Assembly: GCA_963721815.1 (NCBI GenBank) | Contig: CAVRLO010000015.1 | Location: 76,163 to 140,162 of the forward strand | Direction of reading: 5' to 3' | DNA length: 64,000 nucleotides | Origin: an uncultured Candidatus Rokubacteria bacterium | GTDB taxonomy: Bacteria > Methylomirabilota > Methylomirabilia > Rokubacteriales > CSP1-6 | Part shown: piece by piece, positions 1 through 64,000 of the stretch | How the letters are laid out: each line of letters begins with the position of its first letter | Numbering within the stretch: the first letter of the stretch is position 1 | Notes under the pieces: model-generated | Seen by the model: only the letters and a program-made list of their open reading frames with translations | What the model was told of the DNA's origin: nothing | The model's database searches: none | Made by a program: the position numbers and the translations under genes

Positions 1-797
1 GCTGGGTCGCCTTCGGCTTCGTGATGCTGTTCTTCGTCGTCACGGTGGTCCTGCCCGCGGTGATGCTGATCCAGGTGAGCTTCATCCGGTTCATCGGGCT
101 GAACATCTTCGACCCCGAGAGCTACACCCTTGACAACTGGCGCCGGATGCTCACGTTGCGAATCAACCGCCTGGCGCTGACGAACAGCCTGGTGATGTCC
201 ATCGTCGCCACGACCGTGGGCATGGTCATCTATTCGCTCGTGTCCTACGTCGTCACCCGGAGTCGCTACAAGGGCCGGCGCCTGCTCGACCTGGCCGCGT
301 GGGTGCCCTGGGCGGTGCCCTCCCTCGTGCTCGGCCTCGGGATCCTCTGGGCCGTCTTGCTCTCGCCGCTGGCCATCCTCTACGGCACCTTGTCGGTCCT
401 GATCCTCGCCCACATCGTGCGCGGCTTTCCATTCGGCACGCAGATCATGGGCTCGAGCATGATCCAGATCAGCCGCGAGCTCGAGGAAGCCGCGCGCATC
501 CACAAGGCGTCCTGGCCGGCGACGTTTCGACGGATCTGGCTGCCGCTCGTGAAGAACGGGTTCGTGGCGGGCTGGGTGATCCAGTTCACCGTGTCGTTCA
601 GCGACCTGGCGACCGTGGCGTTTCTCTACGGCGCCAAGTCGACGGTCCTGCCGACGCTCTTCCTGAGCCAGTGGTCCAACGGACGCCTCGAAGAGGCCGC
701 GGTCGCGGCGCTGATGATGACGGTGGTCGTCCTCGCGGTAGTCGTGCTGGTGCGTCGTCTCGTGCAGGGGAGCGTGCGCACGACGACCGTGGCATAG
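1..797 (+). CDS. ABC transporter permease (Fe3+/thiamine-type, C-terminal part; 5' end outside window)
   Basis: Multiple TM helices; EAA loop 'ISRELEEAARIHKASWPATFRRIWLPLVK'. Confidence 0.85.
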   Translation, partial: WVAFGFVMLFFVVTVVLPAVMLIQVSFIRFIGLNIFDPESYTLDNWRRMLTLRINRLALTNSLVMSIVATTVGMVIYSLVSYVVTRSRYKGRRLLDLAAWVPWAVPSLVLGLGILWAVLLSPLAILYGTLSVLILAHIVRGFPFGTQIMGSSMIQISRELEEAARIHKASWPATFRRIWLPLVKNGFVAGWVIQFTVSFSDLATVAFLYGAKSTVLPTLFLSQWSNGRLEEAAVAALMMTVVVLAVVVLVRRLVQGSVRTTTVA

Positions 798-834
798 TAG
801 CCTCGCAGGCGAGTCCAGGACAGGAGGCAAGGTG

Positions 835-2181
835 ATGCTTTCCAGAGAGGACAATGAGCTGCTCTGCCGGGTCGGGCGCGGCACGCCCACGGGTGATCTC
901 CTGCGCCAGTACTGGATCCCCGCGCTCATGATCGAGCGAGCTCCCGGAGCGAGACGGCGCCGCCCGTTCGCGTCCGGCTCCTCGGCGAGAATCTCATCGC
1001 CTTCCGGGTGACGTCCGGCAAGATCGGGCTGATCCAGAACCACTGCCCGCACCGCGGCGCGTCGCTCTTCTTCGGCCGGAACGAAGAGGAAGGTCTGCGC
1101 TGCGTGTACCACGGCTGGAAGTTCAGCTGCGAGGGGCACTGCGTGGACATGCCCAACGAGCCGGAGGAGAGCAACTTCAAGTCGAAGATCCACGCCACGG
1201 CCTATCCGTGCGTCGAGCGCAACGACGTCATCTGGACCTACATGGGCCCGCGCCGGACGCCGCCGCCCTTGCCCGACATCGAGCCGAACATGCTGCCCGC
1301 GGGCGAGTACGCCGTGCAGAAGGTCCTGCGCGAGTGCAACTGGTTCCAGGGGCTCGAGGGCGACATCGACACGAGCCACCTCGGCTTCCTGCACCTCGGC
1401 GCCGTCAAGCCCGAGCAGACGAAGCCCGGCACGTTCGACTACTACAACGTCGCCGACCGCGCCCCGAAGTACGAGGTGGTCGACACGGAGTTCGGCACCT
1501 CGTACGGCGCCTATCGGCCCGCCGAGGCCGACAGCTACTACTGGCGCATCGCGCACTACCTGTTTCCGTTCTTCACGATGATCCCGACGGGCATGCTCGG
1601 CATGCAGGTGCTCGTGCGCGCCTGGGTGCCGATCGACGACGACCACATGATGTTCTGGAGCTTCACGGCGCCGCGCTCGCGCGTGGGCACCGGGGCCGCA
1701 GGCGGCGCGTCGGGGCTCAACGCCGGCGGACGGTCCGTCGCGGCGGCTGGCTCGCGGGCGGGGGGCTTCGAGTTCCTGCCGGACACCTCGGACTGGACCG
1801 GCAAGTTCCGCCTGACGCAGAACAAGGACAACGACTACCTGATCGACCGCGAGGCCGCAGCGCACCGACAGCTTCACGGGCATCGCCGGCATCCACCAGC
1901 AAGACCAGGCCGTCACCGAGAGCATGGGCCCGATCTACGACCGGACGCAGGAGCACCTCGGCACGTCCGACGCGATGGTCATCCGCACGCGCCGCCGCGT
2001 GATCAACGCCGCGCGGGCGCTCCGTGACAACGCCACGACGCCGCCCGGCGTCGACGACCCGACCGTCTATCGCCACCGCTCGGGCGGCGTCATCCTGCCG
2101 CGCGACGCCGACTGGCTCGAGGCCACCAGGGGGTTGCGGCGGGCATTCGTCGAGGCGCCGCCAGAGAAGATCACGCGATGA
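835..2181 (+). CDS. Rieske non-heme iron oxygenase alpha subunit, phthalate 4,5-dioxygenase-like; frameshifted near 930-960 and 1860
   Basis: AGGAGG RBS then ATG 835 (MLSREDNELLCRVGRGTP); Rieske motif CPHRG...CVYHGW; 'EGDIDTSHLGFLH'; C-terminal 'QEHLGTSDAMVIRTRR'. Confidence 0.85.
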
Positions 2182-3125
2182 CGGCGGGGTCGGGGACGAC
2201 CGTCCTCAAGACCGCGGTCGCCAGCTACGCGCACACGAAGGCGCTGAAGGACGGCAGCGTCACGGCGCCGGGCGTCCGGCTCGATCACGTCGAGGTCAGC
2301 CCGATCGTCGCCGCGTTTCGGCGGATGGTCCGCACGCTCGAGTTCGACGTCTCAGAGATGGCCATCACGACGTACCTGACGGCCAAGGCCCATGGCAAGG
2401 CGTTCACCGCGTTGCCGGTGTTCGTCATGCGGCAGTTCCACCACTCGCCGATCGTCTACAACGTGAAGTCGGGCGTGAAGGCGCCCAAGGACCTCGAGGG
2501 CAAGAAGGTGGGCGTGCGCGCCTATACCGTCACGACCGGCGTCTGGGCGCGCGGCATCCTCGCCAGCGAGTACGGCGTCGATCTCGACAAGGTCACCTGG
2601 GTGGTCGTGGACGAAGAGCACGTGCAGGAGTACAGGAAGCCCGCCAACGTCGAGGAGCGGCCGGGCGCCAACCTCGGCGAGATGCTGGTGAAGGGCGAGC
2701 TGGCGGCCGCCATCGGCGTCGGCGCCGTCGACTCGCCCGACGTCATGTCCTTGCTCGTGCACCCACGCGAGGCGGAGGCGGCGTGGTACCGCAAGACCGG
2801 AATCTATCCCGTCAACCACACGGTCGTCGTGAAGGATTCCTTGCTCCAGTCCGATCCCACCCTGGGACCGCGTCTGTTCGGCGCCTTCAAGGACGCGAAG
2901 GCCGTGTTCCTGAATCAGCTCGCCTCGGGCGCGACCTTGCCGGCCGACGCCCAGGCCGTCGCCCAGCGCCGCAGCGTGGTCGGCGACGATCCGCTGCCGT
3001 ACGGCCTGGCCAAGAATCGCAAGGCGCTGGAGGCGATCATCCAGTACGCCCGCGACCAGAAGATTCTCCCGCGCGCGGTCACGCCCGAGGAGATGTTCCC
3101 CCGCAATACCCTGGACCTCGAGTAG
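2178..3125 (+). CDS. 4,5-dihydroxyphthalate decarboxylase-like protein (periplasmic-binding-protein type 2 fold)
   Basis: 'EFDVSEMAITTYL', 'KDLEGKKVGVRAYTVTTGVWARGIL', 'IYPVNHTVVV'; ATGA overlap with the Rieske gene. Confidence 0.75.
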   Translation: MTAGSGTTVLKTAVASYAHTKALKDGSVTAPGVRLDHVEVSPIVAAFRRMVRTLEFDVSEMAITTYLTAKAHGKAFTALPVFVMRQFHHSPIVYNVKSGVKAPKDLEGKKVGVRAYTVTTGVWARGILASEYGVDLDKVTWVVVDEEHVQEYRKPANVEERPGANLGEMLVKGELAAAIGVGAVDSPDVMSLLVHPREAEAAWYRKTGIYPVNHTVVVKDSLLQSDPTLGPRLFGAFKDAKAVFLNQLASGATLPADAQAVAQRRSVVGDDPLPYGLAKNRKALEAIIQYARDQKILPRAVTPEEMFPRNTLDLE

Positions 3126-3126
3126 G

Positions 3127-3982
3127 GTGCGCGCCGCGGCGCTGGCCGCGCTCTGCGTGGCGACGCTCGCGGCGACGGCCTTCGCTCAATCGAGGCCGAC
3201 GGCCGATTGCGGCGAGGTCGTGACCATCCAGACTCACGACCGCACGACGACGCGCTACGTCTTCTCGCGCCCGACCGCGCCCACGGCCGGCGAGCCCATC
3301 GCGGTCGTGCTGCTCCCGGGCGGTGGGGGCCACCTCGACCTCGATGCGAACGGGTGTCCGCGCGCCCTCAAGGGCAACTCGCTGGTCCGCTCGATCCCAG
3401 ACTTCCGCGCGCTAGGCTTCGCGACGGCCCTGGTCGATTCGCCGTCGGATCATGTCGGCGAGGACGGACTGGCCGGTTTCCGGTCGTTCTCCCAGCACGC
3501 GGACGACCTCGGCAAGGTGATCGCCGACGTGCGCGCGCGGGCGAACGGGCTTGTCTGGCTCATCGGGACCAGCCGGGGCACGATCTCGGCGGCCAATGCG
3601 GCGTCGCGGCTGTCCGGCCCCATGGTGCCGGACGGCGTCGTCCTGACCTCTGCGCTGACGGTGGGGAGCCGGAGCGCGCCGCGGCCGTGGCTGTCGCAGA
3701 CCGTGTTCGATCTGGCGCTGGAGAAAGTTCGGATGCCCGTGCTGGTCGTCGGCCACGCCGCCGATGCCTGCCTCCGCTCGCCCGCCGCCATGATAGACAA
3801 GATCACCGCGCGCACGAACGGGGTGCGCGAGCAGGTGGTCACGATCAGGGGCGGACCCGGGGTCTCCGGTTGGCACTCAGGTCAGCATCGACTCGTGTCA
3901 GGGCCGTACGCCGCACGGCTTCGTCGACCAGGAAGCAGAGGTCGTCGCCGGCATCGTCCGCTTCATGCGCGGCGGAACCTGA
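3127..3982 (+). CDS. Secreted alpha/beta hydrolase; frameshift near 3880
   Basis: Signal peptide, 'LLPGGGG', nucleophile elbow GTSRG; alternative frame ends QEAEVVAGIVRFMRGGT*. Confidence 0.7.
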
Positions 3983-4459
3983 CTAACCCGGCCATCTCCC
4001 TGGAGGTCACGCGGCGCGGGAGACGCATTGACGAGCTGCGTCGCGCGAGGCGCTGGTAGACGTGGGCCGTTCGGCGAGGATCGCCGACAAAGCGAGATTC
4101 GGCAATCTTCCCAAGGCGAATCAGAGAGACGAGCTGGGTCCTGTTCAGCGGTGATGCTGGTGCAAGAAGCCTGAGACGAGTCGTAGAATCTGACCGAGCG
4201 AGTCCCTGAGGCCTCCAGCTTGCTGCTGGTGTGCTCGAGCCTGCTGGTTGTCGCTCTCTTCAGCTGAAGCTGCTGCCCCAGGGATGCTCCGGTAGTCGCT
4301 TCGCAGTCGCTCCGTTCGGTCTCGCGTAGCTGATCGCAACATCCGGAAAATGAAACAATCTTCACGGTAGGACGGTCCGCTACCGTGTTTCGTGCGCGAA
4401 ACTTCAGCCTCTGCAGCCGCGAGCATCGTCATTCCTCACGATTTCGAGCCATCTGCCTT

Positions 4460-4474
4460 TGGTATCAAGTTTGC
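4460..4474 (+). promoter_or_regulatory. sigma54 -24/-12 promoter
   Basis: TGGTATCAAGTTTGC: GG-N10-GC, about 55 nt upstream of the PEP-CTERM gene. Confidence 0.6.
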
Positions 4475-4528
4475 CTCTCGTAGCAGGCCGTAGAAGAAGC
4501 GCCATGTCGGCGCTATGTCGATTGGAGA

Positions 4529-5203
4529 TTGGGAGCTATGACATTGCCCGTCCGGAAGACCCTGACGAGCGCGGGGATCGCAGTGCTCGTCCTTTTGATG
4601 ATTGCCGACACATCTAGCGCACCCGTTAGCATACCCGTCCCCGAGTTCGTCATGAGCTCTCACAATGCCGGGTCGAAGGTTCTCGCCCAAAGCCTGCGTG
4701 GCGACAACCAGCTCGGGATCAGTCTTGGCAGCGCTCTCGAGCGACTCGAGCCGAGTTGGACGGCCGAACGTGGGGGCGGAGTCCCAAAGCAAGGCGACGA
4801 GGCTCAGAACGCCTTTCTGGAGACGTGGTCGACGGCGTCGGCCACCCAGCTCGGCAACGGTGGCATGGGAGGCCACGACGCCGGCATGGGAGGCCACTAC
4901 CCCGGCATGGGAGGCCACTACCCCGGCATAGGAGGCGACTACTCCAATGCCGGCGGCGGCGACAGTCCCGCAGCCGCGCCGTTCGGATGGCCAGGTGGCC
5001 TGGCGGGGCAGGGCGGCCCCGGAATATCCGGACCCGGCCGCGCGAATGGCAATGGCGGCTCCCCAAAGTCCGGCGATGACCCCGTGAAGGTCCCGGAGCC
5101 AACCAGCCTTCTGCTCGTCGTCTTCGGACTCGCGACGTTCGGGATCTTCTGGATGCGGGCGCCCGAGCTCGCGAAGCAGCGTATCTGCCGCGCCCGCCGC
5201 TGA
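4529..5203 (+). CDS. PEP-CTERM sorting-domain protein, Gly-rich
   Basis: N-terminal signal-like helix; C-terminal VPEPTSLLLVVFGLATFGIFW followed by a basic tail. Confidence 0.85.
   Translation: MGAMTLPVRKTLTSAGIAVLVLLMIADTSSAPVSIPVPEFVMSSHNAGSKVLAQSLRGDNQLGISLGSALERLEPSWTAERGGGVPKQGDEAQNAFLETWSTASATQLGNGGMGGHDAGMGGHYPGMGGHYPGIGGDYSNAGGGDSPAAAPFGWPGGLAGQGGPGISGPGRANGNGGSPKSGDDPVKVPEPTSLLLVVFGLATFGIFWMRAPELAKQRICRARR
4862..4945 (+). repeat. 4 x 21-bp coding tandem repeat (GMGGHDA/GMGGHYP/GMGGHYP/GIGGDYS)
   Basis: ggcatgggaggccactacccc units read directly. Confidence 0.9.
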
Positions 5204-5342
5204 CCGGGTTCACCGGCCTTCCCAAGGCCGTCCTTCCGACGACCTACCTCGCCCCTGATCGCTCCCTGCTCGCCTTGACGATGAGAGCGGGCGAGGACTA
5301 GGATCTCGCCTACTCGCAGGGATCGACGTCGGGGAGGGCTTC

Positions 5343-6395
5343 ATGATCATCGATTGCCACGGCCACTACACGACGGCGCCGAAGGAGCTCGAGGCCTATC
5401 GGCAAAAGCAGATCGCCGACCTGAAAGAGCCGTCGAGCGCCCGCTCGAAGGGCACCATCAGCATCAGCGACGATCAGATCAGGGAATCGATCGACAAGGC
5501 CCAGCTGAAGCTTCAGCGAGAGCGCGGCACGGACGTGACCATCTTCTCTCCCCGCGCGGCCGGCATGGGGCACCACATCGGCGACGCGACCACCAGCCTT
5601 CACTGGTCAGAGGTGTGCAACGACCTGATCCATCGGGTCTGCACGCTCTTCCCGCAGAACTTCGTCGGCGTGTGCCAGCTGCCGCAGACGCCCGGCGTGC
5701 CGCCGACCAACTGCATCCCGGAGCTCGAGCGGTGATCAAGGAATTCGGGTTCATCGGCTGCAACCTGAACCCGGATCCGTCCGGCGGCTACTGGAAGGAT
5801 CCGCCGCTGACCGACAAGTGGTGGTACCCGTTCTACGAGAAGCTGGTCGAGCTCGACGTGCCGGCGATGATCCACGTCAGCATGTCCTGTAACCCGAACT
5901 TCCACACGACCGGCGGCCACTACATCAACGGCGACACGACGGCGTTCATGCAGCTGATCACCGGCGACCTCTTCAAGGACTTTCCGAGCTGAAGTTCATC
6001 ATCCCTCACGGCGGCGGCGCGGTGCCGTACCACTGGGGGCGCTATCGCGGCATCGCGCAGGATCTGAAGAAGCCGCTCCTCAAGGACACCTGCTGAACAA
6101 CGTCTTCTTCGACACGTGCGTCTACCACCAGCCGGGCATCGACCTCCTGTTCAAGGTGATCCCCGCCGACAACATCCTGTTCGCCTCCGAGATGGTCGGC
6201 GCGGTGCGCGGGATCGACCCGGAGACCGGGAACTACTACGACGACACCAAGCGCTACGTCGACGGGCTGCGCATCAGCGACGAGGACCGCCGGAAGGTCT
6301 TCGAGGGCAACGCGCGCCGCGTCTACAGCCGCTTGAAGAACAAGATCCCCGCCTCGCGCGTGAGGAGAGAGCCATGGCTGAGACTCCGCGGTTGA
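5343..6395 (+). CDS. ligJ: 4-oxalomesaconate hydratase (amidohydrolase family); frameshifts near 5733, 5990 and 6090
   Basis: MIIDCHGHYTTAP, 'IFSPRAAGMGHH', 'NLNPDPSGG', 'AMIHVS', 'IPHGGGAVPYHWGRYRG', 'NILFASEMVGAVRGIDP'. Confidence 0.85.
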
Positions 6396-7235
6396 ACGGC
6401 GTCATCCGGGCCCTCGAGCAGGGCAAGACCGCTTTCGTCGGATTCGGCTCGGTCGACATCGAGACCGCCAGCGCGCTGGCTGCCTCGAACCTGGACGGCG
6501 TGGCCTTCGAGATGGAGCACGCGCCGATGAGCGCCCCCGCCTTGCGCGACGCGCTCCAGTACATGCTCGACCGCCGCCAGATCCTCGACTCCGGCACCCT
6601 CGCCCCGAAGGTGACGCCGCTGGTACGCATTCCGCCGAACGGCGGCGAGATGAACCAGTGGATCGCCAAGCAGGTGCTCGACATCGGCGTGTTCGGCATC
6701 ATCTTCCCGCACGTGAGCACGGTCGAAGAGGCGCGCAACGCCGTCAGCGCCTGCCGGTATCCGCGCCTGCCCAAGCGCGCCCGCTACCAGCCGCCGGGAT
6801 TCGCGGCGACGCCCCGGCGCGCGCCGCGCGCTACTGGGGGCTCTCGCAGCAGGAATACTACGCCCGCGCCGACGTGTGGCCGCTGGCGCCCCAGGGCGAG
6901 ATCCTGGCGATCATCCAGTGCGAGGACACGCGGGCGATCGAGAACCTGCCGCGCATGCTCGAGGAGGTGCCGGGCATCGGCGTGGTGCTGATCGGGGAAG
7001 GGGACCTGAGCCAGGAGCTCGGCCATCCGCGCGAGTACGAGCACCCGGTGGTCGCCGAGGCCATCGAGCGAATCTTAAGATCTGCAAGGACCACAACGTG
7101 CCGTGCGGCCACCCGCATCCGGACGCGAAGAACATCGAGCGCCTGATCGCGAGCGGCTACCGCTTCCTGATGCCGAGCACGCCGCGGTCGTTCGGAGTGC
7201 TCGAGCAGGGGCGCAAGCTCGCCGGCCGGATCTGA
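6374..7235 (+). CDS. HpcH/HpaI family aldolase; frameshifts near 6800 and 7075
   Basis: 'FEMEH', 'PLVRIP', 'KQVLDIGVFGIIFPHV', 'VLIGEGDLS'. Confidence 0.8.
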
Positions 7236-7290
7236 GTGACCGAGGACCCTGGCGCCCCGGCGCTACCGCCAGGCTGCGCGCCGTTTCCAG

Positions 7291-7500
7291 CGTCCGGATG
7301 ACATCCTGGTGCGCGCCGAGGCGTTCCTGGACGAGATCGGCCGCGGGGTAGGGCCCCGTTCCCGCCAGCTATCGAAAGGCGCGCGTGAGAGGCTCCTGCG
7401 ACTCTGTGGCCCGACAACGTCCGAGAGCTGCGCAGTGTGATCGAGCGCCGTGATCCTCTGCGAGGGGAGGGCGGTCGCGGGCGAGCACCTGCCCATCGCC
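7291..7500 (+). pseudogene. Remnant of a sigma54 activator (C-terminal AAA+ segment)
   Basis: Reads PDDILVRAEAFLDEIGR and WPDNVRELRSVIER..VILCEG, paralleling 11270-11460. Confidence 0.6.
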
Positions 7501-7733
7501 GTCGCCGGCGCCCAGCGCGAGCGGCTGCCGCCTCGGCCGGCGGCGATGCATCGCGGGGTGATCCAGAAGGCGATGGCCCAGGCGCGGAACAACAAATCCG
7601 AGGCCCGCTGCTCGGCTGGCGCGCGTGCCAGCCTACTCCCGAATCCAGCGCCACGGCTCGACACCTAGCAGCCGGCGCAGCGACGCGTCCACGACTGACT
7701 TGCCGGGAGGACAATCGTCTATACCCTAGCTCA

Positions 7734-8007
7734 ACGCGGTTCTCGTGGGATCCGCCAAAAGCGGCGGCTAACCTGCGAGCGCATGGCGTGAGCTTCGCGG
7801 AGGCGGTCACCGTGCTCGAGGATGACCTGGCGCTTACCCGCGAGGATTCCGCTGCTGTCGGCGAAGCGCGGTTCGTGACGCTAGGACTGAGCAACGGGCG
7901 AACCTGCCGCCGAGGAGGACGCTTATCAGGAGCGAGCCATCCGATTGATCTCGGCCTGGAAGGCGAACAAGCGGCAGAGGGTAACCTATGAAAAAGATCG
8001 ACGCTGA
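7734..8007 (+). CDS. brnT: BrnT family toxin; start appears as ACG, internal frameshift
   Basis: RFSWDPPKAAANLRAHGVSFAEA...RFVTLG; second frame RLISAWKANKRQRVTYEKDRR*. Confidence 0.75.
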
Positions 8008-8281
8008 AAAGTATCGTGACATCGATTTCTCGGGCGCCAGGCGAGGGGCCGTCGTGATGCCTGAGCCGGGCAAGACGAAGATCTCGATTCGTCTCGACAA
8101 CACCGTGATTGAGTTCTTTCGAGCGGCAGTGGATAGAGCCGGCGGTGGAAATTACCAGACGCTGATCAACGACGCGTTGCTCGAATACATGCATCGTCGA
8201 GCGACACTCGACGCTGTGCGCCAAGTCGTTCACGAAGAGCTCAAGCCCTACACCACCCGAACGCGGTCCACGCGTCGCTGA
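7988..8281 (+). CDS. brnA: BrnA family antitoxin
   Basis: 'KTKISIRLDNTVIEFFR...NYQTLINDAL'; overlaps brnT. Confidence 0.85.
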   Translation: MKKIDAEKYRDIDFSGARRGAVVMPEPGKTKISIRLDNTVIEFFRAAVDRAGGGNYQTLINDALLEYMHRRATLDAVRQVVHEELKPYTTRTRSTRR

Positions 8282-8345
8282 CCTCCGGCGCGAACCCGCG
8301 GTGTGGTCGCGCGGGAGTATCTCGCGGAGGAGTAGCATTGAGACG

Positions 8346-9569
8346 ATGGCGAACACGCGCGCGAGCGCCTGCATCGTAGGCGGAGGGCCGGGCGGGCTCA
8401 TGCTCGGCCTGCTCCTGGCCAAGCGCGGCGTCGACGTCATCGTGCTCGAGGGGCACGAGGATTTCGAGCGCGAGTTCCGCGGTGAGGTCCTGCAGCCGAG
8501 CACGTCGCATCTGCTGGACGAGCTCGGGCTGCTCGAGTACGTGCTGGCCCAACCCCACTCGCTCCTCGAGGTCGGCAAGATCCGGCTGAACGGCCGCGAG
8601 GTCGGCGAGTTCGAGTTCAAGCGGATCGCGCCCCGCTACCCGTACGCCATCTGGATGCCGCAGCCAATTTTCCTCGAAGCGCTCAGGCTCAAGGCCGTGG
8701 GGTTCCCCTCGTTTCAGTGCTGGATGGGCGCCAAGGCCACCAAGCTCCTGGAGGAGCACGGCAAGGTGGTGGGGGTGAGCGGCGTGCGCCACGGCAAGGA
8801 AGCCTTCGAGGTTCGCGCCGACGTCGTCGTGGCGGCCGACGGCCGTTACTCGACCCTGGCCCGCCTGGGCGGGTTCGAGACCGAATACGAGCACCACGAC
8901 TTCGACGTCATCTGGTTCACGATCGAGCAGCCGCCGGGCTGGGCGAGCACCTTCTACGTCTCCCTGGGCGATGTGCGCGGCCTGATGCTGCCGAAGTATC
9001 CGCACCATATCCAGGCCGGCTTGGTCTTGCCCACCGGCGAGTGGAAGCGCTGGCGCGACGAGGGAGTGGCGAAGGTGGCCGACCGCATCCGGCGCTTCGA
9101 CCCGATCTTCACCGAGTTCGCCGGTTCTCTGCGAGACTTCAAGCCGTTCTTCCCGCTCGAGGGCATCATCCGCCTGATGCGCGAGTGGTCGCGCGACGGG
9201 CTCCTGCTGATCGGCGATGCCGCGCACACGATGAGCCCGGCCGGCGCCATCGGTGTGAACGTCGCGCTCGCCACCGCCGCCGTGGCGGCGCAGGTGTTGT
9301 ACCCGCACTTCGGACACGGCACGATCGGGCGCGAGGTCTTGCAGGAGGTCCAACGTCTGCGCGAGGCCGACGTGCGTGCGCTGCACCGGTTCCAGCTGGG
9401 CGCTCAGCGGGTGCTGCTGGGCCAGGGGAGCCGCAATCCGGTCGTCAAGTGGCTGGCCCAGACGGCGATCCCGCTGATCGTGCGCTCGCCGCTGATGCCC
9501 AGGTTGCAGCGCCGGCTCTTCTTCGGCGCGCCGCTCCCGCCGCTGGACCCCGCCTTCAGCTTCCGGTAG
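8346..9569 (+). CDS. FAD-dependent monooxygenase/oxidoreductase
   Basis: GxGxxG 'IVGGGPGG', 'AADGRYS', '[18 protein letters not shown]'. Confidence 0.9.
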
Positions 9570-9595
9570 GCGTTTCCGCGTACAATTCGTCCGAG

Positions 9596-11707
9596 ATGAG
9601 TGCCGGCCCGGGGGACCTCCTCGCGTGCGTCGCGGCCTTCGCGCGCTCCCTCGAGGGGGAGTTCGACCCGCAGCGGTTCCTCCACGACTTCTCGGCCAAG
9701 GCCCAGGCGCTCGTGCCGCACGAGGGGATGTTCATCGCCTGGCTCGAGGACGAAGGCCGCACCTTCAGCGCCTTCGCCCGCCACGTCATCGGCCCCGATG
9801 TGACGATCGACTTCCGCAACTACACGATCGCCTTCGACCCGAGCGAGCGCTTCCCCCGCGACACGGCCGCCTTCGGGCCCATCTTCGACGGCCAATCCCA
9901 GCTGATCTCGGGCGACGACGATATCCCGGGCTCGGCGGACCGGGCCGGATGGGCGGCGTGGAAGATCGCGACCAACTTCCGGGCCAGGCTCGGCGTGCCG
10001 CTCAATTCCGGTGGACGCGTCGTGGGTGCCTTCGTCATGGCGAGCCGGACGGCCGGTCGCTTCACCGAGGAGCACGTCGCGGCCTGCCGCCAGATCGCCG
10101 AGCTCATCGGGCCGTTCGTCGAGAACGTCGTGCTTCTGCAGCGCGAGCGGCGCCGGCGCGAGCGGCTGCAGGCGGTCGCCGCACTGCCGCCGATCATCGG
10201 CGCCAGCCTGCTGGTCGGTGACATCCTGGAGCGCCTGGGCGACGCCGTGCGTCCGGTGCTCGACTTCGACCTGTTCGGCGTGAGCCGCCTCAAGGCGTCC
10301 GGACGGGAGTTCGAGCGGATCGGAATGGTAACCAGCGGCCGGCCCCCAGGGCCCCAGACGTTTTCCATCGACGAGTCGTCGGTGCTGCCCCGCATGCGCC
10401 AGGGCCAGGTCGTGCTGGTCCGCGACGCCCAGCGCGAGCTCGACCTGAGCGGAGCGGTCGACCGCAAAATCATCGTGGCGGGCATCAAGTCGTTGCTGCT
10501 GGCCCCACTCGTCTTCGGCGAGGAAGTGGTCGGCGGGATCTTCTACGGCAAGCGCCGGGCGCACTGGTACGACGAATCGGACGTCGAGATCGTGCGCGCG
10601 ATCGCCGACGCGCTCGTGATGGCCCTGCAGCACCAGCGGCTGGCCGAGGAGCAGCAGCGCGCGGCCGTCGCCGAGGCGACCAGCCAGAAGCTCGAGCAGC
10701 GCGTGCAATCCCTGCGAGGCGCCCTCGAGGAGCGCTTCGGCTTCCACACGATCCAGGGCCGGTCACCCGCGATCATGACGGCGCTCGGCCAGGCCCAGCG
10801 GGTGGCGCCGACCGAGACGACGGTGCTGCTGACCGGCGCCAGCGGAACGGGCAAGGAGGTCCTCGCCCGCGCGATCCATCTGGGAAGCGCCAGGGCCGAA
10901 GGTCCCTTCATCGCGATCAACTGCGCGGCGCTGCCGGAGACGTTGATCGAGTCCGAGCTGTTCGGCCACGAGCGCGGAGCCTTCACCGGCGCCGATCGGC
11001 TCAAGCGCGGCCGCTTCGAGCTGGCCGCGGGCGGCACCTTGTTTCTCGACGAGGTCGGCGAGCTGGCGGCGGCAGTGCAGGCCAAGCTCCTGCGCGTGCT
11101 CCAGGAGCGGCAGTACGAGCGCGTGGGCGGCACCTCGACCCTGTCGGCCGACGTCAGGCTGATCGCCGCGACGAATCGCAACCTGGAAGAGGCGGTCGCC
11201 GCCGGCCGCTTTCGCGACGACCTGTTCTATCGGCTGGCGGTCTTCCGGGTGCACCTGCCGACCTTGCACGAACGCGGCGACGACATCCTGGTGCTCGCCG
11301 ACCGCTTCGTGCGCGAGTTCGCGCAGCGCATGGGCAAGGGCGACGTCGGGCTCAGCCGCGAGGCTCGCGATCTCCTCCTGGCCTATCACTGGCCCGGCAA
11401 CATCCGCGAGCTGCAGAACGCGATCGAGCGCGCGGTGATCCTGAGCGACGGCGGCCTGCTCACCGCCGCCCAGCTCGGCGTCACGCCGCCCCCGAGCCGC
11501 GCCGAGGCGTTCGCGCCCGGGCGCGCGCAAGGCGCCGCCCAGGACGAGGACGGCGGCGCGGCGATGCAGGGGCTGCCCGAGATGGAGAAGCAAGCAATCG
11601 TCGAAGCCTTGCGCCGCGTGAACGGCAACAAATCGCAGGCGGCCGCCGCGCTCGGGCTGAGCCGCACGCGGCTCTACACGCTCATGCGCCGCTACGGGTT
11701 GAGCTAA
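9596..11707 (+). CDS. GAF-domain sigma54-dependent transcriptional activator
   Basis: Two GAF-like regions, Walker A GASGTGKE, '[15 protein letters not shown]', '[10 protein letters not shown]', Fis-type HTH. Confidence 0.9.
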
Positions 11708-11746
11708 CGCCTGAACCGCCCGGCTTCGTTGGCACGGGAGGGGATC

Positions 11747-12247
11747 ATGCGTCGGAACGCTGTGCTCCTGACGGCTCTCCTGGTAGTGCTCGCCGGGTGT
11801 ACGTCGACGCGCGAGACGGCCACCCCGGTGGATACGGTGACGCTCGGCCTGGTCCTGGACGAGTGGAGCGGCGCCTGGTCTTCGAATGACGTCCCGAGGC
11901 TCCTTCGGCTCTTCACCGAGGACGTTTACTACGAGGACGTGCCGCTCGGTGCCGTCAGCAAGGGCCAGCCGGCTCTGCGCGACTTCGCGACCTCCGTGTT
12001 CAACGGATTCAGCGATCTGAAGTTCGAGCGCAAATCGCGCTTCGTCTCGGCCGACGGGCGTATGGGCACCATCGAGTGGGTGTTCAGGGGCCGCCAGGTC
12101 AGGGACTTTCCGGGGATGCCGGCAACCCACCAGCCGTTCGAGGTGCGCGGCTCGAGCGTCGTCGAGTTTCGTAACGGGAAGATCAGCCGCAACTCGGACT
12201 ACTGGGATCTGGCGACGTATATGCGGCAGGTCGGCCTGGCCCGATAG
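11747..12247 (+). CDS. SnoaL/NTF2-like lipoprotein
   Basis: Lipobox LAGC; 'LFTEDVYYED', 'KISRNSDYWD'. Confidence 0.75.
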   Translation: MRRNAVLLTALLVVLAGCTSTRETATPVDTVTLGLVLDEWSGAWSSNDVPRLLRLFTEDVYYEDVPLGAVSKGQPALRDFATSVFNGFSDLKFERKSRFVSADGRMGTIEWVFRGRQVRDFPGMPATHQPFEVRGSSVVEFRNGKISRNSDYWDLATYMRQVGLAR

Positions 12248-12283
12248 CTGGCGCCAGGCCTACCCTGTCAGCTCAGGACGCGC

Positions 12284-12988
12284 TCAGCTCAGAACGCGTT
12301 TGCGGAAGAGGATCTCGCGAACCCCCGACTTCAGGAGCACCGTCTCGCAGATCTCGAGGCCGGCGAACATGATGTTGATGTCGCGGTTCTGCAAGACCCA
12401 CCGCCGGGTGCACTTGGACGGGTAGAAGCGGAAGCGCAGGTGCGCCTCGTCCTCGATGAAGTACTTGGTGTAACGCGGATCGTCCGACGCGCGAGCGCCG
12501 AAGAATCCGAGCAGCACGCCGCCCGGCCGCAGCACCCGCATCAGCTCGCCGGCCAGCGCCGTGGCGGCGACCGGAGCGAGATAGTCGAAGATGTCCCAGC
12601 CCAGCACCGCATCGGCGCTGCCGTCGGGCAGCGCGAACCGGCCGCTCAGGAAGGCGGGAAGCTGGTCGAGCTTGTCGTGCTGGACGTGGCGGTCGATGTC
12701 GGCGTAGAGGTCCTCGACGTGGATCTTGCAGCCGACCCGCTCGCCCAGGAACGTGATGTTGGAGCCGATGCCGGGCCCGAGGTCGATCACCTCGGCGGCG
12801 GGCCGGGCGAACAGCAGGGAGAGGAAGCGTGCCAGGGTCTTGCTCGCGTAGACGGTCTCGGCGGGCACGGCAGTGACCGCACGCGGCTCGACGGCGACAC
12901 GTGCCGGCTCGTCGTCAGATCGAGAATTCTGCCGGCTCAAACGGGACACCAGACCCGAGAGCCCACCGGTCTTCTGATCGGTATTCAA
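12284..12988 (-). CDS. Class I SAM-methyltransferase-like protein
   Basis: 'VIDLGPG', 'DAVLGWDIFDYL', 'RVLRPGG'. Confidence 0.6.
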   Translation of the reverse strand: MNTDQKTGGLSGLVSRLSRQNSRSDDEPARVAVEPRAVTAVPAETVYASKTLARFLSLLFARPAAEVIDLGPGIGSNITFLGERVGCKIHVEDLYADIDRHVQHDKLDQLPAFLSGRFALPDGSADAVLGWDIFDYLAPVAATALAGELMRVLRPGGVLLGFFGARASDDPRYTKYFIEDEAHLRFRFYPSKCTRRWVLQNRDINIMFAGLEICETVLLKSGVREILFRKRVLS

Positions 12989-12995
12989 CGCCGCC

Positions 12996-13583
12996 TCAGA
13001 CGCGGGCGAATTCGCCGTTCACGGGAACGCTCTCCGTCTTCGGCGTCTTCGACTCGGGCTTGGTGAAGGCGCCCACGCCCTTGTCCTGATCCTTCTTCTG
13101 CATGTCGATGCTGCCGCGGAAGTGCGAGCCGTCGGCGATCGCGACCCGGGGCGCCACGATGTCGCCCTCGACCGACCCCGACTCCTTGATGTCGACCTTC
13201 TCGGTCGCGTTCAGGTTGCCCGTCACCTGGCCGAGGACGACGATCGCCTTGGCGCTGACCTGCGCCTTGATGCGGCCGTTCGAGCCGACGGTGAGGATGT
13301 GGTCGCGCAGCTCGATCTTGCCGTCCACGCGCCCTTCGATCGTGAGGTCCTCGCTGCCGCTGAGCTCGCCGTTGATGATGATCGACTTGCCGATGCTCGC
13401 CATTTCTTCGTTCATAGATCGTGGCTCCTTCTGTGTCTGTTCGACTACATCAGACGACGTCGATGAATAGGACGGTGTCTGCGCCGAAAGGGACGGAGTC
13501 TCCACCGGGACGGATGCCGGCGCCGGACTAGCCGGGACGCTCGTCGGCTTCGGCTCCTCTCTCTGCTTCCACATCGCTCTCAC
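12996..13583 (-). CDS. Bactofilin (polymer-forming cytoskeletal protein)
   Basis: 'SIGKSIIINGELSGSEDLTIEGRVDGKI...VEGDIVAPRVAIADGSHFRGSIDM'. Confidence 0.9.
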   Translation of the reverse strand: MRAMWKQREEPKPTSVPASPAPASVPVETPSLSAQTPSYSSTSSDVVEQTQKEPRSMNEEMASIGKSIIINGELSGSEDLTIEGRVDGKIELRDHILTVGSNGRIKAQVSAKAIVVLGQVTGNLNATEKVDIKESGSVEGDIVAPRVAIADGSHFRGSIDMQKKDQDKGVGAFTKPESKTPKTESVPVNGEFARV

Positions 13584-13704
13584 CTCCGTGTGCGCCCGGA
13601 CTCATATGATCGAGAAAACGCTCAGGCGCCGGGACAGCCTGCAATGAGGTGCCGAGTATAACCTTGCTCCGGCGAATCAAGAACGTTTCCCCCGCATTTT
13701 TTTC

Positions 13705-13825
13705 GGGTTCAGGGCATCTTTCGCGAGAGCCTGAACCCCATCATCTCGGGGTTCAGACCCATGTTCTGGGTGCTCGAGACACACTCCCTTGGGGTTGCGA
13801 CCCTCGCGATTCGATCGCGAGGGTC
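13705..13825. repeat. Intergenic inverted-repeat cluster
   Basis: gggttcagg (13705) / cctgaacccc (13730) / ggggttcag (13748); perfect 12-bp hairpin GACCCTCGCGAT-TCG-ATCGCGAGGGTC at 13799-13825. Confidence 0.7.
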
Positions 13826-13983
13826 ATTGTCCCGAATGCGACGCCCGTTAATTCGCCGTTGTCGGATTCCAAACCCCGTTGCGCGGAATCGCGCACGCGA
13901 AACACCGCCTGTCCGAGGCCCATCGCTGGCGTCGAGTGATTCTAAAGGCCGGAAATGGGGGGCGTTATTGGTTTCGGCAAGTC

Positions 13984-13998
13984 TGGCTCGGCGCTTGC
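13984..13998 (+). promoter_or_regulatory. sigma54 -24/-12 promoter
   Basis: TGGCTCGGCGCTTGC: GG-N10-GC, upstream of AAGGAGGA RBS and GTG 14030. Confidence 0.65.
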
Positions 13999-14029
13999 CA
14001 TAGAGGGAAGGCGAAGAAGGAGGACGGCG

Positions 14030-14281
14030 GTGACTCAACAAGCAGTGGAGCGGGCGCTGAGTAAGCTTCTCACGGACGAGAATTTCCGCGACCGGTTCTT
14101 CGCGAACCCGGAGATCGCTTGCTGGGAGGCGGGGTGCACCCTATCGCCGATCGAGCTCGAGGCGCTCTCGCGGCTCTCGTACGAAGCACTCGCCCGGTTC
14201 AGTGAGGATCTCGACAAACGAATCAGCCGACCCTCCCTCGACCCCGATCGTCGGGAGGCAGGAAAGGCGGAGCGCACATGA
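14030..14281 (+). CDS. Small protein resembling NHLP/Os1348-type leader-peptide-like domains
   Basis: 'QQAVERALSKLLTDENFRDRFFANPE...LSPIELEAL'; strong RBS; ATGA overlap with the next gene. Confidence 0.55.
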   Translation: MTQQAVERALSKLLTDENFRDRFFANPEIACWEAGCTLSPIELEALSRLSYEALARFSEDLDKRISRPSLDPDRREAGKAERT

Positions 14282-15108
14282 CGGCCCAGATCGTTCAGCA
14301 GCCAGCGGTCGAGCGAGAGAAGCCGGCGATGAATGCCAGCAGCACCGCGCCGGCTGCGGGCTCCGCGAAGGCGCCGCAGACAGAAGCTCCGGCACACAGC
14401 AAGCGGCCGCGCGTGATCGTCGCCGGCGCACTGCTCGTCGCGGGTCTCGCTGGATTCGGGCTCTGGGACTTCTTCTTCGCGGGTCCGAGCGTCGAGCCCG
14501 GCGTGATCTCCGTGAGCGGCAGGATCGAGGGCGACGATTCGGCGGTGGCCGCGAAGACCTCCGGCCGCATCCGCGAGATCACCGTGCGCGAGGGCGACCA
14601 CATCGAGGATGGCCGGGTGATCGCCACCTCGACGATCAGCAGATCCGCGCCCGCGAGCAGCAGGCCGAGGCCGCCGTGCGGCAGGCCCAGGCTCGCGTCG
14701 AGCTCTCACGCCACCAGATCACCGTGTTGAACGAACAGCTTCGTCAGAGCGAGATCGGCGTGGATCAGGCTCGCGCCGACGCCGCCGGTCGCGTCAGCGA
14801 GGCGGAGGCGAGGCTGCGGCGAGGCTCAGCTGGCGCAGGCCAACGCGTCCTATGCGCAGGCAAAGTGGGATCGCACCGCGTTCACGAAGCTCTACAAGCA
14901 AGAGCTGGTTGCCGAGCAGCAGGCCAGCAGGCCGAGAGCAACGAGGAGGCGCAGGCGGCGCTGGTCGCGGCGTCTCGACGGCAAGTCGAAGCCGCCCAGG
15001 GCGCGCTGACGGCGGCGCGCGCCAATCTAGCGAACCCCGCGATCCGCTCGTCTCAAGCCGCGGCCGCCCGCGGCCAGATCTTGCAGGCCAACGCCGACAT
15101 CGCCGCGT
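14278..15108 (+). pseudogene. HlyD/YbhG-type membrane fusion protein; frameshifted and 3'-truncated
   Basis: TM helix, 'VSGRIEGDDSAVAAKTSGRIREITVREGD', coiled coil; ends abruptly at about 15108. Confidence 0.75.
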
Positions 15109-16027
15109 GGTGAGCCTGCCGGTGGATGCGTCGCCGGAGACCGCGCTCACGTCGGGCCGGGCGCGCGCCGCGCTGATCATCCCCGAGCACTTCGCGCGCG
15201 ACGTGCTGCGCGGGCGCAACGCCGAGGCCCAGCTGCTCGTTGACGCGACCGATACGAACACGGCGTTGATCACCAAGGGCAACGCCGCGCAGGTCACCGG
15301 TGCCTTCGCGAGCGAGTTGGCCAGGACGAGGACCGCCGCCGTGAGCGCGCCCGACCTGGTTCGCGGGGGCACCGCTCAGGTTCGGGTCAGCACGCGGCTC
15401 TGGTTCAACCCCGGCCGCGAGCCCAGAAAGTTCTACGGCCCGGGCATGTTCGTTCTCGGGCTCTCGATCTTCCCGCCGCTGCTGGCCGCGCTGGCCATGT
15501 CGCGCGAGGGCGAGCAGCAGACGATCTTGCAGGTATACGTCTCGGGCATCACGGCGCACGAGTTCCTGGTGGGCAAGATCCTGGCCGGCGTCGTGATCGG
15601 CGTCGCCGAGTGGGTGCTGTGCCTCGGCGTCGTCTTCACCCTGTTCGATCTCGGCATCGCCGGCGATCCCACGCCGTTCATCGTGGCGAGTCTGGCCTAC
15701 CTGTTCTGCGGTGTCGCGTTCGGCACGATGGTGGGCGTGGCCATTCCCTCGCAGGCGGCGGCGATGCAGGCGGTGCAGCTCGGCGGCTTTCTCCTGGCGT
15801 TCCTGCTCTCGGGGCTGATCTTCCCGGTCGAGAACATCCCCGCGGGGCTTCGCTGGCTGTCCAACCTGGTCCAGGCGCGCTACTACATCGTGGTCGTGCG
15901 CGACGCGTTCCTGCAGGGTGCCGGCTGGCCCGCGGTGTGGTGGCTGATCCCGCCCATCTGCGCCATCGGCCTCGTGTTCTACGCGCTCGCATGGCGCGCG
16001 ACACGGCGCATGCAGGTGAACGCATGA
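15109..16027 (+). CDS. ABC-2 permease (YbhS-like); 5' part missing
   Basis: 'LWFNPG', 'REGEQQTILQV', 'LLSGLIFPVENIP'. Confidence 0.8.
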
Positions 16028-16094
16028 TGGCCCGGCGGGACCACGATGTTGTTGGACAGTCTACCGGTCTGAGCCGATCCCGAGGATCGCGCCG

Positions 16095-16358
16095 TCAACC
16101 AGCACGACGCTCGCGACGCGTCCGGGTCGACCTGGTGGTCGAACGGGTAACAGCCTTGCGATCGCGCATGAGCGCCCGGAGTGCCTTGTTCACGGCGCGG
16201 TCATTTGGAAATGCCTTCGCGACTTGCGGATCGAGGACGACGACGTTAGTTGCCTCAGCGACTCGCCGTGCGTACTTCCCACGAGCTAGGCGTCCGAAAT
16301 CCGATCGCTTGTACTCTGGTCGAAGACCGTCGGACCGTTTTCTATTCGTCTTCTTCAT
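16095..16358 (-). CDS. Putative antitoxin partner of BrnT
   Basis: 'LRPEYKRSDF...RGKYA...VVVLDPQVAKAFPNDRAVNKALR'; overlaps the toxin. Confidence 0.75.
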   Translation of the reverse strand: MKKTNRKRSDGLRPEYKRSDFGRLARGKYARRVAEATNVVVLDPQVAKAFPNDRAVNKALRALMRDRKAVTRSTTRSTRTRRERRAG

Positions 16359-16617
16359 AGATATTTCTCTCGCTTGCGGTCGCGGGTCGGGCACTGATGA
16401 TCCTGATTGTATCGCCACGCTCGGTGTGGGCGATCACGAGAAGATTGCCGCTGCTGGAGATACCGAAGGTGACGGATCGCTCTTCGTCCAACGAATGGTC
16501 GGGGTCCGGGCCAGTCGCCGACAGCGGATCCCGGAATACCGTCGCTGCTTCCTCGAACGAGACACCGTGCTTGGCGACATTGTCGGCCGCCTTGGTCCGG
16601 TGCCATTCGAAGCGCAC
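16342..16617 (-). CDS. brnT: BrnT family toxin
   Basis: MRFEWHRTKAADNVAKHGVSFEEAATVF...IRIISAR. Confidence 0.9.
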   Translation of the reverse strand: MRFEWHRTKAADNVAKHGVSFEEAATVFRDPLSATGPDPDHSLDEERSVTFGISSSGNLLVIAHTERGDTIRIISARPATASERNIYEEDE

Positions 16618-16695
16618 TCAGAGCTCCTTTGCGCGAAGCTCAACGTGGAGATGAGGTCTTCGTGCGGTCTACCTGCTTGGCATGGCAGCGATCGG

Positions 16696-16887
16696 TCAGC
16701 TTCGGCGTGCCTTGCGCCGCCTCGTGGCCGTCCGCTTCGTGGCACTCTGCTTGTGCTCACGCGCCAGCGCTTCGGTGACCCGCGCCCGGAGCTCCCGGTA
16801 ATGCTTGGCCGAGATGCCGAGCGCCCGGGCAAGCGTGGAAAGTCTGGGGTAAGGAGAGGTGATCACCGCTCGCGGACGCAACGCCAT
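16696..16887 (-). CDS. Small basic hypothetical protein
   Basis: 63-aa ORF co-oriented with the TA pair; no motif. Confidence 0.3.
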   Translation of the reverse strand: MALRPRAVITSPYPRLSTLARALGISAKHYRELRARVTEALAREHKQSATKRTATRRRKARRS

Positions 16888-16955
16888 GGAGTCACTCTAC
16901 GCAGTCAAGGATTTTCGTGTCAACGTGCTCGGAAGGATACGTAGCAGGTGAACGC

Positions 16956-18048
16956 ATGACCCCCCGATTCTGGTCCCTCGCGCTCAAGGAGCTCAGGCAG
17001 ATCCGACGCGACAAGCGGCTGGTGCTGTCGCTGATCATCCCGCCGGTAGTCCAGCTCCTGGTGTTCGGCCTCGCCTTGGACCCGGAAGTGAAGGACCTGC
17101 GCGTCGGCATCGTGGATGAGAGCCGCACCGCGGAGAGCCGCGAGCTCGTCTCCGCGATCACCGAGAACCGCACGCTTCGCCTCAGTGGCGCCTATCCCAC
17201 GCCGGCGGCGCTCGAGCGCGCCATCAGCGACGGCAACCTCGACCTCGGCGTGGTGGTGCCCCACGAGTTCGCCCGCCAGCTCGGCCGCGGCCAGACGGCG
17301 GACGTCCAGGTACTGATCAATGGCGCAACGCCAACACCGCGCAGCTCGCTCAGGGCCACGTGCAAGCCGCGGTCGTCTGGCTGAACCAGAAGCCCGGCGT
17401 CGTCGCGTCGGTGGAGCTGCGCACCGCGTTTCTCTACAACCCCGGCCTCGAGCACACGTGGTTCACCATCACCGGCGTGCTGGGGGCTTTGATCGTGCTG
17501 AACGGATCCCTGGTGGCGGCGACGGCCATGATCAAGGAAAAGGAGCGCGGCACGGTCGAGCAGCTCCTGATGACGCCGGCCAGCGCGATCGAAGTCGTCA
17601 CGGCCAAAATCGCGCCGCTCTTCGTGCTGCTAATGGGCATGACGGGGCTAGCGCTGACCGTGGCGCGTCTGGTCTTCCACGTGCCGTTCCGCGGCAGTCT
17701 CGTGCTCCTGATCACGGCCTGCGCCTGCTGCGTGCTGACGGGCATCGGCATCGGCACCTTCGTGGCGACCCTGGCGCGGTCGGCGACCCAGGCCCAGCTG
17801 ATGCTGTTCTTCGTCAACCCGCCGCTCATGGCGCTCTCCGGAGGGTCACGCCGATCGAGGCCATGCCGAAGTGGATCCAGCCGTTCACCTATCTGAACCC
17901 GATCGCGCACTTCGCCGGGCTCGCGCGGGGCGTGCTGGTCAGGGGGTCAGGGCTGGAGGTGGTGTCCGTGCAGCTGCTCGCGCTGGGCGTGATCGCCTCG
18001 GTGCTGGTTGGGTTCAGCGCGTGGAAGTTCCGGGGGCAGATGAGCTAG
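16956..18048 (+). CDS. ABC-2 permease (YbhR-like); frameshifts near 17330 and 17845
   Basis: 'ALKELRQIRRD', 'FLYNPGL', 'KEKERGTVEQLLMTP'. Confidence 0.85.
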
Positions 18049-18069
18049 TCTTCGCCGCCCCCTGATCCT

Positions 18070-18549
18070 TTATTTCGGAGGGAAAGTCGCCAGGGTAGTC
18101 TCAACGGCCTTCCGCAGATCTTTGGAGGCCCCGTCCGTGCTGATGGAACCCGACGCTGTCCCTTTCCAGAGTAGGAATCCATCGCTGACCCGGTAGGCCT
18201 TCAGCGTCAGCATCCGAAGCTCATATCCTTGACCGAACATTTCATTCTCGTACACGATGGCGATGATGATGTCAGGCTTATCCGTCGCCCGCGTGAACCC
18301 CTTCTGCTCGAGCAGCGGATCTGCGATGAACCGGACATTCGTCTCGACGAGGGAGTCGCGCTGAGGTTGAGGGGACGCCCACGCGTAGCTCTTGAGTTCT
18401 GCGAAGTGTGCAGTAGGGTCGTAGGCGTAGTTATTCGTCGTCGCGCACCCTGCTATGACCAGAGTGGCCAGGAGAGCGAGGACCGTCGCGAGAGCCCGTG
18501 CCGCTTCTTCCTTCGGCGGTCGCATACCGTTCCTCCACTGCGAAAACAC
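18070..18549 (-). CDS. DUF4136-like lipoprotein
   Basis: Lipobox IAGC; 'YDPTAHFAELKSYAW', 'LLWKGTA'. Confidence 0.65.
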   Translation of the reverse strand: MFSQWRNGMRPPKEEAARALATVLALLATLVIAGCATTNNYAYDPTAHFAELKSYAWASPQPQRDSLVETNVRFIADPLLEQKGFTRATDKPDIIIAIVYENEMFGQGYELRMLTLKAYRVSDGFLLWKGTASGSISTDGASKDLRKAVETTLATFPPK

Positions 18550-18962
18550 TGTAAAGAGTGATTTCCAGTCCGTCGAATTGCGTATCTCACGATCACGATT
18601 CTTTTCGGCCGGCGTGCAGGATCATACCACCACGCATCGCTCGAGGAGCATCTGGTGATCGCGTACTCGGTTGGCGGGGCGCCAAGCTAGGTCTCGCGAG
18701 CGTCGGGCTCCTGGGGCTGTGGCATCGGTTCCTCGCGTTCCTGGGCACGGCCATGACGTCTCCGCTGAACCGAGATTTCCGATATGGACGGTGATGGCGG
18801 AAACCGAATCAGGAACGAGAGCCGGCACGTAGACGACGCGGAGATATCACCTTACCTGACCGCGAATTCCTGAGCCAGATGAGCTAGAGACGCCGAAAGA
18901 TTGCGCAGTCGCTGGCGAGGACAAGTGGTCGGCACGCGACAGCGCTCCCGCCCACTCGAGCC

Positions 18963-19202
18963 TTACGCGACATTCTGCATCTTGTTAGCGAAGTCTCGCC
19001 CCGATGTCGGAGGCGGCAATGGCCTGCCCTCTCGGCGGTACAGCTCGATGGTGTCTTCGACGATCTGACACAACTCGTCAAATACAATCTTCTCGTCGTC
19101 ACCATGACAGCCGCCATAGATCAAGCCGGGAGAACTACCGACATAGCAGTCGTCCTCGTCGGACCACTCGACGATCTTGACGTATCGCGCGCTGTCTCTC
19201 AT
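18963..19202 (-). CDS. hicB: HicB-like antitoxin
   Basis: 'YVKIVEWSDEDDCYVGSSPGL..GGCHGDD...GRPLP'. Confidence 0.8.
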   Translation of the reverse strand: MRDSARYVKIVEWSDEDDCYVGSSPGLIYGGCHGDDEKIVFDELCQIVEDTIELYRREGRPLPPPTSGRDFANKMQNVA

Positions 19203-19396
19203 TTTTTCGACTCCTCGATTGCTGACTGAACCGCCCGTACCTGGTACTGCTTCGCATCATCACCCAACGCTCCCGATATTGTCACGGGCTTGGAAACCTT
19301 CGGGTGAACGAAATTCCGATGGCTACCCTTGCCACCTCGATCGATAAATCCGGCAGCTTGAAGTTGAGCGATCAGTTCTCGAATCTTTGGCGGCAC
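19199..19396 (-). CDS. hicA: HicA family toxin
   Basis: 'GFIDRGGKGSHRNFVHP'. Confidence 0.85.
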   Translation of the reverse strand: MPPKIRELIAQLQAAGFIDRGGKGSHRNFVHPKVSKPVTISGALGDDAKQYQVRAVQSAIEESKK

Positions 19397-19529
19397 GTGC
19401 AGGCATCCCGGGTCCCTCTACTGAGTTTGTGCCGGGTGGAGGTCGGCGTCAATGTCCGCCAGGCGATACGGGCCGAACTCCGGCCCTCGCGCGAGGCGTG
19501 CTGGTGCGGTCGGGGCTCGAGGCTAGCTA

Positions 19530-20189
19530 CTACTCCGGCGGCTGGTTGTACCTCGGATGGTAAGGACCGTAGAGCAGGCCCTGGTCTTTGTGGTTGAACA
19601 AGAGCACGTTGACCATCGGGCTGAGCCTGTGGGCGGCATCGGTGCTCGTGTTCATGATCTGGGTGACGGCGGCCGCGATCGCCATGCCGATGAGACTCGA
19701 TTGGCCGGCGCTCGCGTTCTGCTGGACCAGGCGCTTGCCCTCCCAGAGCAGGAGCCCGCTTCGAGTATCGACGAGCCTCGCTTTGACCGCCACGGTCGTG
19801 ACGCTGTCGAGCAGGAGGTATTTGGTGCCGTATTGCTCGACCGTGACGAACAGCACCGCGTCCGCGCCCATGATCTCCGCCATCTTCTCGGGCGCGACCT
19901 GGTGCATCTCGCCGGCGCTGGGGAGGCCGTTCTCCTTCAGGAACTGATCGACCACGGCTATGGGGAACACGTAGTAGCCACGCTCGGCCAGGGGTCGCGT
20001 CACCGTGGTGAGGTACCCGTACGTCGCTTCGACGGCCGTGCTCTGGTTCAACGGCGGGAGCACGACGATCGAGCGCGGCGGGTGGAGACGATAGTTGGTG
20101 TAGTCGTACGGCTGCGCGGTCACGCATCCGCCGGCGAGCACCGCGGCCGCCGCGCAACAGATGGCCCGGGCGAGCCTGCCGCCGGTCAA
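19530..20189 (-). CDS. DUF799 (GNA1162-like) lipoprotein
   Basis: 'PRSIVVLPPLNQS', 'LAERGYYVFP', 'GADAVLF', 'GLLYGPYHP'. Confidence 0.8.
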   Translation of the reverse strand: MTGGRLARAICCAAAAVLAGGCVTAQPYDYTNYRLHPPRSIVVLPPLNQSTAVEATYGYLTTVTRPLAERGYYVFPIAVVDQFLKENGLPSAGEMHQVAPEKMAEIMGADAVLFVTVEQYGTKYLLLDSVTTVAVKARLVDTRSGLLLWEGKRLVQQNASAGQSSLIGMAIAAAVTQIMNTSTDAAHRLSPMVNVLLFNHKDQGLLYGPYHPRYNQPPE

Positions 20190-20530
20190 TTCTTTTTCAG
20201 ATTGGCCAACAGGCGGTCGATGAACACGGCCGACTCGGGGAACTGCGCCTTCTCCGTCTCGAGCTCCTGCTTGGCCTGGTCGAGCTTGCCGAGCTGAAAG
20301 TAGAGGAATCCGAGATGCGCATGGAATCCAGGAGGCACCGGCTTGTTCTCGGCCCGCGCTCTCTGGTAGTCCGCTTCCAGCCTCTCGATTTGCATCTCGG
20401 GGGCGACCGCGCCGGGAGTCGCGTAGGAACGATAGATCAGCTCTTCGTACTGGCCCCAGGAATAGAGGGTGGGCCGCGCGCAGCCGGCCGCGACGACCAG
20501 CAATGCCAGCAACCAGGCCACGCGCTTCAT
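20186..20530 (-). CDS. DUF4810 lipoprotein
   Basis: Lipobox AAGC; 'LYSWGQY', 'VPPGFHAHLG', 'EKAQFPES'. Confidence 0.8.
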   Translation of the reverse strand: MKRVAWLLALLVVAAGCARPTLYSWGQYEELIYRSYATPGAVAPEMQIERLEADYQRARAENKPVPPGFHAHLGFLYFQLGKLDQAKQELETEKAQFPESAVFIDRLLANLKKN

Positions 20531-21222
20531 CTGGCGCCGGTGCCCGGGGTCCACTTTCCCTGCTCGACACCTTCCACGAGCCGATTGATCGCTTCCCGTA
20601 TGGCGAGGTCCAGGACCTTTCCGTTCAAGGTGGAGTCGTAGCCGGCGGCGCCTCCGAAGCCCAGGACCTCTCGATTGCTCAGCGCATACTCGCCCGCGCC
20701 CTGAACGGAATACACAACCTCGGATGTCACCACGTTGACGACGTTCACGGTGACCTTGGAATACGCGACCTGCTGCTTGCCGCTGCCGAGGATCCCGAAC
20801 AGCTGCCGGTCGCCCACCTCTTTACGTCCGAACTCGACGACGTCGCCTGTGAGGGCGAAATCGGCGCCCCTGAGCGCCTGTTGCTCGCCCTTGATTTTCG
20901 CTTCGCGCGCGATCTCGTCCAGGTTCTCGCGATCGACGACGCGGAAGCGACCGGTCTCCTGCAGGTGGCCGATGAGAATGGTCTTGGCCTGCCCTCCCAG
21001 GCGATCGACTCCGTCCGAGAACAAACCGCGCATGTAGCTCGAGCGATTGTCGAACTTACCGACCATCACGGTGCTGCGCGGTCCTCGGTAGGCCGTCGCC
21101 GTCGCCGCCGCGGTGGGCTTGGGCGGCTCGAGCGCCTGATGGGACTCGGTCGCACAGCCGGTGAGCCCGAGGAGCAGGACGGCACTCGCCGTCCGGAGAC
21201 CTTTGCTGTTCGTAGCGGCTAC
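20527..21222 (-). CDS. csgG: CsgG/HfaB family lipoprotein; start codon unclear
   Basis: Lipobox LTGC; 'VGKFDNRS', 'TGRFRVVDRENL', 'GDVVEFGRK'. Confidence 0.8.
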   Translation of the reverse strand, partial: VAATNSKGLRTASAVLLLGLTGCATESHQALEPPKPTAAATATAYRGPRSTVMVGKFDNRSSYMRGLFSDGVDRLGGQAKTILIGHLQETGRFRVVDRENLDEIAREAKIKGEQQALRGADFALTGDVVEFGRKEVGDRQLFGILGSGKQQVAYSKVTVNVVNVVTSEVVYSVQGAGEYALSNREVLGFGGAAGYDSTLNGKVLDLAIREAINRLVEGVEQGKWTPGTGAR

Positions 21223-21445
21223 CCCCTAGTGATCCGTATAGTTCCGCATAGTTAGTACAGCATGCTCCGCGATTCGACGGAAGGTTATGATTCGCTGGAG
21301 CCCATATGGGCTCGAAACCCGCGAGCCATATTCTCCAGCTCGCGGATAGACGCAGTGCGGATTCGAGGTCGGTGCGCAGCCCTGGATCGCTCGTTCGGGG
21401 CGCAGGCGCCGTGACGATAAGCGGCTCATTTCGGAGACGACCAGC

Positions 21446-21892
21446 TCACGAGCTGCCTGACGAGATCCGAGACGCGCAACTCACGAGCGAACGGCGAGCT
21501 GTCGAGCTTCGTAGAACTCCTCGATGCCCGCGCGAAGCATCGAGCGCGGCGCCAAGGATACGGGTCGAGACGCAGACCGTGATCAGAACGATCGACCTCC
21601 AAGAAGAATCGCCGCCAGGCTGCGGCACCGCGTCACGGGCAGCCAGGCGTCTCGGAGGCGCCCGGCCACCGAGAGCGAGCTCATGGTTAGAGAAGTACTG
21701 GGAGACGCCGCCGGGATTACGCGTGTGGATGTCGAACGTCCAGAACTCGCGAATGAGCCGCTCGGCCGGCGACAACGAGCTGCCGCTGCGCTCGGCCTTC
21801 CTTCGGCCTGCTCGCCCGCCTGCAGGAGCCACGTCTTCGAGCTCCCACTCGCAGATTCCCATGAAGGGACGGTAGCCTCGACGCCTGAACAT
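21446..21892 (-). pseudogene. Degenerate DUF4375/DMP19-like gene
   Basis: 'FDIHTRNPGGVSQYFSNH' resembles the family's NNGGF-QYFxNS motif; frame lost afterwards. Confidence 0.35.
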
Positions 21893-22255
21893 GACAGAGG
21901 CGCGTCCCCGCGGAGGAACCGCTGCGTGAACATCGGTCGTGGTCAGCGCTCGAAGGTAGATCGAGCCACTGCCGGGAACCGCCCCGTTCCGTGCGGGCCT
22001 CGGCTTTGCCTGGCCAGTCAGGTGGACGACAGGCGACGTCAGGCTCCAGGTCGGGAAGGTTCGACGACTCGTCGCAGGAAGGCACGGCCGTGAAAACGCT
22101 GCGGTTTCAAGACCTGTTAGCGGGTGTCACGTCTTCCCGAGTTCCGCTAGCAGCTCAGTCTGAAGCCCAGTGACCGGGCTCCACGCGAGCCGCAGACTAT
22201 CTCCCGAGATTCGGCCCAACGGCATCTGATGAGGCATGCGGTCATGAGCTCGGCG

Positions 22256-23576
22256 TTACCGCCCCATCACGAGGTTCGGCAGCCAGAGCGCGATCGCCGG
22301 GAACATGAACAGAAGCATGAGACAGATCGCGATACCCACCATGAACGGGAGCACCCCGATCCACAAATCCATCATGGTCCCGACCTGGAGCCCGGCGCCT
22401 TCCGACACTGATTTGCGGATGCCCTGAATGATGTAGAGGTTCAGGCCTTCGGGCGGACTCACGAGCGCCGCTTCCAGCAGGATGATCATGATGATGCCGA
22501 ACCACACCAGGTCGACCCCCATCGCCTTCAGCACCGGCACCAGGATCGGCATGGTCGTCACCATCATCGAGAGCGCCTCCATGAAGGTGCCGAGGATCAG
22601 ATAGAAGATCGTCAGGAGGATCACGAAGGTCAGCGGGGTCAGGTTCATCTCGCGAGATCAGCTCGGTGAGCTGCGCGGGCACGCCGAGAATCGCCAGCGC
22701 GAAGCTCAGGATGAACGCCGAGGTCACGATGAGCATGATCATGGACGACGTGCGCACGGTCGTCATCATCGTCCGTTGCAGCATGCGCGCGCTGATCGTA
22801 CCGTTCAGAGCCGCGAGGATGAAGCTGGCCACCACGCCGAAGGCCGCGGCTTCAGTCGGGGTGGCCACCCCCAGATAGATGGTGCCGAGCACGATGAACA
22901 TGAGGACGATGACCGGAAACAGCGAGAGCAAACCAAGGAGCCGGATCCGCCACGACGGTGCCGTCTCGCGGGGCGCCACCGAGGGCCAGATCTTGGCCGA
23001 CACGGCGATGATGAACATGAAGATCCCGGCGAGCATGAATCCCGGGATGAAGCCGGCCAGATAGAGCCGGCCGATCGACTCCTCGGCCAGCACGCCGAAG
23101 ATGATCATCGCGATGCTGGGCGGGATCAGGATGTCGAGGGTGCCGCCGGCGGCCAGGCTGCCGATCACCAGCCGCTCGTTGTAGTTGCGCGCGCGAAAGG
23201 ACGGCAGCGCGACCGCCCCGACGGTGGCCGCGCAGGCCGCGCTGGAGCCGGAGATCGCCCCGAACACCGCGCAGAAGGCGATGTTGGAGTGGAGCAGCCC
23301 GCCCGGCAGCGGCGCCAGCCAGTGCGACAGCACCTGATACAGCCGCTCGGAGAGCCGACTGTGGATGAGGATCTCTCCCATCATCACGAACAGCGGCACG
23401 GCCACCAGGATGGAGCTCGAGTTCACGTTCCAGGCGATCTGCCCCAGCATGTCCCACAGCGGCCGGTCGGAGAAGAGGTACATCAGGGCGATGCCGATCA
23501 GCCCGAGGGCACCGGCCACGTGCAGCCCGGCGAGAAAGAACACCAGCATGAGCACGGCCGCGGTCCCGAGCACCAT
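22256..23576 (-). CDS. dctM: TRAP large permease; frameshift near 22650
   Basis: 'AVPLFVMMGEIL', 'GAISGSSAA', 'AGGTLDILIPPSI', 'TPTEAAA'. Confidence 0.9.
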
Positions 23577-23579
23577 GGC

Positions 23580-24128
23580 TCAGACCGCCTCTTGCGCGGC
23601 GGGCGGCTCCGCGGCGCGTTCCAGCGCCGGGCCCGCCGCCGGCAGCTTGCGTCCCGCCAAGGTCGCGACGGCCGAGACGAGCGCCGCCAGCGCCAGCAGA
23701 CTGAATCCAACCCCCAGAATGCCCTGGGGAATGTAGAGCGGAGTCAGCATGTAGGTGGAGGATCTGATGTCGCCCTCGAGGGAATCGGCGACCAGGGTCC
23801 AGATCTTCCAGGAGATGACCGAGGCGAACACCGCCATGAGCAGGAGAGCGAAAAAGTCGACCGCGGCCCTGACCCGCCGGGCCATGTACGGGAACAACAC
23901 GTCCACCCGCACGTGCGCGTCGACCCTGAGGGTGTACGCAAACCCCCACGTGGCCGCCAGGGCCAGCATGTAGCCGCTGATCTCGTCGGTCACCCGGGTC
24001 GTCGGCAGGCCGACGGCGCTGCCCCACTTCCGAGCCAGGACGTCGTACGTGACGAAGAACGCCAGGCCGACGTAGAGGGCGCCGGCAAGGTACGCCGGCC
24101 ACGCGAAGAGCCGATCCAGCGACCTCAT
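23580..24128 (-). CDS. dctQ: TRAP small permease
   Basis: 4 TM helices; 'DEISGY', 'HVRVDV'. Confidence 0.85.
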   Translation of the reverse strand: MRSLDRLFAWPAYLAGALYVGLAFFVTYDVLARKWGSAVGLPTTRVTDEISGYMLALAATWGFAYTLRVDAHVRVDVLFPYMARRVRAAVDFFALLLMAVFASVISWKIWTLVADSLEGDIRSSTYMLTPLYIPQGILGVGFSLLALAALVSAVATLAGRKLPAAGPALERAAEPPAAQEAV

Positions 24129-24132
24129 CGGC

Positions 24133-25188
24133 CTAGGAGCTGACTTTGAAGCCGACCAGGGGCGCGATGATCTCGTTGAACAGCCGCGCGGCCTCGGCGC
24201 CGCCGGCCCGCTTGACCCAGTCGGGCACCACCTTGGTCTTCAGAGCGTCCTTGATCGCGGCCTGGGTCTCCGGCGAGAAGGGAATGTGCTCCATGCCCTT
24301 CTCGACGCTCTTGTCGACCCCTTCCTTGTTCCAGCCTTCGATCAGCTCGAACGACTTGGCCTCGACGAGCGTCTCGGCCTCGTCCTTCATGATCTTCTGG
24401 ATGTCCGGCGGCAGCCGCTTCCAGGTGTTCTTGTTGACGGCCAGGGCCACGTGCGGCCGCATGGAGATGGGACCGACCAGGTACTTGGAGACTTCATACC
24501 AGCGCAGGCCGAAGCCGGGCTTCGTGCCGCTGATGGCGGCGTCCAGAGTTCCGCGCTCCAGGGCGGTGTAGGTCTCGGCGAAGGCGATGGTGAGCGGCTC
24601 CCCACCGAGCCCGGCCACCAGCGACGCCAGCGCCACGCTGTGCACGCGCGTCTTCAAGCCCTTGAAGTCGGCCGGCTTGCGCACGGCCTTCTTGCTGAAG
24701 AACGCCTGGTCGGGATAGACCGCCATGGCCAGCAGCACCGCATTGGCCTTCTGGTCGAGCAGCTTCGCCTCGGTCGGCTTCCAGGCCAGGATGGCCTTCT
24801 TCGCGGTCTGAGGATCGGGGAAGATCCCGGGCAGCTCGAGGATCTCGACCAGCGGAAGCTCTCCGGCGACGTACCCGCCGTAGGTCTCGGTCACATCGAC
24901 GACGCCGGTGCGCAAGATGCGCAGGGTCTCCGCGCCGCCAAGGCCGAGCTCGGGAAGCGACGTCAGCTCGAACTGCACCCGACCGTTGGAGCGCTTCTCC
25001 ACGGTCCTCGCCCACTCCTCATAGAGCTTCCACGGGTCGAGCGTGCGGTTGATGCCGAGCAGCTTCAGCTTGTACTCGGCCTTGGCCGCCTGCGCGGTGA
25101 CCGGCGCGGGCTGTGGGATGAAGGCGAGCAGAACGACGAGCGCCAGGACGCCGAGCAGACACGCGATCCTTCGCAGGGGAGGGTTCAT
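24133..25188 (-). CDS. dctP: TRAP substrate-binding protein
   Basis: Signal peptide; 'DFKGLKTRV', 'ETYTALERGTLDA'. Confidence 0.9.
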   Translation of the reverse strand: MNPPLRRIACLLGVLALVVLLAFIPQPAPVTAQAAKAEYKLKLLGINRTLDPWKLYEEWARTVEKRSNGRVQFELTSLPELGLGGAETLRILRTGVVDVTETYGGYVAGELPLVEILELPGIFPDPQTAKKAILAWKPTEAKLLDQKANAVLLAMAVYPDQAFFSKKAVRKPADFKGLKTRVHSVALASLVAGLGGEPLTIAFAETYTALERGTLDAAISGTKPGFGLRWYEVSKYLVGPISMRPHVALAVNKNTWKRLPPDIQKIMKDEAETLVEAKSFELIEGWNKEGVDKSVEKGMEHIPFSPETQAAIKDALKTKVVPDWVKRAGGAEAARLFNEIIAPLVGFKVSS

Positions 25189-25348
25189 GGGACGCGCCTC
25201 CTGTTTTTGGGGATCGGGCCAGAGGGGTCGACTCGTCCGGTGCGCGGGACCATATGTCACCCTGCTGGTGGTTGTCAAACGCATGAGCTAGTCTTTCTCC
25301 CGCTTGGCTTGCGGTTCACGTGTTTGTGGTGCCGGGGAGGGCTTGCGC

Positions 25349-26099
25349 ATGGATCTGGGACTGACCGGGAAGGTGGCGATCGTCACGGGCGGGAGCAAGG
25401 GCATCGGCAAGGCGATCGCCCAGGAGCTGGCGGGCGAGGGCGTCGACGTGGCGATCTGCGCGCGCGATCGCCGGGTGCTGGAGGAGGCGGCCAAGACCTT
25501 GGCGGCGGCCACGCGACGCCGCATCGTGCCGATCGTTTGCGACACGACCAGCACGAAGTCGGTTCAGGATCTCGTGGAAGCTACGGTGGCCCAGTTCGGG
25601 CGGGTCGGATATTCTCGTGAACAACGCGTCGACGCCGGGTGGCGTGGTGACGGGCCCGCTGGCGCAGGCCGATGACGAGCTTCTGCTCGAGGACATCAAC
25701 ACCAAGGTGGTCGGGTACATGCGGTGCGCGAAGGCGGCGGCACCGCACATGCAGCGGAGCGGGTGGGGGAGGATCATCAACATCGGCGGGTTGTCCGGGC
25801 GGCGGGCGGGGAATATCAGCGGGCTGCGGAATGCGGCTATCGTGCATTTGACGAAGACGCTGGCGGATCAGCTTGGGGCTTCGGGCATTACCGTGAACTT
25901 GGTGCATCCGGGGGCTACGCGGACTGAGCGGACTGATGCGGAGACTGAGCGACGGGCGGCATCCAATGCGATTCGGCGGATTGTGGATGCGAAGGAGATT
26001 GCGCAGGTCGTGACGTTTCTGGCGTCGACGAAGGCGGCGAATATTACCGGGGTGGCGATTGATGCTAGTGGAGGGTCGATTCCGGTGATGTTTCAGTAG
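25349..26099 (+). CDS. SDR family oxidoreductase; frameshift near 25610
   Basis: TGGSKGIG, NNA, 'GITVNLVHPG'. Confidence 0.85.
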
Positions 26100-26203
26100 T
26101 TCTCGCGGAGCCATAGCGCGTCCCAAAGCTCTCGGAGCATGGTCGCGTCAAATTTCGTATGCCATGGTCACGCTGTTACCCTGACATTGCGGGGGCCGGC
26201 CAA

Positions 26204-26662
26204 GTGCGCGGACGCGTGAAATGGTTCAATAACGCCAAGGGCTATGGCTTCATCTCCGCCAGTTCGGGGGATGACGTATTCGTACACTACACCGCGATCG
26301 CCACCCAAGGCTTCAGGACGCTCAAGCAGTCGACCGTCGTCGAATTCGAAGTTGTGACCACATCCAAGGGGTTACAGGCCACGCACGTCCGAGATCTCGG
26401 CGCCGACGGTATGATCGCTGGAGCCTCGGGTGGGGAAACGAAGATCTCGCGAGAGCAAGGAGAAAAGCCGCCGGCGACTCGGGAATTCTCTCCCTCTGAT
26501 TCACCTCCTGAAGAGAAAGAGAAATCAGCGCTGAAACGTCGAAATAGACGGCGGCGTTCTCGCGGGTCCGCCGGCACCACGCGCGGCGAAGCGCCGACGA
26601 AGATCGAACCTCCAAGATCTCCGGCAGTGTCAGCTTCGGATGACACTGAATGGTGGCGGTGA
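26204..26662 (+). CDS. Cold-shock domain protein with a disordered basic C-terminal extension
   Basis: RNP1/RNP2 'GRVKWFNNAKGYGFI...DVFVHY'. Confidence 0.85.
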   Translation: MRGRVKWFNNAKGYGFISASSGDDVFVHYTAIATQGFRTLKQSTVVEFEVVTTSKGLQATHVRDLGADGMIAGASGGETKISREQGEKPPATREFSPSDSPPEEKEKSALKRRNRRRRSRGSAGTTRGEAPTKIEPPRSPAVSASDDTEWWR

Positions 26663-26763
26663 CTCATGGGCGAGCAGGCTTCGTAGAATCGGAACCTCCC
26701 GGGAGCAGGTTAACCGACGTCCCGTTTAGCCGAGCACTATGTCTCAATAGCCACAATTCTTTG

Positions 26764-27123
26764 CTAGCCTGCCACTCTGCGTCGGCCGATCGGTAGTTTT
26801 GGCCCGACCTTCGTCGTGACCGGCGTACCGGCACCGCCTGATGATCCCACGCCGCCTTCAACCACTGACGTAAGCAATTCCTTTGGGTGCACCTTGAGGG
26901 CCGAGGCCAGCCGACAGATCAAATCAACAGAAATATTGCGCTCACCGCGCTCGACTGACCCGACATAAGTGCGGTGAATGCGGGCTCGGTCTGCGAGCGC
27001 TTCCTGAGATAGGCCGATTCGCTGTCTGAGTATTCGAAGGTTCTCTGCAATGAGACGTCTGCCATCAACGGGATCACCGAACGAGGCCAGGTCGGAGTTG
27101 CCCTTGCGTGCGCTGCGTGTCAC
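26764..27123 (-). CDS. XRE-family HTH, restriction-modification controller (C) protein-like
   Basis: 'NLRILRQRIGLSQEALADRARIHRTYVGSVERGERNIS'; C-box directly upstream. Confidence 0.8.
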   Translation of the reverse strand: MTRSARKGNSDLASFGDPVDGRRLIAENLRILRQRIGLSQEALADRARIHRTYVGSVERGERNISVDLICRLASALKVHPKELLTSVVEGGVGSSGGAGTPVTTKVGPKLPIGRRRVAG

Positions 27124-27145
27124 GTAATCGAATTAAAGTCTTGAC

Positions 27146-27171
27146 GCAAATAAGTCTACAGACTATAAGTA
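27146..27171 (-). promoter_or_regulatory. C-box operator pair (PvuII-type)
   Basis: Minus strand TACT-TAT-AGTC TGTA GACT-TAT-TTGC versus C.PvuII GACT-CAT-AGTC TGTA GACT-CAA-AGTC; 22 nt before the XRE start. Confidence 0.75.
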
Positions 27172-27274
27172 GACATCCTTTAAGTAGAGTATCCTAGCGG
27201 ATACGATACTTGGGGCCAGTTAGAGCTTGACACCCCTCGGGATAGTGTGATCTTGTGAAACCCGGCGGAACCAA

Positions 27275-27550
27275 GTGCAACCACATCGTCCAGAGGGCCG
27301 CCTCGAGATCAACGGTACTTCGTACCTACCTCTGGACTACGTCGCCCAGGAACTCGGGGTCTCACGCACCACGCTATGGCGGTGGCGTCAGAGTGGGCGG
27401 GTCCCGGTAGGCCATCGATATCGAGGTCGACTAACGCTCTTCACCGTCGCCGAATTCGAGGCGATTCGAGAATACGCCAATCGACTCGCTCCGGTCGGTT
27501 TCAGCGCGACGATCCCGAAACAAGTGTCGGTCTCGGAAGGAGTCGAATGA
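27275..27550 (+). CDS. Small HTH DNA-binding protein (MerR/excisionase-like)
   Basis: '[15 protein letters not shown]'; overlaps the queC start. Confidence 0.65.
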
Positions 27551-28254
27551 TGGACAAGCCTAGGGCAGTTGCGCTTCTCAGTGGAGGCGTCGACTCGACG
27601 ACCACCGCCGCTATCGCCCTTGAACAAGGATTTGAGGTGTACGGGCTTAGCTTCGACTACGGACAGCGACACCGGCTTGAGGTCGAACGGGCTCGTGTTG
27701 TGGCCAAGAATCTAGGCCTAGCCGATCATGTCGTAGTAACGATTGATCTCCGCGCTTTTGGAGGGTCCGCTCTAACGAGCAATCTCGCGGTGCCCAAGCA
27801 TCGCTCGCTGAACGAGATCGGGCAAGGCATTCCGGTCACCTATGTACCTGCGCGCAACACGATCTTCCTGTCATTTGCTTTGGCTTGGGCGGAAGTACTC
27901 AAATCGAGCGACATTTTCATCGGCGTGAATGCACTCGACTACAGTGGCTATCCAGACTGCCGGCCGGAGTACATCGAGGCGTACCGACAGATGGCTAACC
28001 TTGCCACGAGGGAGGGTGTGGAAGGCCGCCAACGGCTCATAATTCACGCTCCGCTAATTCATCTAAGCAAGGCCGACATCATTCGGCGTGGTCTCGAACT
28101 TGGTGTCGACTACAGCCTGACGATTTCCTGCTATGACCCATCGCCAACAGGCGAGGCGTGTGGGGGCTGCGATTCTTGTTTGCTGCGGCTCAAAGGGTTC
28201 AGCGCCAACGGCATTCCAGATCCTATTCGGTATCGCGAAGCAGTGACGGCATGA
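27547..28254 (+). CDS. queC: 7-cyano-7-deazaguanine synthase
   Basis: SGGVDST, 'FDYGQRH', '[11 protein letters not shown]', 'YPDCR', Zn site CYDP..CGGCDSC. Confidence 0.95.
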
Positions 28255-28856
28255 CCTATTCCGTCAAAGAGATCTTCTACACGCTGCAAGGGGAGGGCGT
28301 GAACACCGGGCGGCCAGCTGTCTTCTGTCGATTCGCTGCCTGCAACCTGTGGTCCGGACGCGAGGCAGATCGTGCAGCAGCTACGTGTAAGTTTTGCGAC
28401 ACCAACTTTGTGGGAACCGACGGTATTGGAGGCGGGCGGTTCGCGTCCGCCGCTGAACTCGCCGAAGCCGTGGCCAAAACGTGGCCACTGACCGGCGACC
28501 TGAACGTGACTCCGCTGGTCGTTTGCACCGGAGGCGAGCCGCTGCTTCAGCTCGACGAACCTCTAGTCAGCGCATTCCACGAGCTAGGGATAGAGGTGGC
28601 CATCGAGACAAATGGTACTCATTCCGCTCCGAGGGGGATCGATTGGATATGCGTCAGCCCGAAGGCCGGAAGTGAACTCGTGCTTCGTAACGGGAATGAA
28701 TTGAAGCTGGTGTTTCCACAGCAAGGCGCGGAACCGGAACTCTTTGAAGGGTTGTCGTTCACTCACTTCCTTCTCCAGCCTATGGATGGCACGGAACGCA
28801 TACGCAATACGGAACTCGCTGTGCGGTATTGCCTCGAACATCCGCGCTGGCGACTG
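28251..28856 (+). pseudogene. queE: 7-carboxy-7-deazaguanine synthase; last residues replaced at a junction
   Basis: 'EIFYTLQGEG', 'RFAACNLW..C..CDT', 'TGGEPLLQ', 'IETNG'; homology ends at HPRWRL. Confidence 0.85.
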
Positions 28857-29726
28857 AACAAAACCGTACAGGAGTTCATTCCCAATCAAATGGTGAACCT
28901 CGTCCACGACGACCAAATCCCACTTGATGTCTGCTAAGCGATTCGCGAGACCCCGCACAGCGAGCGCTGTCGAACAAATGACGCGCGGCCAGCCGGGCAG
29001 AGAAATATTTCCCGAAGCATAGAGGTCGAGGAGACGAAACCCTTGCCCGCCGAAGCCGCTGTGCATCTCGCATAGCCACTGCCGGCATAGTGCCCCGGGA
29101 GTAAGGATGAGCACGCGCGCGTTTGGCTTCTGGAGGAGCAGATCGTGGATCACAACTCCCGCCTCAATCGTTTTACCGAGGCCGACCTCGTCCGCCAAGA
29201 TGTATCGGCGGTGTCGGTCGAGAATTACGGACCCGGCAACGTAGGCTTGGTGAGGATGAAGGTCTACCCGACTCGCTAGCAAACCGCGAAGGCCACCCAC
29301 TTGAGTGCCCAGCGTAAAGAGCGCGTTCATCAGCCCTTCTCGGGCTACCAACTTCCAACGGGCGTGAGGTCGATAGCTCGACAATCGGCCAATTGGAGTC
29401 TCATCGCGAGCGAGACTGACCGGCGTAAGGTCGACCTCGCTGACTGTGGCAGTGAGCCCATCGTCATATCGAATCCCATACGAGAAGGTGGAGTTGTTTG
29501 GAGTGGCTGGCGGCGGAGTACGAACAATCACACATGACCCGTGCGGGCCAACGGCGCGTTCGTCAATGTTTAGCTTAGCGTGCTTTAGATCGCCCCGAGC
29601 GAACGCGTCAGGTGCGAAGTGTGGGCTCTGGCCCGTTTCGCAAAATCTAATTCGAATGTTCCGCCCGACGACAGCGACTACCTTGCCGTAGCCGTACACT
29701 CGATGCTGAACGATTAATCCCTCCAC
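28851..29726 (-). pseudogene. DpdE/RapA-like SF2 (SNF2) helicase, N-terminal third only
   Basis: 'LHPHQ', 'ILADEVGLGKTIEAG', 'QWLCEM', 'DLVVVDEVHH'; no motif III onward. Confidence 0.75.
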
Positions 29727-29866
29727 AAACGAATCCCTGTTCCTCTTTGTGCCCGAAGGTTAGCGGCGTCGGGCTTGAATAGGATCGATAGTTCTCGACT
29801 GATGCCGCTGACTAGCGTCGCCAATGTTGAGTCGCGAGGTCGGCCGCCCAGCGTAGTTTGATGTCA

Positions 29867-30438
29867 TCAGGGGTTTGAGGCGATTGCGCGCGTGCGTTGC
29901 TTCACGGAAGCTAGTCGCCCCTGAGATCTAGTGAGAGGGCGGCCGAAGAGTCGAGCAGCGAGTGCCTGAGCCTCAAGCCGCACGGCCTCTCTCAGCCTTT
30001 CAGGCTGCAGTATCTCCGCTTCTGCTCCGTATCCGAGAATCCACCGCCGCACCTCGAGCGTGTCCGCCACGTGTAGCGTCATCTCCACACGCCCATCTCT
30101 CAGGTCGCGGAGTTTCTGCGATGGATGCCAGAGCCGCTCCCGGATATAAGGCGCGAGGCCCCGCGCGAACACAACGCGCATTGCCACGAGGTCGCCGCGC
30201 GGGATGCCCCGCGCGTCGTCGAGGTAGCGCTGGGCGTTGAAGTCCGCTGGTACCTCAAAACGTGTGCACGCCGCCCGGGATCTCGCCGTCACTATCCGGA
30301 CTGTCTGGCGCGACCTCGACGTTCTGCAAAAAGCCGGCTTTCCCCTCTACAGCGAGCGTCGTCAACGGTGATGCCTTGGGGGCGGTCGATCAATTGGATC
30401 AGGCGCCACTGGCGAGAGAGTTGATCGCCCCTGGGCAT
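29867..30438 (-). pseudogene. HTH-WYL-WCX regulator; internally inverted and deleted
   Basis: N-terminus MPRGDQLSRQWRLIQL; C-terminus 'RERLWHPSQ..RRWILGYGAEAEILQP'; HTH piece on the opposite strand at 30270-30356. Confidence 0.75.
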
Positions 30439-30884
30439 CGGTCCTTCCATTTCTTTCAGTTTTCCGATTCTGTGTTCTCGATCGCATTCATGTCAACAAT
30501 TGCGCACGGTCAGAGGCGGCCTCACCGCCCAAAGGTGTCCCCGACCTATGACAGGTGACGTCACAGCGCGACGCTCGGAACCGTGACCTTGCCTGTCACG
30601 ACTGATGGTTACGGTCGCAAGCATGAGACGCTACATCCGTTCGCCACAAGCCTTCCGGAAAACCGTCGTAGCCGAGCCGCTGGTCAGGTTCCCATCCCGT
30701 GGCGGAGAGCTTCGTCAGCCCTCGTCGTGCCCCTCGAGCACCAAGCTAGTGCGTTTCCGTGCGGCCATATGGACTCCGAGGCGAGCGTGGCCGGGAGACT
30801 TCGCGAACGGATGAATGCACTCTGGGTCGGGTGCCCGCGTTGCAATGTCATAACGGTCGTCCTCGCTATAATTGAGGCGCAGTC

Positions 30885-33800
30885 ATGCAAGTGACGGACG
30901 GACGCCTCGTCCTCGCCCCCTCGGACCTCAACGACCACGTCGAGTGCCCACACCTCACCACGCTGGCCCTCGAAGTGGCCCGCGGCGCCCGCAGCCGCCC
31001 GTACCTCCCCGAAGACCACGCCGACCTCCTTCGCCGCAAGGGCGAAGAGCACGAAGCAGCCTATCTGAAAGAACTCGACACCCGAGGCCGCCAAGTCATA
31101 AAAGTCCCGACCCCCGATCCCTGGGACTTCGCAACATCCGCCCGCGCAACCGAAGAAGCCATGCGCGCCGGCGCCGAAATCATCTACCAGGCGACCTTCG
31201 TACAAGGCGACTGGCGCGGCCGCGCCGATTTCCTTGAGCGCGTCGACCAACCAACCGCGCTCGGAGCCTGGGGCTACGAAGCCCTCGACACCAAGCTGGC
31301 ACGGGCCGAAAAGCCCACCTACGTGCTGCAGCTCTGCTTCTACACGGAAGCGATCGCCTCCATCCAGCACTTCACGCCCGAAAAGATGCACATCCTGCTC
31401 GGCATCGGCGAGCGGCGCACCTTGCGCCACGCCGACTTCGCCGCCTACTACCGTCGCGTCCGCGACGGGCTCCTCGCGGCGCTCGGGCGCGCCGAGCCGA
31501 CCGAGCCCTACCGTGTCGAACACTGCGCGTTGTGCAAGTTCCGTCAGGTATGCGACGAGCGATGGCAGCAAGAGGATCACCTGCTGCTAGTGGCCGGGAT
31601 CCGGCGCGGCCAGGTCAACCACTTGCGCTCGGCGGGCCTCCACACGCTGAAGCATCTCGCCCAGGCCCCGGCGGCGCCGGTCCCCCACATCGCCGCGCAC
31701 ACGTTCGAGACCCTCCACGACCAGGCCGGGCTGCAACTCCGGCGGCGCACCACCGGCGCTCTCGACTGGCACGCGTTGCCCATCGAGCTGGGATGCGGCT
31801 TCGAGCGGCTGCCGCGGCCCTCGCCGGGCGACGTCATCTTCGACATCGAAGGCGATCCGTTCTGGGAGCCGGCGCGCGGTCTGCACTTCCTCTTCGGGCT
31901 GCTGACGCGCGAAGCCGACGGCGGCGCATGGATGTACCAGACGATCTGGGCGCACGACCGGGCAGGGGAGCGGAAAGCGCTCGAGCAGCTGGTCGACCTC
32001 TTTGGCGAACGCCTCAGAGCGCACCCCGACATGCACGTCTACCACTACGGCGCCTACGAGCCGACGGCGCTGAAGCAGCTCATGGGCGTGTACGCGACGC
32101 GCGAAGAAGCGATGGACGCGCTGCTACGCCGCGAGATCTTCTGTGATCTGCACTCGGTCGTGCGCCAGGGCCTGCGGGCGGGCGTGCCGGGGTACTCGCT
32201 GAAAGAAGTGGAGGCGCTGCCCGCCTTCCGCCGCCAGGCGCGCGTCACCAGCGGCACGCGCGCCGTGCTGGCCTACGAAGCCTGGATGACCACGCGCGCG
32301 GCCGCGCGGCTCGACGAGATCGCGGCCTACAACGAAGAAGACTGCCGCGCGACGCTCGCGCTGCGCGACTGGCTGGTCGAGCACCGGCCCGAAGGCGCGG
32401 CCTGGGCCAAGCCCCCCGAGGCGAAGCCAGTCGACGACGACAGGCAGAAGGCCGACACCCAGCGCGAGGTGCTGCGCCAGTCGTTGCTCGCGGGCGCGAC
32501 CCCGCAAACGCCGCGCTGGCTGGCCGCCGAGCTGCTCGAATACCACCGGCGCGAGGCCCGGCCCGCCTGGTGGTGGATGTACATGCGCTGCCAGATGTCG
32601 CTCGACGAGCTTGTGGAAGACGGCGAGTCGATCGCCCGGCTAGAACCCCAGGGAACCCCGCGCCAGGTGAAGAGCTCGCTCGAGCACCGCTTCAGCTTCC
32701 CGCCGCAGCAGCACAAGCTGGCCCCCGGCGATGCGCCCGTGGATCCGGCCACGGGCAAGGGCGCCGGCACGATCGTGGAGATGGACGAGGCGGCCGGCAC
32801 CGTTGTCCTCAGGCGCGGTCCGAGCCACGCATCCGTCCCGCTTCCGACGGCGCTGATCCCGCCGGGGCCCATCCAGACGAACGCGCAGCGCGGAGCCCTC
32901 GCGCGCCTCGGCGCCGCCATGCTGGCCGGCAACGGCCGATACCGCGCGCTCGAGGACATCCTGGCCCGGGCGCGGCCGCGGCTCGGCGGCGGGTTCAGCG
33001 GGCCGATCCAGACGATGGACCTTGGCGAGCAGCGGGAGCGAGCCGCCACGCTCGACCACAGCTACATCTTCATCCAGGGGCCGCCGGGCACCGGCAAGAC
33101 GTGGACGGGCGCGCGGATCGTCGTGGATCTCATCCGCCGCCGCCGGCGCGTGGGCGTCGCGGCCACGAGCCACAAGGCCATCCACAACCTGCTCGACGAG
33201 ATCGGCCGGGCGGCGCGCGAGGAAGGTGTCCGGGTCCGCGGCCTGAAGAAATCCTCTGCCGGCAGCGCCGAAACGGAGTACACGGCCGACTGGGTCACGA
33301 ACCTCCCCGACACCGACAAGCTCGTGGCGGCAGCGCCGCGCTTCCAGCTCGTGGCCGGCACGGCGTGGCTCTTCGCCCACGAGGATTTCGACGGCGGCGC
33401 CCTCGTCGACACGCTCGTCATCGACGAGGCCGGGCAGGTGGCCCTCGCCGACGCCCTGGCCATGGGTACCGCCGCGCGCAACCTGATCCTGCTCGGCGAT
33501 CCCTCACAGCTCGCCCAGGTCTCCCAGGGGACTCATCCCGAGGGCGTCGGCGCATCCGTGCTCGAGCACCTGCTCGGCGACCATCTGACGGTGCCGGAGG
33601 ACTCTGGGATCTTCCTCGACCGCACGCGGCGCATGCATCCCGACGTCTGCCGGTTCGTCTCCGAGATCGTGTACGACAACCGGCTCGACGGCCTCCCGCA
33701 CCTGGCGGCTCAGAACACCGCGTTCGGGACCGGGCTGCGCTTCCTGCCGGTCGACCACGCCGGCAACGTGGCCGCCGCGCCTGAGGAAGCCGAGCGCGTC

Positions 33801-34250
33801 GCGCGCGAGATCCTCGGAATGCGCGGCGGCTCGTGGACCAACCGCGACGGCGTCACGGGGCCGCTCAAAGAGACCGACTTCATGGTGGTCGCGCCGTACA
33901 ACATGCAGGTGCGCCTGCTGCGCCGCACGCTCCAGGCCGCCGGGCTGGGCGACGTCCCCGTGGGCACCGTCGACAAGTTCCAGGGGCGCGAGGCGCCCGT
34001 GGTCTTCTACTCGATGGCCACCTCGAGCGCCGAGGACGTGCCGCGCACCCTCGACTTCCTCTTCTCGCGCAACCGCCTCAACGTCGCCGTCTCGCGCGCG
34101 ATGTGCCTGGCCTGCATCGTCGCCAGCCCGCGCCTGCTCGAATCACGCGCGCGCACGATCGAGCAGATGCGGCTGATCAACGCGCTGTGTCGGTTTGCGG
34201 AGATGGCGGGGGGCAGGCTACCCAACCATGAGTCAGATCTTGAACATTGA
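30885..34250 (+). CDS. TM0106-family RecB-like nuclease + RNase H-like domain + SF1 helicase
   Basis: 'GRADFL..YEALDTKL', 'FDIEGDP', 'QGPPGTGKT', 'VIDEAGQ', 'GTVDKFQGRE', 'NRLNVAVSRA'. Confidence 0.9.
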   Translation: MQVTDGRLVLAPSDLNDHVECPHLTTLALEVARGARSRPYLPEDHADLLRRKGEEHEAAYLKELDTRGRQVIKVPTPDPWDFATSARATEEAMRAGAEIIYQATFVQGDWRGRADFLERVDQPTALGAWGYEALDTKLARAEKPTYVLQLCFYTEAIASIQHFTPEKMHILLGIGERRTLRHADFAAYYRRVRDGLLAALGRAEPTEPYRVEHCALCKFRQVCDERWQQEDHLLLVAGIRRGQVNHLRSAGLHTLKHLAQAPAAPVPHIAAHTFETLHDQAGLQLRRRTTGALDWHALPIELGCGFERLPRPSPGDVIFDIEGDPFWEPARGLHFLFGLLTREADGGAWMYQTIWAHDRAGERKALEQLVDLFGERLRAHPDMHVYHYGAYEPTALKQLMGVYATREEAMDALLRREIFCDLHSVVRQGLRAGVPGYSLKEVEALPAFRRQARVTSGTRAVLAYEAWMTTRAAARLDEIAAYNEEDCRATLALRDWLVEHRPEGAAWAKPPEAKPVDDDRQKADTQREVLRQSLLAGATPQTPRWLAAELLEYHRREARPAWWWMYMRCQMSLDELVEDGESIARLEPQGTPRQVKSSLEHRFSFPPQQHKLAPGDAPVDPATGKGAGTIVEMDEAAGTVVLRRGPSHASVPLPTALIPPGPIQTNAQRGALARLGAAMLAGNGRYRALEDILARARPRLGGGFSGPIQTMDLGEQRERAATLDHSYIFIQGPPGTGKTWTGARIVVDLIRRRRRVGVAATSHKAIHNLLDEIGRAAREEGVRVRGLKKSSAGSAETEYTADWVTNLPDTDKLVAAAPRFQLVAGTAWLFAHEDFDGGALVDTLVIDEAGQVALADALAMGTAARNLILLGDPSQLAQVSQGTHPEGVGASVLEHLLGDHLTVPEDSGIFLDRTRRMHPDVCRFVSEIVYDNRLDGLPHLAAQNTAFGTGLRFLPVDHAGNVAAAPEEAERVAREILGMRGGSWTNRDGVTGPLKETDFMVVAPYNMQVRLLRRTLQAAGLGDVPVGTVDKFQGREAPVVFYSMATSSAEDVPRTLDFLFSRNRLNVAVSRAMCLACIVASPRLLESRARTIEQMRLINALCRFAEMAGGRLPNHESDLEH

Positions 34251-34282
34251 CGCGTTAGCGCCGGCACGCCTACCGTGCTCAT

Positions 34283-34501
34283 GTGCGCGAGACCCATCCT
34301 TCGGTCGTCGTGCTGTCGGGGCCTAACGGCGCCGGCAAGTCGACGATGGCCGCGCGCTTGCTGGTGGGCTCCCTGCGAGTATTCGAATATGTCGACAATT
34401 CAGTACACGATCCGCGGGAGATCGCCTCGGGCGCTGGAACAGAGACGCTGGCTGTGAATGACGCTGATCTCCGGCGACGCATCCGGGCGGAGGCAGCCAT
34501 G
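34283..34501 (+). pseudogene. Zeta-toxin-like AAA ATPase remnant (N- and C-termini, middle deleted)
   Basis: 'VVVLSGPNGAGKST' followed after about 40 codons by 'NDADLRRRIRAEA'. Confidence 0.6.
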
Positions 34502-34722
34502 AAGGCTAGGCAGGGAAACCGAATCGGTCAAATCTTCGCGGATGGTCGTCAGATCGACAGAGCGTTGCGGCTGGCTGCCCGTGACGCCATCCGAAAGCAT
34601 GAGCTCCATGATGCACCTGTTGTACCGCTCCCGGTTTCTTGGACACGCGAGGGGGATACCAAGATAGCGCCCCCACCCTCGATCGTCGATCCTGACGTCA
34701 CGGTGCGATCGCGTTTCATCGG

Positions 34723-35601
34723 TCATGCCGCCATCGCCCCGGCCCGCGCCGCCACCGGCGTCTGATGGCCAAGCCGCTCGATGAGCCACTCGGTGTTGTA
34801 GCGAGTGATGAACTCGGCGATGAGCCGCTGCGCCTCGGCGAGCGTCTGGAACTGATGGAGATAGAGGCACTGCTCTTTGAGTGTCCGCATGAACCGCTCG
34901 ATGACGCCATTGCACTCCGGCTCGCCGACGTACGACGGCGTGATCGTCATCCCCAACCACTTCACCTCGTTGATCCAGGCATCGGCGATGTACTGCGGGC
35001 CCCAGTCACACCGGATCCGGAGCCCGCGCGCGACGTCTTTGCCGAACCGGCCGAAGGCGTGGCGCACACCTTGCCGCATCGGTTCCAGGGCCGCCCACCG
35101 ATCGCCGAGCTTGGCGGTGTGCCAGCCGACGATGTCAGCGCTGAAATGATCGATGGCGCCGAAGAACCAGCACCAGCCGTCCGCTTCCGTATAAAACCGC
35201 GTCGCGTCGGTGCCCCACATCTCGTCCGGTCGCGTCGTGGTGATCGTGCCGGCGTGCGCCGGATCGCCGTTCGGTGGCCCAAGGCGCCGCGGGGCCAGGA
35301 GCTGGTGCTGGCGCATGAGGCGCAGCACGCGCTTGCCCCCGACGGCGAGGCCGCGATGCGCCAGGCGGGCGCGGACCTTGCGATAGCCCTCGCCATGGAA
35401 CGGCGTGGCCGCCAGCACCGCGCGGATCGCGACCACGAGCTCGGCGTCGCTGGTCGCCGTCTTCGGGCCGCGCTTGCCCAGGGTGACGGCCGGGCGCGGC
35501 GACGGCGCCGCATAGACTGTCGACCGGGCGACCCGGAAGACCGTGCAGACCATCGTGAGCGGGTAGCGCCGCCCGGTGCTGGGGCTCACGCAGCCGCTCA
35601 T
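34723..35601 (-). CDS. IS3 transposase OrfB (DDE)
   Basis: 'MWGTDAT', 'CDWGPQY', 'NGVIERFMRTLKE'. Confidence 0.9.
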   Translation of the reverse strand: MSGCVSPSTGRRYPLTMVCTVFRVARSTVYAAPSPRPAVTLGKRGPKTATSDAELVVAIRAVLAATPFHGEGYRKVRARLAHRGLAVGGKRVLRLMRQHQLLAPRRLGPPNGDPAHAGTITTTRPDEMWGTDATRFYTEADGWCWFFGAIDHFSADIVGWHTAKLGDRWAALEPMRQGVRHAFGRFGKDVARGLRIRCDWGPQYIADAWINEVKWLGMTITPSYVGEPECNGVIERFMRTLKEQCLYLHQFQTLAEAQRLIAEFITRYNTEWLIERLGHQTPVAARAGAMAA

Positions 35602-35963
35602 CGCTTGTGCTTCTTCCACTCGTCCGCGAGCCCCCTTTTTTCGATGAGGTGCTCGGCCAGCTCCAACCGCATCATCAGTTCGCCGATCTTCGCGCGGGCC
35701 AGGGTCAGCTCGCGTTCTTCGGGATCACTCCGGGTCTTCAGCCCCCGCGCCCCCTGCTCGAGGAAGAGCCGCTTCCAACTCTCGAGCTCATGGGCCGGCA
35801 CTTGGCTCTCGCGCGAAACCGCGTCGAGCGCCTCACCGCGCAGGAGCCGCAGGACGAGCTCCGTTTTCCGCTGGACGCTCCAGCGTTCCGGGAGCTCCAC
35901 CACCTCCGCCGGTGGCGGTTCACTGCCAGGAGTCGTGGTTGGCTTTCGCGCCTTGTCCTTCAT
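35598..35963 (-). CDS. IS3 OrfA (HTH)
   Basis: 'RWSVQRKTELVLRLL', 'KIGELMM'; ATGA overlap with OrfB. Confidence 0.8.
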   Translation of the reverse strand: MKDKARKPTTTPGSEPPPAEVVELPERWSVQRKTELVLRLLRGEALDAVSRESQVPAHELESWKRLFLEQGARGLKTRSDPEERELTLARAKIGELMMRLELAEHLIEKRGLADEWKKHKR

Positions 35964-36286
35964 GCCCAGCCTCCTTGGCTGCCGTCATCGTAGTCCAGAC
36001 GGTGTCCAGGGAAACCGGGTCCGATTTACTGTGGTCATCTGGCGTGATGGTCGTACTGCCTGGGTGCCGGCTCGGGAGCTAGGCGCGAAGGCTCAACGCA
36101 AGACTGCACGAAAGGGAACGCGCTCCCGCAAGCGCGGACGCTGACCGGCTCGGTTCGCTGAGAGCTCGAAACTTCGCGCCCAATGCGGCTTCCTGCGGCC
36201 GGATCCGGTGGGCGTCGGCGATCTCGCAGCCGCGGATTCGGGTGGAACGGCCTGTTGGATCGGACCCGTGCCCGCCAGGACCAGCC

Positions 36287-37607
36287 TCACGTGGCGCGTG
36301 GCCGACGCCTGATCGCCCACGGATGCAGCACGTCGATCGCATAACCCACGTCCAGCCGCTCCCCTAGCCAGCCGGACATGGCGGTCCGCGCGCCCAGGGC
36401 ATTCCCTTGCGCATCGTGCCGCTGTCGCAACGCTCCTGCGGGATCGCCGGGCACACCGGAAGCCACCGGGACCTCGGAGAGCAGCCGTCCGTCCGGGCGC
36501 AAGAACCGCAGCTCGCCGTCGGGCTGGCGCTGGACCTGGTAACCCTCCTCGTGAACGGCGCGATGGTGCCGGTGACAGAGCAGGGTGAGATTGGACAGTG
36601 TCGTGGGGCCGCCCTGGGCCCAGTGACGGATGTGGTGGCCCTGCGTGAACCGGCCGTGGCAGCCCGGGAAGCGGCATCCGTGATCGCGGTGCTGCAGAGC
36701 CCGTCGTAGCGCAGGCGGAATCGTACGGGTCCGGGCGGAAACCTCCACGATGCGGCCATCCGGATCGTGCCGCATGGCCATCCGGCTCGCGTCGCACGCC
36801 AGGCGCTGAGACGTTTCCGCGGAAACGTGCGCGCCGTCTTCAAGAACGGACTGGCCGGGCGCATCCGGGTCTGCCAGCACTGCGGCGTCGACGTGGACCA
36901 CCACCTGATAGCGTTCGCCCGGCGCGCCCGGATCGAGGCCGTGGTGCAGCGGTCTCGGCGAGCAGGACCAGCGCGTCGGCATGTTGCTGCGCGACGGAAG
37001 GCGGATCTGTGGAAACGTCCGCCTGGCTGGGGTCTGCGTCGTTCACTCGGCTCTGTTGAAACAAGGCTTCGCGGGCTCCGGCCAGGGCTTGCACGATCAC
37101 CGCGCCCGCCTCGGGCGTGAGCCGCCCGCGGATCACCACCATGCCGTCCTCATCCTGATACACGTGCAGCGCACGGCTCTTGTGCCGCCGGGTGTCGTCG
37201 TGGGCTTCGGCCTTGCGATCCATTCGGCGCCAGCCGCGTACGATGCGCTCGACGTGACAGGCCGTGCCGGCGCGCCCAACCGCCAGCAGACGCTCTTCCG
37301 TCTCCGGTGTGGCCACGCGCGTCAGAGCTCGCACCTTCGCGTACGAGAGCTCGCCCCGCTCCAGCGCCTTGGCCAGCCGCGGCAGTGTTGCGAGCGCGCG
37401 TGCCACCCGTACTCTTTCGCGCGCCGCGCCCAGGTCGAGCCCCACGCGCCAGCTCAGCCAGGCCGCGCACGAGCTGAATCCGGTGTTCCAACCCTCGCGA
37501 GCGTCGAACTCGCGGATGAGCTCCAGCAGGCGAGCGGTGGCGGCGTCGAGGTGGGCCGACAGCTCGGCGATCTCGTCGCCGAGTCGATCCAGTGAGAGCG
37601 AGTCCAT
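36287..37607 (-). CDS. DUF222 + HNH endonuclease, copy 1; frameshift near 36955
   Basis: 'FSSCAAWLSW', 'GELSYAKVRAL', 'RDHGCRFPGC..HHIRHWAQGG.T.LSNL.LLCHRHHRAVH'. Confidence 0.85.
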
Positions 37608-37864
37608 GGCGAGCCCTCCTTCTACTGGGGCGACTCTATACCCCAGTTTCAAAGAGGCCTTGCAGACGCGCGAGGGGAGGATCCTGCGGCGGAACGAAGA
37701 TCATCGGCGGACGCGCCCGAAACGCTATCTGCGCGCTTCTGCGGCGTGCTGGTGCGATATTCACGATGGCAGTCCGGCGCCCCGCGACCGCGATCACACG
37801 AAGCTGTCAAGTGTCGACTTTAGTGGACACCGTCGACGCGATCGATGCGGTCGTTGGCCCGGTA

Positions 37865-37975
37865 GCGCTGGCGAGTAACCTGAGATTCACGACCGTTGAG
37901 CTGCGCCGTATTCAAAGGCTCGTCGTTGAGCACGAATCACGGCTGCTGGAGGCTTGGCATGAATACTTCGGAGAG
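37865..37975 (+). pseudogene. DUF4160 C-terminal remnant
   Basis: 'LASNLRFTTVELRRIQRLVVEHESRLLEAWHEYFG'. Confidence 0.6.
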
Positions 37976-38246
37976 GCGCCCGGGCGAGCGTGTGAGGGAC
38001 GTGCGGTTTACCGAGGACGTCCTGGTCGTCGATCTGCTGGACGGCCGCACGATCTCAGTGCCGCTCGTGTGGTACCCCCGCCTGCTGTCGGCGACTCCCG
38101 AGCAACGGGCGAACTGGCGCGTAGCGGGTGGCGGATTCGGCATCCAGTGGCCAGATGTCGACGAGGACTTGAGTACGGACGGTTTGCTCCGCGGCGCGCC
38201 GGCTCCGCGAGGCTCCGCGCCGAGCGGTCGGGCAACCGGCGGTTGA
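37959..38246 (+). CDS. DUF2442 family protein (putative antitoxin)
   Basis: 'LDGRTISVPLVWYPRL..AT..QRANW..IQWPDVDEDLS'. Confidence 0.85.
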   Translation: MNTSERRPGERVRDVRFTEDVLVVDLLDGRTISVPLVWYPRLLSATPEQRANWRVAGGGFGIQWPDVDEDLSTDGLLRGAPAPRGSAPSGRATGG

Positions 38247-38254
38247 CTCAAGCC

Positions 38255-38491
38255 GTGAAGGCTAGGCAGGGAAGCCGAATAGGGCAAGTCTTCGCTGATG
38301 GTCGTCAGATCGATGCAGCATTGCGCTTGGCTGTCCGTGACGCAATCCGAAAGCACGCGCTCCATGATGCGCCAGTCGTCATCTGGCGTGATGGTCGTAT
38401 CGCGTGGGTGCCCGCTCGGGAGCTCGACGCAAAGACTCGCCGTAAGACTACGGAAAAAAGGACGCGCTTGCCCAAGCGCGGGCGCTCGTGA
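38255..38491 (+). CDS. Small ATPase-partner protein, copy 2
   Basis: 'FADGRQIDAALRLAVRDAIRKHALHDAPVVIWRDGRIAWVP'. Confidence 0.7.
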   Translation: MKARQGSRIGQVFADGRQIDAALRLAVRDAIRKHALHDAPVVIWRDGRIAWVPARELDAKTRRKTTEKRTRLPKRGRS

Positions 38492-38576
38492 GGGGGGCGA
38501 GATTGACCAGGGAGTCGCCGCCTCAATGTGCCTGCGCCGATACAGCCGACACAAGCTCGTCCATCAGCTGCGACTC

Positions 38577-40286
38577 TCAGTGATGGGACACGCATAGCTC
38601 CTCACGCGCACGAGTCATCCCGATGTAGAGCAATCGCCGCGCCTCGTCGTCGCCCCGCCCGGCTAGCTCGTGGGCGCTGAACAGCAGAACGTGCGCGGCA
38701 TCGAGCCCCTTGGCGCTATGGATGGTTGAGAGCCGCACGGCGCCAGGCAGCTGATCGGTCGAAGAAAGCACGCGGGGACCCCCTCCGCCTTGAGCCACTC
38801 GGTCAGCCTCTCCATGGCGGGCCGCGAGAGACCGAGGATGAGAATGTCCTCAGGCGCGATTCCCCGGCTGATTCGTGCCTCGACCCACGTTCGAGCGAAC
38901 TCCCGCGCTGCGTCCAAGGACGAGTGGCGGTGCACCTCGGGTGGTAAACCGTCTCGCAGGGCTCTGTCGGGCCTTACGTAGTCGTCCGCCTGTTCGCGAG
39001 CCATGTTCGAGCGCGAATCCAGCTCGCTGATGATCTGGTAGGCCGCGTCCAGGATGGGCCGCGTGTTTCGGTAGTTGACGCGCAGCACGCGACTGTGGCC
39101 CACGGCCTGGACACCCAGCTCGCGCCAGGAGATCTTGCGGTTGTAGATGTTCTGCGATGAGTCGAGGGCGACGAAGAGGCTATTGGTTGCGGGGTCCAGC
39201 CTTCAAGATGGCGCGATACCAGTCGTTCGCGAAATCTTGTCCCTCGTCCACGAGGATGGCCTGGTAGGTGCCGGCGCGCGCCTGGCCCGTGGCATAGGCG
39301 TCCAGGAGCAGCCTGGGCACTTGCTCCCAGTATTCATGCCACGGCTGCCCACGTTCGGGTGCTGGGGGCATGGCGACATTCGCAAGGCGGAGCTCGCGGG
39401 CACACCAGGCGTGAAACGTCAGAATCTGTAGCCGACCGTGGGCGCCGATCGTCCGAGAAAGGTGCTCGGCCAGGACTCGGTTGAAGCACAGGACCAGAAT
39501 GCGCCAATCGGGATGCGCTTCGAGCAGATGACGTACTCGGCACATCAAGACGATTGTCTTCCCGCTACCGGCGACGCCGCGCACGAGACGATGCCCGTCG
39601 CCGAGCGACTTGGCCAGGCACTCCTGCTCCCTGTCCATTACGTCGAGAAGTTGGGCGTCGTCGTGAGCCCAGCCCACGCGGATCTCCGGGTAGAGAACAC
39701 CGCGGATCTCGTCCACTTGTTCGGGGCTCAGGCGTGATGCATGTGGGGCCCGCTCTGGAATCAGGTCGCGGAGTCTCGGAAGGAGCCGTTCTGCGGTGAG
39801 GTCGTCCCCGGTCAGTACCAGGCCGGGGCCGAGTGCATCTTCGAGGCTCGGGCCGGAGAGTGAGGATGCTGACGTCATTCTTCCCGAGCAAGGGCAGGAC
39901 GGCGCCGAACCCCCATCCGCAGCAGAGTCGTTCGCCGCTGCGCAGTCGCGGCCGTCTTTTCAGAAAGTCGACAATCTTGAAGGTGTACTCGCGTGCCTGG
40001 GTACGGGGCTACGAAGTACGTGCTCGCCGTCGTTCGTCTTGATCACTACGCTGTCGGGACGGGCTTCCACGATCGATTTGAGCCGCCAGTCTTTGACTTC
40101 GAGGACTACGACGCCGAGATCGGGACCGATTATCGTGAAATCCGGGTACCGATCGCCGATGCGGATGTCGTAATAGACGAGATAGTCCTCGGGGAGGTGC
40201 TCGCGCAGAGCGTCGAACACCTTGCGCTCGCCGGCGGTCGCATTGCCGTTCTGGTCGGAGAGGCGCTCCGGGACGGTGAACGCCAC
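38577..40286 (-). CDS. NERD nuclease + UvrD-like SF1 helicase; several frameshifts
   Basis: 'PDFTIIGPDLGVVVLEVKDW', 'GVAGSGKT', 'VDEGQDF', 'NYRNT', 'TIHSAKGL..LYIGMTRAR'. Confidence 0.8.
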
Positions 40287-40343
40287 ACTTCGATCGTAGC
40301 CCGAGCGGCCGAAGAACAAGGCGAAGTTCCTACGCTAGGAGCC

Positions 40344-40626
40344 CGCCGGGCTGGACGACTTCCCCGTGGGCCCCGTCGACAAGTTCCAGGGACGCGAAGC
40401 GCCCGTGGTCTTCTACTCGATGGCCACCTCGAGCGGCCGAGGATGTGCCGCGCACCCTCGACTTCCTCTTCTCGCGCAACCGCCTCAACGTCGCCGTCTC
40501 GCGCGCGATGTGCCTGGCCTGCATCGCCGCCTGTTCGAATCACGCGCGCGTACGATCGAGCAGATGCGGTTGATCAACGCGCTGTGTCGGTTCGCGGAGA
40601 TGGCGGGGGAGCAGCACGGCGGCTAG
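40344..40626 (+). pseudogene. Diverged second copy of the TM0106 gene 3' end
   Basis: Matches 33938-34212 (VDKFQGREAPVVFYSMATSS..INALCRFAEMAG). Confidence 0.85.
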
Positions 40627-40741
40627 GTCCGCCGACGAAGCTACAACCCGCAGAGGCCTTTGACGACCGTCCTTGTGAGTCGCTTGGAGTGCTCCCCAAT
40701 GTTCAACTCCGGTGGGGAGCACTCCAGCCTTAGTTAGCGCG

Positions 40742-41382
40742 TCAAGGCGTCAGCTGCCGCAAGGGCCCCTCGAGATTCGGGAAGTTCCGCGTGCTGAGCG
40801 CCTGGACTCCGGCGTTGTGGTCGCCATTGAACCTGGTGGACTGCCCCAGGACACCCAGCGTTCGCGGCGTCCGTAGGCGAGTTGAACCACAAGCCCAGAT
40901 GGAACGTATGGATCGGCTCGGTCGCCGGGTTCGAGTCAGCATCCGGGAACGGCGGGTGGTCGTGCACGACGGGAGCTTCCTGGCCCGCCGGAGGCTGCGC
41001 GACGATGAACGTCTCGATGTTGAAGCGCCCGATGAACTTTGCTGGCCTTTGCCCTCGCGGTTGGTCTCGATGTCGCCCTGGTACCAACTCAGGCCGAAGG
41101 GTGCGTTCGGGAACTGAACGACGAACAAATCGAAGTCCGTCTTCGGCGGCAGGCCACTCACGTGCACGTCCATCAGCTCGACGCCGCCGACGGAGTCGAT
41201 CGTCACCCGCGCCTCGCGTCAGGAGAACAGCCGGCGCCGAGTGCGGTGGCCGAGCGCACCATGTCGAACTCGATGCGCTTCTCTTCTGCCGCCGCCGTCC
41301 CGGCTCCCCCGGCGACGAACAGCCCCGCCAGTGCCACGAGTCCCATGAGGCTCAACTTTGTCAGCCGATGTATCAGCTCCAT
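40742..41382 (-). CDS. Secreted hypothetical protein; frameshifted
   Basis: Signal peptide ending AAA; coding-like continuity across frames. Confidence 0.55.
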
Positions 41383-41730
41383 CCCAGATCCTCCTTTTCG
41401 AACGCCCAGTGTTCGAACCCTCATCCCAATGCTGGACGGCACGGTATCGAGCGGGGTTCGGCGCCAGCCGGGCTGCCGTCGAAAACTCCGCGCGTTACCT
41501 GCACGCCAGGGCGGTCGCAGGAGGAGAACGAAAGAGCATCGCGAGATAGGCGGAAGGCGCAGAGAGCGAAACCGCAACGGCGTGACTGATTCGCGAGTCG
41601 GCCGAAGGATCGTCGCCGGTTGTCAGGGGGCCAACGACGAGGTCGCCAGTGAACTGTTCGGTATCAGGAATGCCGTCGACGGCGATCAGCAGAAGGCAGA
41701 CCAGCCCGGTCCACGCGGATAGGGCTAGCA

Positions 41731-42899
41731 TGTCCAGACCCGGAACGGTGTTGACACTTCCGCCGTTCCAGAGTGGTGCATGAGATCACTGCGCCGCCGC
41801 CACGCCCCAGACGAGCGCGGCCGGCGTGCGCCCGCGAACGCGATAGCCTTGGTGAGGGCGCTCGGTGTTGTAGTAGCGCATGAAGCCGTCGAGGGCCCGC
41901 TGCAGGGCAGCCCGCCCGGTGAAGTAGCGGCGACGGAAGACCACGCGCCAGAGCTCCTGGAGAATCGTACCCTGCAGCCGTTCGACGAAGCCGTTGGTCC
42001 AGGCATGGCGGGGTTTGGTGCGCGTGTGCCGCAGGCCGAGCTCGCGACAGGCCACATCAAACGCGCCCTTGAACTCCGGGCCGCCATCGGTGAGCACGCG
42101 CCGCACCGGCCAGCCGGCGCGCTGGAAGTGGGGCACGACCACCTCGCGCAGGAACGTGGCGGCCGCCGCGGCATCGTGGGCCGGCAGCAGGCCGGCCAGC
42201 CCATACGAGGTCGCCGCGTCGCAGGCCGTGATCTGCCAGACCTTGCCGACGCCTTTGAGGTTGCCGATGTAGAAGGTGTCCAGGCACACGAGCTGGCCCG
42301 GCTCGTTCGCCTCGACGTGCCGCGTGCGGCCGTGGCGGGCGCGCCAAAGCGTCTGCCGGGTGCGGTCGGTCAGCAGCCCGGCCGTGCGGGCCGCCTGCTG
42401 CTCGAGCACGGTGAGCCGCGCCCGCCGCGTCGCCAAGCCGACTCGGCGCAGCAGCCGCTGCACGGTGCTGGGCGCCACGCGTACCTGCCAGGTCCGGGCC
42501 AGATAGGCGGCGATCCGGCGGCAGCCCCAGGTGGCCGCGCTGATCGCGATCCCGAGCACCAGCCGCTCTACCTCCGGCGGGGTCGCCACCGGGCGCCCGG
42601 CTCGGCCGCGCTGCCGGCGCGGATGGACGCCGTCGACGCCGTAGCGTTCCAACCGGTGTGCGCCAGCGATAGAAGAGCGTCCGGGAGATCCCCAGCTCTC
42701 GGCACACCGCGCTGACGTTGCCGAGCACCTGCGCGCGCTCGATGACGCGCAGGCGCATTCCGTGTACGCTCTCGTCGAGGGTCATCGGTCCGTCCTCCCA
42801 CAGTGGTTTCCTTGGCCGGAGTTCCACTCTGGGAAAGATAGGGCAGATGGCCCTCTTCTTCGTTCACGGCAAGTGTCAACACTATTCCGAGTCCGGACA
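41731..42899 (-). mobile_element. IS481-family insertion sequence, 1169 bp; transposase 42785-41786 with frameshift near 42655
   Basis: IRs TGTCCAGACCCGGAACGGTGTTGACAC / TGTCCGGACTCGGAATAGTGTTGACAC; GGCTAGCA duplicated at 41723-41730 and 42900-42907; 'TDGGPEF', 'WTNGFVERL'. Confidence 0.9.
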
Positions 42900-42962
42900 G
42901 GCTAGCAGGCCTCGGCCACCGATTGCGGGGCGCGACTCGGAGATCCGATCCAGGCGCAACAG

Positions 42963-43127
42963 TTAATTCGCCGGCATGCTGATATTGGCGGAGTCGACCG
43001 TGTCTATGACCTGGGCGAGGTGGCGCTCGCAGATTCCGTGCGTCGGCGCCGGGTTGTCGAGCGGCTCGCTTTCACCCATGTAGCCGAGCTCACCGTCGCG
43101 ACAGCACCACGCGCACAAAATCCTCAT
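42963..43127 (-). CDS. Small Cys/His protein, possible Zn binder
   Basis: 'CAWC...THGICERH'. Confidence 0.5.
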   Translation of the reverse strand: MRILCAWCCRDGELGYMGESEPLDNPAPTHGICERHLAQVIDTVDSANISMPAN

Positions 43128-43398
43128 CTTGATCGCTCCAGCGTGCGAAGGCCGTGCCACAGCGATGCGAGCCGCCGCTAAGAACACGAAATTCAGGGAC
43201 CCGTGATGTTTTCCGCAATCGCACCCGAAGGACCCGTCACCCACCAGTTCAGGTTAAACGCCCGAGTGTTACGGCCGCGTTAAGGCTGTGTGCCCTATAG
43301 CGCCGATGTCGCAGCTCTTACCAACCCGCCGTCGCCCCAGAGGAAATGGTTCGGCGCCGCACCCGCTTAAGCCGTTCGCGTATCAAACCACCTACGAG

Positions 43399-43647
43399 TT
43401 ACTTGAAGATTCCGACCACTTTCAGGATGTAGATCAGCAGGGCGGCCCCTAGCACCGCCACCAACCAGCCCACGATGGGGCCGCCGGTGGACAGTCCCAC
43501 TACGCCGGCCAGCCAGAACCCCAGGCTCGAGCCGATGATGCCGACCACGATGTTGGCTATGGCGCCCATCTGCGCGTTCGTCTTCATGAGGATGCTGGCT
43601 AGCCAGCCCACAACGGCGCCCACAATCAAAGTGACGATCCAGTGCAT
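43399..43647 (-). CDS. GlsB/YeaQ/YmgE (transglycosylase-associated) membrane protein
   Basis: 'IVGAVVGWLA...NIVVGIIGSSLG...AVLGAALL'. Confidence 0.85.
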   Translation of the reverse strand: MHWIVTLIVGAVVGWLASILMKTNAQMGAIANIVVGIIGSSLGFWLAGVVGLSTGGPIVGWLVAVLGAALLIYILKVVGIFK

Positions 43648-43940
43648 GCCTCTCCTCCTCGATCATCGTGCGTGGACCCTTGGGATCGCCAGGATGCCGG
43701 CGCGCGATGGACGACGACGATGACCGATACCCACGTGCCGGACGTGCCGGCAGTCGCCTGGGAGTATACAGGCCGCGACTGGCCGGCCGCTGTTGATCCG
43801 CACGCGCGAGCGATCGTCTGCCGCTTCCTCGATACCTCTGAAGGGTCGCTGTGGCTGAAAGCACCTGATGCGCGGTAAGCTTGCCCGCGTTCGGGACCGA
43901 AAACGGCCCGAACCTACTTTTGACGATGGAGGAGGACACA

Positions 43941-45052
43941 ATGGTCATCACTGCCTTACGAGAGCCCTTGTGGTCGCGGTAGTGTTCGCCACGGTGGCGT
44001 TCGTCAGCACGGCGCTCGCCCAGCAGCCTCGGGTACTCAAGGTTCAGTCGGCGGTGCCGCCGGCGACGACGACGCAGGACGCCCTCAAGTTCTTTGCGGA
44101 CCGGGTCGACAAGCTGACCGCCGGCCAGCTCAAGATCGATGCCTTGCCGGGCGGGGCGATCGTGCCGCCGTTCGAGATCCTCGACGCCACCCACAAGAAG
44201 GTTATCGATGGCGCCTTCGGCATCTCGTACTGGTGGTTCGGCAAGAACAAGGCGGCGACGCTCTTCGCCAACACGCCGGCCGGCATCGCCGGCATGGATG
44301 CCATCGACTTCATCGGTTGGGTCTACGACGGCGGCGGGCTCGAGCTCTGGAACGAGTTCTACCAGAAAGAGCTGAAGCTCAATCTGGTCGCGTTCCCGAG
44401 CATCCCGCCGAGCCCGCAGGCGCTCGGCTGGTTCAAGCGGCCGATCAAGGACCTCGCCGACTTCAAGGGCATGAAGTGCCGCCAGACCGGTATCGTGGCC
44501 GAGCTCTACTCCAAGATGGGCATGGCCGTGGTCAACATGCCGGGCGGCGAGATCCTGCCGGCAGCCGAGCGCGGCACGATCGACTGCGCCGAGTGGGTCG
44601 GCGGGGTCGAGGACCAACGGCTCGGCCTGCACACCGTGTGGAAGTACCACTACACGCCGGGCATGCACGAGAGCGCGTCAGTGGCCGAGATCGCTTTCAA
44701 CAAGGACGTCTGGGACAGCTTGCCGGTCCAGCAAAAGGAAGCGATCAAGTCGGCCACGTCGGAGACCTTCCTGCGCTGGTGGGCGACGTGGCAGCGGATG
44801 AACGCCGACGCCATCGCCGAGTTTGCGGAGAAGCACAAGGTCCAGCTGCTCACCACACCGCCCGAGATCAACAAGGCGTTTCTCAGGGTGTGGGACGAGT
44901 TCGCCGCGGCCGAATCCGCCAAGAACCCGTTCTTCAAGAAGGTCTACGAGTCGCAGCGCGCCTATGCGGCGAAGGTGGTGCCGGCCAAGCGCTTCATGTT
45001 CCCGCCCTACAGCCTCCAGGCGGATCACTACTGGCCTGCCAAGGCACGCTGA
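43941..45052 (+). CDS. dctP: TRAP substrate-binding protein (TakP-like); early frameshift
   Basis: GGAGG RBS; 'GGAIVPPFEILDA', 'AAERGTIDCAEW', 'YHYTPGMHE'. Confidence 0.85.
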
Positions 45053-45113
45053 TCGGCGGACGTCGTCGAGACCACGGGAAGGGCGGCTTCGGCCGCCCTT
45101 CTCGGTCATTTCC

Positions 45114-46649
45114 CTACCGCACTGCGTGCACCAGCCACAGGGCGATCTGCGGGTAGAGCAGCAATACGAGGAGCACGAAGACCTGGATCACCATGTAGTC
45201 GCCCATGCCCTTGTAGATGGTGGTCAGGCTCCATTGCGGCACCACGTTGCGTAGGTAGTAGGCCGACATGGCAACGGGTGGACTCAAGTAGGCCGTCTGC
45301 ATGTTGACGGCAACCAGGGTGCCGACCCAGATCAGCAAGTCGAGCTTGTTGAGGCCGAGCTGGAACTTCTCGATCACGGGCAGAACGATCGGCAGGAAGA
45401 CCAGGATGATCACGGGCCACTCGAAGGGCCATCCCAGGATGAAGAAGATGGCCATGATGAGGGTGAGCTTCCACCAGTCTCCCAGAGGGATGGCGAGGAG
45501 CGACTGCGTCATCAAGTCCGCCGAGCCGAGCTTGGTGAAGACGGCGCCGAACACGTTTGACGCCACCGCCAGGAACAGGACCATGGCCACCGTCACCATC
45601 GTGCCCATGGCCGCGTTAGTGGCCGACTTGAAGCTGAGCCGGCCATAGACCAGCGCGAGCAGCGTGGCGCCGAACGCGCCGCACGAAGCGGCCTCCGTCG
45701 GCGTCGCCAGCCCGCCGATGATGGTGCCAAGCGTGAAGGCGATCAGCGCGCTCAGCGGCGCGACGCCCAGCACGATGGCGCGGAAGTAGCGACTGCGGAA
45801 AAAGGGATACGCCGTTGCCGCCGCCGGCACCAGAGCGACGCTCGACACCGCAAGCGGGCCGAAGCCGACCGCGAGCGGCGGCACGCCCAGCCTGCCCAGG
45901 ACCGCGTCCGCCACGAGATAGGTCATCACCGCCAGGCAGACGAGACCCAGCACCACCACGGGAGCGCCGACCTTCTCGGTCGTCATGTCGTGGTAGGCGG
46001 CCTTGCGCTCGTCCATGGTCATGGCCGGCCCCAGCTTCGGGGTGATGAAGCTGCGGACGAGCGTGTAGCCGATATAGCAGCCGGCCAGCAAGAAACCGGG
46101 ACCGAACGCTGCCGAATAGAGCAGATTGACGGGCACGCCCATGACCGGGCCCATCACCACCAGCATGATGCTGGGCGGGATCAGGATGCCCAGCGTGCCG
46201 CCGGCGGCGATCGCGCCGGCCGACAGGCGAGCGTCATAGCCGGACTTGATCATCATCGGGGCGGCCATGATGCCGAGCACCGTCACCGCCGCGCCGACGA
46301 TGCCGGTGGCCATGGCGAAGATGGTCGCCGTCAGGATGACCGCCAGATAGAGTGAGCCGCGCACCTGGGCGAGCAGGCTCCTGAGCGCCCCGAACAGCCG
46401 CTCCATGAGCCCGGCCTGCTCGGTCATGTAGCCCATGAAGATGAAGAGCGGCACGGCGGGAAAGATCTCGTCCTTCATCGTGCCCCAGATCTGCAGATAG
46501 GCGAGATTGAAGGTCTGCTCCCAGCCCAATCCGAACCCGCCGAAGACGAGGGCGAGAAACAGCAGCGTGAAGGAGATCGGGAACCCGATGAAGATGACCG
46601 CGAGCATGCTGAGGAGCATGAGGAATCCCAGGGCCTCGGGGACACCCAT
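45114..46649 (-). CDS. dctM: TRAP large permease
   Basis: 'AVPLFIFMG', 'GGTLGILIPPSI', 'TAYLSPP'. Confidence 0.9.
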   Translation of the reverse strand: MGVPEALGFLMLLSMLAVIFIGFPISFTLLFLALVFGGFGLGWEQTFNLAYLQIWGTMKDEIFPAVPLFIFMGYMTEQAGLMERLFGALRSLLAQVRGSLYLAVILTATIFAMATGIVGAAVTVLGIMAAPMMIKSGYDARLSAGAIAAGGTLGILIPPSIMLVVMGPVMGVPVNLLYSAAFGPGFLLAGCYIGYTLVRSFITPKLGPAMTMDERKAAYHDMTTEKVGAPVVVLGLVCLAVMTYLVADAVLGRLGVPPLAVGFGPLAVSSVALVPAAATAYPFFRSRYFRAIVLGVAPLSALIAFTLGTIIGGLATPTEAASCGAFGATLLALVYGRLSFKSATNAAMGTMVTVAMVLFLAVASNVFGAVFTKLGSADLMTQSLLAIPLGDWWKLTLIMAIFFILGWPFEWPVIILVFLPIVLPVIEKFQLGLNKLDLLIWVGTLVAVNMQTAYLSPPVAMSAYYLRNVVPQWSLTTIYKGMGDYMVIQVFVLLVLLLYPQIALWLVHAVR

Positions 46650-46653
46650 GTCC

Positions 46654-47208
46654 TCAGACCTCGATCTTCTCGTGCCGGGTCAAGAACTCGCCGGTTCGCC
46701 AGGCCCAGAGGCTCTTCATGAGCTCGGAGATGCCCTGCAGGAACAGCATGAAGGCAGTCAGCGGGATGACGCCGCGCAGCGGCCACAAGATCGGCGTCCA
46801 GGCGCCGGAACTGGAGCGCTCGTCGATCGAGACCGAGTAGAAGAAATCGTCGATCGAAATGATGAACAGCACCACCATGGTCGGGAGAAAGAACACCATC
46901 AGCGCCAGGCTGTCGATCATCCCCTTCTTTCGGTCCGAGAACTTCTCCCACAGCATGTCGGTCCGCACGTGAGCTCCCTTGAGCAGCGCCAGGGCCGACC
47001 CCAGCATGAAGAGGGTCGCGTAGGACATGGTCGTCACATCGAGGGCCCACATGGTCGGAGCCCTGAGCACGTACCGGGCAAAGACTTCGACGACATTGGC
47101 GAAGACCAGGGGAATGATCGGGAGCACGAACAGGTAGCCGGTCAATGTCGTGAACCTATCGATGGTGCGGATGACGGCCAAATAGCCACGAGACGGCATC
47201 GGCTTCAT
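46654..47208 (-). CDS. dctQ: TRAP small permease
   Basis: 'WALDV', 'HVRTD', 'WPLRGVIP'. Confidence 0.85.
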   Translation of the reverse strand: MKPMPSRGYLAVIRTIDRFTTLTGYLFVLPIIPLVFANVVEVFARYVLRAPTMWALDVTTMSYATLFMLGSALALLKGAHVRTDMLWEKFSDRKKGMIDSLALMVFFLPTMVVLFIISIDDFFYSVSIDERSSSGAWTPILWPLRGVIPLTAFMLFLQGISELMKSLWAWRTGEFLTRHEKIEV

Positions 47209-47492
47209 CCTCGCTCCTTCAAGCGCGCGTCAATCCGCCCCATCTCGTCATGCTCCTTTGTCGCGCCGTTCGGTCGGGTCGCCCACGAGGTCGATGCGGC
47301 GAAGACACGTTTCCGCGGCCAGCTCCCGCGAGTTCCGCCCCCCACGTACAGCGCGGACAACCTGCCTGTCAACGGGTTTCTGCCGGGCAAGGAGCACATG
47401 GAGCAGGGAAACCGACCGAGCAAAGCACGGCGGATTCGCGGCTGGGCAACCAGCCGATATGCAGTCGCCGCACGCCCGGCATAGCGACCAGA

Positions 47493-48836
47493 TCAATCCG
47501 GACGCTGACCCGCATCGCGCGGTCCTCGTCGATGCCTCATTGCCCACGGATGCAGCACGTCGATTGCGTAACCCACGTCCAGCCGCTCCCCCTGCCAGCC
47601 GGACATGGCGGTCCGCGCGCCCAGGACATTTCCTTGCGCATCGTGCCGTTGTCGCAACGCTCCTGCCGGATCGCCGGGCACTCCGGAGACGCTCGGGACC
47701 TCGGGGAGCAGTCGTCCGTCCGGACGCAGGAACCGCAGCTCGCCGTTAGGCTGCCGCTCGACCTGATAACCCTCCTCGTGAACGGCGCGATGGTGCCGGT
47801 GACAGAGCAGCGTGAGATTGGATAGTGTCGTGGGGCCGCCCTGGGCCCAGTGACGGATGTGGTGGCCCTGTGTGAACCGGCCGTGACAGCCCGGGAAGCG
47901 GCAACCGTGATCGCGATGCTGCAGGGCTCGCCGTAGCGCGGGCGGAATCGTGCGGGTCCGGGCGGACACCTCCACGAGGCGGCCATCGGGATCGTGCTGC
48001 GTCGCCATCCGGCTCGCGTCGCACGCCAGACGCTGCGACGTTTCCGCGGAAACGTGCGGCCCATCCTCGAGAACGGACTGGCCGGGCGCATCCGGGTTGG
48101 CCAGCACCGCGGCATCGACGTGGACCACCACTTGATAGCGCTCGCCCGGCGCGCCCGGATCGAGGCCGTGGTGCAACGCCGTCTCGGCGAGCAGGGCTAG
48201 CGCGTCGGCCTGTTGCTGCGCGAAGGGGAGTGGCTCGATGGAAACGTCCATCTGAGTGGGATCTGCGTCGTTCGAGCGGCCCTGCTGATACAAGGCCTCA
48301 CGGGCCGCGGCCAGGGCTTGCAGGATCACCGCGCCCGCCTCGGGCGTGAGCCGCCCGTGGATTACCACCATGCCGTCCTCATCCTGCTTAACGTGCAGCG
48401 CACGGCTCTTGTGCCGTCGGGCCTCGTCGTGGGCCTCGACCTTGCGATCCATTCGCCGCCAGCCGCGCACGATGCGCTCGACATGGCAGGCCGTGCCGGC
48501 GCGCCCAACTGCCAGCAGGCGCTCTTCGGTTTCCGGTGTGGCCACGCGAGTCAGGGCCCGTACCTTCGCGTACGAGAGCTCGCCCCGCTCCAGGGCCTGG
48601 GCCAGCCGCGGCAGTGTTGCGAGCGCGCGTGCCACCCGTACTCTTTCGCGCGCCGCGCCCAGGTCGAGCCCCACGCGCCAGCTCAGCCAGGCGGCGCACG
48701 AGCTGAATCCGGTGTTCCAACCCTCGCGAGCGTCGAACTCGCGGATGAGCTCCAGCAGGCGAGCGGTGGCGGCGTCGAGGTGGGCCGACAGCTCTGCGAT
48801 CTCGTCGCCGAGTCGATCCAGTGAGAGCGAGTCCAT
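47493..48836 (-). CDS. DUF222 + HNH endonuclease, copy 2 (intact, 447 aa)
   Basis: Near-identical protein to 36287-37607; HNH motif intact. Confidence 0.9.
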   Translation of the reverse strand: MDSLSLDRLGDEIAELSAHLDAATARLLELIREFDAREGWNTGFSSCAAWLSWRVGLDLGAARERVRVARALATLPRLAQALERGELSYAKVRALTRVATPETEERLLAVGRAGTACHVERIVRGWRRMDRKVEAHDEARRHKSRALHVKQDEDGMVVIHGRLTPEAGAVILQALAAAREALYQQGRSNDADPTQMDVSIEPLPFAQQQADALALLAETALHHGLDPGAPGERYQVVVHVDAAVLANPDAPGQSVLEDGPHVSAETSQRLACDASRMATQHDPDGRLVEVSARTRTIPPALRRALQHRDHGCRFPGCHGRFTQGHHIRHWAQGGPTTLSNLTLLCHRHHRAVHEEGYQVERQPNGELRFLRPDGRLLPEVPSVSGVPGDPAGALRQRHDAQGNVLGARTAMSGWQGERLDVGYAIDVLHPWAMRHRRGPRDAGQRPD

Positions 48837-49592
48837 GGCGAGCCCTCCTTCCACTAGGGCGACTCTATACCCCGGTTTCGGAGAGGCTTTGCAGACGCGC
48901 GAGGGGGAGATCACGCGGCGGAGCGAAGATTGTCGGCGGGCGCGCCCGAAGCGCTGTCTGCGTGCTTCTGCGGCGCGCTGGTGGCGAAATTCACGACAGC
49001 AGGCCGGCGTGCCGCGCCCGCGGTCGCGCGAGGCTGTCAAGTGTCGACTTTAGTGGACACGATTAACGTGATGGATGCTGTGGACGCTGTGGACCGGTGG
49101 ACGCGAACGGAATGCGGCCGTACGCGTATGCCCGATAACGCTGGCGAGTAACCTTGGATTCACGACCGTTGAACAGCACGTGATTGAGCCGGTCGATTCC
49201 CGCGCGGTCGTACCGCTCGGTGGCGTCGCGCTAAAGAGCCACAAGGCGATCCACAACCTGCTCAACGAGATCGGCCGGGCGGCGCGCGAGGCTTGCCCGG
49301 GAGTGACTGTCGCCCATGCCAGCGGGACGGTGCCGCTGCGTCCGTCCGCGTACTGGACAGACACGGCTCGCGGTGTCGACGAATTGTGACGGAACGCCGC
49401 TCCGTCCGAGTATCGGTCAGGACGTACTGTCCTCGGTCGCGGCGGTCGAAAGCGATCCGATGACGTTCATAAACTCTCCGACCCACGCTGGCGCCGCGTG
49501 GACGGCTCCCGCACAATCGCACGCGTCGTTGACGTGCCCTCGTCTTCAGAACGATGCTGATATCTGGCGGCGCATTCGCGCGGAGGCAAGCC

Positions 49593-49826
49593 ATGAAGCC
49601 TAGGCCGGCAAGCCGAATAGGTAAGATCTTCGCCGATGGTCGTCAGATCGATGAAGCATTGCGCTTGGCCGCCCGTGACGCCATCCGAAAACACGCGCTC
49701 CATGACGCGCCCATCGTCGTTTGGCGTGATGGTCGTATCGCCTGGGTGCCCGCTCGGGCGCTGACCTCGAAGACCTCGCGGAAGGCAATGCGAACCGGCA
49801 AGCGCTCATCCAAGCGAGGACGCTGA
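49593..49826 (+). CDS. Small ATPase-partner protein, copy 3
   Basis: 'IFADGRQIDEALRLAARDAIRKHALHDAPIVVWRDGRIAWVP'; preceded by an ATPase C-terminal remnant NDADIWRRIRAEASHEA*. Confidence 0.7.
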   Translation: MKPRPASRIGKIFADGRQIDEALRLAARDAIRKHALHDAPIVVWRDGRIAWVPARALTSKTSRKAMRTGKRSSKRGR

Positions 49827-52800
49827 ACGATCGGGCTCGGGCGTCTGAGGAGCCTTGCGCCTCTTCCGCCGTTCGTGCAAACTCTCCAGCAGCACATAGA
49901 ACACCGGCACGAACGGAATCGCCAGGAGCGTCGAGGCAAGCATGCCGCCGAACACCACCGTGCCGATGGCCTGCTGACTGGCAGCGCCTGCCCCGGAGGC
50001 CACCATCAGCGGGACCACACCCAGAATGAAGGCGAACGAGGTCATCACGATGGGGCGGAATCGGCGCCTGGTCGCTTCGACGGCCGCCTCCGTGATGGAC
50101 ATACCCTCCCGGTGCAGGTCCCGAGCGAACTCCACGATGAGGATGGCGTTCTTGCTCGCGAGCGCGATCATCAAGACCAGACCGACCTGAGTGAACAGGT
50201 TGTTGTCGTAGCCGCGGCTCATGAGCGCCAGGAGCACTCCGACCAGGGCGATGGGGACGACGAAGATGACCGCGGCGGGAGACGTCCAGCTCTCGTACAG
50301 GGCGGCCAGCACCAGGTACACGAGGGCGAGGGAGAGGGCGTAGATCAAGTAGGCCTGGTAGCCGACCTTCTTCTCCTGATAGCTCGTCGAGGTCCAGTCG
50401 TACGACATGCCCTCCGGCAATGTCTGGGCGGCCAGCTGTTCCATGAGAGTCAGGGCCTGTCCGGAGCTGAACCCCGGCGCGGCGGAGCCGAAGATGGCCG
50501 CCGCCGGGTAGAGGTTGTAGCGGGTGACCAGCTCGGTGCCCTGGACGCGCTTGACCTGGATCAGCGTGTTCAGCGGGACCATCGCCCCGTTCTGGTTGCG
50601 GACGTACAGATGTCTCAGATCGTCGGGCTCGAGACGGTAGCGGCTGTCGGCCTGGATGTAGACCTGGAAGACCTGGTTGAAGCTGTTGAAGAAGTTGACG
50701 AACGACGAGCCCAGATAGGATTGGAGCGCCTCGAACACGCTCGCGGGCTGGACCTGCAGCGACTCCGCCTTGGTCCGGTCGATGTCCAGGTAGAGCTGAG
50801 GGCTGCGATAACTAAAAGTGGTCGCGAGGCCTCGCAGGCTCGGATTGGAATTTGCCGCCTGCACGAGCTCGCCGGCGTTCCGCTGTAGCTCGGCCAGGCC
50901 CAGGCTTCGGCGGTCCTCCACCATCATCTGGAAGCCGCCCGTCTGGCCCAGGCCGCGGATCGGCGGCGGAATGGCGACGAAGAGAAAGGCTTCCTGGATG
51001 TCGCTCAGCTGGCGGTTGAGGTCGGCGACGATCCGGTCCTGGCTCAGGGCCTTGCCGCGTTCCTTCCAGCCCTTGTACACGACGAACGTCGCCGAATAGT
51101 TCGGCACGTTCGCGAAATCCAGAACCGAAAGGCCGCCGATGGTCACCCAGGCATCGACGCCCTCGGTTCGCCGGAGGATGGCGTTGACCTTTTCGGCGAC
51201 CTCGCGCGATCTGGGCTGCGATGAGCCTTCCGGCAAGACGGTCACGATGATCGCGTAGCCCTGGTCCTCGGTCGGGAGGAAGCCGGTGGGCTGGCGTAGG
51301 AATCCCCAGGCGGTCACGGCCACGATGACGACGAACACGATGGACATGAGCGCGGGCCGCTTCACCATCCGGCTGACGACTCCCACGTAGAAGTCGGTGC
51401 TCTTCTGAAACGCCCGGTTGAAACCTCGATAGAACACGTTGGGTGGTTTGTTGCCGCGAGGTCTCAACCACATCGCGCACTGGACCGGCTTCAAGGTCAG
51501 CGCGTTGAGGGCGCTGATGACGGCGGTCGCGGCGATGACGAGCGCGAACTGGCGGAAGATCTGACCGGTGATGCCCGGCAGGAACGCGGCCGGCAGAAAG
51601 ACGGCGACGAGGGCCAGCGTGATCCCGACGACCGGTCCCGTCAGCTCCTGCATGGCCTTGATCGTGGCGTCCTTGGGAGACATCCCGGTGTCGATATAGT
51701 GGGCGCTGTTCTCCACGATGATGATCGCGTCGTCCACGACGATGCCGATGGCCAGGATCAGCGCGAACAAGGTCATCAGGTTCACGGTGAAGCCCAGCAT
51801 GGCCATGGCGATGAACGCGCCGATGATCGTGACCGGTACGGTCGTCGCCGGCACCAGCATCGCCCGCAAGTTTTGCAGGAAGACCAGGATGACGATCAGC
51901 ACCAGCACGCCGGCGATGAACAGGGTCTCGTAGACGGCGCGGATCGCCTCGCGGACGAACAGGGTGGTGTCGTAGCGGATCGCGTACTTCATGCCCTCGG
52001 GGAACTGCTTGCTCATGTCGGCCATGGCCGCGTAAACGAGATTGGCGACCTGAATGGCGTTGGCGCCCGGCAGGGCGAACATCACGATCTGCGCCGACTT
52101 GTGCCCGCTGAATCTCGAAAAATTGCTGAAGCTCTGCTGGCTCAGGTCCACTCGGGCGACGTCGCGCAGTCGCACCACTTGTGGCGCCGTGCCGGTCGCG
52201 TTCTTGACGATGATGTCCTCGAACTGGCTTGCGTTGGAAAGCCGGCCGAGGGCGTTGATCGTGAACTGAAAGGGTTGAGCGTCCGGCACCGGGGGGGCGC
52301 CGAGCCGGCCGGCCACGACCTGGACGTTCTGGCCCTGGATGGCGCTCAGCACATCGGCGGTCGTGATCCCGAAGCTCTGGAGCCTTTTCGGATCGAGCCA
52401 GACCCTCATGCTGTAGGGACCGGCCCCGAAGATTCTCACCTGGCCGACTCCCTGGATCCGGGCTAGCGGGTTCTGCAGATTGATGAGCGCGTAATTCGAG
52501 AGAAAGATCTCCTCGAACCGGTCGTCGTCGGAGTAGAGGCTGGCGACCAGCAGAATGTTCGGCGAGACCTTTCGCACGTTGACGCCCTGCGCTTGAGCGC
52601 CGCCCGGAAGCTGGGACACCGCGCCGTTGGCGAGGTTCTGGACCAGGGCCAGCGACGTGTCGAGCTCCGTCCCGACGTCGAACGTGACGGTCAGGGTGTA
52701 TGTGCCGTCACTCGAGCTGACGGACGACATGTAGATCGAGCCTTCGACGCCGTTGATCGCTTGCTCGAGCGGCTGCCCGACCGTCGCCGCGACGACCTCG

Positions 52801-52964
52801 GCACTCGCCCCGGGGTAGGACGAGGTCACCTGGATGGTCGGCGGGACGATCTCGGGATACTGGGCGACGGGCAAGATGTACAGGCACACGGCCCCGATGA
52901 TGACGGTGATGAGCGCGATGACGTTGGCGAAGATGGGCCGTTCGATGAAGAACGCGGAGATCAT
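49806..52964 (-). CDS. RND efflux permease (HAE1)
   Basis: 'FFIERPIFANVIA', 'AIGIVVDDAIIIVEN', 'KNAILIVEFA', 'RFRPIVMTS'. Confidence 0.95.
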   Translation of the reverse strand: MISAFFIERPIFANVIALITVIIGAVCLYILPVAQYPEIVPPTIQVTSSYPGASAEVVAATVGQPLEQAINGVEGSIYMSSVSSSDGTYTLTVTFDVGTELDTSLALVQNLANGAVSQLPGGAQAQGVNVRKVSPNILLVASLYSDDDRFEEIFLSNYALINLQNPLARIQGVGQVRIFGAGPYSMRVWLDPKRLQSFGITTADVLSAIQGQNVQVVAGRLGAPPVPDAQPFQFTINALGRLSNASQFEDIIVKNATGTAPQVVRLRDVARVDLSQQSFSNFSRFSGHKSAQIVMFALPGANAIQVANLVYAAMADMSKQFPEGMKYAIRYDTTLFVREAIRAVYETLFIAGVLVLIVILVFLQNLRAMLVPATTVPVTIIGAFIAMAMLGFTVNLMTLFALILAIGIVVDDAIIIVENSAHYIDTGMSPKDATIKAMQELTGPVVGITLALVAVFLPAAFLPGITGQIFRQFALVIAATAVISALNALTLKPVQCAMWLRPRGNKPPNVFYRGFNRAFQKSTDFYVGVVSRMVKRPALMSIVFVVIVAVTAWGFLRQPTGFLPTEDQGYAIIVTVLPEGSSQPRSREVAEKVNAILRRTEGVDAWVTIGGLSVLDFANVPNYSATFVVYKGWKERGKALSQDRIVADLNRQLSDIQEAFLFVAIPPPIRGLGQTGGFQMMVEDRRSLGLAELQRNAGELVQAANSNPSLRGLATTFSYRSPQLYLDIDRTKAESLQVQPASVFEALQSYLGSSFVNFFNSFNQVFQVYIQADSRYRLEPDDLRHLYVRNQNGAMVPLNTLIQVKRVQGTELVTRYNLYPAAAIFGSAAPGFSSGQALTLMEQLAAQTLPEGMSYDWTSTSYQEKKVGYQAYLIYALSLALVYLVLAALYESWTSPAAVIFVVPIALVGVLLALMSRGYDNNLFTQVGLVLMIALASKNAILIVEFARDLHREGMSITEAAVEATRRRFRPIVMTSFAFILGVVPLMVASGAGAASQQAIGTVVFGGMLASTLLAIPFVPVFYVLLESLHERRKRRKAPQTPEPDRSASSLG

Positions 52965-54123
52965 TGCCCGGCTTTGCCGGGGGCGGGGGCGTGTCGCCTT
53001 CACGCTGCGGCGTGACTTGTCGTCCGGGCGCGGCTCTCAGCAGACCGTTGACGACCACCGATTCCTTCCCCGTGAGACCGTCGTCGATGGCGCGCAGGGC
53101 ATCCACGGCGGAGCCGGTCTTGACGCCGCGGCGCTCCACGACGTTCTTCTCGTTCACCACCAGGACAAAAGCGCCCTGTTGGTCGTTGCCGACCGCTACC
53201 TCGGGCACCAGCAATGACGCTTTCTGCCCGAGCGGCACTCGCACCCGTGCATACAACCCCGGGAGAATCCGTCCGTCCTTATTCGGGAGGATGCCCCGCA
53301 TGAGCAGGCTCCCGGTGGTGGTCGTCAGGCTGATGGCGGCAAAGTCGAGGTGCCCCTGATGGGGGTAGCCGTCCTCACCGGGCAGGCCGGCCTGCACCGA
53401 CCACGTCCGCGAATCCGCCGCCCCAGGGATCCCGCCCGCGCGCCTGCGCAGGCGGGCCAGGTCATAGTCGCTGATGTTGAAGTAGACGTAGATCGGGTCG
53501 ATCTGGTTGATCGAGGCCAGGACGGTGTTTCCGCCTGACCCGACCAGGTTGCCGGGATCGACCTGCCTTCGGTCCATTCGCCCGTCGAACGGAGCCGCGA
53601 CCAGCGTGTAATCGAGATTGAGCTTCGCCAGGTCTCGCTGCGCCTCCGCCGACTTCAGGTTGGCCTGCGCCAGATCACGCTGGTAGCGCCAGTTGTCGAG
53701 ATCGGACTGTGTCCCCGCGTTGTGCTGAATCAAGTTCGTGAAGCGAACGAATTGGGATTCGGCGAACAGAAGCTGCGCCCGGAACTGCGAGATGGCGGCT
53801 TCGGCTTGCCGCAAGTTGTCCTCGTACGTGTTGCGCTGGATGACGAAGAGCGGCTGGCCTTTCTTGACGATTTGCCCGTCCTGGAACAGCACCTGCTCGA
53901 GATATCCCGCGACGCGGGCGACGAGCTGCACGGTGTAGATGGCCTGCGTGTTCCCGGTGAGCTCCAGATAGTCGGTCACCGTCCGCTGCTGCGGCTGGGC
54001 GACCGTCACCTTCGGGGGAGGCGGCGGCTGAGGCTTCGGTGTGTCTTTGCAGCCCGCCAGGAGCGCGGCGAGCGCGGATATCGTGATCCAGCCCGAGATG
54101 CGTGCGGTTCCGCGAAGGGTCAA
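52961..54123 (-). CDS. RND periplasmic adaptor (MFP)
   Basis: Lipobox LAGC; 'ARVAGYL', 'APFDG', 'PEVAVGNDQQG'. Confidence 0.85.
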
Positions 54124-54125
54124 GG

Positions 54126-55723
54126 CTACCAATCCGGAAGCCGAGGAGCGGACTCGGGTTGACGGGAGGCCGGCAGATTGTAGCTCGCGGGGGCGAGCAA
54201 CCCGCCCCAGTTCGTGCGCCGCTCCATTTCCGCCTTGATCTCGGGAGGCACCAGATCCTGGCCTTCCCTGATCTCCCAGCCGCCGCCAAGCGCACGATAG
54301 ATCCCGACGAGGCTCGTGGAGATGTTGCCCAACGTGCTCGCCAGGCTGTCCTGCTGAGCCAGGAGCGTGTTCTGCGCGGTCAGGACGGTCGTGAAATCCG
54401 TGATGCCTTCCCGGTACTGGATGACGGCCACGTCGAGAGCCTTCTTCGCGGAGGTGACGCTTTGGGCGAGCAACTCCGCCCGGTCCTGTGAGCGGAGGAA
54501 GGCGACCAGGTTGTCCTCGACATCCCGCTGGGCCGAGATCACCGCGTTCTGATAGCCGATGACCAGCGGCTGGAACGCCGCATCCTGGGCGCGGACGTTG
54601 TTCGTGATCTGGCCGTAGTTCAGGATGTTCCACTGAACGGAAGGGCCGGCCTGGATCGAGCGGGCTCCCCACCGGAACATATCGCTGAGCTTGAATCGCC
54701 CCAGATCTGTCGACACGAAGACCAGGCTGCCGTTCAAGCTGAAGACCGGAAGCAGATCGCCCTTGGCCACTCCGATCTGGGCGGATTGAGCGGCGGCCTG
54801 AAGCTCGGCGCTGCGGACGTCCGGTCGGCGGCGCAGCAGGTCGGCCGGGATGCCGACGATGACCTGGGGCGGTGACGCCGGGATTCCCGAAGAACCCGCC
54901 AGGACATCGCTCAGATCGCTCGGCGGCATGCCCAGCAGCACGCTGAGGGCATCCTGGGCCTGGCGCCGTTGCGCCTCGAGGGGCGGGATGGAAGCCTGGG
55001 TGTTCAGGAGCACGTCCTGGCCTGCTCGACATCCCGTTGTGTCGCCGTGCCGAATCTGAACCGCGCGTCGGTGATTTTCAGGATCTGGTCCTGGGCGTCC
55101 GCGTTCTCCCTTGCGATGCGAATGCGTTCTTCGGCGGTTCGGATCGCGATGTAGTCGTTCGCGACGTCTGCCGTCAGCGCCACCAGCGCGCTGTCGTAGT
55201 CCGCGAGTGTCGACAGCAAGGTGGCTTCGGCCGACTGGATGTTGCGCCGGATTCTTCCCCAGAAATCGAGCTCCCAGCTGGCCTGGACCCCGACCTGGGA
55301 CTGCCAGAAGCTGAGAGCACTGCCGCCGGAGATGGCCCCCGTCTCGGCCCGATCGCTCGTACGGAAGTACTCGACGGAACCGATGGCCTGCTGCGTTTGC
55401 GGGAAAATGCTACCGCTGGCGATCCCCAGCTGGGCTCGGGCCTGGAGAACCCGCACACCGGCCTGTCGGAGCGAGAGGTTTTCTCGGTAGGCCCGCTCGA
55501 CGAGGCGATTCAGGACCGGATCGTCGAAGGTCGTCCACCAGTTCCGGTTCGTGGCCGATTCGACGCTGACCCGTCGGTCCTTGCTCTCGAGCCAGCTGTC
55601 CGATACGGCCACCTCTGGCCGCTTGAAGTCCGGCCCGATCAGGCATCCGGTGAAGAGCAGGAGCACCGGAGCCAGGACGACGGCCGCACATCGGCTGCGA
55701 TGTGACCGCCTCATGTCATACAC
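54126..55723 (-). CDS. NodT/OprM-family outer-membrane factor; frameshift near 55020
   Basis: Lipobox FTGC-LIGPDF; 'WELDFWGR', 'LLRRRPDVR', 'YRALGGGW'. Confidence 0.85.
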
Positions 55724-55938
55724 GCTCGCGCACTCGATCTCGAAGTCAGGAAACTGAGCTCGGGGAAGACCCGAGCGTCAACGGGAGCACCCGATGCGCC
55801 CGATGCGCTCACGATACACCTGGCGTGAACCCCCCGGTCCTTTCAGCCCGATCAGGGATGGCCCGGGTTGCGCAGCGTGGACGGTGCGCGCACAATCGCA
55901 CGCGTCGTTGATGGACCCCTCGCCGTCAGGAGGAGAAG

Positions 55939-56853
55939 ATGCCGTACAGAATCTCGCGACTCGGCACGGTGGAGATTCGTAGCCTCGACCTCGACCGCGA
56001 TCTCGATTACTACGTCAATGTCCTGGGGCTGCAGTTGACGGCCCGCGAGGGGCGAACCGCGTACCTCAAAGGCTGGGACGAGCGGCACGCGTACTCGGTG
56101 ATGCTGACCGGAGCGGACCAGGCGGGAATGGCTCGAATGGCGTTTCGGACCGTCGATCCCGAGGACCTCGACTACTACGAGAACCGGCTGCGGAAGTTCA
56201 GTGTCAAGTACGACGTGATCCCGGAAGATTATCGCCGCGGCCGCGCTCTGCGCTTCACCGCGCCGTCGGGCCATGTCGTCGAGCTCTACAACGAGATGGA
56301 TTACACGGGTAACCTGTTGCCGACCGTCAATCCCGCTCCGTGGCCGGAGGGCCTCAAAGGGATCGCGCCTCCCCGTCTGGATCACACGCTCGTGACCGCG
56401 CCCGACCCCCCCAAGGCCATCCAGTTCTTCCAGGAAGTGCTCGAGTTCCGCGTGAGCGAGATGCTCGTCAACCCCGAGGGCGTGCCGGTGGCGGCATGGC
56501 TCTGGCAACGGCCCGCGCCCCACGACATTGCGATCGTGCCGGGTCGAGCTGGGGGATTTCACCATGCCGCCTTCACCGTGGATTCCGCCGAAGCGCTCTT
56601 CCGCGCGGCGGACATCCTGACGATGCACAAGGCCCGCATCGACTATGGGCCCGGCCGCCATGGGATCACGCGGGGCACGACGATCTACTTCTTCGATCCG
56701 TCCGGCAACCGCCTCGAGGCGTTTGGCGGCTACACGGCCTACCAGATGGATCCGGACTGCCGGGCGATCAAGTGGACGACGGACCAGATCGGACCAGCCG
56801 TCTTCTACTACTCCCAGGAGCTGAACGAGACCTTCCTGAGCGTCTACACATGA
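55939..56853 (+). CDS. xylE: Catechol 2,3-dioxygenase (type I extradiol dioxygenase)
   Basis: 'RLDH', 'PHDIA', 'FHHAAF', 'GPGRHGITRG.TIYFFDPSGNRLE'; GGAGG RBS. Confidence 0.85.
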   Translation: MPYRISRLGTVEIRSLDLDRDLDYYVNVLGLQLTAREGRTAYLKGWDERHAYSVMLTGADQAGMARMAFRTVDPEDLDYYENRLRKFSVKYDVIPEDYRRGRALRFTAPSGHVVELYNEMDYTGNLLPTVNPAPWPEGLKGIAPPRLDHTLVTAPDPPKAIQFFQEVLEFRVSEMLVNPEGVPVAAWLWQRPAPHDIAIVPGRAGGFHHAAFTVDSAEALFRAADILTMHKARIDYGPGRHGITRGTTIYFFDPSGNRLEAFGGYTAYQMDPDCRAIKWTTDQIGPAVFYYSQELNETFLSVYT

Positions 56854-56856
56854 GCC

Positions 56857-57231
56857 GTGGTCGCTGACTGTAGCTACACGGTCCGCTTTAGCCCGCTTGG
56901 CGACACCGTGGCCTGTCGAGATGGAGAGACCGTTTTAGCCGCGATCATGCGGTCCGGGGCCAAGGTTATGTTCGGCTGCCGCGGTGGTGGTTGTGGCACC
57001 TGCAAGATGCGTCTGATCTCGGGCCGTGTGGACCACGGCCGCTGCTCGGCGGCGGTTCTGCCGGAGACGGAGAAGAGAGAAGGCTCGTTCCTGTCCTGTC
57101 AGGCACGGCCCCTCACCGATCTTGTTGTCGAGCTGACTGAGACGAACCGGTACCGCAAGCCGTCCGTCCCGTGGCTGGTAGCGCATCCGCCCGGAAGCCG
57201 TTATCCTCTCCGCGAGGGGGAAACGCGATGA
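56857..57231 (+). CDS. xylT: Plant-type 2Fe-2S ferredoxin, XylT-like
   Basis: 'GCRGGGCGTCK...LSCQARP'; directly after the extradiol dioxygenase. Confidence 0.75.
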   Translation: MVADCSYTVRFSPLGDTVACRDGETVLAAIMRSGAKVMFGCRGGGCGTCKMRLISGRVDHGRCSAAVLPETEKREGSFLSCQARPLTDLVVELTETNRYRKPSVPWLVAHPPGSRYPLREGETR

Positions 57232-58160
57232 TGAAGATGACGATCGAGCCGGTGTCCGCCTTCAGTAGCCTCGACGTGCTGGTGGCCATGGAGGAAGGTC
57301 TGTTCAGCGCCGAGGGGCTCGATCTCCGGATGGCGTCGCGCGAGTCCCGCGACATCCGCTCCACCGCGGAAGGGACCCTGTCGAGCCCGGTGACGAATCA
57401 GGGACGGCTTCACGAACGAGGCGAAGCCACGATGTTCCAGGGGTGAGAGTGCGGCAATAACCGCCGGGTGGCGGAAAGCCGAGTGGGTTCGCTTCAGATC
57501 GGACGTCGGTCGATGATCGTCTGTGCTGCCCTCGTCGTTCCTCCCGACTCGAGTGTCTACGTGCCTCAGGAGCTGGCGAACCGGAAGGTGGGGCTGGATT
57601 ACGGCAACGGTACCGCCTACGCCGGGCTCCAGATGCTCGAGGGCGCCGTGCCGCGGGAAGCCATCACGACCTGCGCGGCCGTTACCCATCCGGGCGAGCG
57701 GTACGCGGCCATGATGAGGGGCGAGTTCGACGCGACGGTATTGCAGGAGCCATGGATCACAGTGGCCGAGAAGGCCGGCTGCCGTCTGGTCTCGACCACG
57801 TTCTTCCACGGCACGTGGGTCGGCGGCCCCGACCTCGATCCCGCGCTCTACGCCGCATTCCTCCGCGGCGTCATCCGGGCGGTCCGTCGCATCAAGGCCG
57901 ACAAGCGGCGGTACGTGTCGTACTTCAAGGAAGGCTGGGCCGCGGGGGACCCCGCGGTCCAGGCGCTGACGCCCGACGACTTCAATCTCGGGCGCATCCA
58001 GCTCAGGGAGCCGACCCCGATTCCGGAGGACGAGGCGCGCTGGGCCTGGGAGTGGATGGCGAGCTGGGGCGTGCTCCACGGAACGTTTGACGCCACCGCC
58101 CAGATCAATCGCAAGGTCGAGCGAGAGGCGCACGAGCTGGCGTTCGCCGCGCTCTCATGA
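57228..58160 (+). CDS. NitT/TauT-type ABC substrate-binding protein with in-frame TGA (candidate selenoprotein, 310 aa)
   Basis: ORFs 57171-57446 and 57468-58160 share one frame; TGA 57444-57446 is codon 73; 'ELANRKVG', 'GEFDATVLQEPWITVAEKAG'. Confidence 0.75.
57447..57481 (+). promoter_or_regulatory. Bacterial SECIS-like stem-loop
   Basis: CGGC-AATAA-CCGCC-GGGT-GGCGG-AAA-GCCG; apical loop starts 19 nt after the UGA. Confidence 0.65.
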
Positions 58161-58162
58161 CC

Positions 58163-58560
58163 TCAGGTGTCGCGCCGGAGGCGGCGTAGCAGCGCGGTCG
58201 GGGCGCAGTGATCGTGGCCCTCGCGGGCAGGCGCGCGCGCCGTTCGTGGTAGTACACGGTATCGAAGGCGCCGATGGCGCCTTGCAGGGCAAGGAGCCAC
58301 AGGGCCGTTGCGATCACGCCCAGATCCCGACGCGGACGTGTGAGCCTTGTCCGTCGACGCAGGCCTCTCGGGCCTCGACCCTGGGAGCGATCCACCGCGG
58401 GAGTGGAATGCGCAGCCGGCCGACCCGCGGCCGGGGTGAAACTCGAACCTACCGGTGGCCACGTCATCTGTCAGGTGTAGCGAGCGGATCGCCGGGTGCA
58501 GGTCGAGCCACGCGGGACCTAGCAGCCGGGGATACAGAGCGGCGGGAGGGTGATCCATCC
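58163..58560 (-). pseudogene. Fused remnants (DUF4166-like N-terminus and a membrane-protein N-terminus)
   Basis: 'LYPRLLGPAWLDLHPAIRSLH' and 'LWLLALQGAIGAFDTVYYHE' in different frames. Confidence 0.4.
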
Positions 58561-58619
58561 TCCGCCTACGATGGTTGGGCATTCCGCGGTCCGTCGCCGA
58601 AAATAGCGACGTGACCGGC

Positions 58620-59082
58620 ATGACGGCGATGCTCGCGCTCGGGCTCGTTGCGCTGACAGTTCCCGCTTTGCTCATCAACCTTTACTTCGCGTCGCTGATG
58701 CTAGGCCGGTGGCCCCGGCTCCGTCACCGCCTGGGCGTGCTGTTCACGACCTGCGGCGCGGACACGTCGTCTTGTGCCGTCGTGGTGCGGACGCCCTATG
58801 CCCGGCTGTTCGGTGGAGCACCAAACGTCCACGTCGGTATCGTCTGGAACCTGGCGTTGCTTGGTCTCGCGCTCTCGTGGATGCTGACCGGTCGGCTGGC
58901 GGTGCCATGGCCCTACTTGATCGTGGCGGGTGCGAGCGTGCTGGTCGGGCTTTACCTCGTCCGGGCCCTCGTCGTCGAGCTCAGACAGCCGTGCCCGCTC
59001 TGAATCGCTGGTCACGCCCTGCACGCGGCGGTCGCCGCACTGCTTGGAATCGTGTGGCCCCGGCGCGCGCTTCTCACGGGTG
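58620..59082 (+). CDS. Vitamin K epoxide reductase (VKOR) family protein with C-P-L-UGA motif (candidate selenoprotein); 3' end uncertain
   Basis: Loop Cys pair 'CGADTSSC..V.TPYARLFG', TM helices, 'QPCPL*IAGHALHAAVAALLGIVW'. Confidence 0.7.
59021..59043 (+). promoter_or_regulatory. Bacterial SECIS-like stem-loop
   Basis: GCA-C-GCGGC-GGTC-GCCGC-AC-TGC; apical loop starts 26 nt after the UGA. Confidence 0.55.
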
Positions 59083-59222
59083 AGAAGGCGAGGAGCTTGG
59101 GGGCGGACACCGCGGCACGCGGGGCGGGGGGCCGCACGCAAACCTTTTGGGGATTGAGCCCGAAGTCCCGCATTCTAGACATGACGCCATTTCAGACCCG
59201 GGACTCGAAGACGGAGATGTCC

Positions 59223-59750
59223 ATGTGGGATCTCGGCAACGTATTCACTGCGGCGCGGAAAGAGACCGTCACCGCGGAATATCTGGGCCGGCGCCTCGCG
59301 GACGAGGTCTGGAGGGACGTCCGTTCGCCGAAGGATCCACTCCCGACGACGTACGTGGCCTGGGAGTGGCTCATCATTCGAGCGTTCGTCGCGAGCCGCG
59401 CGGTCCACGCGCTCCTCGAAAGGAACGTCGTCGATCGGAACGTGGTCGATCGCACGGTCCGCGCCATGCAGGCCCGCCTCTGTCATCCCGCGCACTTCAA
59501 AACTCGGCATGCGCTGACGGCGTTCCGCGCGGTCGCCGAGCTGCGCTACCAGGAGTACCTGAACGCGTTCGACGTCTGGCGCACGCAAAAGGACGACGAC
59601 CAGCTGACGCGCGCGCTGGCGAGCCACGCCCTGACCGAGAACGCCGACTCCAAGGAAGTGCTCGATCTCTTCAGTCGCTTCGCCGCGTGCCTGCGGAAAC
59701 ACAACGAGGGACTCCGGATCAACCTGCACTTCAAGTTCAACGTGCGTTAG
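59223..59750 (+). CDS. Hypothetical helical protein
   Basis: GGAG RBS before ATG 59223; host-like codon usage. Confidence 0.5.
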   Translation: MWDLGNVFTAARKETVTAEYLGRRLADEVWRDVRSPKDPLPTTYVAWEWLIIRAFVASRAVHALLERNVVDRNVVDRTVRAMQARLCHPAHFKTRHALTAFRAVAELRYQEYLNAFDVWRTQKDDDQLTRALASHALTENADSKEVLDLFSRFAACLRKHNEGLRINLHFKFNVR

Positions 59751-60232
59751 CCTGAACCACCCCTTGCGAACACGCCTACGATCGATCCGTATGCGAGATG
59801 CGCCAGGATGGTCACCGTCGGCGTCGCGCGGCCGTAATTGAGCAGCAAGAAGCCGGGGGACTCCAGGAGCGGTGCGGAATCAGCGGCACTCATCGACGTT
59901 CCCATTCTCGGATGGACCAAAGGCAGGAGCAGGTTGACGAGCGTCGTGCCCGCGAACAGCGCATGGAGGAGGCCGAACACGGCCCCGAGCGCCCAGCCCG
60001 AACGACCCAGCGCCAGGAACGCCGCGTAGTAGGCGAGCGAGAAGAGGAGCCCGAAGACGAAGTGCAAGGCGTAGCCGACGACCCTCGCGCGCGAGCGGTC
60101 ATCGGTCCACGCGGTCCCGAGAAGGAAGGGGATGTCCATGCGAGTCAGACGCAGGTGATTGGCTCCGGCCAGCGTGATGGTCAGTACGAGGGTTCCCACG
60201 AAGCCCCCCGCCAGGGCGCTCCAGACGCTCAC
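59747..60232 (-). CDS. Membrane protein, 4 TM
   Basis: Hydrophobic helices; overlaps the GH15 stop. Confidence 0.65.
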   Translation of the reverse strand: MSVWSALAGGFVGTLVLTITLAGANHLRLTRMDIPFLLGTAWTDDRSRARVVGYALHFVFGLLFSLAYYAAFLALGRSGWALGAVFGLLHALFAGTTLVNLLLPLVHPRMGTSMSAADSAPLLESPGFLLLNYGRATPTVTILAHLAYGSIVGVFARGGSG

Positions 60233-62016
60233 TGGGAAGCCATCGCCATCGCGGCGCTGATCAGTGCGAGGTGGACGAGCCCTTGCGGAAAATTACCCAG
60301 GAAGTCGTGCGTCTCTGGTGCGATTTCTTCGGCGTACAGGCCGAGGTCGTTGGCGAGCCGGAGAAGATCCTCGAACAAGGCCTTCGCCTCGTCTCGCCGG
60401 CCGACGATGGCCAGAGCCTCCGCGAGCCAGAATGCGCAGCAGACGAACGCCCCCTCTTTGCCGGCGATTCCGTCGTCTCCCGTATATCGGTACAGCAACG
60501 GCCCCGAAGCCAGCTCCCGCCGAACCGCTTCGACCGTGCTCCGCAGCCGAGGGGATTCTGGAGAGTCATACCGCATGATCGCCATGAGCAGCAGGCTGGC
60601 ATCCAGCTCTTTGCTTCCGGCGTACCAGACGTAGCTGTTCTTCGCCTCGGACCAACAGTGGTCGTCGATGAAGCGACGAATATTCGCCGCCTCGTTGGCC
60701 CAGCGATCTGTGCGTCGGCCCGGAAGCCATCGCATGTGGGCCATTCGCACCGCGCGATCGAGCGCGACCCAGCACATGGCTTTGGACTGAGTGTGATGGC
60801 GAGGGTCAGCCCGGACTTCCCAGATCCCAGAGTCAGGCTCGCGCCAGTGCCGGCACACGAAATCCGCGATGCTGGCGAGGTCGTGAGCCGTGTCACGGCC
60901 GAGATGATGACCCGCTGTCGCGTACACGAAGGCGGCGTCGAGCAGCTCACCATACACGTCCAGCTGAAGCTGCCCCGCCGCTCCGTTGCCAATCCGAACG
61001 GGGCGGGAGCCACGATACCCATCGAGCGCCAGCGTCCGCTCTGCGGCGTCCGCCCCTCCGTCGAGGCGATACAACACCCGTAGGCGAGGCAGCGTGAGTC
61101 TCGTCGCGTGCATGAACCACCAGAAGAACGCCGTGGCCTCAACCTGCTTCCCCAGCTGGAGCAAGGCTTCGAGCGTGAACGACGAGTCGCGGATCCACGA
61201 GTATCGGTAATCCCAGTTCCGTTCGCCGCCGATCGCCTCGGGCAGCGACGTCGTGGGGGCCGCCGCAATGGCGCCTGAGGGCGCGAACACCAGCAGCTTC
61301 AGCGCCAGCGCGCTACGCACCACGGCGTCTCTCCAGGGTCCGGTGTAGGTGAGGTCGGCCGCCCATCTTCGCCAGAATTCGACGGTGGCATCCGCGCGAG
61401 CCTCCGCCTGGGCGCGACCCGGGAAGACGAGTGGCTCGGCGTGAGCCGTGACCATTGCGATGGTGGCGCGGCCGCCTTCGCGGATCTCGAAGTCCGCCCC
61501 CATGCCCGCCACGTCGCACTGCACCGATCCCGCGTCCCATGCGCATATGGCCAGGGCGTCGCTTCCGCTCGTGGCCACCGGGTACGGTCGCCGCGATTCC
61601 AGCCGCATCGGCGTCGAGCCGTAGCCGAAGCGCGGCTCGACACGCCAGCTCATAGGGACATACCCGGAGAGGCCCTCCAGGCGCCGGACCAGCTCGCGAG
61701 CCGGGCTCAGAGCACGCCCAGGCAAGGTCATGGCGTCTGTTACCCTGACCACGCCCGTCGAGGTGGTGAATGTCGTCTCCAGCACGTTGGTGTCCGGCAG
61801 GTAGCGGCGGCGCGTCTCGTGAGCCTGTCGAGGACGGAGGGTGAAGTGCCCACCGCGCTTGGCGTCGAGGATGGCGGCCAACACGCTCGGTGAGTCGAGG
61901 TCCGGAAGGCAGAGCCAGTCGATCGACCCGTCCAGCGCGACCAATGCAACGGTGCGACCGTCGCCGATCGCCGCGTACTCGCGAAGCGGGGGGTAGGCGG
62001 GCCTTCGATCCAGCAT
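60229..62016 (-). CDS. Glycoside hydrolase family 15 (glucoamylase/trehalase-like)
   Basis: 'YAAIGDGRT', 'APTTSLPE..GGERNWDYRYSWIRD', 'QLDVYGE', 'GLYAEE', 'NFPQGLVH'. Confidence 0.92.
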   Translation of the reverse strand: MLDRRPAYPPLREYAAIGDGRTVALVALDGSIDWLCLPDLDSPSVLAAILDAKRGGHFTLRPRQAHETRRRYLPDTNVLETTFTTSTGVVRVTDAMTLPGRALSPARELVRRLEGLSGYVPMSWRVEPRFGYGSTPMRLESRRPYPVATSGSDALAICAWDAGSVQCDVAGMGADFEIREGGRATIAMVTAHAEPLVFPGRAQAEARADATVEFWRRWAADLTYTGPWRDAVVRSALALKLLVFAPSGAIAAAPTTSLPEAIGGERNWDYRYSWIRDSSFTLEALLQLGKQVEATAFFWWFMHATRLTLPRLRVLYRLDGGADAAERTLALDGYRGSRPVRIGNGAAGQLQLDVYGELLDAAFVYATAGHHLGRDTAHDLASIADFVCRHWREPDSGIWEVRADPRHHTQSKAMCWVALDRAVRMAHMRWLPGRRTDRWANEAANIRRFIDDHCWSEAKNSYVWYAGSKELDASLLLMAIMRYDSPESPRLRSTVEAVRRELASGPLLYRYTGDDGIAGKEGAFVCCAFWLAEALAIVGRRDEAKALFEDLLRLANDLGLYAEEIAPETHDFLGNFPQGLVHLALISAAMAMASQ

Positions 62017-62144
62017 CTCGACGTCCTCGTAGACTACCTTGCCAGGATCTTTCTGACCCGATTGCGGTGAAAACCCCGATGGAGTCCTGACGTCGCGATT
62101 ACCACCCTGAGTTCGATGGGAATCCTCGCCCTAAGGGGTGGCTC

Positions 62145-63026
62145 ATGACGCGACGACTGGTTTCCTTGATCCTCTGCGGCGGCGTTGCCACGCTCGGCGG
62201 CGCCTGTGCGACGAAGAACTTTGTACGGGAGGAGGTCGGTGCGACGGAGCGCAGGCTGGCCGAGCAGATGACCACGACAGAGAATGTCCAGGAGTCGAAG
62301 CTGCGTGACACCGCTGACCGCGTGGGAGAAACCCGCAAGGCGGTCGACGTTGCCGACCAGCGACTCAACGGCCTCGACCTGCGGGTGGGTGAGGCGGGCG
62401 CCCGCGCGAACAGCGCCGACACACGGGCGCACGATGTCGAAGCCCGGCTCTCGCAACGCGTCGCGAGCCGCAACCGCTACCGGCTCGTGGAAACGAAATC
62501 CGTCTATTTCGACTCCGGTCAGATTGAAGTCCGGAGCCAGGACGTCGATGAGCTCGAGGCCGTGGCCAAGGCTCTCGCGGCGGATCCCAACGCGGTCATC
62601 GAGCTGCAGGGCTTCGCCGATATGCGCGGGAGCGACCGATACAATCGCGAGCTCGCCCGCGAACGCGTCGAGGCCGTGATGCGCTATCTCGTGCAGCATC
62701 ACGGCATCGAGCTGCGCCAGGCGAGAGCGATCTCCATGGGCAAGGTCGCGCTGACTGATGGCGAGAAGCCAAGCCCGGAGGTCCTTGCCAAGGCGCGGCG
62801 CGTGGACATCCGGCTGCTGACCCCGTGGTCCTCCTGGGAAGACAGTTTCGGCCAGGCCGACTCGAGCGCCCCGGAGCACAGCGCGGCAGCCAGCCCTGAG
62901 CCGCTGGAGTCCGCGACGATTTCTGTGGTGCCCGTCAGGATGCCACCCCTGCAGCCGGTGCGGCTCCGTGGAGGGGTGCCGGAGTTCCTCAACACCATCA
63001 CGCCAGGAGATCTCGGCGGTAACTAA
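62145..63026 (+). CDS. OmpA-family lipoprotein
   Basis: Lipobox GGAC; 'VYFDSG', 'LQGFAD.RG..RYN.ELARER', 'RRVDI'. Confidence 0.85.
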   Translation: MTRRLVSLILCGGVATLGGACATKNFVREEVGATERRLAEQMTTTENVQESKLRDTADRVGETRKAVDVADQRLNGLDLRVGEAGARANSADTRAHDVEARLSQRVASRNRYRLVETKSVYFDSGQIEVRSQDVDELEAVAKALAADPNAVIELQGFADMRGSDRYNRELARERVEAVMRYLVQHHGIELRQARAISMGKVALTDGEKPSPEVLAKARRVDIRLLTPWSSWEDSFGQADSSAPEHSAAASPEPLESATISVVPVRMPPLQPVRLRGGVPEFLNTITPGDLGGN

Positions 63027-63031
63027 GGGGA

Positions 63032-63127
63032 GTTGGATCGGACCCGTGCCCGCCATGACCAGCCTCACGCGGTGCCTGGCCGACGCCTGATCGCCGGGCA
63101 CCCCGGAAGCCTTCGGGACCTCCGGGA
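63032..63127 (-). repeat. Internally deleted miniature copy of the DUF222-HNH element 3' end
   Basis: 63032-63095 matches 36254-36317, then jumps at GATCGCC to match about 36449-36480. Confidence 0.75.
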
Positions 63128-63620
63128 GGGCTCCGGGGTGAACACGAGCCGGCCTCCGAGTAACGCCTGCAGCGCCCGGCGCGCGCTCGGGAAGTCGGCG
63201 CGGAGCGTCGCCTTCCAGTCGGCGACCGCCTGACGGACGGCGGTCAGCACCTCGTCACGCCCGCGCTGGCGGGTCTGCTGGCGCTCCTGCTGCGCGAGGG
63301 AGGCCCGTAGCTCGGCCCGTCGCGCCTCGCCGCGCCTGATGGCGTCCAGGAGCGTTTCCAGCGGGCCGCCACTTGCGACCGCCTGGGCCAGTCGCGCCAG
63401 TTCGCTGTCGAGCATGGCCAGGTCGCGGCGGACCGGCTCGGCCGCATCCGGTGTCGGCTCGGCCTCGAAGGTGGCGAGCGCCTTCGCCATCGCGGTCTCG
63501 ATGACCTCGACGCGCAACAGGCTCGACTCGATGGCGTCGAGCACGGCGTCGTCGGTGTCCTCCAGCCACGTCTCCAGCGTGTCGTCGCACATGCTCTTGC
63601 CCCGCAGGTGGCGCGTGCCT
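63128..63620 (-). pseudogene. Large serine recombinase C-terminal remnant (zinc ribbon/coiled coil)
   Basis: 'HLRGKSMCD..VLDAIES', coiled coil, 'ARRALQALLGGRLVFTP'; no catalytic domain. Confidence 0.55.
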
Positions 63621-63708
63621 ACCCCAACATCGGCAGACGTCAGGAGGCTATCCTCATGAGCAGCACTGCGTTCGTAACGAGTGGACGCTTCATCCGGGCG
63701 CTCATCGT

Positions 63709-63972
63709 TCATGGTGGCGTGATCCGGCGCGCCACGAGCGCCCGGAGGTCGGCGAGCTCGCGTTCCGCCTCCGCGATGTAGGCGGCCGCCGCATCGGCGG
63801 CGACATGGGCGGCGAGCACCTTATTTCGGTAGCGTTCAATGATCATCGTGTAGTGGGCGGCGCACTGACGACATTGGCCCGTCGGTTCGTCAAAAAAATC
63901 ATGCGGGCATCTGTCGATCTTGGCCGCGCGGTCATCCCTCACGTCGCCACCATGCATCACCGCACCCAGCAC
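63709..63972 (-). CDS. Small hypothetical protein with Cys motifs
   Basis: 'CPH...CRQC'; may extend past the window. Confidence 0.35.
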   Translation of the reverse strand: MLGAVMHGGDVRDDRAAKIDRCPHDFFDEPTGQCRQCAAHYTMIIERYRNKVLAAHVAADAAAAYIAEAERELADLRALVARRITPP

Positions 63973-64000
63973 ATCAGCGCCGCCGCCGCGCTCACCACCA

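Follow-up and report, generated by a model that had tools for sequence, protein, structure and literature searches.

A selenoprotein of the periplasmic-binding-protein fold encoded beside a catechol 2,3-dioxygenase and its ferredoxin in one Rokubacteria genome: probably two independent genetic units

The XylE-XylT pair of the meta-cleavage pathway, known from the TOL plasmid pWW0 and related plasmids, consists of a catechol 2,3-dioxygenase and a small plant-type ferredoxin with a CX4CX2C...C motif, the ferredoxin gene lying upstream of the dioxygenase gene. The type II periplasmic-binding-protein fold is found in binding proteins of the NitT/TauT type, such as SsuA and TauA, and in the cytoplasmic enzymes DszB (2'-hydroxybiphenyl-2-sulfinate desulfinase) and THI5 (HMP-P synthase). 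DszB acts through a nucleophilic Cys. Selenocysteine (Sec) also occurs on this fold, in the binding proteins SaoX and SaoB (Haft and Gwadz; NF040735, NF040727), which have Sec where a ligand would sit; metal binding through Sec/Cys has been proposed for both, and SaoX is said to resemble structures 4NMY and 2X26 (bioRxiv 10.1101/2022.07.06.499078). SaoX and SaoB carry signal or lipoprotein signals and CU or UxP motifs, occur in anaerobes, and are encoded in a fixed nine-gene locus with an ABC permease. Recently, very large selenoproteomes have been reported in Rokubacteria (review PMC13188914). In this study, we describe a string of three genes which joins a catechol 2,3-dioxygenase and a ferredoxin to a selenoprotein of this fold, found in a window (the whole stretch of DNA analysed, 64,000 nucleotides) from an uncultured Candidatus Rokubacteria bacterium. 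We conclude, with a probability of about 0.8, that the string is made up of two genetic units, independent of each other, which came to lie side by side in this single Rokubacteria (Methylomirabilota) genome. The first would be the catechol 2,3-dioxygenase with its XylT-like [2Fe-2S] ferredoxin, kept paired in relatives, and the second a single-gene selenoprotein, predicted to be cytoplasmic and to share its two-lobed fold with the binding proteins for sulfonates and pyrimidines.

The three genes lie on the plus strand almost without gaps. The extradiol dioxygenase gene, of the catechol 2,3-dioxygenase type (55939-56853, 304 aa, stop TGA at 56851-56853), is separated by 3 nt (GCC) from the gene for the XylT-like plant-type [2Fe-2S] ferredoxin (56857-57231, 124 aa, GTG start), whose stop TGA (57229-57231) overlaps the ATG (57228-57230) of the selenoprotein gene in the sequence ATGA. 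The third reading frame (57228-58160) is open save for one TGA at 57444-57446, and its translation is a 310-aa protein with U73, of the SsuA/NMT1/THI5/DszB-type fold. Gene order, spacing, overlap and in-frame UGA agree with an earlier note on this DNA, and the 3-nt spacer and ATGA overlap hold only as assembled, because frame breaks occur in other genes of the assembly (selD and the outer-membrane factor gene). An RND efflux operon lies on the minus strand upstream of the dioxygenase gene. According to the ORF map, the region 55724-55938 (plus strand) separates the divergent outer-membrane-factor gene from the dioxygenase gene, and it is the presumed promoter region of the string. One copy of a direct repeat of about 55 nt was seen within it by blastn and alignment (approximately 55872-55930), the other copy being at approximately 49490-49550. 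Scanning of 55500-58900 found no sigma-70-type promoter or intrinsic terminator, and an Rfam search of 55500-59500 returned no match. The selenoprotein gene is followed by a VKOR-like gene, unnamed ORFs, a gene for a DUF6789 protein and an ORF of 595 aa. Among the neighbours other than the 595-aa ORF there was neither an ABC permease or ATPase gene nor a further gene of the meta pathway, as the earlier note had also remarked. Co-transcription of the three genes in this genome is likely. A 'selenoprotein island' including the VKOR-like gene, a second candidate selenoprotein gene, was considered and rejected because that adjacency is not conserved.

The dioxygenase scored 345.5 bits against NCBIfam TIGR03211 (catechol_2_3), above the equivalog cut-off of 320.2, and matched Pfam Glyoxalase in two stretches (two vicinal-oxygen-chelate domains) as well as Diox-like_N. 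Its translation contains a His-His-Glu iron triad, H149/H209/E260, at the expected spacing, which we take to correspond to the Fe ligands H153/H214/E265 of XylE; H195, H241 and Y250 are also present and presumably stand at catalytic-residue positions of XylE. The ferredoxin is small and stand-alone, matches Pfam Fer2 (E 8.5e-16), and has the Cys ligands Cys41-X4-Cys46-X2-Cys49...Cys81; residues ~101-124 are without counterpart in relatives. Dioxygenase orthologues with 93-94% identity were found in genomes G006, G040 and G015. In G040, G015 and G010 the gene of the orthologous dioxygenase is likewise followed by one for a ferredoxin, of 59-71% identity to that described here; the G006 copy is degenerate. 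By identity (52-71% for the ferredoxins, 93-94% for the dioxygenases) the ferredoxin diverges far faster than the dioxygenase. The likeness to XylE-XylT thus consists of a small CX4CX2C...C plant-type ferredoxin adjoining the dioxygenase, in a pairing that is kept in relatives. However, the ferredoxin gene here lies downstream of the dioxygenase gene, the plasmid XylT-like proteins are only ~37% identical to the ferredoxin (the best near-full-length plasmid match being the small ferredoxin of P. aromaticivorans pBN2 at 37%, whose gene immediately precedes one for a catechol 2,3-dioxygenase), and neither here nor in relatives do further meta-pathway genes adjoin. The annotated neighbours included none of the downstream-pathway genes of a meta-cleavage operon (semialdehyde dehydrogenase or hydrolase, hydratase, aldolase), and in relatives the genes beside the dioxygenase instead resemble, judging by their start sequences, those of a Liv-type ABC transporter or of a dienelactone hydrolase. 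By analogy with XylT, the ferredoxin would re-reduce the dioxygenase iron once it is oxidised.

The third gene is, on sequence evidence, a genuine selenoprotein gene. Its UGA (57444-57446, plus strand) lies in the motif FQG-U-E-C-GNN, which pairs U73 with C75. Using the single Sec protein as query, 38 related Sec loci were found in Rokubacteria, Acidoferrum, Entotheonella, Chloroflexota, Ktedonobacterales and Dormibacterota, and in all 38 the TGA and the open frame on either side of it are kept. In 21 Cys homologues of full or near-full length the position of U73 is occupied by an invariant Cys, and in the tree the Sec forms make up one clade (100/100 support) nested inside the Cys forms. Folding placed a bacterial SECIS core hairpin, CCGCC-GGGU-GGCGG, at 57461-57474 (plus strand), beginning 14 nt past the UGA, with a 5-bp GC stem and a GGGU loop; in this genome it is extended by a lower stem (57452-57455/57478-57481). 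The stem-loop was invariant in 10 of 12 diverse sequences, and because of this invariance no compensatory changes in the stem were present among the sequences compared. Synonymous-codon entropy was 0.215 bits in codons 74-83 versus 0.972 across the remaining gene, and no 9-codon window anywhere in the gene falls lower than codons 75-83. A genome search identified selA (588.9 bits), selB (363.3 bits) and selD (130.6 bits). The genes selA and selB are clustered with tRNA-Sec (C20:61004-61101) on contig C20, and selD, which carries its own TGA and is broken in frame in this assembly, is on contig C31. SelB would decode the UGA as Sec by means of the hairpin just downstream.

Public gene callers split the gene in two at the UGA, and the best 120 of 712 public homologues are all truncated there, as would suit a plain stop codon that leaves a 72-aa peptide and a separate 230-aa protein, or a pseudogene. 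Such a reading has a negligible probability, considering that the UGA and both flanking frames are kept in every related locus across phyla, that full-length homologues have Cys at its position, that synonymous sites are constrained over the hairpin, that the full Sec machinery is present in the genome, and that the predicted structure of the read-through product is a single domain pair at pLDDT 92.

The AlphaFold2 model of the Sec protein (pLDDT 92.1, pTM 0.90) was compared with known structures using Foldseek, which returned SsuA, ThiY, DszB, THI5 and TauA at TM 0.6-0.7. The match to SsuA 3ksx (E 8e-14, TM 0.70) indicated the type II periplasmic-binding-protein fold, SsuA and TauA matching over the whole fold (TM 0.68-0.70). 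At the sequence level, homology to SsuA/TauA spans lobe II together with the first beta-alpha unit (2x26, E 1.2e-7), and the sequence alignments to solved structures miss the Sec73 region. Public annotations name homologues of the Sec protein as SsuA/TauA type. Nevertheless, the protein scored far under all NCBIfam cut-offs, with no NCBIfam match at E <= 0.01, and reached only 18.6 bits against Pfam NMT1_2 (cut-off 24.7). The earlier note had seen no clear signal peptide, and N-terminal hydropathy revealed no signal peptide or lipobox in any of the 23 family members analysed; the maximum 12-residue hydropathy within the first 40 residues was 1.7, compared to 3.5 for an exported binding-protein control, and beta-strand 1 of the model starts at residue 2. 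Transporter genes were absent beside the Sec gene in this genome and in about 32 of the 38 related loci, and the ABC system found near it in 6 loci brings an exported binding protein of its own. The fold of an ABC binding protein is thus present, and the export signal, a permease and ATPase of its own and scores above the family cut-offs are all missing, which supports the view that the Sec protein is no ordinary transporter binding protein. Probably it works in the cytoplasm, either as an enzyme or by handling a ligand.

The known enzymes of this fold provide a partial parallel. DszB 2de2 (E 5e-13, TM 0.63) and THI5 4h67 (E 5e-12, TM 0.63) were both matched with Foldseek probability 1.00 and are, like the Sec protein, cytoplasmic, but they have no sequence similarity to it around the reactive residue, and sulfur- or thiamine-pathway genes are absent near the Sec gene. 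The invariant Cys aligned with Sec73 stands at the end of beta3, at the start of a helix, and for this reason the site fits a reactive residue; the catalytic residue of DszB, Cys27, we take to be near beta1 instead. In SsuA and TauA, small residues are presumed to occupy the point at which Sec or Cys stands here. From the secondary-structure topology of the model we infer that Sec73 faces the inter-lobe cleft. It would act there as a catalytic nucleophile or redox centre, and Cys75 could form a selenenylsulfide with it. Arg80 and Glu74 are invariant. The Sec protein would most likely act on, or hold, a small anionic ligand.

SaoX and SaoB also bear comparison, as 4NMY and 2X26 were among the best structural matches of the Sec protein. 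Unlike them, it lacks both a signal and fixed neighbours, carries a U-E-C motif and comes mainly from soil and groundwater Rokubacteria; there was no match to NF040735 or NF040727 at E <= 0.01, and SAO-like neighbours were not found in the loci surveyed. The Sec protein could still work in the cytoplasm alongside an ABC importer, receiving, chaperoning or sensing an imported metal or other ligand that it binds through Sec73 and Cys75, the gene having merely drifted from its transporter in this genome. Proposed metal binding by SaoB and SaoX (bioRxiv 10.1101/2022.07.06.499078) would suit this role, and an ABC system lies beside the Sec gene in 6 of the 38 loci (L037, L041, L042, L052, L053 and L040), consisting of a TOBE-domain ATPase, an exported SBP_bac_6/8 binding protein and a fused double permease; the Sec gene is just downstream on the same strand in five of the six. 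However, no transporter lies near the Sec gene in most loci, and no NCBIfam match to SaoX or SaoB exists. Furthermore, the Cys homologues have one invariant Cys only and carry Trp where the Sec protein has Cys75, an arrangement poorly suited to chelation. A role beside an importer is accordingly unlikely.

The relation of the Sec gene to the two genes upstream was assessed from its neighbourhoods in relatives. None of the 38 related Sec loci has the dioxygenase or its ferredoxin within 6 kb of the Sec gene, the single Fer2 match among them being distant and on the opposite strand. Four genomes of the same genus (G006, G015, G010 and G004) have both the dioxygenase and the Sec gene, on separate contigs. 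G040 has the dioxygenase-ferredoxin pair and lacks the Sec gene, and the Sec gene occurs without the dioxygenase in five genomes of the genus and in other phyla. The neighbours of the Sec gene change in almost every genome. Judged by these sequences, the adjacency of dioxygenase and Sec gene is lineage-specific. The earlier note had named as grounds against its own reading that homologues always lie next to ABC permease and ATPase genes, carry signal peptides and are unlinked to dioxygenases, and only the last of these was found.

A functional operon, in which the Sec protein has been recruited in this lineage as an enzyme or redox partner of catechol meta-cleavage, for example to handle the ring-fission product or to pass electrons to the ferredoxin or dioxygenase, would nonetheless account for the gapless trio with its stop/start overlap and no predicted terminator, and for a cytoplasmic protein with a reactive Sec-x-Cys motif. 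The two genes also tend weakly to occur together in genomes of the genus (both in 5 genomes, Sec gene only in 5, dioxygenase only in 0, neither in 7; one-sided Fisher p ~0.04, calculated by hand), a tendency that genome size may explain, since the genomes with both genes are also the largest (5.7-7.2 Mb). Against an operon stand the linkage missing from every related locus and from the four same-genus genomes holding both genes, the pair without the Sec gene in G040, the Sec gene without the dioxygenase elsewhere, and a junction that cuts the 3' end of the ferredoxin gene and looks like a rearrangement accident. We consider recruitment of this kind improbable, and a service of the Sec protein in catechol meta-cleavage in this strain slightly more so. 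The tight ATGA overlap is equally expected of a selected operon and counts against independence of the units.

The junction was located by blastn of 55500-58700 against relatives and by short-word blastn. The homology block of the dioxygenase and ferredoxin stops at ~57155, within the ferredoxin 3' end, and that of the Sec gene starts at 57212-57231, with faint leader similarity from ~57177. The junction is stated as the range 57155-57212, because the ferredoxin tail resembles those of relatives only faintly (a shared Trp and few other residues). A frameshift error was considered as the source of the odd tail, and the resemblance to relatives was only faint. The coincidence of the junction with the ends of both homology blocks, in a MAG in which several genes (selD, outer-membrane factor gene) are broken in frame, might suggest an assembly chimera in which two real population loci were joined at 57155-57212. 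Yet the junction sequence was found only once in the genome by short-word blastn, and therefore no repeat was available to mislead the assembler. No stop interrupts the ferredoxin ORF as it crosses the junction, and its end coincides exactly with the Sec-gene start. GC content is even across the junction, and gene contexts vary in nearly every relative anyway. A chimera is very improbable, and we retain the reading of two independent units brought side by side in this genome.

Because these units are independent and lie together in this one genome alone, the selenium-dependent step of aromatic catabolism put forward in the earlier note is left without support: 38 of 38 loci are unlinked, four genomes hold the genes on separate contigs, and G040 has the pair without the Sec gene. 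Its view of the Sec protein as an enzyme or redox partner rather than a transporter component is supported in respect of transport, and is not supported in respect of partnership with the dioxygenase and ferredoxin and a role in aromatic catabolism. The substrate of the Sec protein is presumably unrelated to catechol cleavage. The trio also offers a caution, as a gapless string with a stop/start overlap resembled a function-linked operon, and relatives reveal a recent one-off juxtaposition; no selenium-dependent aromatic-catabolism step should be inferred from the gene string.

The lasting value of the locus is the selenoprotein, which is real and widespread in Rokubacteria. Neither NCBIfam nor the 2026 review table of prokaryotic selenoprotein families includes it, and public gene calls mis-annotate the gene everywhere, as two genes. 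We tentatively propose, at somewhat less than even odds, that it founds a family of cytoplasmic selenoenzymes not yet catalogued, in which the binding-protein fold is the scaffold and Sec73 (a Cys in the older relatives) the catalytic nucleophile of the inter-lobe cleft. If this is true, it would be the first Sec-dependent enzyme of the transporter binding-protein fold, and a reactive Sec in a cytoplasmic protein of this kind is a tractable target for new selenoenzyme chemistry.

The Sec protein is common in soil and groundwater Rokubacteria, and sporadic in Chloroflexota, Entotheonella and Dormibacterota. A Cys paralogue of 46% identity, examined in three genomes of the genus, likewise has variable neighbours, and no recurring theme was found among the neighbours of the Cys homologues, namely this paralogue and P0125, P0126 and P0139. 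Genes adjoining the Cys homologues include those for TctC-type binding proteins, IspG, amidohydrolases and luciferase-like oxygenases.

Re-reading of the window placed the three ORFs of the string exactly where the earlier note had put them, all on the plus strand. The first (55939-56853, 304 aa) encodes a catechol 2,3-dioxygenase, matching NCBIfam model TIGR03211 (345.5 bits, cut-off 320.2) and Pfam Glyoxalase plus Diox-like_N; its translation contains His149, His209 and Glu260, together with His195, His241 and Tyr250, which we take to match the spacing of the catalytic and iron-binding residues in XylE. The second, a plant-type [2Fe-2S] ferredoxin of 124 aa (56857-57231; Fer2, E 8.5e-16) with the ligand pattern Cys41-X4-Cys46-X2-Cys49...Cys81, starts at GTG 56857 after a 3-nt spacer, and its stop (57229-57231) is overlapped by the ATG (57228) of the third gene in the form ATGA. 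The third gene (57228-58160), referred to here as the Sec gene, contains one in-frame TGA (57444-57446) and on read-through gives a 310-aa protein with the motif FQG-U73-E-C75-GNN. Since frame breaks are present in other genes of this assembly, single-base details of the junctions are given as assembled. An RND efflux operon lies upstream (49806-55723, minus strand); its outer-membrane-factor gene (54126-55723, minus) is split, by a frameshift or by an indel from sequencing, into two overlapping ORFs, 55004-55723 and 54126-55013. Downstream are a VKOR-family gene (58575-59003, plus; Pfam E 2.1e-8), 415 nt from the Sec gene, unnamed ORFs, a DUF6789 protein and a 595-aa ORF. As observed before, the string has neither ABC permease or ATPase genes nor other genes of the meta pathway next to it, as judged from the ORF map and a family scan of neighbours other than the 595-aa ORF.

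The UGA at 57444-57446 is a selenocysteine codon. Codon 73 was TGA in all 38 related loci with a readable codon (37 from species-representative genomes and one metagenome contig); the genome loci are mostly from Rokubacteria/Methylomirabilota, and also from Acidoferrum, Entotheonella TSY1, Chloroflexota, Ktedonobacterales and Dormibacterota. In 21 Cys-type homologues (18 full-length; 24-40% identity) the Sec column is invariably Cys, within the motif A-C-E-W-G, and Gly76 and Arg80 are likewise invariant. In a maximum-likelihood tree the Cys forms enclose the Sec forms, which group as a single clade (100/100 support), so that Cys changed to Sec only once. RNA folding predicted a hairpin (CCGCC-GGGU-GGCGG, 57461-57474) starting 14 nt after the UGA; no compensatory changes were found in its stem, because the hairpin hardly varies. 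Synonymous-codon entropy was 0.215 bits in codons 74-83 versus 0.972 elsewhere in the gene, and codons 75-83 are the least variable 9-codon window of the whole gene. Bacterial SECIS elements are RNA elements inside coding sequence, and the frozen synonymous sites bear the signature of such an element. The machinery is encoded in the same genome, with selA (588.9 bits), selB (363.3 bits) and tRNA-Sec clustered on contig C20; SelB would read the hairpin, allowing the Sec protein to be made. The selD gene (contig C31, 86322-87259, minus strand) carries its own TGA as a Sec codon (SCAG-U-ASK), and its reading frame shifts at least three times in the present assembly. As many selenoprotein genes are intact, these shifts are more plausibly assembly indels than signs of a dead selD; such indels would also account for the low completeness estimate (66%) of this 7-Mb, 31-contig genome.

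A search of 5.8 billion proteins returned 712 homologues of the Sec protein, the best 120 of which were all 188-234 aa and covered only the part after the UGA, while N-terminal pieces that stop at residue 72 also occur as separate database 'proteins'; public gene callers thus split the gene everywhere. A Cys-type paralogue, 45-46% identical to the Sec form and with the motif YNACEWGNYCR, also occurs in the same genus (L075-L077, on G006:C435, G015:C87 and G010:C259), so that Sec and Cys versions coexist in one genome. The binding-protein-type selenoproteins in a 2026 review of the prokaryotic selenoproteome are SaoX, SaoB and BtuF, and its list contains no NMT1/SsuA-type selenoprotein with a U-x-C motif (PMC13188914). 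The same review gives 63 predicted selenoprotein genes for one Methylomirabilota MAG (PMC13188914), and the Sec family may already be among the unvalidated candidate lists behind that prediction.

AlphaFold2 on the family alignment gave a confident model (pLDDT 92.1, pTM 0.90), for which Foldseek against the PDB retrieved SsuA, an unnamed exported protein (3qsl), ThiY, DszB, THI5 and TauA at probability 1.00 and TM ~0.6-0.7. The model therefore assigns the Sec protein a type II binding-protein fold of the NMT1/SsuA group. Homology of lobe II to SsuA and TauA is detectable in sequence (2x26, E 1.2e-7), the Pfam NMT1_2 match falls far short of the cut-off (18.6 versus 24.7 bits), and the NCBIfam scan yielded no family, neither the SaoX nor the SaoB model matching. 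SaoX has the same general fold but differs from the Sec protein in being an exported lipoprotein whose gene belongs to a fixed locus found in anaerobes (bioRxiv 10.1101/2022.07.06.499078). The Sec protein is cytoplasmic: the apparent lack of a signal peptide was confirmed, with predicted strand 1 starting at residue 2 and a hydrophobic N-terminal stretch in 0 of 23 family members (hydropathy maximum 2.3, versus 3.5 in an exported binding protein used as control).

In the predicted model Sec73 closes beta3 (69-73) and opens helix 74-82. Strand C-terminal ends and helix N-termini line the inter-lobe cleft of type II binding proteins, from which we infer that both Sec73 and Cys75 point towards the ligand site. 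Position 75 is Trp in the Cys homologues, so a Sec-Cys redox pair would be possible in the Sec clade only. The Sec protein is most likely an enzyme, with Sec73 as the nucleophile or redox centre and a small anionic ligand bound between its two lobes; DszB, of the same fold, uses Cys for such chemistry. The binding-protein-fold ORF cited in the earlier note, '4,5-dihydroxyphthalate decarboxylase-like' (2178-3125), was not seen among the Sec-family matches listed by tblastn of the same genome. It follows a Rieske-type oxygenase ORF (1008-2027), whose low-complexity C-terminal third suggests another frame break.

The proposal that the three genes form an operon for a selenium-dependent step in aromatic catabolism is not supported. 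Linkage was examined by tblastn, which is independent of ORF calling, crude in these GC-rich loci. The dioxygenase was found near the Sec gene in 0 of the 38 Sec loci, flanks of up to 6 kb having been searched, and the ferredoxin gave one weak Fer2 match, 1.6 kb off and on the opposite strand. Neighbours of the Sec gene vary in nearly every genome, even between orthologues of 88-94% protein identity, and include CoA-transferases, luciferase-like oxygenases, amidohydrolases, S15 peptidases and Zn-dehydrogenases; a VKOR gene adjoined it in none of the 38. Conversely, dioxygenase orthologues occur at 93-94% identity in three relatives and as partial sequences in two more, and the Sec gene followed the dioxygenase in none of the relatives examined. 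Four of these genomes (G006, G015, G010, G004) have the Sec gene, with its TGA, on a different contig from the dioxygenase, and G040 lacks it. One observation speaks for a link: among 17 genomes of the genus, ten have the Sec gene and five the dioxygenase, all five within the ten (one-sided Fisher p about 0.04, calculated by hand). The five are the largest of the set (5.7-7.2 Mb), two with 9% contamination, and we read the co-occurrence as accessory genes gathering in large genomes rather than as functional coupling.

The dioxygenase and ferredoxin would form a self-contained module, which occurs without the rest of the pathway both in the window and in relatives. Ferredoxin rescue of oxidised dioxygenase iron is established for XylT; here the enzyme would perform extradiol ring cleavage and, by analogy with XylT, the ferredoxin would rescue its oxidised iron. 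In G040, G015 and G010 the dioxygenase is followed by a ferredoxin 59-71% identical to that of the window. The ferredoxin evolves far faster than the dioxygenase (52-71% versus 93-94% identity; L067, L068-L070), and in G006 (L067, G006:C583, about 6970-7131) it has lost its cluster-binding cysteines, and the gene after it is NMT1-like, unrelated and frameshifted. The genus may be able to do without the repair ferredoxin.

A different role for the Sec protein, which we consider unlikely, is suggested by 6 of the 38 loci. Its gene is there a neighbour of an Fe(III)/polyamine-type ABC importer that has its own exported binding protein, and in five of the six it comes immediately downstream of the importer genes. 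On this reading the Sec protein may receive or process an imported ligand. These loci (L037 1958-6924; L041, L042, L052, L053, L040) belong to one subclade, with a Sec protein about 70% identical to that of the window. The importer there consists of an ABC ATPase (ABC_tran + TOBE_2), a fused double permease and, as the exported component, an SBP_bac_6/8 protein; the Sec gene of both L052 and L053 carries a frameshift.

In the present genome the three genes are probably transcribed together, as the string has no gaps and no predicted terminator. By blastn against relatives, a dioxygenase-ferredoxin homology block spans 55917-57155 and a Sec-gene block 57212-58156, preceded by faint similarity in the leader from about 57177, so that the join falls inside the ferredoxin gene, in its final ~25 codons. 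The ferredoxin tail differs from those of relatives and runs on to the TGA overlapping the Sec ATG, and the ATGA overlap thus looks like a side effect of the join. At the join GC content remains even, and no second copy of the joining sequence was found in the genome. A direct repeat of ~55 nt has one copy just upstream of the dioxygenase start (55872-55930) and one just past the opposite end of the RND efflux operon (49490-49550), thereby bracketing these ~6 kb. The copies are ~83% identical across 94 aligned columns and share a 42-nt core that is nearly perfect. Insertion of the efflux genes could have left this repeat, or its copies could act as a shared regulatory site.

Follow-up and report, generated by a model that had tools for sequence, protein, structure and literature searches.

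The explanation that best fits the observations, and one that we consider quite likely to be right, is that a single gene encodes a 310-residue selenoprotein with an SsuA-type fold, probably working in the cytoplasm, either as an enzyme or by reactive binding. The gene lies in the window, that is, the whole stretch of 64,000 nucleotides of Rokubacteria DNA analysed here. The stop codon that seems to split the gene almost certainly encodes selenocysteine, and this defines a selenoprotein family of soil bacteria that is absent from current catalogues as searched. The family does not appear among the 119 prokaryotic selenoprotein families listed in 2026 (PMC13188914), in a review table that incorporates Haft & Tolstoy 2025 (mSystems), and no NCBIfam family matches the protein at E ≤ 0.1.

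The open reading frames at 57171-57446 and 57468-58160 share one frame, their sole interruption being the TGA at 57444, which shares its frame with the ATG at 57228 and the stop codon at 58158-58160. The original prediction had claimed that the two frames are one, split only by this TGA, and that reading through it gives a protein of 310 amino acids; translation bears out both points. The internal UGA is translated in the context M-F-Q-G-U-E-C-G-N-N-R-R-V, and the protein was aligned over its full length to 37 homologous loci. The ATG of the gene and the stop codon of the ferredoxin gene upstream overlap (ATGA, 57228-57231), an arrangement that suggests translational coupling. The features of the locus are collected in Table 1.

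Table 1. Features of the selenoprotein locus, in positions of the window
Feature	Positions	Strand	Basis or remark
Catechol 2,3-dioxygenase-like extradiol dioxygenase gene	55939..56853	+	Pfam Glyoxalase, E = 7.9e-29, plus Diox-like_N
XylT-like plant-type 2Fe-2S ferredoxin gene, upstream	56857..57231	+	Pfam Fer2, E = 8.5e-16
Shine-Dalgarno-like GAGGGGG	57214..57220	+	7 nt 5' of ATG 57228; direct sequence reading
Complete selenoprotein CDS	57228..58160	+	310 codons plus TGA stop (58158-58160); one internal UGA (Sec73); read-through translation
UGA codon 73, read as selenocysteine	57444..57446	+	TGA in 38/38; Cys invariant at the aligned column of stop-free homologues
Nucleotide-invariant block, 14-nt spacer then apical hairpin; proposed bacterial SECIS core	57447..57474	+	Alignment and synonymous entropy
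Cys75 codon, second residue of U-x-C	57450..57452	+	Invariant in Sec clade; Trp in most Cys-type homologues
Lower stem CGGC (57452-57455)/GCCG (57478-57481)	57452..57481	+	In the window sequence; not a conserved feature
Apical hairpin CCGCC-GGGU-GGCGG, presumed SelB-binding element	57461..57474	+	Stem 57461-57465/57470-57474, loop 57466-57469

Codon 73 is TGA in all 38 sequences that cover the site (the window and the 37 homologous loci, which are 62-94% identical and come from at least five phyla). The Sec form is carried by Rokubacteria/Methylomirabilota, Acidoferrum, Entotheonella, Chloroflexota/Ktedonobacterales and Dormibacterota. In more distant homologues, the same column is an invariant Cys, both in 22 that are full-length and free of stops (consensus N-A-C-E-W-G) and in 17 more. 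The original prediction had proposed to inspect this column and had named a Cys motif resembling CEWG; the motif is real. It reads A-C-E-W-G in the stop-free homologues, at most 47% identical, versus G-U-E-C-G in the Sec forms. When 151 genomes of the phylum were surveyed, TGA occupied the site in 17 of 17 full-length matches of at least 65% identity and in none of the seven at 47% or below. No stop-free full-length form above 47% identity was found among 1.8 billion cluster representatives, 5.8 billion clusters and the 151 phylum genomes, and a search for close full-length Cys forms with the N-terminal 95 residues as query gave only three matches, all of which stop at about residue 72. The best 120 database homologues are, without exception, shortened C-terminal ORFs (188-234 aa), which indicates that the gene is mis-called everywhere.

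The Sec forms make up one monophyletic clade of the tree (support 100/100, stem 1.09), sister to a Cys clade and nested in a family otherwise made of Cys forms only. The invariant Cys is probably the ancestral residue at position 73. No Cys revertant was found in the Sec clade, and Cys paralogues are kept in the same genomes as the Sec forms, which together make the family a clean natural case for learning what Sec can do and Cys cannot.

The AF2 model of the read-through protein is a single two-lobed SsuA-like fold (pLDDT 94.2, pTM 0.91), in which a strand at residues 69-73 is followed by a helix at residues 74-82. Foldseek matched the model to SsuA (3ksx, E = 2.2e-13, TM 0.69), TauA, THI5 and DszB (2de2, TM 0.64), and the predicted structure shows the two-lobed class II periplasmic-binding-protein fold that these proteins have. 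If the topology of the fold is a guide, Sec73, where strand 3 ends and helix 74-82 begins, would be a ligand contact of lobe I within the cleft between the lobes.

The protein had been described as an ABC substrate-binding protein. As a description of the fold, this stands, but as a description of the role, it fares poorly: there is no export signal, there are no partner genes, and the matches to Pfam NMT1 and NMT1_2 fall below the gathering scores (18.6 bits vs a cut-off of 24.7, and 15.4 vs 20.5). The N-terminus reads M-M-K-M-T-I-E, strand 1 occupies residues 2-6, and all homologues show the same start pattern. The lack of both a signal peptide and transporter partner genes is what leads us to read the protein as a cytoplasmic enzyme. 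A cytoplasmic, non-transport role is likely. The original prediction had covalent or redox capture of a ligand in view; such capture in the service of transport seems less likely than cytoplasmic catalysis.

Perhaps the protein is a true ABC-transporter substrate-binding protein all the same, with a Sec that serves to bind or capture the ligand being transported, in the manner of SaoB and SaoX. Its fold and its nearest sequence relatives are those of SsuA/TauA-type binding proteins, JGI labels the homologues NitT/TauT binding proteins, and selenoproteins among substrate-binding proteins have a precedent (bioRxiv 10.1101/2022.07.06.499078). We nonetheless consider this reading improbable. The selenoprotein and every one of its Sec and Cys homologues lack a signal peptide, a lipobox and a membrane anchor, the sequence opening directly at strand 1. 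No NitT/TauT permease-ATPase pair is conserved near the gene at the 38 Sec loci, and neither a permease nor an ATPase of that type stands next to the Cys homologues at six Cys loci. (ABC_tran genes occur in only seven related loci and belong to a type of transporter different from NitT/TauT.) Moreover, NCBIfam gives no SaoB or SaoX match, and DszB and THI5 demonstrate that cytoplasmic enzymes with the same fold exist.

The SAO system has ABC substrate-binding proteins that contain Sec, namely SaoB and SaoX (Haft & Gwadz, bioRxiv 10.1101/2022.07.06.499078; NF040727, NF040735). They resemble the protein considered here in being selenoproteins with a periplasmic-binding-protein fold, in having genes that annotators split at the UGA, and in having non-Sec relatives with Cys. 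SaoX is structurally similar to SsuA 2X26 and to 4NMY (bioRxiv 10.1101/2022.07.06.499078), both of which also match our protein. The differences are that SaoB and SaoX are exported (by signal peptide or as lipoproteins), come from a nine-gene operon with permease and ATPase, occur in strict anaerobes, and carry the motifs CU (CUxxT) and UxP, whereas the present protein has no export signal and no operon, occurs in soil Rokubacteria, and carries G-U-E-C. No match to NF040727 or NF040735 was found at E ≤ 0.1 or at E ≤ 0.01, and no SAO genes were found among the neighbors of the selenoprotein gene, which are variable.

The best structural matches are to SsuA/TauA (PDB 3ksx, 3e4r, 2x26, 6ssy; TM 0.66-0.70). 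The best profile-to-PDB sequence match is also to SsuA (2x26, E = 3.1e-7, over lobe II), and 14 of 23 family members weakly match TIGR01728. However, identity to these proteins is only 11-15%, and our protein has neither a signal peptide nor SsuBC/TauBC partners. SsuA/TauA binding proteins are not known to carry an invariant Cys or Sec in the cleft. For a reactive Cys/Sec in a protein so folded, DszB, the 2'-hydroxybiphenyl-2-sulfinate desulfinase (PDB 2de2, 2de3; TM 0.58-0.64), is the best functional analogy. It is a cytoplasmic enzyme built on this binding-protein fold, and it has a catalytic cysteine in the cleft (the PDB entry is a C27S mutant with substrate). The analogy is inexact: Cys27 follows strand 1, whereas Sec73, by its topology, would follow strand 3 and lie in a different loop; sequence similarity is marginal (profile E = 0.05); and there are no dsz-type neighbors here. 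The THI5/NMT1 HMP-P synthase (PDB 4h67, 4esx) is likewise a cytoplasmic enzyme of the same fold with no signal peptide or transporter, and the selenoprotein shows weak Pfam NMT1 similarity, but identity is 11-13%.

Bacteria decode selenocysteine through the SelB pathway, in which a UGA is read with the aid of a downstream hairpin. According to the mechanism we propose, the ribosome would reach UGA 57444 during translation, SelB-GTP with Sec-tRNA(Sec) would be tethered by the GC-rich hairpin CCGCC-GGGU-GGCGG, 14 nt downstream of the UGA, and Sec would be put in where termination would otherwise occur. The genome carries selA, selB, selC and selD, the machinery that the original prediction had proposed to look for. 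The genes selA (589 bits) and selB (363 bits) are adjacent on contig C20, clustered with that for tRNA-Sec (C20:61004-61101), and selD (131 bits) has a UGA Sec codon of its own. The last gene looks frameshifted in the assembly, which is 66% complete; the apparent frameshift is probably an assembly indel. All of the roughly 10-11 carrier genomes tested have selA, those of other phyla included. Within the phylum, co-occurrence with selA is uninformative, since 133 of 151 sampled genomes (88%) have the gene. The pairing of Cys with UGA, together with a complete set of SelA, SelB, SelC and SelD, is a signature of Sec. With TGA in the orthologues, invariant Cys in the distant homologues, and the genes of the machinery at hand, Sec is very probably inserted at UGA 57444, as had been proposed.

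RNAfold returns the structure that had been described 3' of the UGA: two stems (CGGC/GCCG and CCGCC/GGCGG), an internal loop between them, and a GGGU loop about 19-20 nt past the UGA. A bacterial SECIS was taken to be a stem-loop directly 3' of the UGA, with a G opening a small apical loop some 16-37 nt away, and the hairpin at 57461-57474, which starts after a 14-nt spacer and has the loop GGGU, is of this kind. With a z-score of -0.44 and 61 of 200 shuffles folding at least as well, the folding energy is ordinary for this GC content and does not by itself exceed chance. The sequence itself is strongly conserved. The 28 nt after the TGA (57447-57474) are almost invariant among homologous loci; 27 of the 49 columns of alignment A2 are invariant, clustered in columns 1-31; and codons 75-83 have the lowest 9-codon synonymous entropy of the gene (0.21 vs a gene mean of 0.93). 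Part of the nucleotide conservation is at the level of protein, as the peptide E-C-G-N-N-R-R-V-A downstream of Sec73 is likewise invariant. The upper stem is 98.6% paired, being invariant in 26 of 28 sequences and retaining 4 bp in the two from Chloroflexota. With an invariant upper stem, the covariation test on these 28 sequences, which gave no support for the hairpin, is uninformative.

The lower stem, 68.8% paired over the 28 sequences, was dropped as a SECIS feature: two of its four pairs (9-38 and 10-37, unpaired in 18 and 14 sequences, respectively) are broken in most of them. The label "textbook SECIS" given earlier overstates the case. It suits the apical 5-bp stem and tetraloop, which are conserved, but the lower stem and the geometry of the A-rich loop are specific to the window sequence. 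An Rfam scan of 57300-57600 at E ≤ 10 found no matching family, only a chance match to RT-3 at 11 bits. Throughout the genome, a hairpin of this type follows 37 of the 27,312 TGA triplets that have 40 open codons on either side. It recurs 16-21 nt past the UGA in a UGSC-family gene (NF041046, E = 4.8e-13), in a DsbG-like U-P-Y-C gene, and in a VKOR-like gene; the UGSC-family and DsbG-like genes are two catalogued selenoprotein types that carry this hairpin in the same genome.

One might suppose instead that the gene is split, the UGA terminating a polypeptide of 72 residues that assembles with a C-terminal one of about 230, while the RNA serves reinitiation or coupling. Gene callers predict two ORFs at every locus, and in most sequences, a GTG (Val81) or ATG (Met96) is present downstream. 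However, the break is always TGA, never TAA or TAG, whereas the true terminator of the gene varies (TAG in 16 loci, TAA in five, and TGA in 13, the window among them), and the break coincides exactly with the invariant Cys column. A cut there would separate strand 3 from its helix, within one lobe of what is confidently predicted to be a single fold. Also, Val81 is GTT in the Chloroflexota copies and no start codon, and the presence of selA in all carrier genomes tested, with the full Sec machinery in that of the window, would be out of keeping with a split gene, which we regard as very improbable.

Slightly less probable still is a read-through without selenium, in which the hairpin promotes decoding of the UGA by a near-cognate tRNA that brings Trp, Cys or Arg, or in which UGA has been reassigned throughout the lineage. 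In its favor, downstream hairpins are able to stimulate read-through in other systems. Reassignment is countered by the UGA that serves as ordinary terminator of this gene in 13 loci, the window being one of them, and read-through of either sort by the Sec signature described above and by the recurrence of this hairpin type in the genome's members of catalogued selenoprotein families. That the gene is a pseudogene or a product of sequencing or assembly error has a negligible chance, for although the assembly is incomplete and at least one gene in it (selD) seems frameshifted, the identical TGA appears in 37 independent assemblies, which makes sequencing error untenable, and both flanks are under purifying selection.

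The Sec clade shows a further change. The residue at +2, Trp in most of the Cys-type relatives, has become an invariant Cys, giving U-E-C. Cys75 is present in 33 of 33 Sec forms, encoded by TGC in 32 and by TGT in one, and the use of both codons points to selection on the amino acid. Since there is just one Cys at the site in the Cys-type relatives, with Trp at +2, a U-x-C redox couple is not the ancestral chemistry. Sec73 might be a nucleophilic or redox centre, with Cys75 resolving or protecting it through a selenenylsulfide; that the two form a redox pair is a tentative reading to which we give somewhat less than even weight. More speculatively, and on balance we doubt it, the Sec clade may represent a cytoplasmic enzyme with an obligate need for selenium. 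It would have arisen a single time, from a Cys-type enzyme of the SsuA fold, after which the Trp-to-Cys change at +2 would have created a U-x-C selenenylsulfide centre and, with it, a chemistry beyond that of the co-resident Cys paralogues, e.g., C-S/C-Se cleavage or the reduction of an organosulfur or aromatic catabolite. If true, this would be the first catalytic selenoenzyme on a periplasmic-binding-protein fold. The class of substrate is an even less certain guess: a small anionic organic compound, possibly organosulfur or an aromatic catabolite.

The family would add a non-thioredoxin fold to the 119-family list and extend the selenoproteome of soil Rokubacteria/Methylomirabilota past the usual redox families, while the recoding mechanism itself is conventional. 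There is a consequence for annotation as well. Hundreds of database entries are truncated C-terminal ORFs of about 190-234 aa that go under the name "NitT/TauT substrate-binding protein" or "hypothetical" (a single 90% cluster holds 1007 sequences), and all of them need to be re-annotated as a single selenoprotein of about 310 aa.

The surroundings of the gene are not conserved. The dioxygenase and ferredoxin genes were not found beside it in other loci and are a context specific to this genome, as is its linkage to the VKOR-like gene. An all-against-all BLAST of the 38 loci yielded no neighbor conserved in more than seven; the real ones, Amidohydro_2, ABC_tran, CoA-transferase III and CMD, each occur in at most seven of the 38. 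Most of the apparently conserved clusters of neighbors proved to be overlapping frames of the selenoprotein gene itself and were set aside. The Cys homologues sit among catabolic genes: LigB, Rieske oxygenases, UbiD, Amidohydro_2 and hydantoinase.

The SsuA-like gene forms one frame broken only by the TGA at codon 73 (M-F-Q-G-U-E-C-G-N-N-R-R-V), and reading through that codon gives 310 residues, just as the original prediction described. The UGA occupies a conserved Cys column, is followed by a conserved hairpin, and lies in a genome with complete Sec machinery; a single confident predicted fold spans it. The UGA would very probably be translated as Sec by SelB-dependent insertion.

The read-through protein has only sub-threshold matches in Pfam (NMT1, NMT1_2) and none in NCBIfam; its relatives match SsuA_fam and taurine-binding models weakly. 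The AlphaFold2 model (35-sequence alignment; pLDDT 94.2, pTM 0.91) matches SsuA in Foldseek (3ksx, E = 2.2e-13, TM 0.69), and also TauA, ThiY-like proteins, THI5, and DszB, with 11-19% identity over the matches. In the model, Sec73 closes strand 69-73, directly before helix 74-82. Class II binding proteins contact their ligands at the end of a lobe I strand and at a helix N-terminus. A true transport binding protein is nonetheless unlikely: the predicted ABC substrate-binding protein stands as to its SsuA-like fold but not as to its setting, since no family member aligned has a signal peptide, lipobox, or anchor, and the 38 homologous loci offer neither a conserved neighbor nor a cognate permease or ATPase. 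DszB and THI5, enzymes of the same fold, are a closer likeness than a transporter subunit. Upstream in its own genome lie genes for a catechol-2,3-dioxygenase-like protein and an XylT-type 2Fe-2S ferredoxin, the stop of the latter overlapping the selenoprotein start (ATGA). Among the loci examined this arrangement occurs only here, so it reflects either rearrangement at this locus or an operon specific to the lineage. Homologues with Cys in place of Sec have as neighbors genes for LigB, Rieske oxygenase, UbiD, Amidohydro_2, PrpD, hydantoinase, and CoA-transferase. Overall the SsuA-like protein looks like a stand-alone cytoplasmic one within catabolic gene islands, where its role is probably catalytic. 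Perhaps Sec73 serves as a nucleophilic or redox centre with Cys75 as the resolving residue; that the substrate is an anionic organosulfur or aromatic compound is a more doubtful proposal. A marine (Tara) contig carries a tandem trio of Cys-type paralogues (311, 311, and 278 aa) downstream of a divergent LysR-type regulator gene and adjoining gcpE.

The read-through query returned 712 database proteins, the best 120 of which are all 188-234 aa and align only to its C-terminal 60-74%; gene callers have therefore split the gene everywhere. With each species represented by a single genome, a scan yielded the 38 loci; they belong to Rokubacteria/Methylomirabilota, Acidoferrum, Entotheonella TSY1, Chloroflexota/Ktedonobacterales, and Dormibacterota, and align over residues 1-310 at 62-94% identity. 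Codon 73 is TGA in all 37 that cover the site, within the motif Q-[G/A]-U-[E/A]-C-G-N-N-R-R-V. When 1.84 billion cluster representatives were searched exhaustively with HMMER, stop-free full-length homologues appeared only at 42% identity or less, and in their alignment the U73 column is invariant Cys (consensus N-A-C-E-W-G, bearing out the 'CEWG' motif of the original prediction), with G76 and R80 likewise invariant. Across 151 genomes sampled evenly from the phylum the division is clean: each of the 17 full-length matches with at least 65% identity contains the TGA, and none of the seven at 34-47% has an internal stop. A gene truly split, as annotated, with translation terminated at the UGA, is very improbable, for the break is always TGA, coincides with the Cys column, and would cut inside one lobe. 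Non-Sec read-through or a reassigned UGA is scarcely credible, because UGA is the terminator of the same gene in 13 loci (the true terminator, an internal control, is free to vary: TAG 16, TAA 5, TGA 13). A pseudogene or sequencing error has a negligible chance. Three copies (L036 and L037, both from MFD-series MAGs, and L030) have frameshifts or indels 3' of the TGA, possibly assembly errors or decayed copies.

In a maximum likelihood tree, 33 Sec sequences form one clade (support 100/100; stem 1.09 substitutions per site) whose sister is a Cys clade (99/99), both nested within Cys-only relatives. This topology and the long stem indicate that Cys gave way to Sec once, with marked divergence afterwards, including Trp75 to Cys75, which produced U-x-C. 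Cys75 has two codons in use, TGC and TGT, which shows selection for the residue itself. The N-terminal 95 residues, searched against 5.8 billion clusters, found zero close full-length proteins; no reversion to Cys within the Sec clade was therefore found. Sec and Cys types coexist in five genomes of the phylum survey (G096, G033, G127, G062, G114), the Cys-type copies at 44-47% identity, and a single MAG has two Sec-type paralogues (L009 and L025, 92% and 69% identical to the query), which together implies that the functions of the two types are not redundant.

The kind is already known: bacterial selenoproteins that have Cys homologues and carry their SECIS in the coding region. None of the 119 families or subfamilies of a 2026 review of prokaryotic selenoproteomes (PMC13188914, Table 1) combines a G-U-E-C motif with an NMT1/SsuA-like fold, and the only binding-protein entries there are SaoB (CUxxT), SaoX (UxP), and BtuF (CxxU); the binding proteins in the deep-Sep supplement are SaoB and SaoX alone. 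These two are exported subunits from a nine-gene operon of anaerobes (bioRxiv 10.1101/2022.07.06.499078), whereas the protein described here does not match their NCBIfam models and shares neither their motifs nor their gene context. Its interest is that the clade, abundant in soil metagenomes and systematically mis-annotated, appears to use Sec obligately, and that catalytic Sec would be new to an SsuA-like fold.

RNAfold reproduced the two-stem fold of the original prediction (CGGC/GCCG, internal loop, CCGCC/GGCGG, GGGU loop). As a SECIS it survives in part: the conserved structure is limited to the apical 5-bp stem (98.6% paired) and tetraloop, and the lower stem is broken in most sequences (68.8% of cells paired). 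Neither stem shows covariation, and Rfam has no family matching the hairpin region. The folding energy is ordinary for GC-rich sequence (z-score -0.44; 61 of 200 shuffles fold as well or better), so the hairpin alone proves nothing. The 28 nt 3' of the UGA, GAGUGCGGCAAUAACCGCCGGGUGGCGG, are nearly invariant among loci, and in a codon alignment (n=33, 9-codon windows) codons 75-83 are the gene-wide minimum of synonymous-codon entropy, 0.21 vs a gene mean of 0.93. Arg79 is CGC in 33 of 33, while Arg93 and Arg94 use four codons each. Asn77, in the AAUAA spacer directly 5' of the hairpin, is AAT in 29 of 33 orthologues and the adjacent Asn78 AAC in all 33, which suggests constraint on the spacer sequence itself.

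The machinery for Sec insertion, tRNA-Sec, selA, selB, and selD, is all present in the genome. tRNA-Sec adjoins selA (589 bits) and selB (363 bits). The selD frame switches after about residue 160, an apparent indel and, as the assembly is only 66% complete, likely an assembly error. selA exceeded its curated cut-off in 10 of 10 other carrier genomes tested, other phyla included; nearly all the genomes surveyed in the phylum have it (133 of 151), which leaves co-occurrence there of little evidential value.

The genome was scanned for TGAs with 40 open codons per side and a hairpin (5-bp GC-rich stem, GG[G/U][U/C] loop) 8-25 nt downstream. Of 27,312 TGAs with such open flanks, 37 are followed by the hairpin, those in protein-like contexts being in the SsuA-like gene, a VKOR-like gene about 400 nt downstream, and two genes outside the window. 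One of the latter (G-N-A-A-U-G-S-C) hits NF041046, the UGSC (seleno)protein family (E = 4.8e-13); the other, a thioredoxin-fold gene with U-P-Y-C, is a weak hit to NF041057, the family of DsbG-like seleno-lipoproteins. So hairpins of this kind also serve catalogued selenoprotein families in this genome. The VKOR-like gene is a candidate second selenoprotein of the window, its linkage to the SsuA-like gene not found in other loci: reading through yields a product whose Pfam VKOR match (42.6 bits, residues 19-155) spans the TGA, which is the second position of a CxxC motif (C-P-L-U), and GCGGC-GGUC-GCCGC follows 21 nt later. The UGSC-family protein is about 519 aa, with the family match in its N-terminal domain, and the U-P-Y-C frame is apparently disrupted 3' of the motif.

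Locations of the SsuA-like selenoprotein gene and related features
Feature	Location	Strand	Remarks
SsuA-like gene	window 57228-58160	+	ATG 57228; terminator TGA 58158-58160
Internal TGA	window 57444-57446	+	codon 73
Lower stem	window 57452-57455 / 57478-57481	+	CGGC / GCCG
Asn77 codon	window 57456-57458	+	
Apical hairpin	window 57461-57474	+	CCGCC-GGGU-GGCGG
Dioxygenase-like and ferredoxin genes	window 55939-57231	+	
VKOR-like membrane protein gene	window 58575-59160	+	TGA 59001-59003; hairpin 59025-59038
UGSC-family gene, TGA	C24 430561	-	
DsbG/DsbA-like gene, TGA	C15 251349	-	
tRNA-Sec	C20:61004-61101		aragorn
selD	C31:86322-87259	-	own Sec codon, S-C-A-G-U-A-S-K
Cys-type trio	L054:4032-6837

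Follow-up and report, generated by a model that had tools for sequence, protein, structure and literature searches.

The VKOR gene and its in-frame UGA

The window, i.e. the whole 64,000-nt stretch of DNA analysed here, derives from an uncultured Candidatus Rokubacteria bacterium (assembly GCA_963721815.1, contig CAVRLO010000015.1); the assembly comprises 31 contigs and 7.0 Mb and is rated 66% complete. On the plus strand we identified a gene of the VKOR family that is interrupted by an in-frame TGA and lies between what remains of a degraded, divergently transcribed DUF4166 gene (58163–58562, minus strand) and a separate 177-aa gene without assigned function (59217–59750, plus strand). Codons 1–127 of the VKOR gene (58620–59000, plus strand) encode a first transmembrane (TM) helix, a periplasmic loop with Cys45 and Cys52, TM helices 2 and 3, and the active-site residues C-P-L; homologues start at the same Met or Val. 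Translated from the ATG at 58620, the frame reads CGADTSSC at residues 45–52, followed by TPYARLFG and then LRQPCPL, and is ended by the TGA at 59001–59003 (plus strand) in the run CCG TGC CCG CTC TGA. Past this codon the same frame continues with IAGHALHAAVAALLGIVW (codons 129–146, 59004–59057, plus strand), the putative fourth TM helix, and stays open until a stop at 59748–59750. If the UGA is read as selenocysteine (Sec), the sequence around residue 128 becomes ...LRQPCPLU-IAGHALHAAVAALLGIVWW. The read-through protein scored 40.6 bits against the VKOR profile PF07884, compared to 35.2 bits for the product stopped at the TGA (cut-off 27.5 bits), and its match covers profile positions 3–131 of 134, on both sides of the TGA. 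The original prediction had described a VKOR-like membrane protein with a loop Cys pair and TPYARLFG, an ORF that stops at the second Cys of the catalytic CxxC, and a last TM helix following in frame; all three were found as described, and the tail is conserved in relatives. NCBIfam contains no model for the VKOR protein or for its 177-aa neighbour, and the NCBI record for one 127-aa product reads 'hypothetical protein'.

VKORs are membrane enzymes in which electrons pass from a periplasmic dithiol protein to a loop Cys pair, then to an active-site CxxC and finally to a quinone, and in the established VKOR/DsbB mechanism it is the second Cys of the CxxC that engages the quinone. AlphaFold2 modelled the read-through protein with a pLDDT of 96.4 and a pTM of 0.89 as a complete VKOR core, i.e. 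a four-helix bundle with the loop half-helix (helices 2–28, 32–44, 50–55, 69–90, 97–120, and 126–145, the last described as made entirely of post-UGA residues). The best 14 Foldseek matches in the PDB were all VKORs (probability 1.00, query-normalised TM-score 0.53–0.71). In an alignment of 36 read-through proteins, C45, C52, T58, R62, G66, P68, N69, C125, P126, L127, position 128, and H132 are invariant. A profile of these 36 proteins placed C-P-L-U onto C-I-V-C and C-V-I-C of the solved human VKOR and pufferfish VKOR-like structures (PDB 6wv3/6wv9), so that residue 128 corresponds to human Cys135, and the loop pair C45/C52 aligned to the C43/C51 region of human VKOR. The CxxC at the start of helix 4 has an invariant first Cys, C125, and a second position that is UGA within the clade and Cys in distant homologues; a complete motif here needs Sec decoding. 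In a six-frame search this gene was the sole VKOR-family match in the 66% complete assembly, and DsbB was likewise not found in it.

Conservation of the UGA, the tail and the hairpin

A protein search retrieved 311 matches. The best 120 of these 311 have 75–94% identity, and almost all of them are exactly 127 aa long and end in ...PCPL. At the DNA level, TGA occupies the equivalent codon in all of about 100 related loci that were read, which span 37–94% identity and derive from Rokubacteria/Methylomirabilota, two Acidobacteriota MAGs, and soil metagenomes. A six-frame search recovered an orthologue from 10 of 251 genomes of the phylum (10 species-level genomes), each with a single TGA inside the match and an alignment that runs on to query residue 145–147. 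All scored metagenome and genome loci (82/82) have the TGA, a conserved tail of 21–23 aa with the consensus IAGHALHAAVAALLGIVWWVA, and a real stop. The same arrangement was read by hand in four further loci, including one in a Vicinamibacteria MAG at 62% identity, and in an Acidobacteria MAG at 73% identity. An exhaustive search of 1.84 billion representatives added ten 50%-identity clusters that end at the same column (37–77% identity), together with about 100 clusters of full-length 'short VKORs' of 140–150 aa, in which C-P-L-C or C-R-L-C is followed by x-x-x-H-x-x-N/H. DNA of seven loci from six of the divergent clusters (37–57% identity) had the TGA, an in-frame tail of 17–20 residues, and a stop in every case. 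Across all loci examined the tail thus extends for 17–23 codons, and distant homologues have CPLC, CRLC, CPYC, or CSWC at the UGA column. The check proposed with the original prediction, a search of relatives for UGA/Cys pairs at this column, therefore returned both members of the pair.

Gene callers and NCBI annotate 127-aa products, as would be correct if the UGA were a true stop and the family consisted of three-helix, 127-aa VKOR relatives with one active-site Cys and 21 untranslated codons behind it. The tail does not behave like untranslated DNA. None of 72 unique orthologous coding sequences has a premature stop in it, and with the hairpin (see below) excluded its variability by codon position is 0.38/0.45/0.92 bits, compared to 0.36/0.25/0.83 bits in the gene body. 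This conservation at the protein level with synonymous, third-position variation is the pattern expected of coding sequence, from which we infer that the tail is translated. It also matches helix 4 in alignments with the Cys forms and with solved VKORs, and a confident four-helix model depends on it. Neither TAA nor TAG takes the place of TGA at the codon itself in any of about 100 loci, while the real terminator behind the tail varies among TGA, TAG, and TAA. A role of the hairpin as a transcription or translation signal is conceivable, and its folding energy is unremarkable; even so, we find a true stop at this position scarcely credible.

Some variants of the family were also encountered. 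P0065 is a 149-aa protein with Arg at the Sec position (C-P-L-R), four loci (L056, L059, L061, L114) have S-C-L-L-U in place of P-C-P-L-U, and genome G103 contains a frameshifted copy (L026/L034/L124).

Downstream of the TGA lies a SECIS-like hairpin, C-GCGGC-[GGUC]-GCCGC-A (59024–59039, plus strand), formed by GCGGC at 59025–59029, the loop GGTC at 59030–59033, and GCCGC at 59034–59038. It begins 21 nt past the TGA, and 26 nt separate the A of the TGA from the first loop G. This hairpin and its spacing are as originally predicted. The stem is short, with 5–6 bp plus an imperfect extension, and its outer pair is a C·A mismatch in the window and C-G in most relatives. Its folding energy was not better than that of shuffled GC-rich sequence (z = 0.34) and an Rfam scan of 56000–60500 with E up to 10 gave no match, with no general bacterial SECIS model of Rfam scoring there; since the energy is unremarkable, the case for the hairpin rests on comparative evidence. 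Among 44 conserved fourfold-degenerate codons in the 72 unique orthologues, only codons 136–139 (GCG GCG GTC GCC) are invariant, and by our own calculation four invariant codons out of 44 would lie side by side by chance with a probability of about 3e-4. In 24 diverse sequences, 98.6% of cells pair, with compensatory changes at two pairs and also G-U wobbles. The compensatory changes are C-G to U-A, at the loop-closing pair in L141 and at the outer pair in L089; most pairs never vary, and the covariation thus rests on single sequences. The divergent locus L137 (38% identity) has a different hairpin of 7 bp with the loop UGGCAGC in the same place. Two loci of Cys forms complete the comparison: in L144, which encodes P0148, the site is TGC and N-A-A-V-A-A is kept, with a synonymous change of GCG to GCC that turns the GGUC loop into CGUC, and in L146 the hairpin is absent. 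Judged by these comparisons, the hairpin is under selection as RNA and conserved beyond protein-coding need. We take its position and G-rich four-base loop to fit the bacterial SECIS consensus and the GGUC loop of the E. coli fdhF SECIS, which also lies shortly after its UGA and in which G and U of the GGUC-type apical loop are contacted by SelB. Compared with the fdhF element, the window hairpin has a shorter stem, a loop at 26 nt instead of about 18, and no evident bulged U.

A phylogenetic tree built from 114 representatives groups 10 of the 11 Sec clusters into a single clade (support 100/95), inside which one Cys form, P0148, is also placed. The remaining Sec cluster, P0215, is found elsewhere among Cys forms, from which we infer at least two Cys/Sec switches; because the alignment is short, the tree is only moderately resolved.

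The assembly encodes the components of Sec decoding, each above the curated cut-off. SelB (363 bits, C20:56353–58236), SelA (589 bits, C20:58278–59633), and tRNA-Sec (69.8 bits, C20:61008–61101) are clustered within 5 kb (C20:56353–61101), and SelD is encoded on another contig (G000 C31:86322–87259) by a gene with an in-frame TGA, which makes SelD itself a likely selenoprotein. As tRNA-Sec is present in 196 of 251 genomes of the phylum, its presence is necessary but not discriminating, and co-occurrence is uninformative. Two of the outcomes named as refuting the original prediction are relatives that all have Cys and no conserved hairpin, and a genome without SelB or tRNA-Sec. Neither was observed: relatives carry TGA and conserve the hairpin, and SelA, SelB, SelD, and tRNA-Sec are all encoded.

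No experiment separates Sec insertion from other kinds of read-through, and read-through stimulated by a downstream hairpin occurs in other systems. The UGA could thus be read without selenium, by a near-cognate Trp or Cys tRNA or under a reassigned code, which would place Trp, Cys, or Gly at residue 128. Reassignment of TGA is contradicted by the same genes, which end in ordinary TGA stops 21 codons later. Furthermore, residue 128 falls in the catalytic Cys column, where Cys and Sec typically replace one another, the genome encodes the complete Sec machinery, and the hairpin combines the expected SECIS position with a G-rich loop, of which a G is lost where the codon is TGC. On these grounds we regard selenium-free decoding as highly improbable and favour insertion of Sec.

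The lost stop codon and the surrounding locus

At 59057 the homology between the window and every relative breaks off. L127 and L128, two metagenome contigs independent of each other, match window positions 58905–60339 with about 99% identity outside gaps and carry 41 additional nt (TCGGTCGCGTGACCCTGTTAGCCTGAACCACCCCTTGGTCG) between 59057 and 59058, consisting of the codons for S-V-A, a TGA stop, and 29 nt of spacer. The window therefore has a 41-nt deletion (junction 59057/59058), by which the VKOR gene lost its final three codons together with its stop, and by chance the VKOR frame now joins the spacer and the next gene. The former intergenic spacer (59058–59216, plus strand), which lies past the VKOR stop in L127 and L128, is translated in frame behind the VKOR core as PRRALLTGEKARS... 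and is followed by the 177-aa gene. Gene callers start the latter at 59217; the downstream frame from the ATG at 59181 gives a 189-aa translation that contains it. The 177-aa gene has stand-alone homologues of 166–187 aa without Pfam match and is called as a gene of its own on five other contigs. In the loci examined, the 189-aa translation is found beside no other VKOR orthologue, and an exact look-up of the 232-aa ORF at 59052–59747 had no match. The 177-aa gene shares the VKOR frame only through the deletion.

The original prediction had cautioned that no in-frame stop follows until 59750 and that either an indel is involved or the protein is fused to the next ORF. The missing stop, the involvement of an indel, and the frame running into the next ORF all stand; the indel itself is not a small frameshift but the 41-nt deletion. 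Neither a small frameshift nor a chimeric join at 59057, both suspected initially, explains the missing stop, since L127 and L128 reveal the deletion instead. The related contig L126 is error-prone, and the end of the gene was not settled from it.

A 21-nt repeat, GTTAGCCTGAACCACCCCTTG, at 59746–59766 is the 3' end of a minus-strand DUF6789 gene. L127 and L128 have a second copy just past the VKOR stop, inside the 41 nt absent from the window, so that in these two contigs the 177-aa gene block is bounded by a 21-nt direct repeat duplicating the 3' end of the DUF6789 gene. This arrangement suggests that the block was inserted with duplication of its target. In L130 and L131, the upstream context of the homologues of the 177-aa gene is different. 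Elsewhere in the genome, no repeat or mobile-element boundary was found to match 59058–59800.

The sequence upstream of the VKOR gene also differs among relatives. Colinearity in blastn with L038, L044, and others is broken at the DUF4166 remnant, which lacks about 250 nt internally relative to L038 and L044 and whose ORF in the window has no Pfam match. L044 has an intact DUF4166 gene and, between it and the VKOR gene, an SDR/DUF1731 gene that is absent from the window. Within the remnant, in a part conserved in relatives, ARAGORN called an 88-nt 'tRNA-Ile(GAT)' at 58244–58331; Rfam found no tRNA in 56000–60500 even at E up to 10, and the call is probably a false positive. Relative to window positions 55863–59057, the 1.9-kb contig L055 has about 50 nt between an extradiol dioxygenase gene and the VKOR gene downstream of it; in the window another 1.7 kb (56917–58604) separates the two, with a ferredoxin, a split binding protein, and the DUF4166 remnant. 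L126, an indel-rich 46-kb ENA contig compared with window positions 36157–59057, has RND efflux genes (49838–54119 in the window) directly 3' of the VKOR gene and a DUF222-HNH/UvrD block upstream. There are large rearrangements between these close relatives. The sibling L129 lacks 58393 to about 59066, and 58392 is joined directly to the last VKOR codons, so that the whole gene is gone. In the loci compared, we found no conserved redox partner beside the VKOR gene; neighbours differ and include DUF4166/SDR, GST, AMP-binding enzyme, and PEMT-like genes.

The split binding protein is a second candidate Sec gene (57228–58160), encoding an NMT1-like substrate-binding protein that is divided by a TGA at 57444–57446 (G-U-E-C). 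Its hairpin, CCGCC-GGGT-GGCGG at 57461–57474, lies 14 nt past the TGA and had been used for comparison in the original prediction; it exists as described there. Pfam support for this gene (NMT1_2) is weak, and a sibling contig has the same split with calls of 72 aa and 215 aa.

The deletion in the window, the loss of the gene from L129, and the degraded DUF4166 gene show plainly that the VKOR locus is unstable in the source population. Of 251 genomes of the phylum, no more than 10 contain an orthologue; the gene is therefore accessory, and its patchy presence and absence from L129 indicate that it is dispensable. The window copy, which has no stop and a degraded neighbour, may be on its way to loss, or an assembly fault may account for the 41-nt gap. 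It is possible that the window copy is a decaying or non-functional allele, or that the gap is artefactual and the true genome has a normal stop: the sibling contigs L127 and L128 have the 41 nt, the DUF4166 neighbour is degraded, L129 is without the whole gene, and the region is rearrangement-rich compared with L126. We hold this to be less likely than not, since codons 1–146, up to the junction, are intact and differ little from their counterparts in L127 and L128, and a clean loss of 41 nt is atypical of consensus error. Moreover, the VKOR core is complete including helix 4, and a C-terminal cytoplasmic extension therefore need not destroy its function. If the deletion is real, the product of the window copy would have 376 aa, composed of the VKOR core, 53 residues of former spacer, and the 177-aa protein.

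Proposed Sec decoding and comparison with known systems

With considerable confidence we interpret the gene as encoding a four-helix VKOR in which UGA-128 is decoded as Sec by hairpin-recruited SelB and which has suffered a 41-nt stop-loss in the window. In the proposed mechanism, Sec would replace the second active-site Cys to give C-P-L-U in a short four-helix VKOR. SelB with Sec-tRNA(Sec), recruited by the GC hairpin with its GGUC loop 21 nt downstream, would decode the UGA at 59001, and translation would continue through the last membrane helix, whose coding sequence would itself contain the hairpin. Normal copies would end 21 residues past Sec (...GIVW-S/W-V-A-stop) at a length of about 148 aa. 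From homology to human Cys135 we infer that Sec is the quinone-reacting residue, which would place selenium at the electron-exit step. The originally predicted Sec-using VKOR oxidoreductase is supported in this form by the conserved UGA, tail, and hairpin and by the Sec machinery, while its function is inferred. Support for selenium incorporation and for translation past the UGA is comparative and there is no direct evidence of either; Sec insertion, a role of selenium in quinone chemistry, dithiol-oxidising activity, and the fate of the fused product are all inferences.

A full-text literature search retrieved no paper in which bacterial VKOR is linked with selenocysteine. The 2026 prokaryotic selenoproteome review and the deep-Sep paper mention none of VKOR, vitamin K, and DsbB, nor does the main text of the BSepDB paper, which lists 111 families; absence from these 111 is shown for the main text alone. 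Both the enzyme family and the type of recoding are known; it is their combination that is uncatalogued in the literature searched, and the window copy adds only a strain-level lesion. We judge it probable that VKOR-type quinone reductases are an uncatalogued selenoprotein family, present in at least Methylomirabilota/Rokubacteria and Acidobacteriota in soils, with selenium at the quinone-attacking residue, the SECIS in a TM-helix coding segment, and at least two Cys/Sec switches in the short-VKOR clade. Because every gene caller cuts the family at 127 aa, and the NCBI record noted above calls it hypothetical, annotation pipelines and selenoprotein catalogues miss it. The stop-loss in the window illustrates that the 'missing end' of a selenoprotein gene can be a strain-level lesion and not an annotation problem.

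If the interpretation is true, selenium would be used in a membrane enzyme that passes the electrons of disulfide formation to quinones, and precisely at its quinone-reacting residue. This raises the question of what Sec contributes to quinone chemistry, be it rate, use of low-potential menaquinone, or resistance to over-oxidation, and of how a SECIS coexists with the coding constraints of a TM helix; the Cys forms of the same clade are natural controls. A membrane-embedded, quinone-reactive selenol enzyme would have a chemistry not described for any selenoprotein we know of, and to our knowledge soluble proteins of the thioredoxin fold make up almost all of the bacterial CxxU selenoproteins described so far.

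The four-helix core is common to the bacterial VKOR homologues (PF07884; Synechococcus VKOR, PDB 3KP9/4NV2/4NV5/4NV6) and the vertebrate VKOR/VKORL (PDB 6WV3–6WVI). The window family resembles VKOR/VKORL in its loop Cys pair (Cx6C here), the conserved Thr/Ser-x-x-A-R-x-F-G segment that follows, and a redox motif where helix 4 begins. Unlike known VKORs, it has UGA for the second Cys and a length of about 148 aa, without a fifth helix or a fused thioredoxin-like domain, and no DsbA-like or Trx-like gene is conserved beside it. The Cys-type short VKORs of about 140–150 aa (P0144, P0146, P0148, P0150) have the same length and architecture and C-P-L-C / x-x-x-H-x-x-N/H, but TGC or TGT instead of TGA, and where checked the hairpin is absent (L146) or has lost a loop G (L144). 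Bacterial thiol-oxidoreductase-like selenoproteins with CxxU or UxxC include DsbA-like, Trx-/Prx-/Grx-like, AhpD-like, and other families (PMC13188914). The putative Sec-VKOR is similar to these in having Sec for one Cys of the redox CxxC, Cys homologues, a SECIS in the coding sequence just after the UGA, and decoding via SelA, SelB, SelD, and tRNA-Sec. Those families are soluble and mostly of the thioredoxin fold, whereas Sec-VKOR would be a polytopic membrane quinone reductase with Sec at a membrane-embedded quinone site and its SECIS within the segment that encodes a TM helix.
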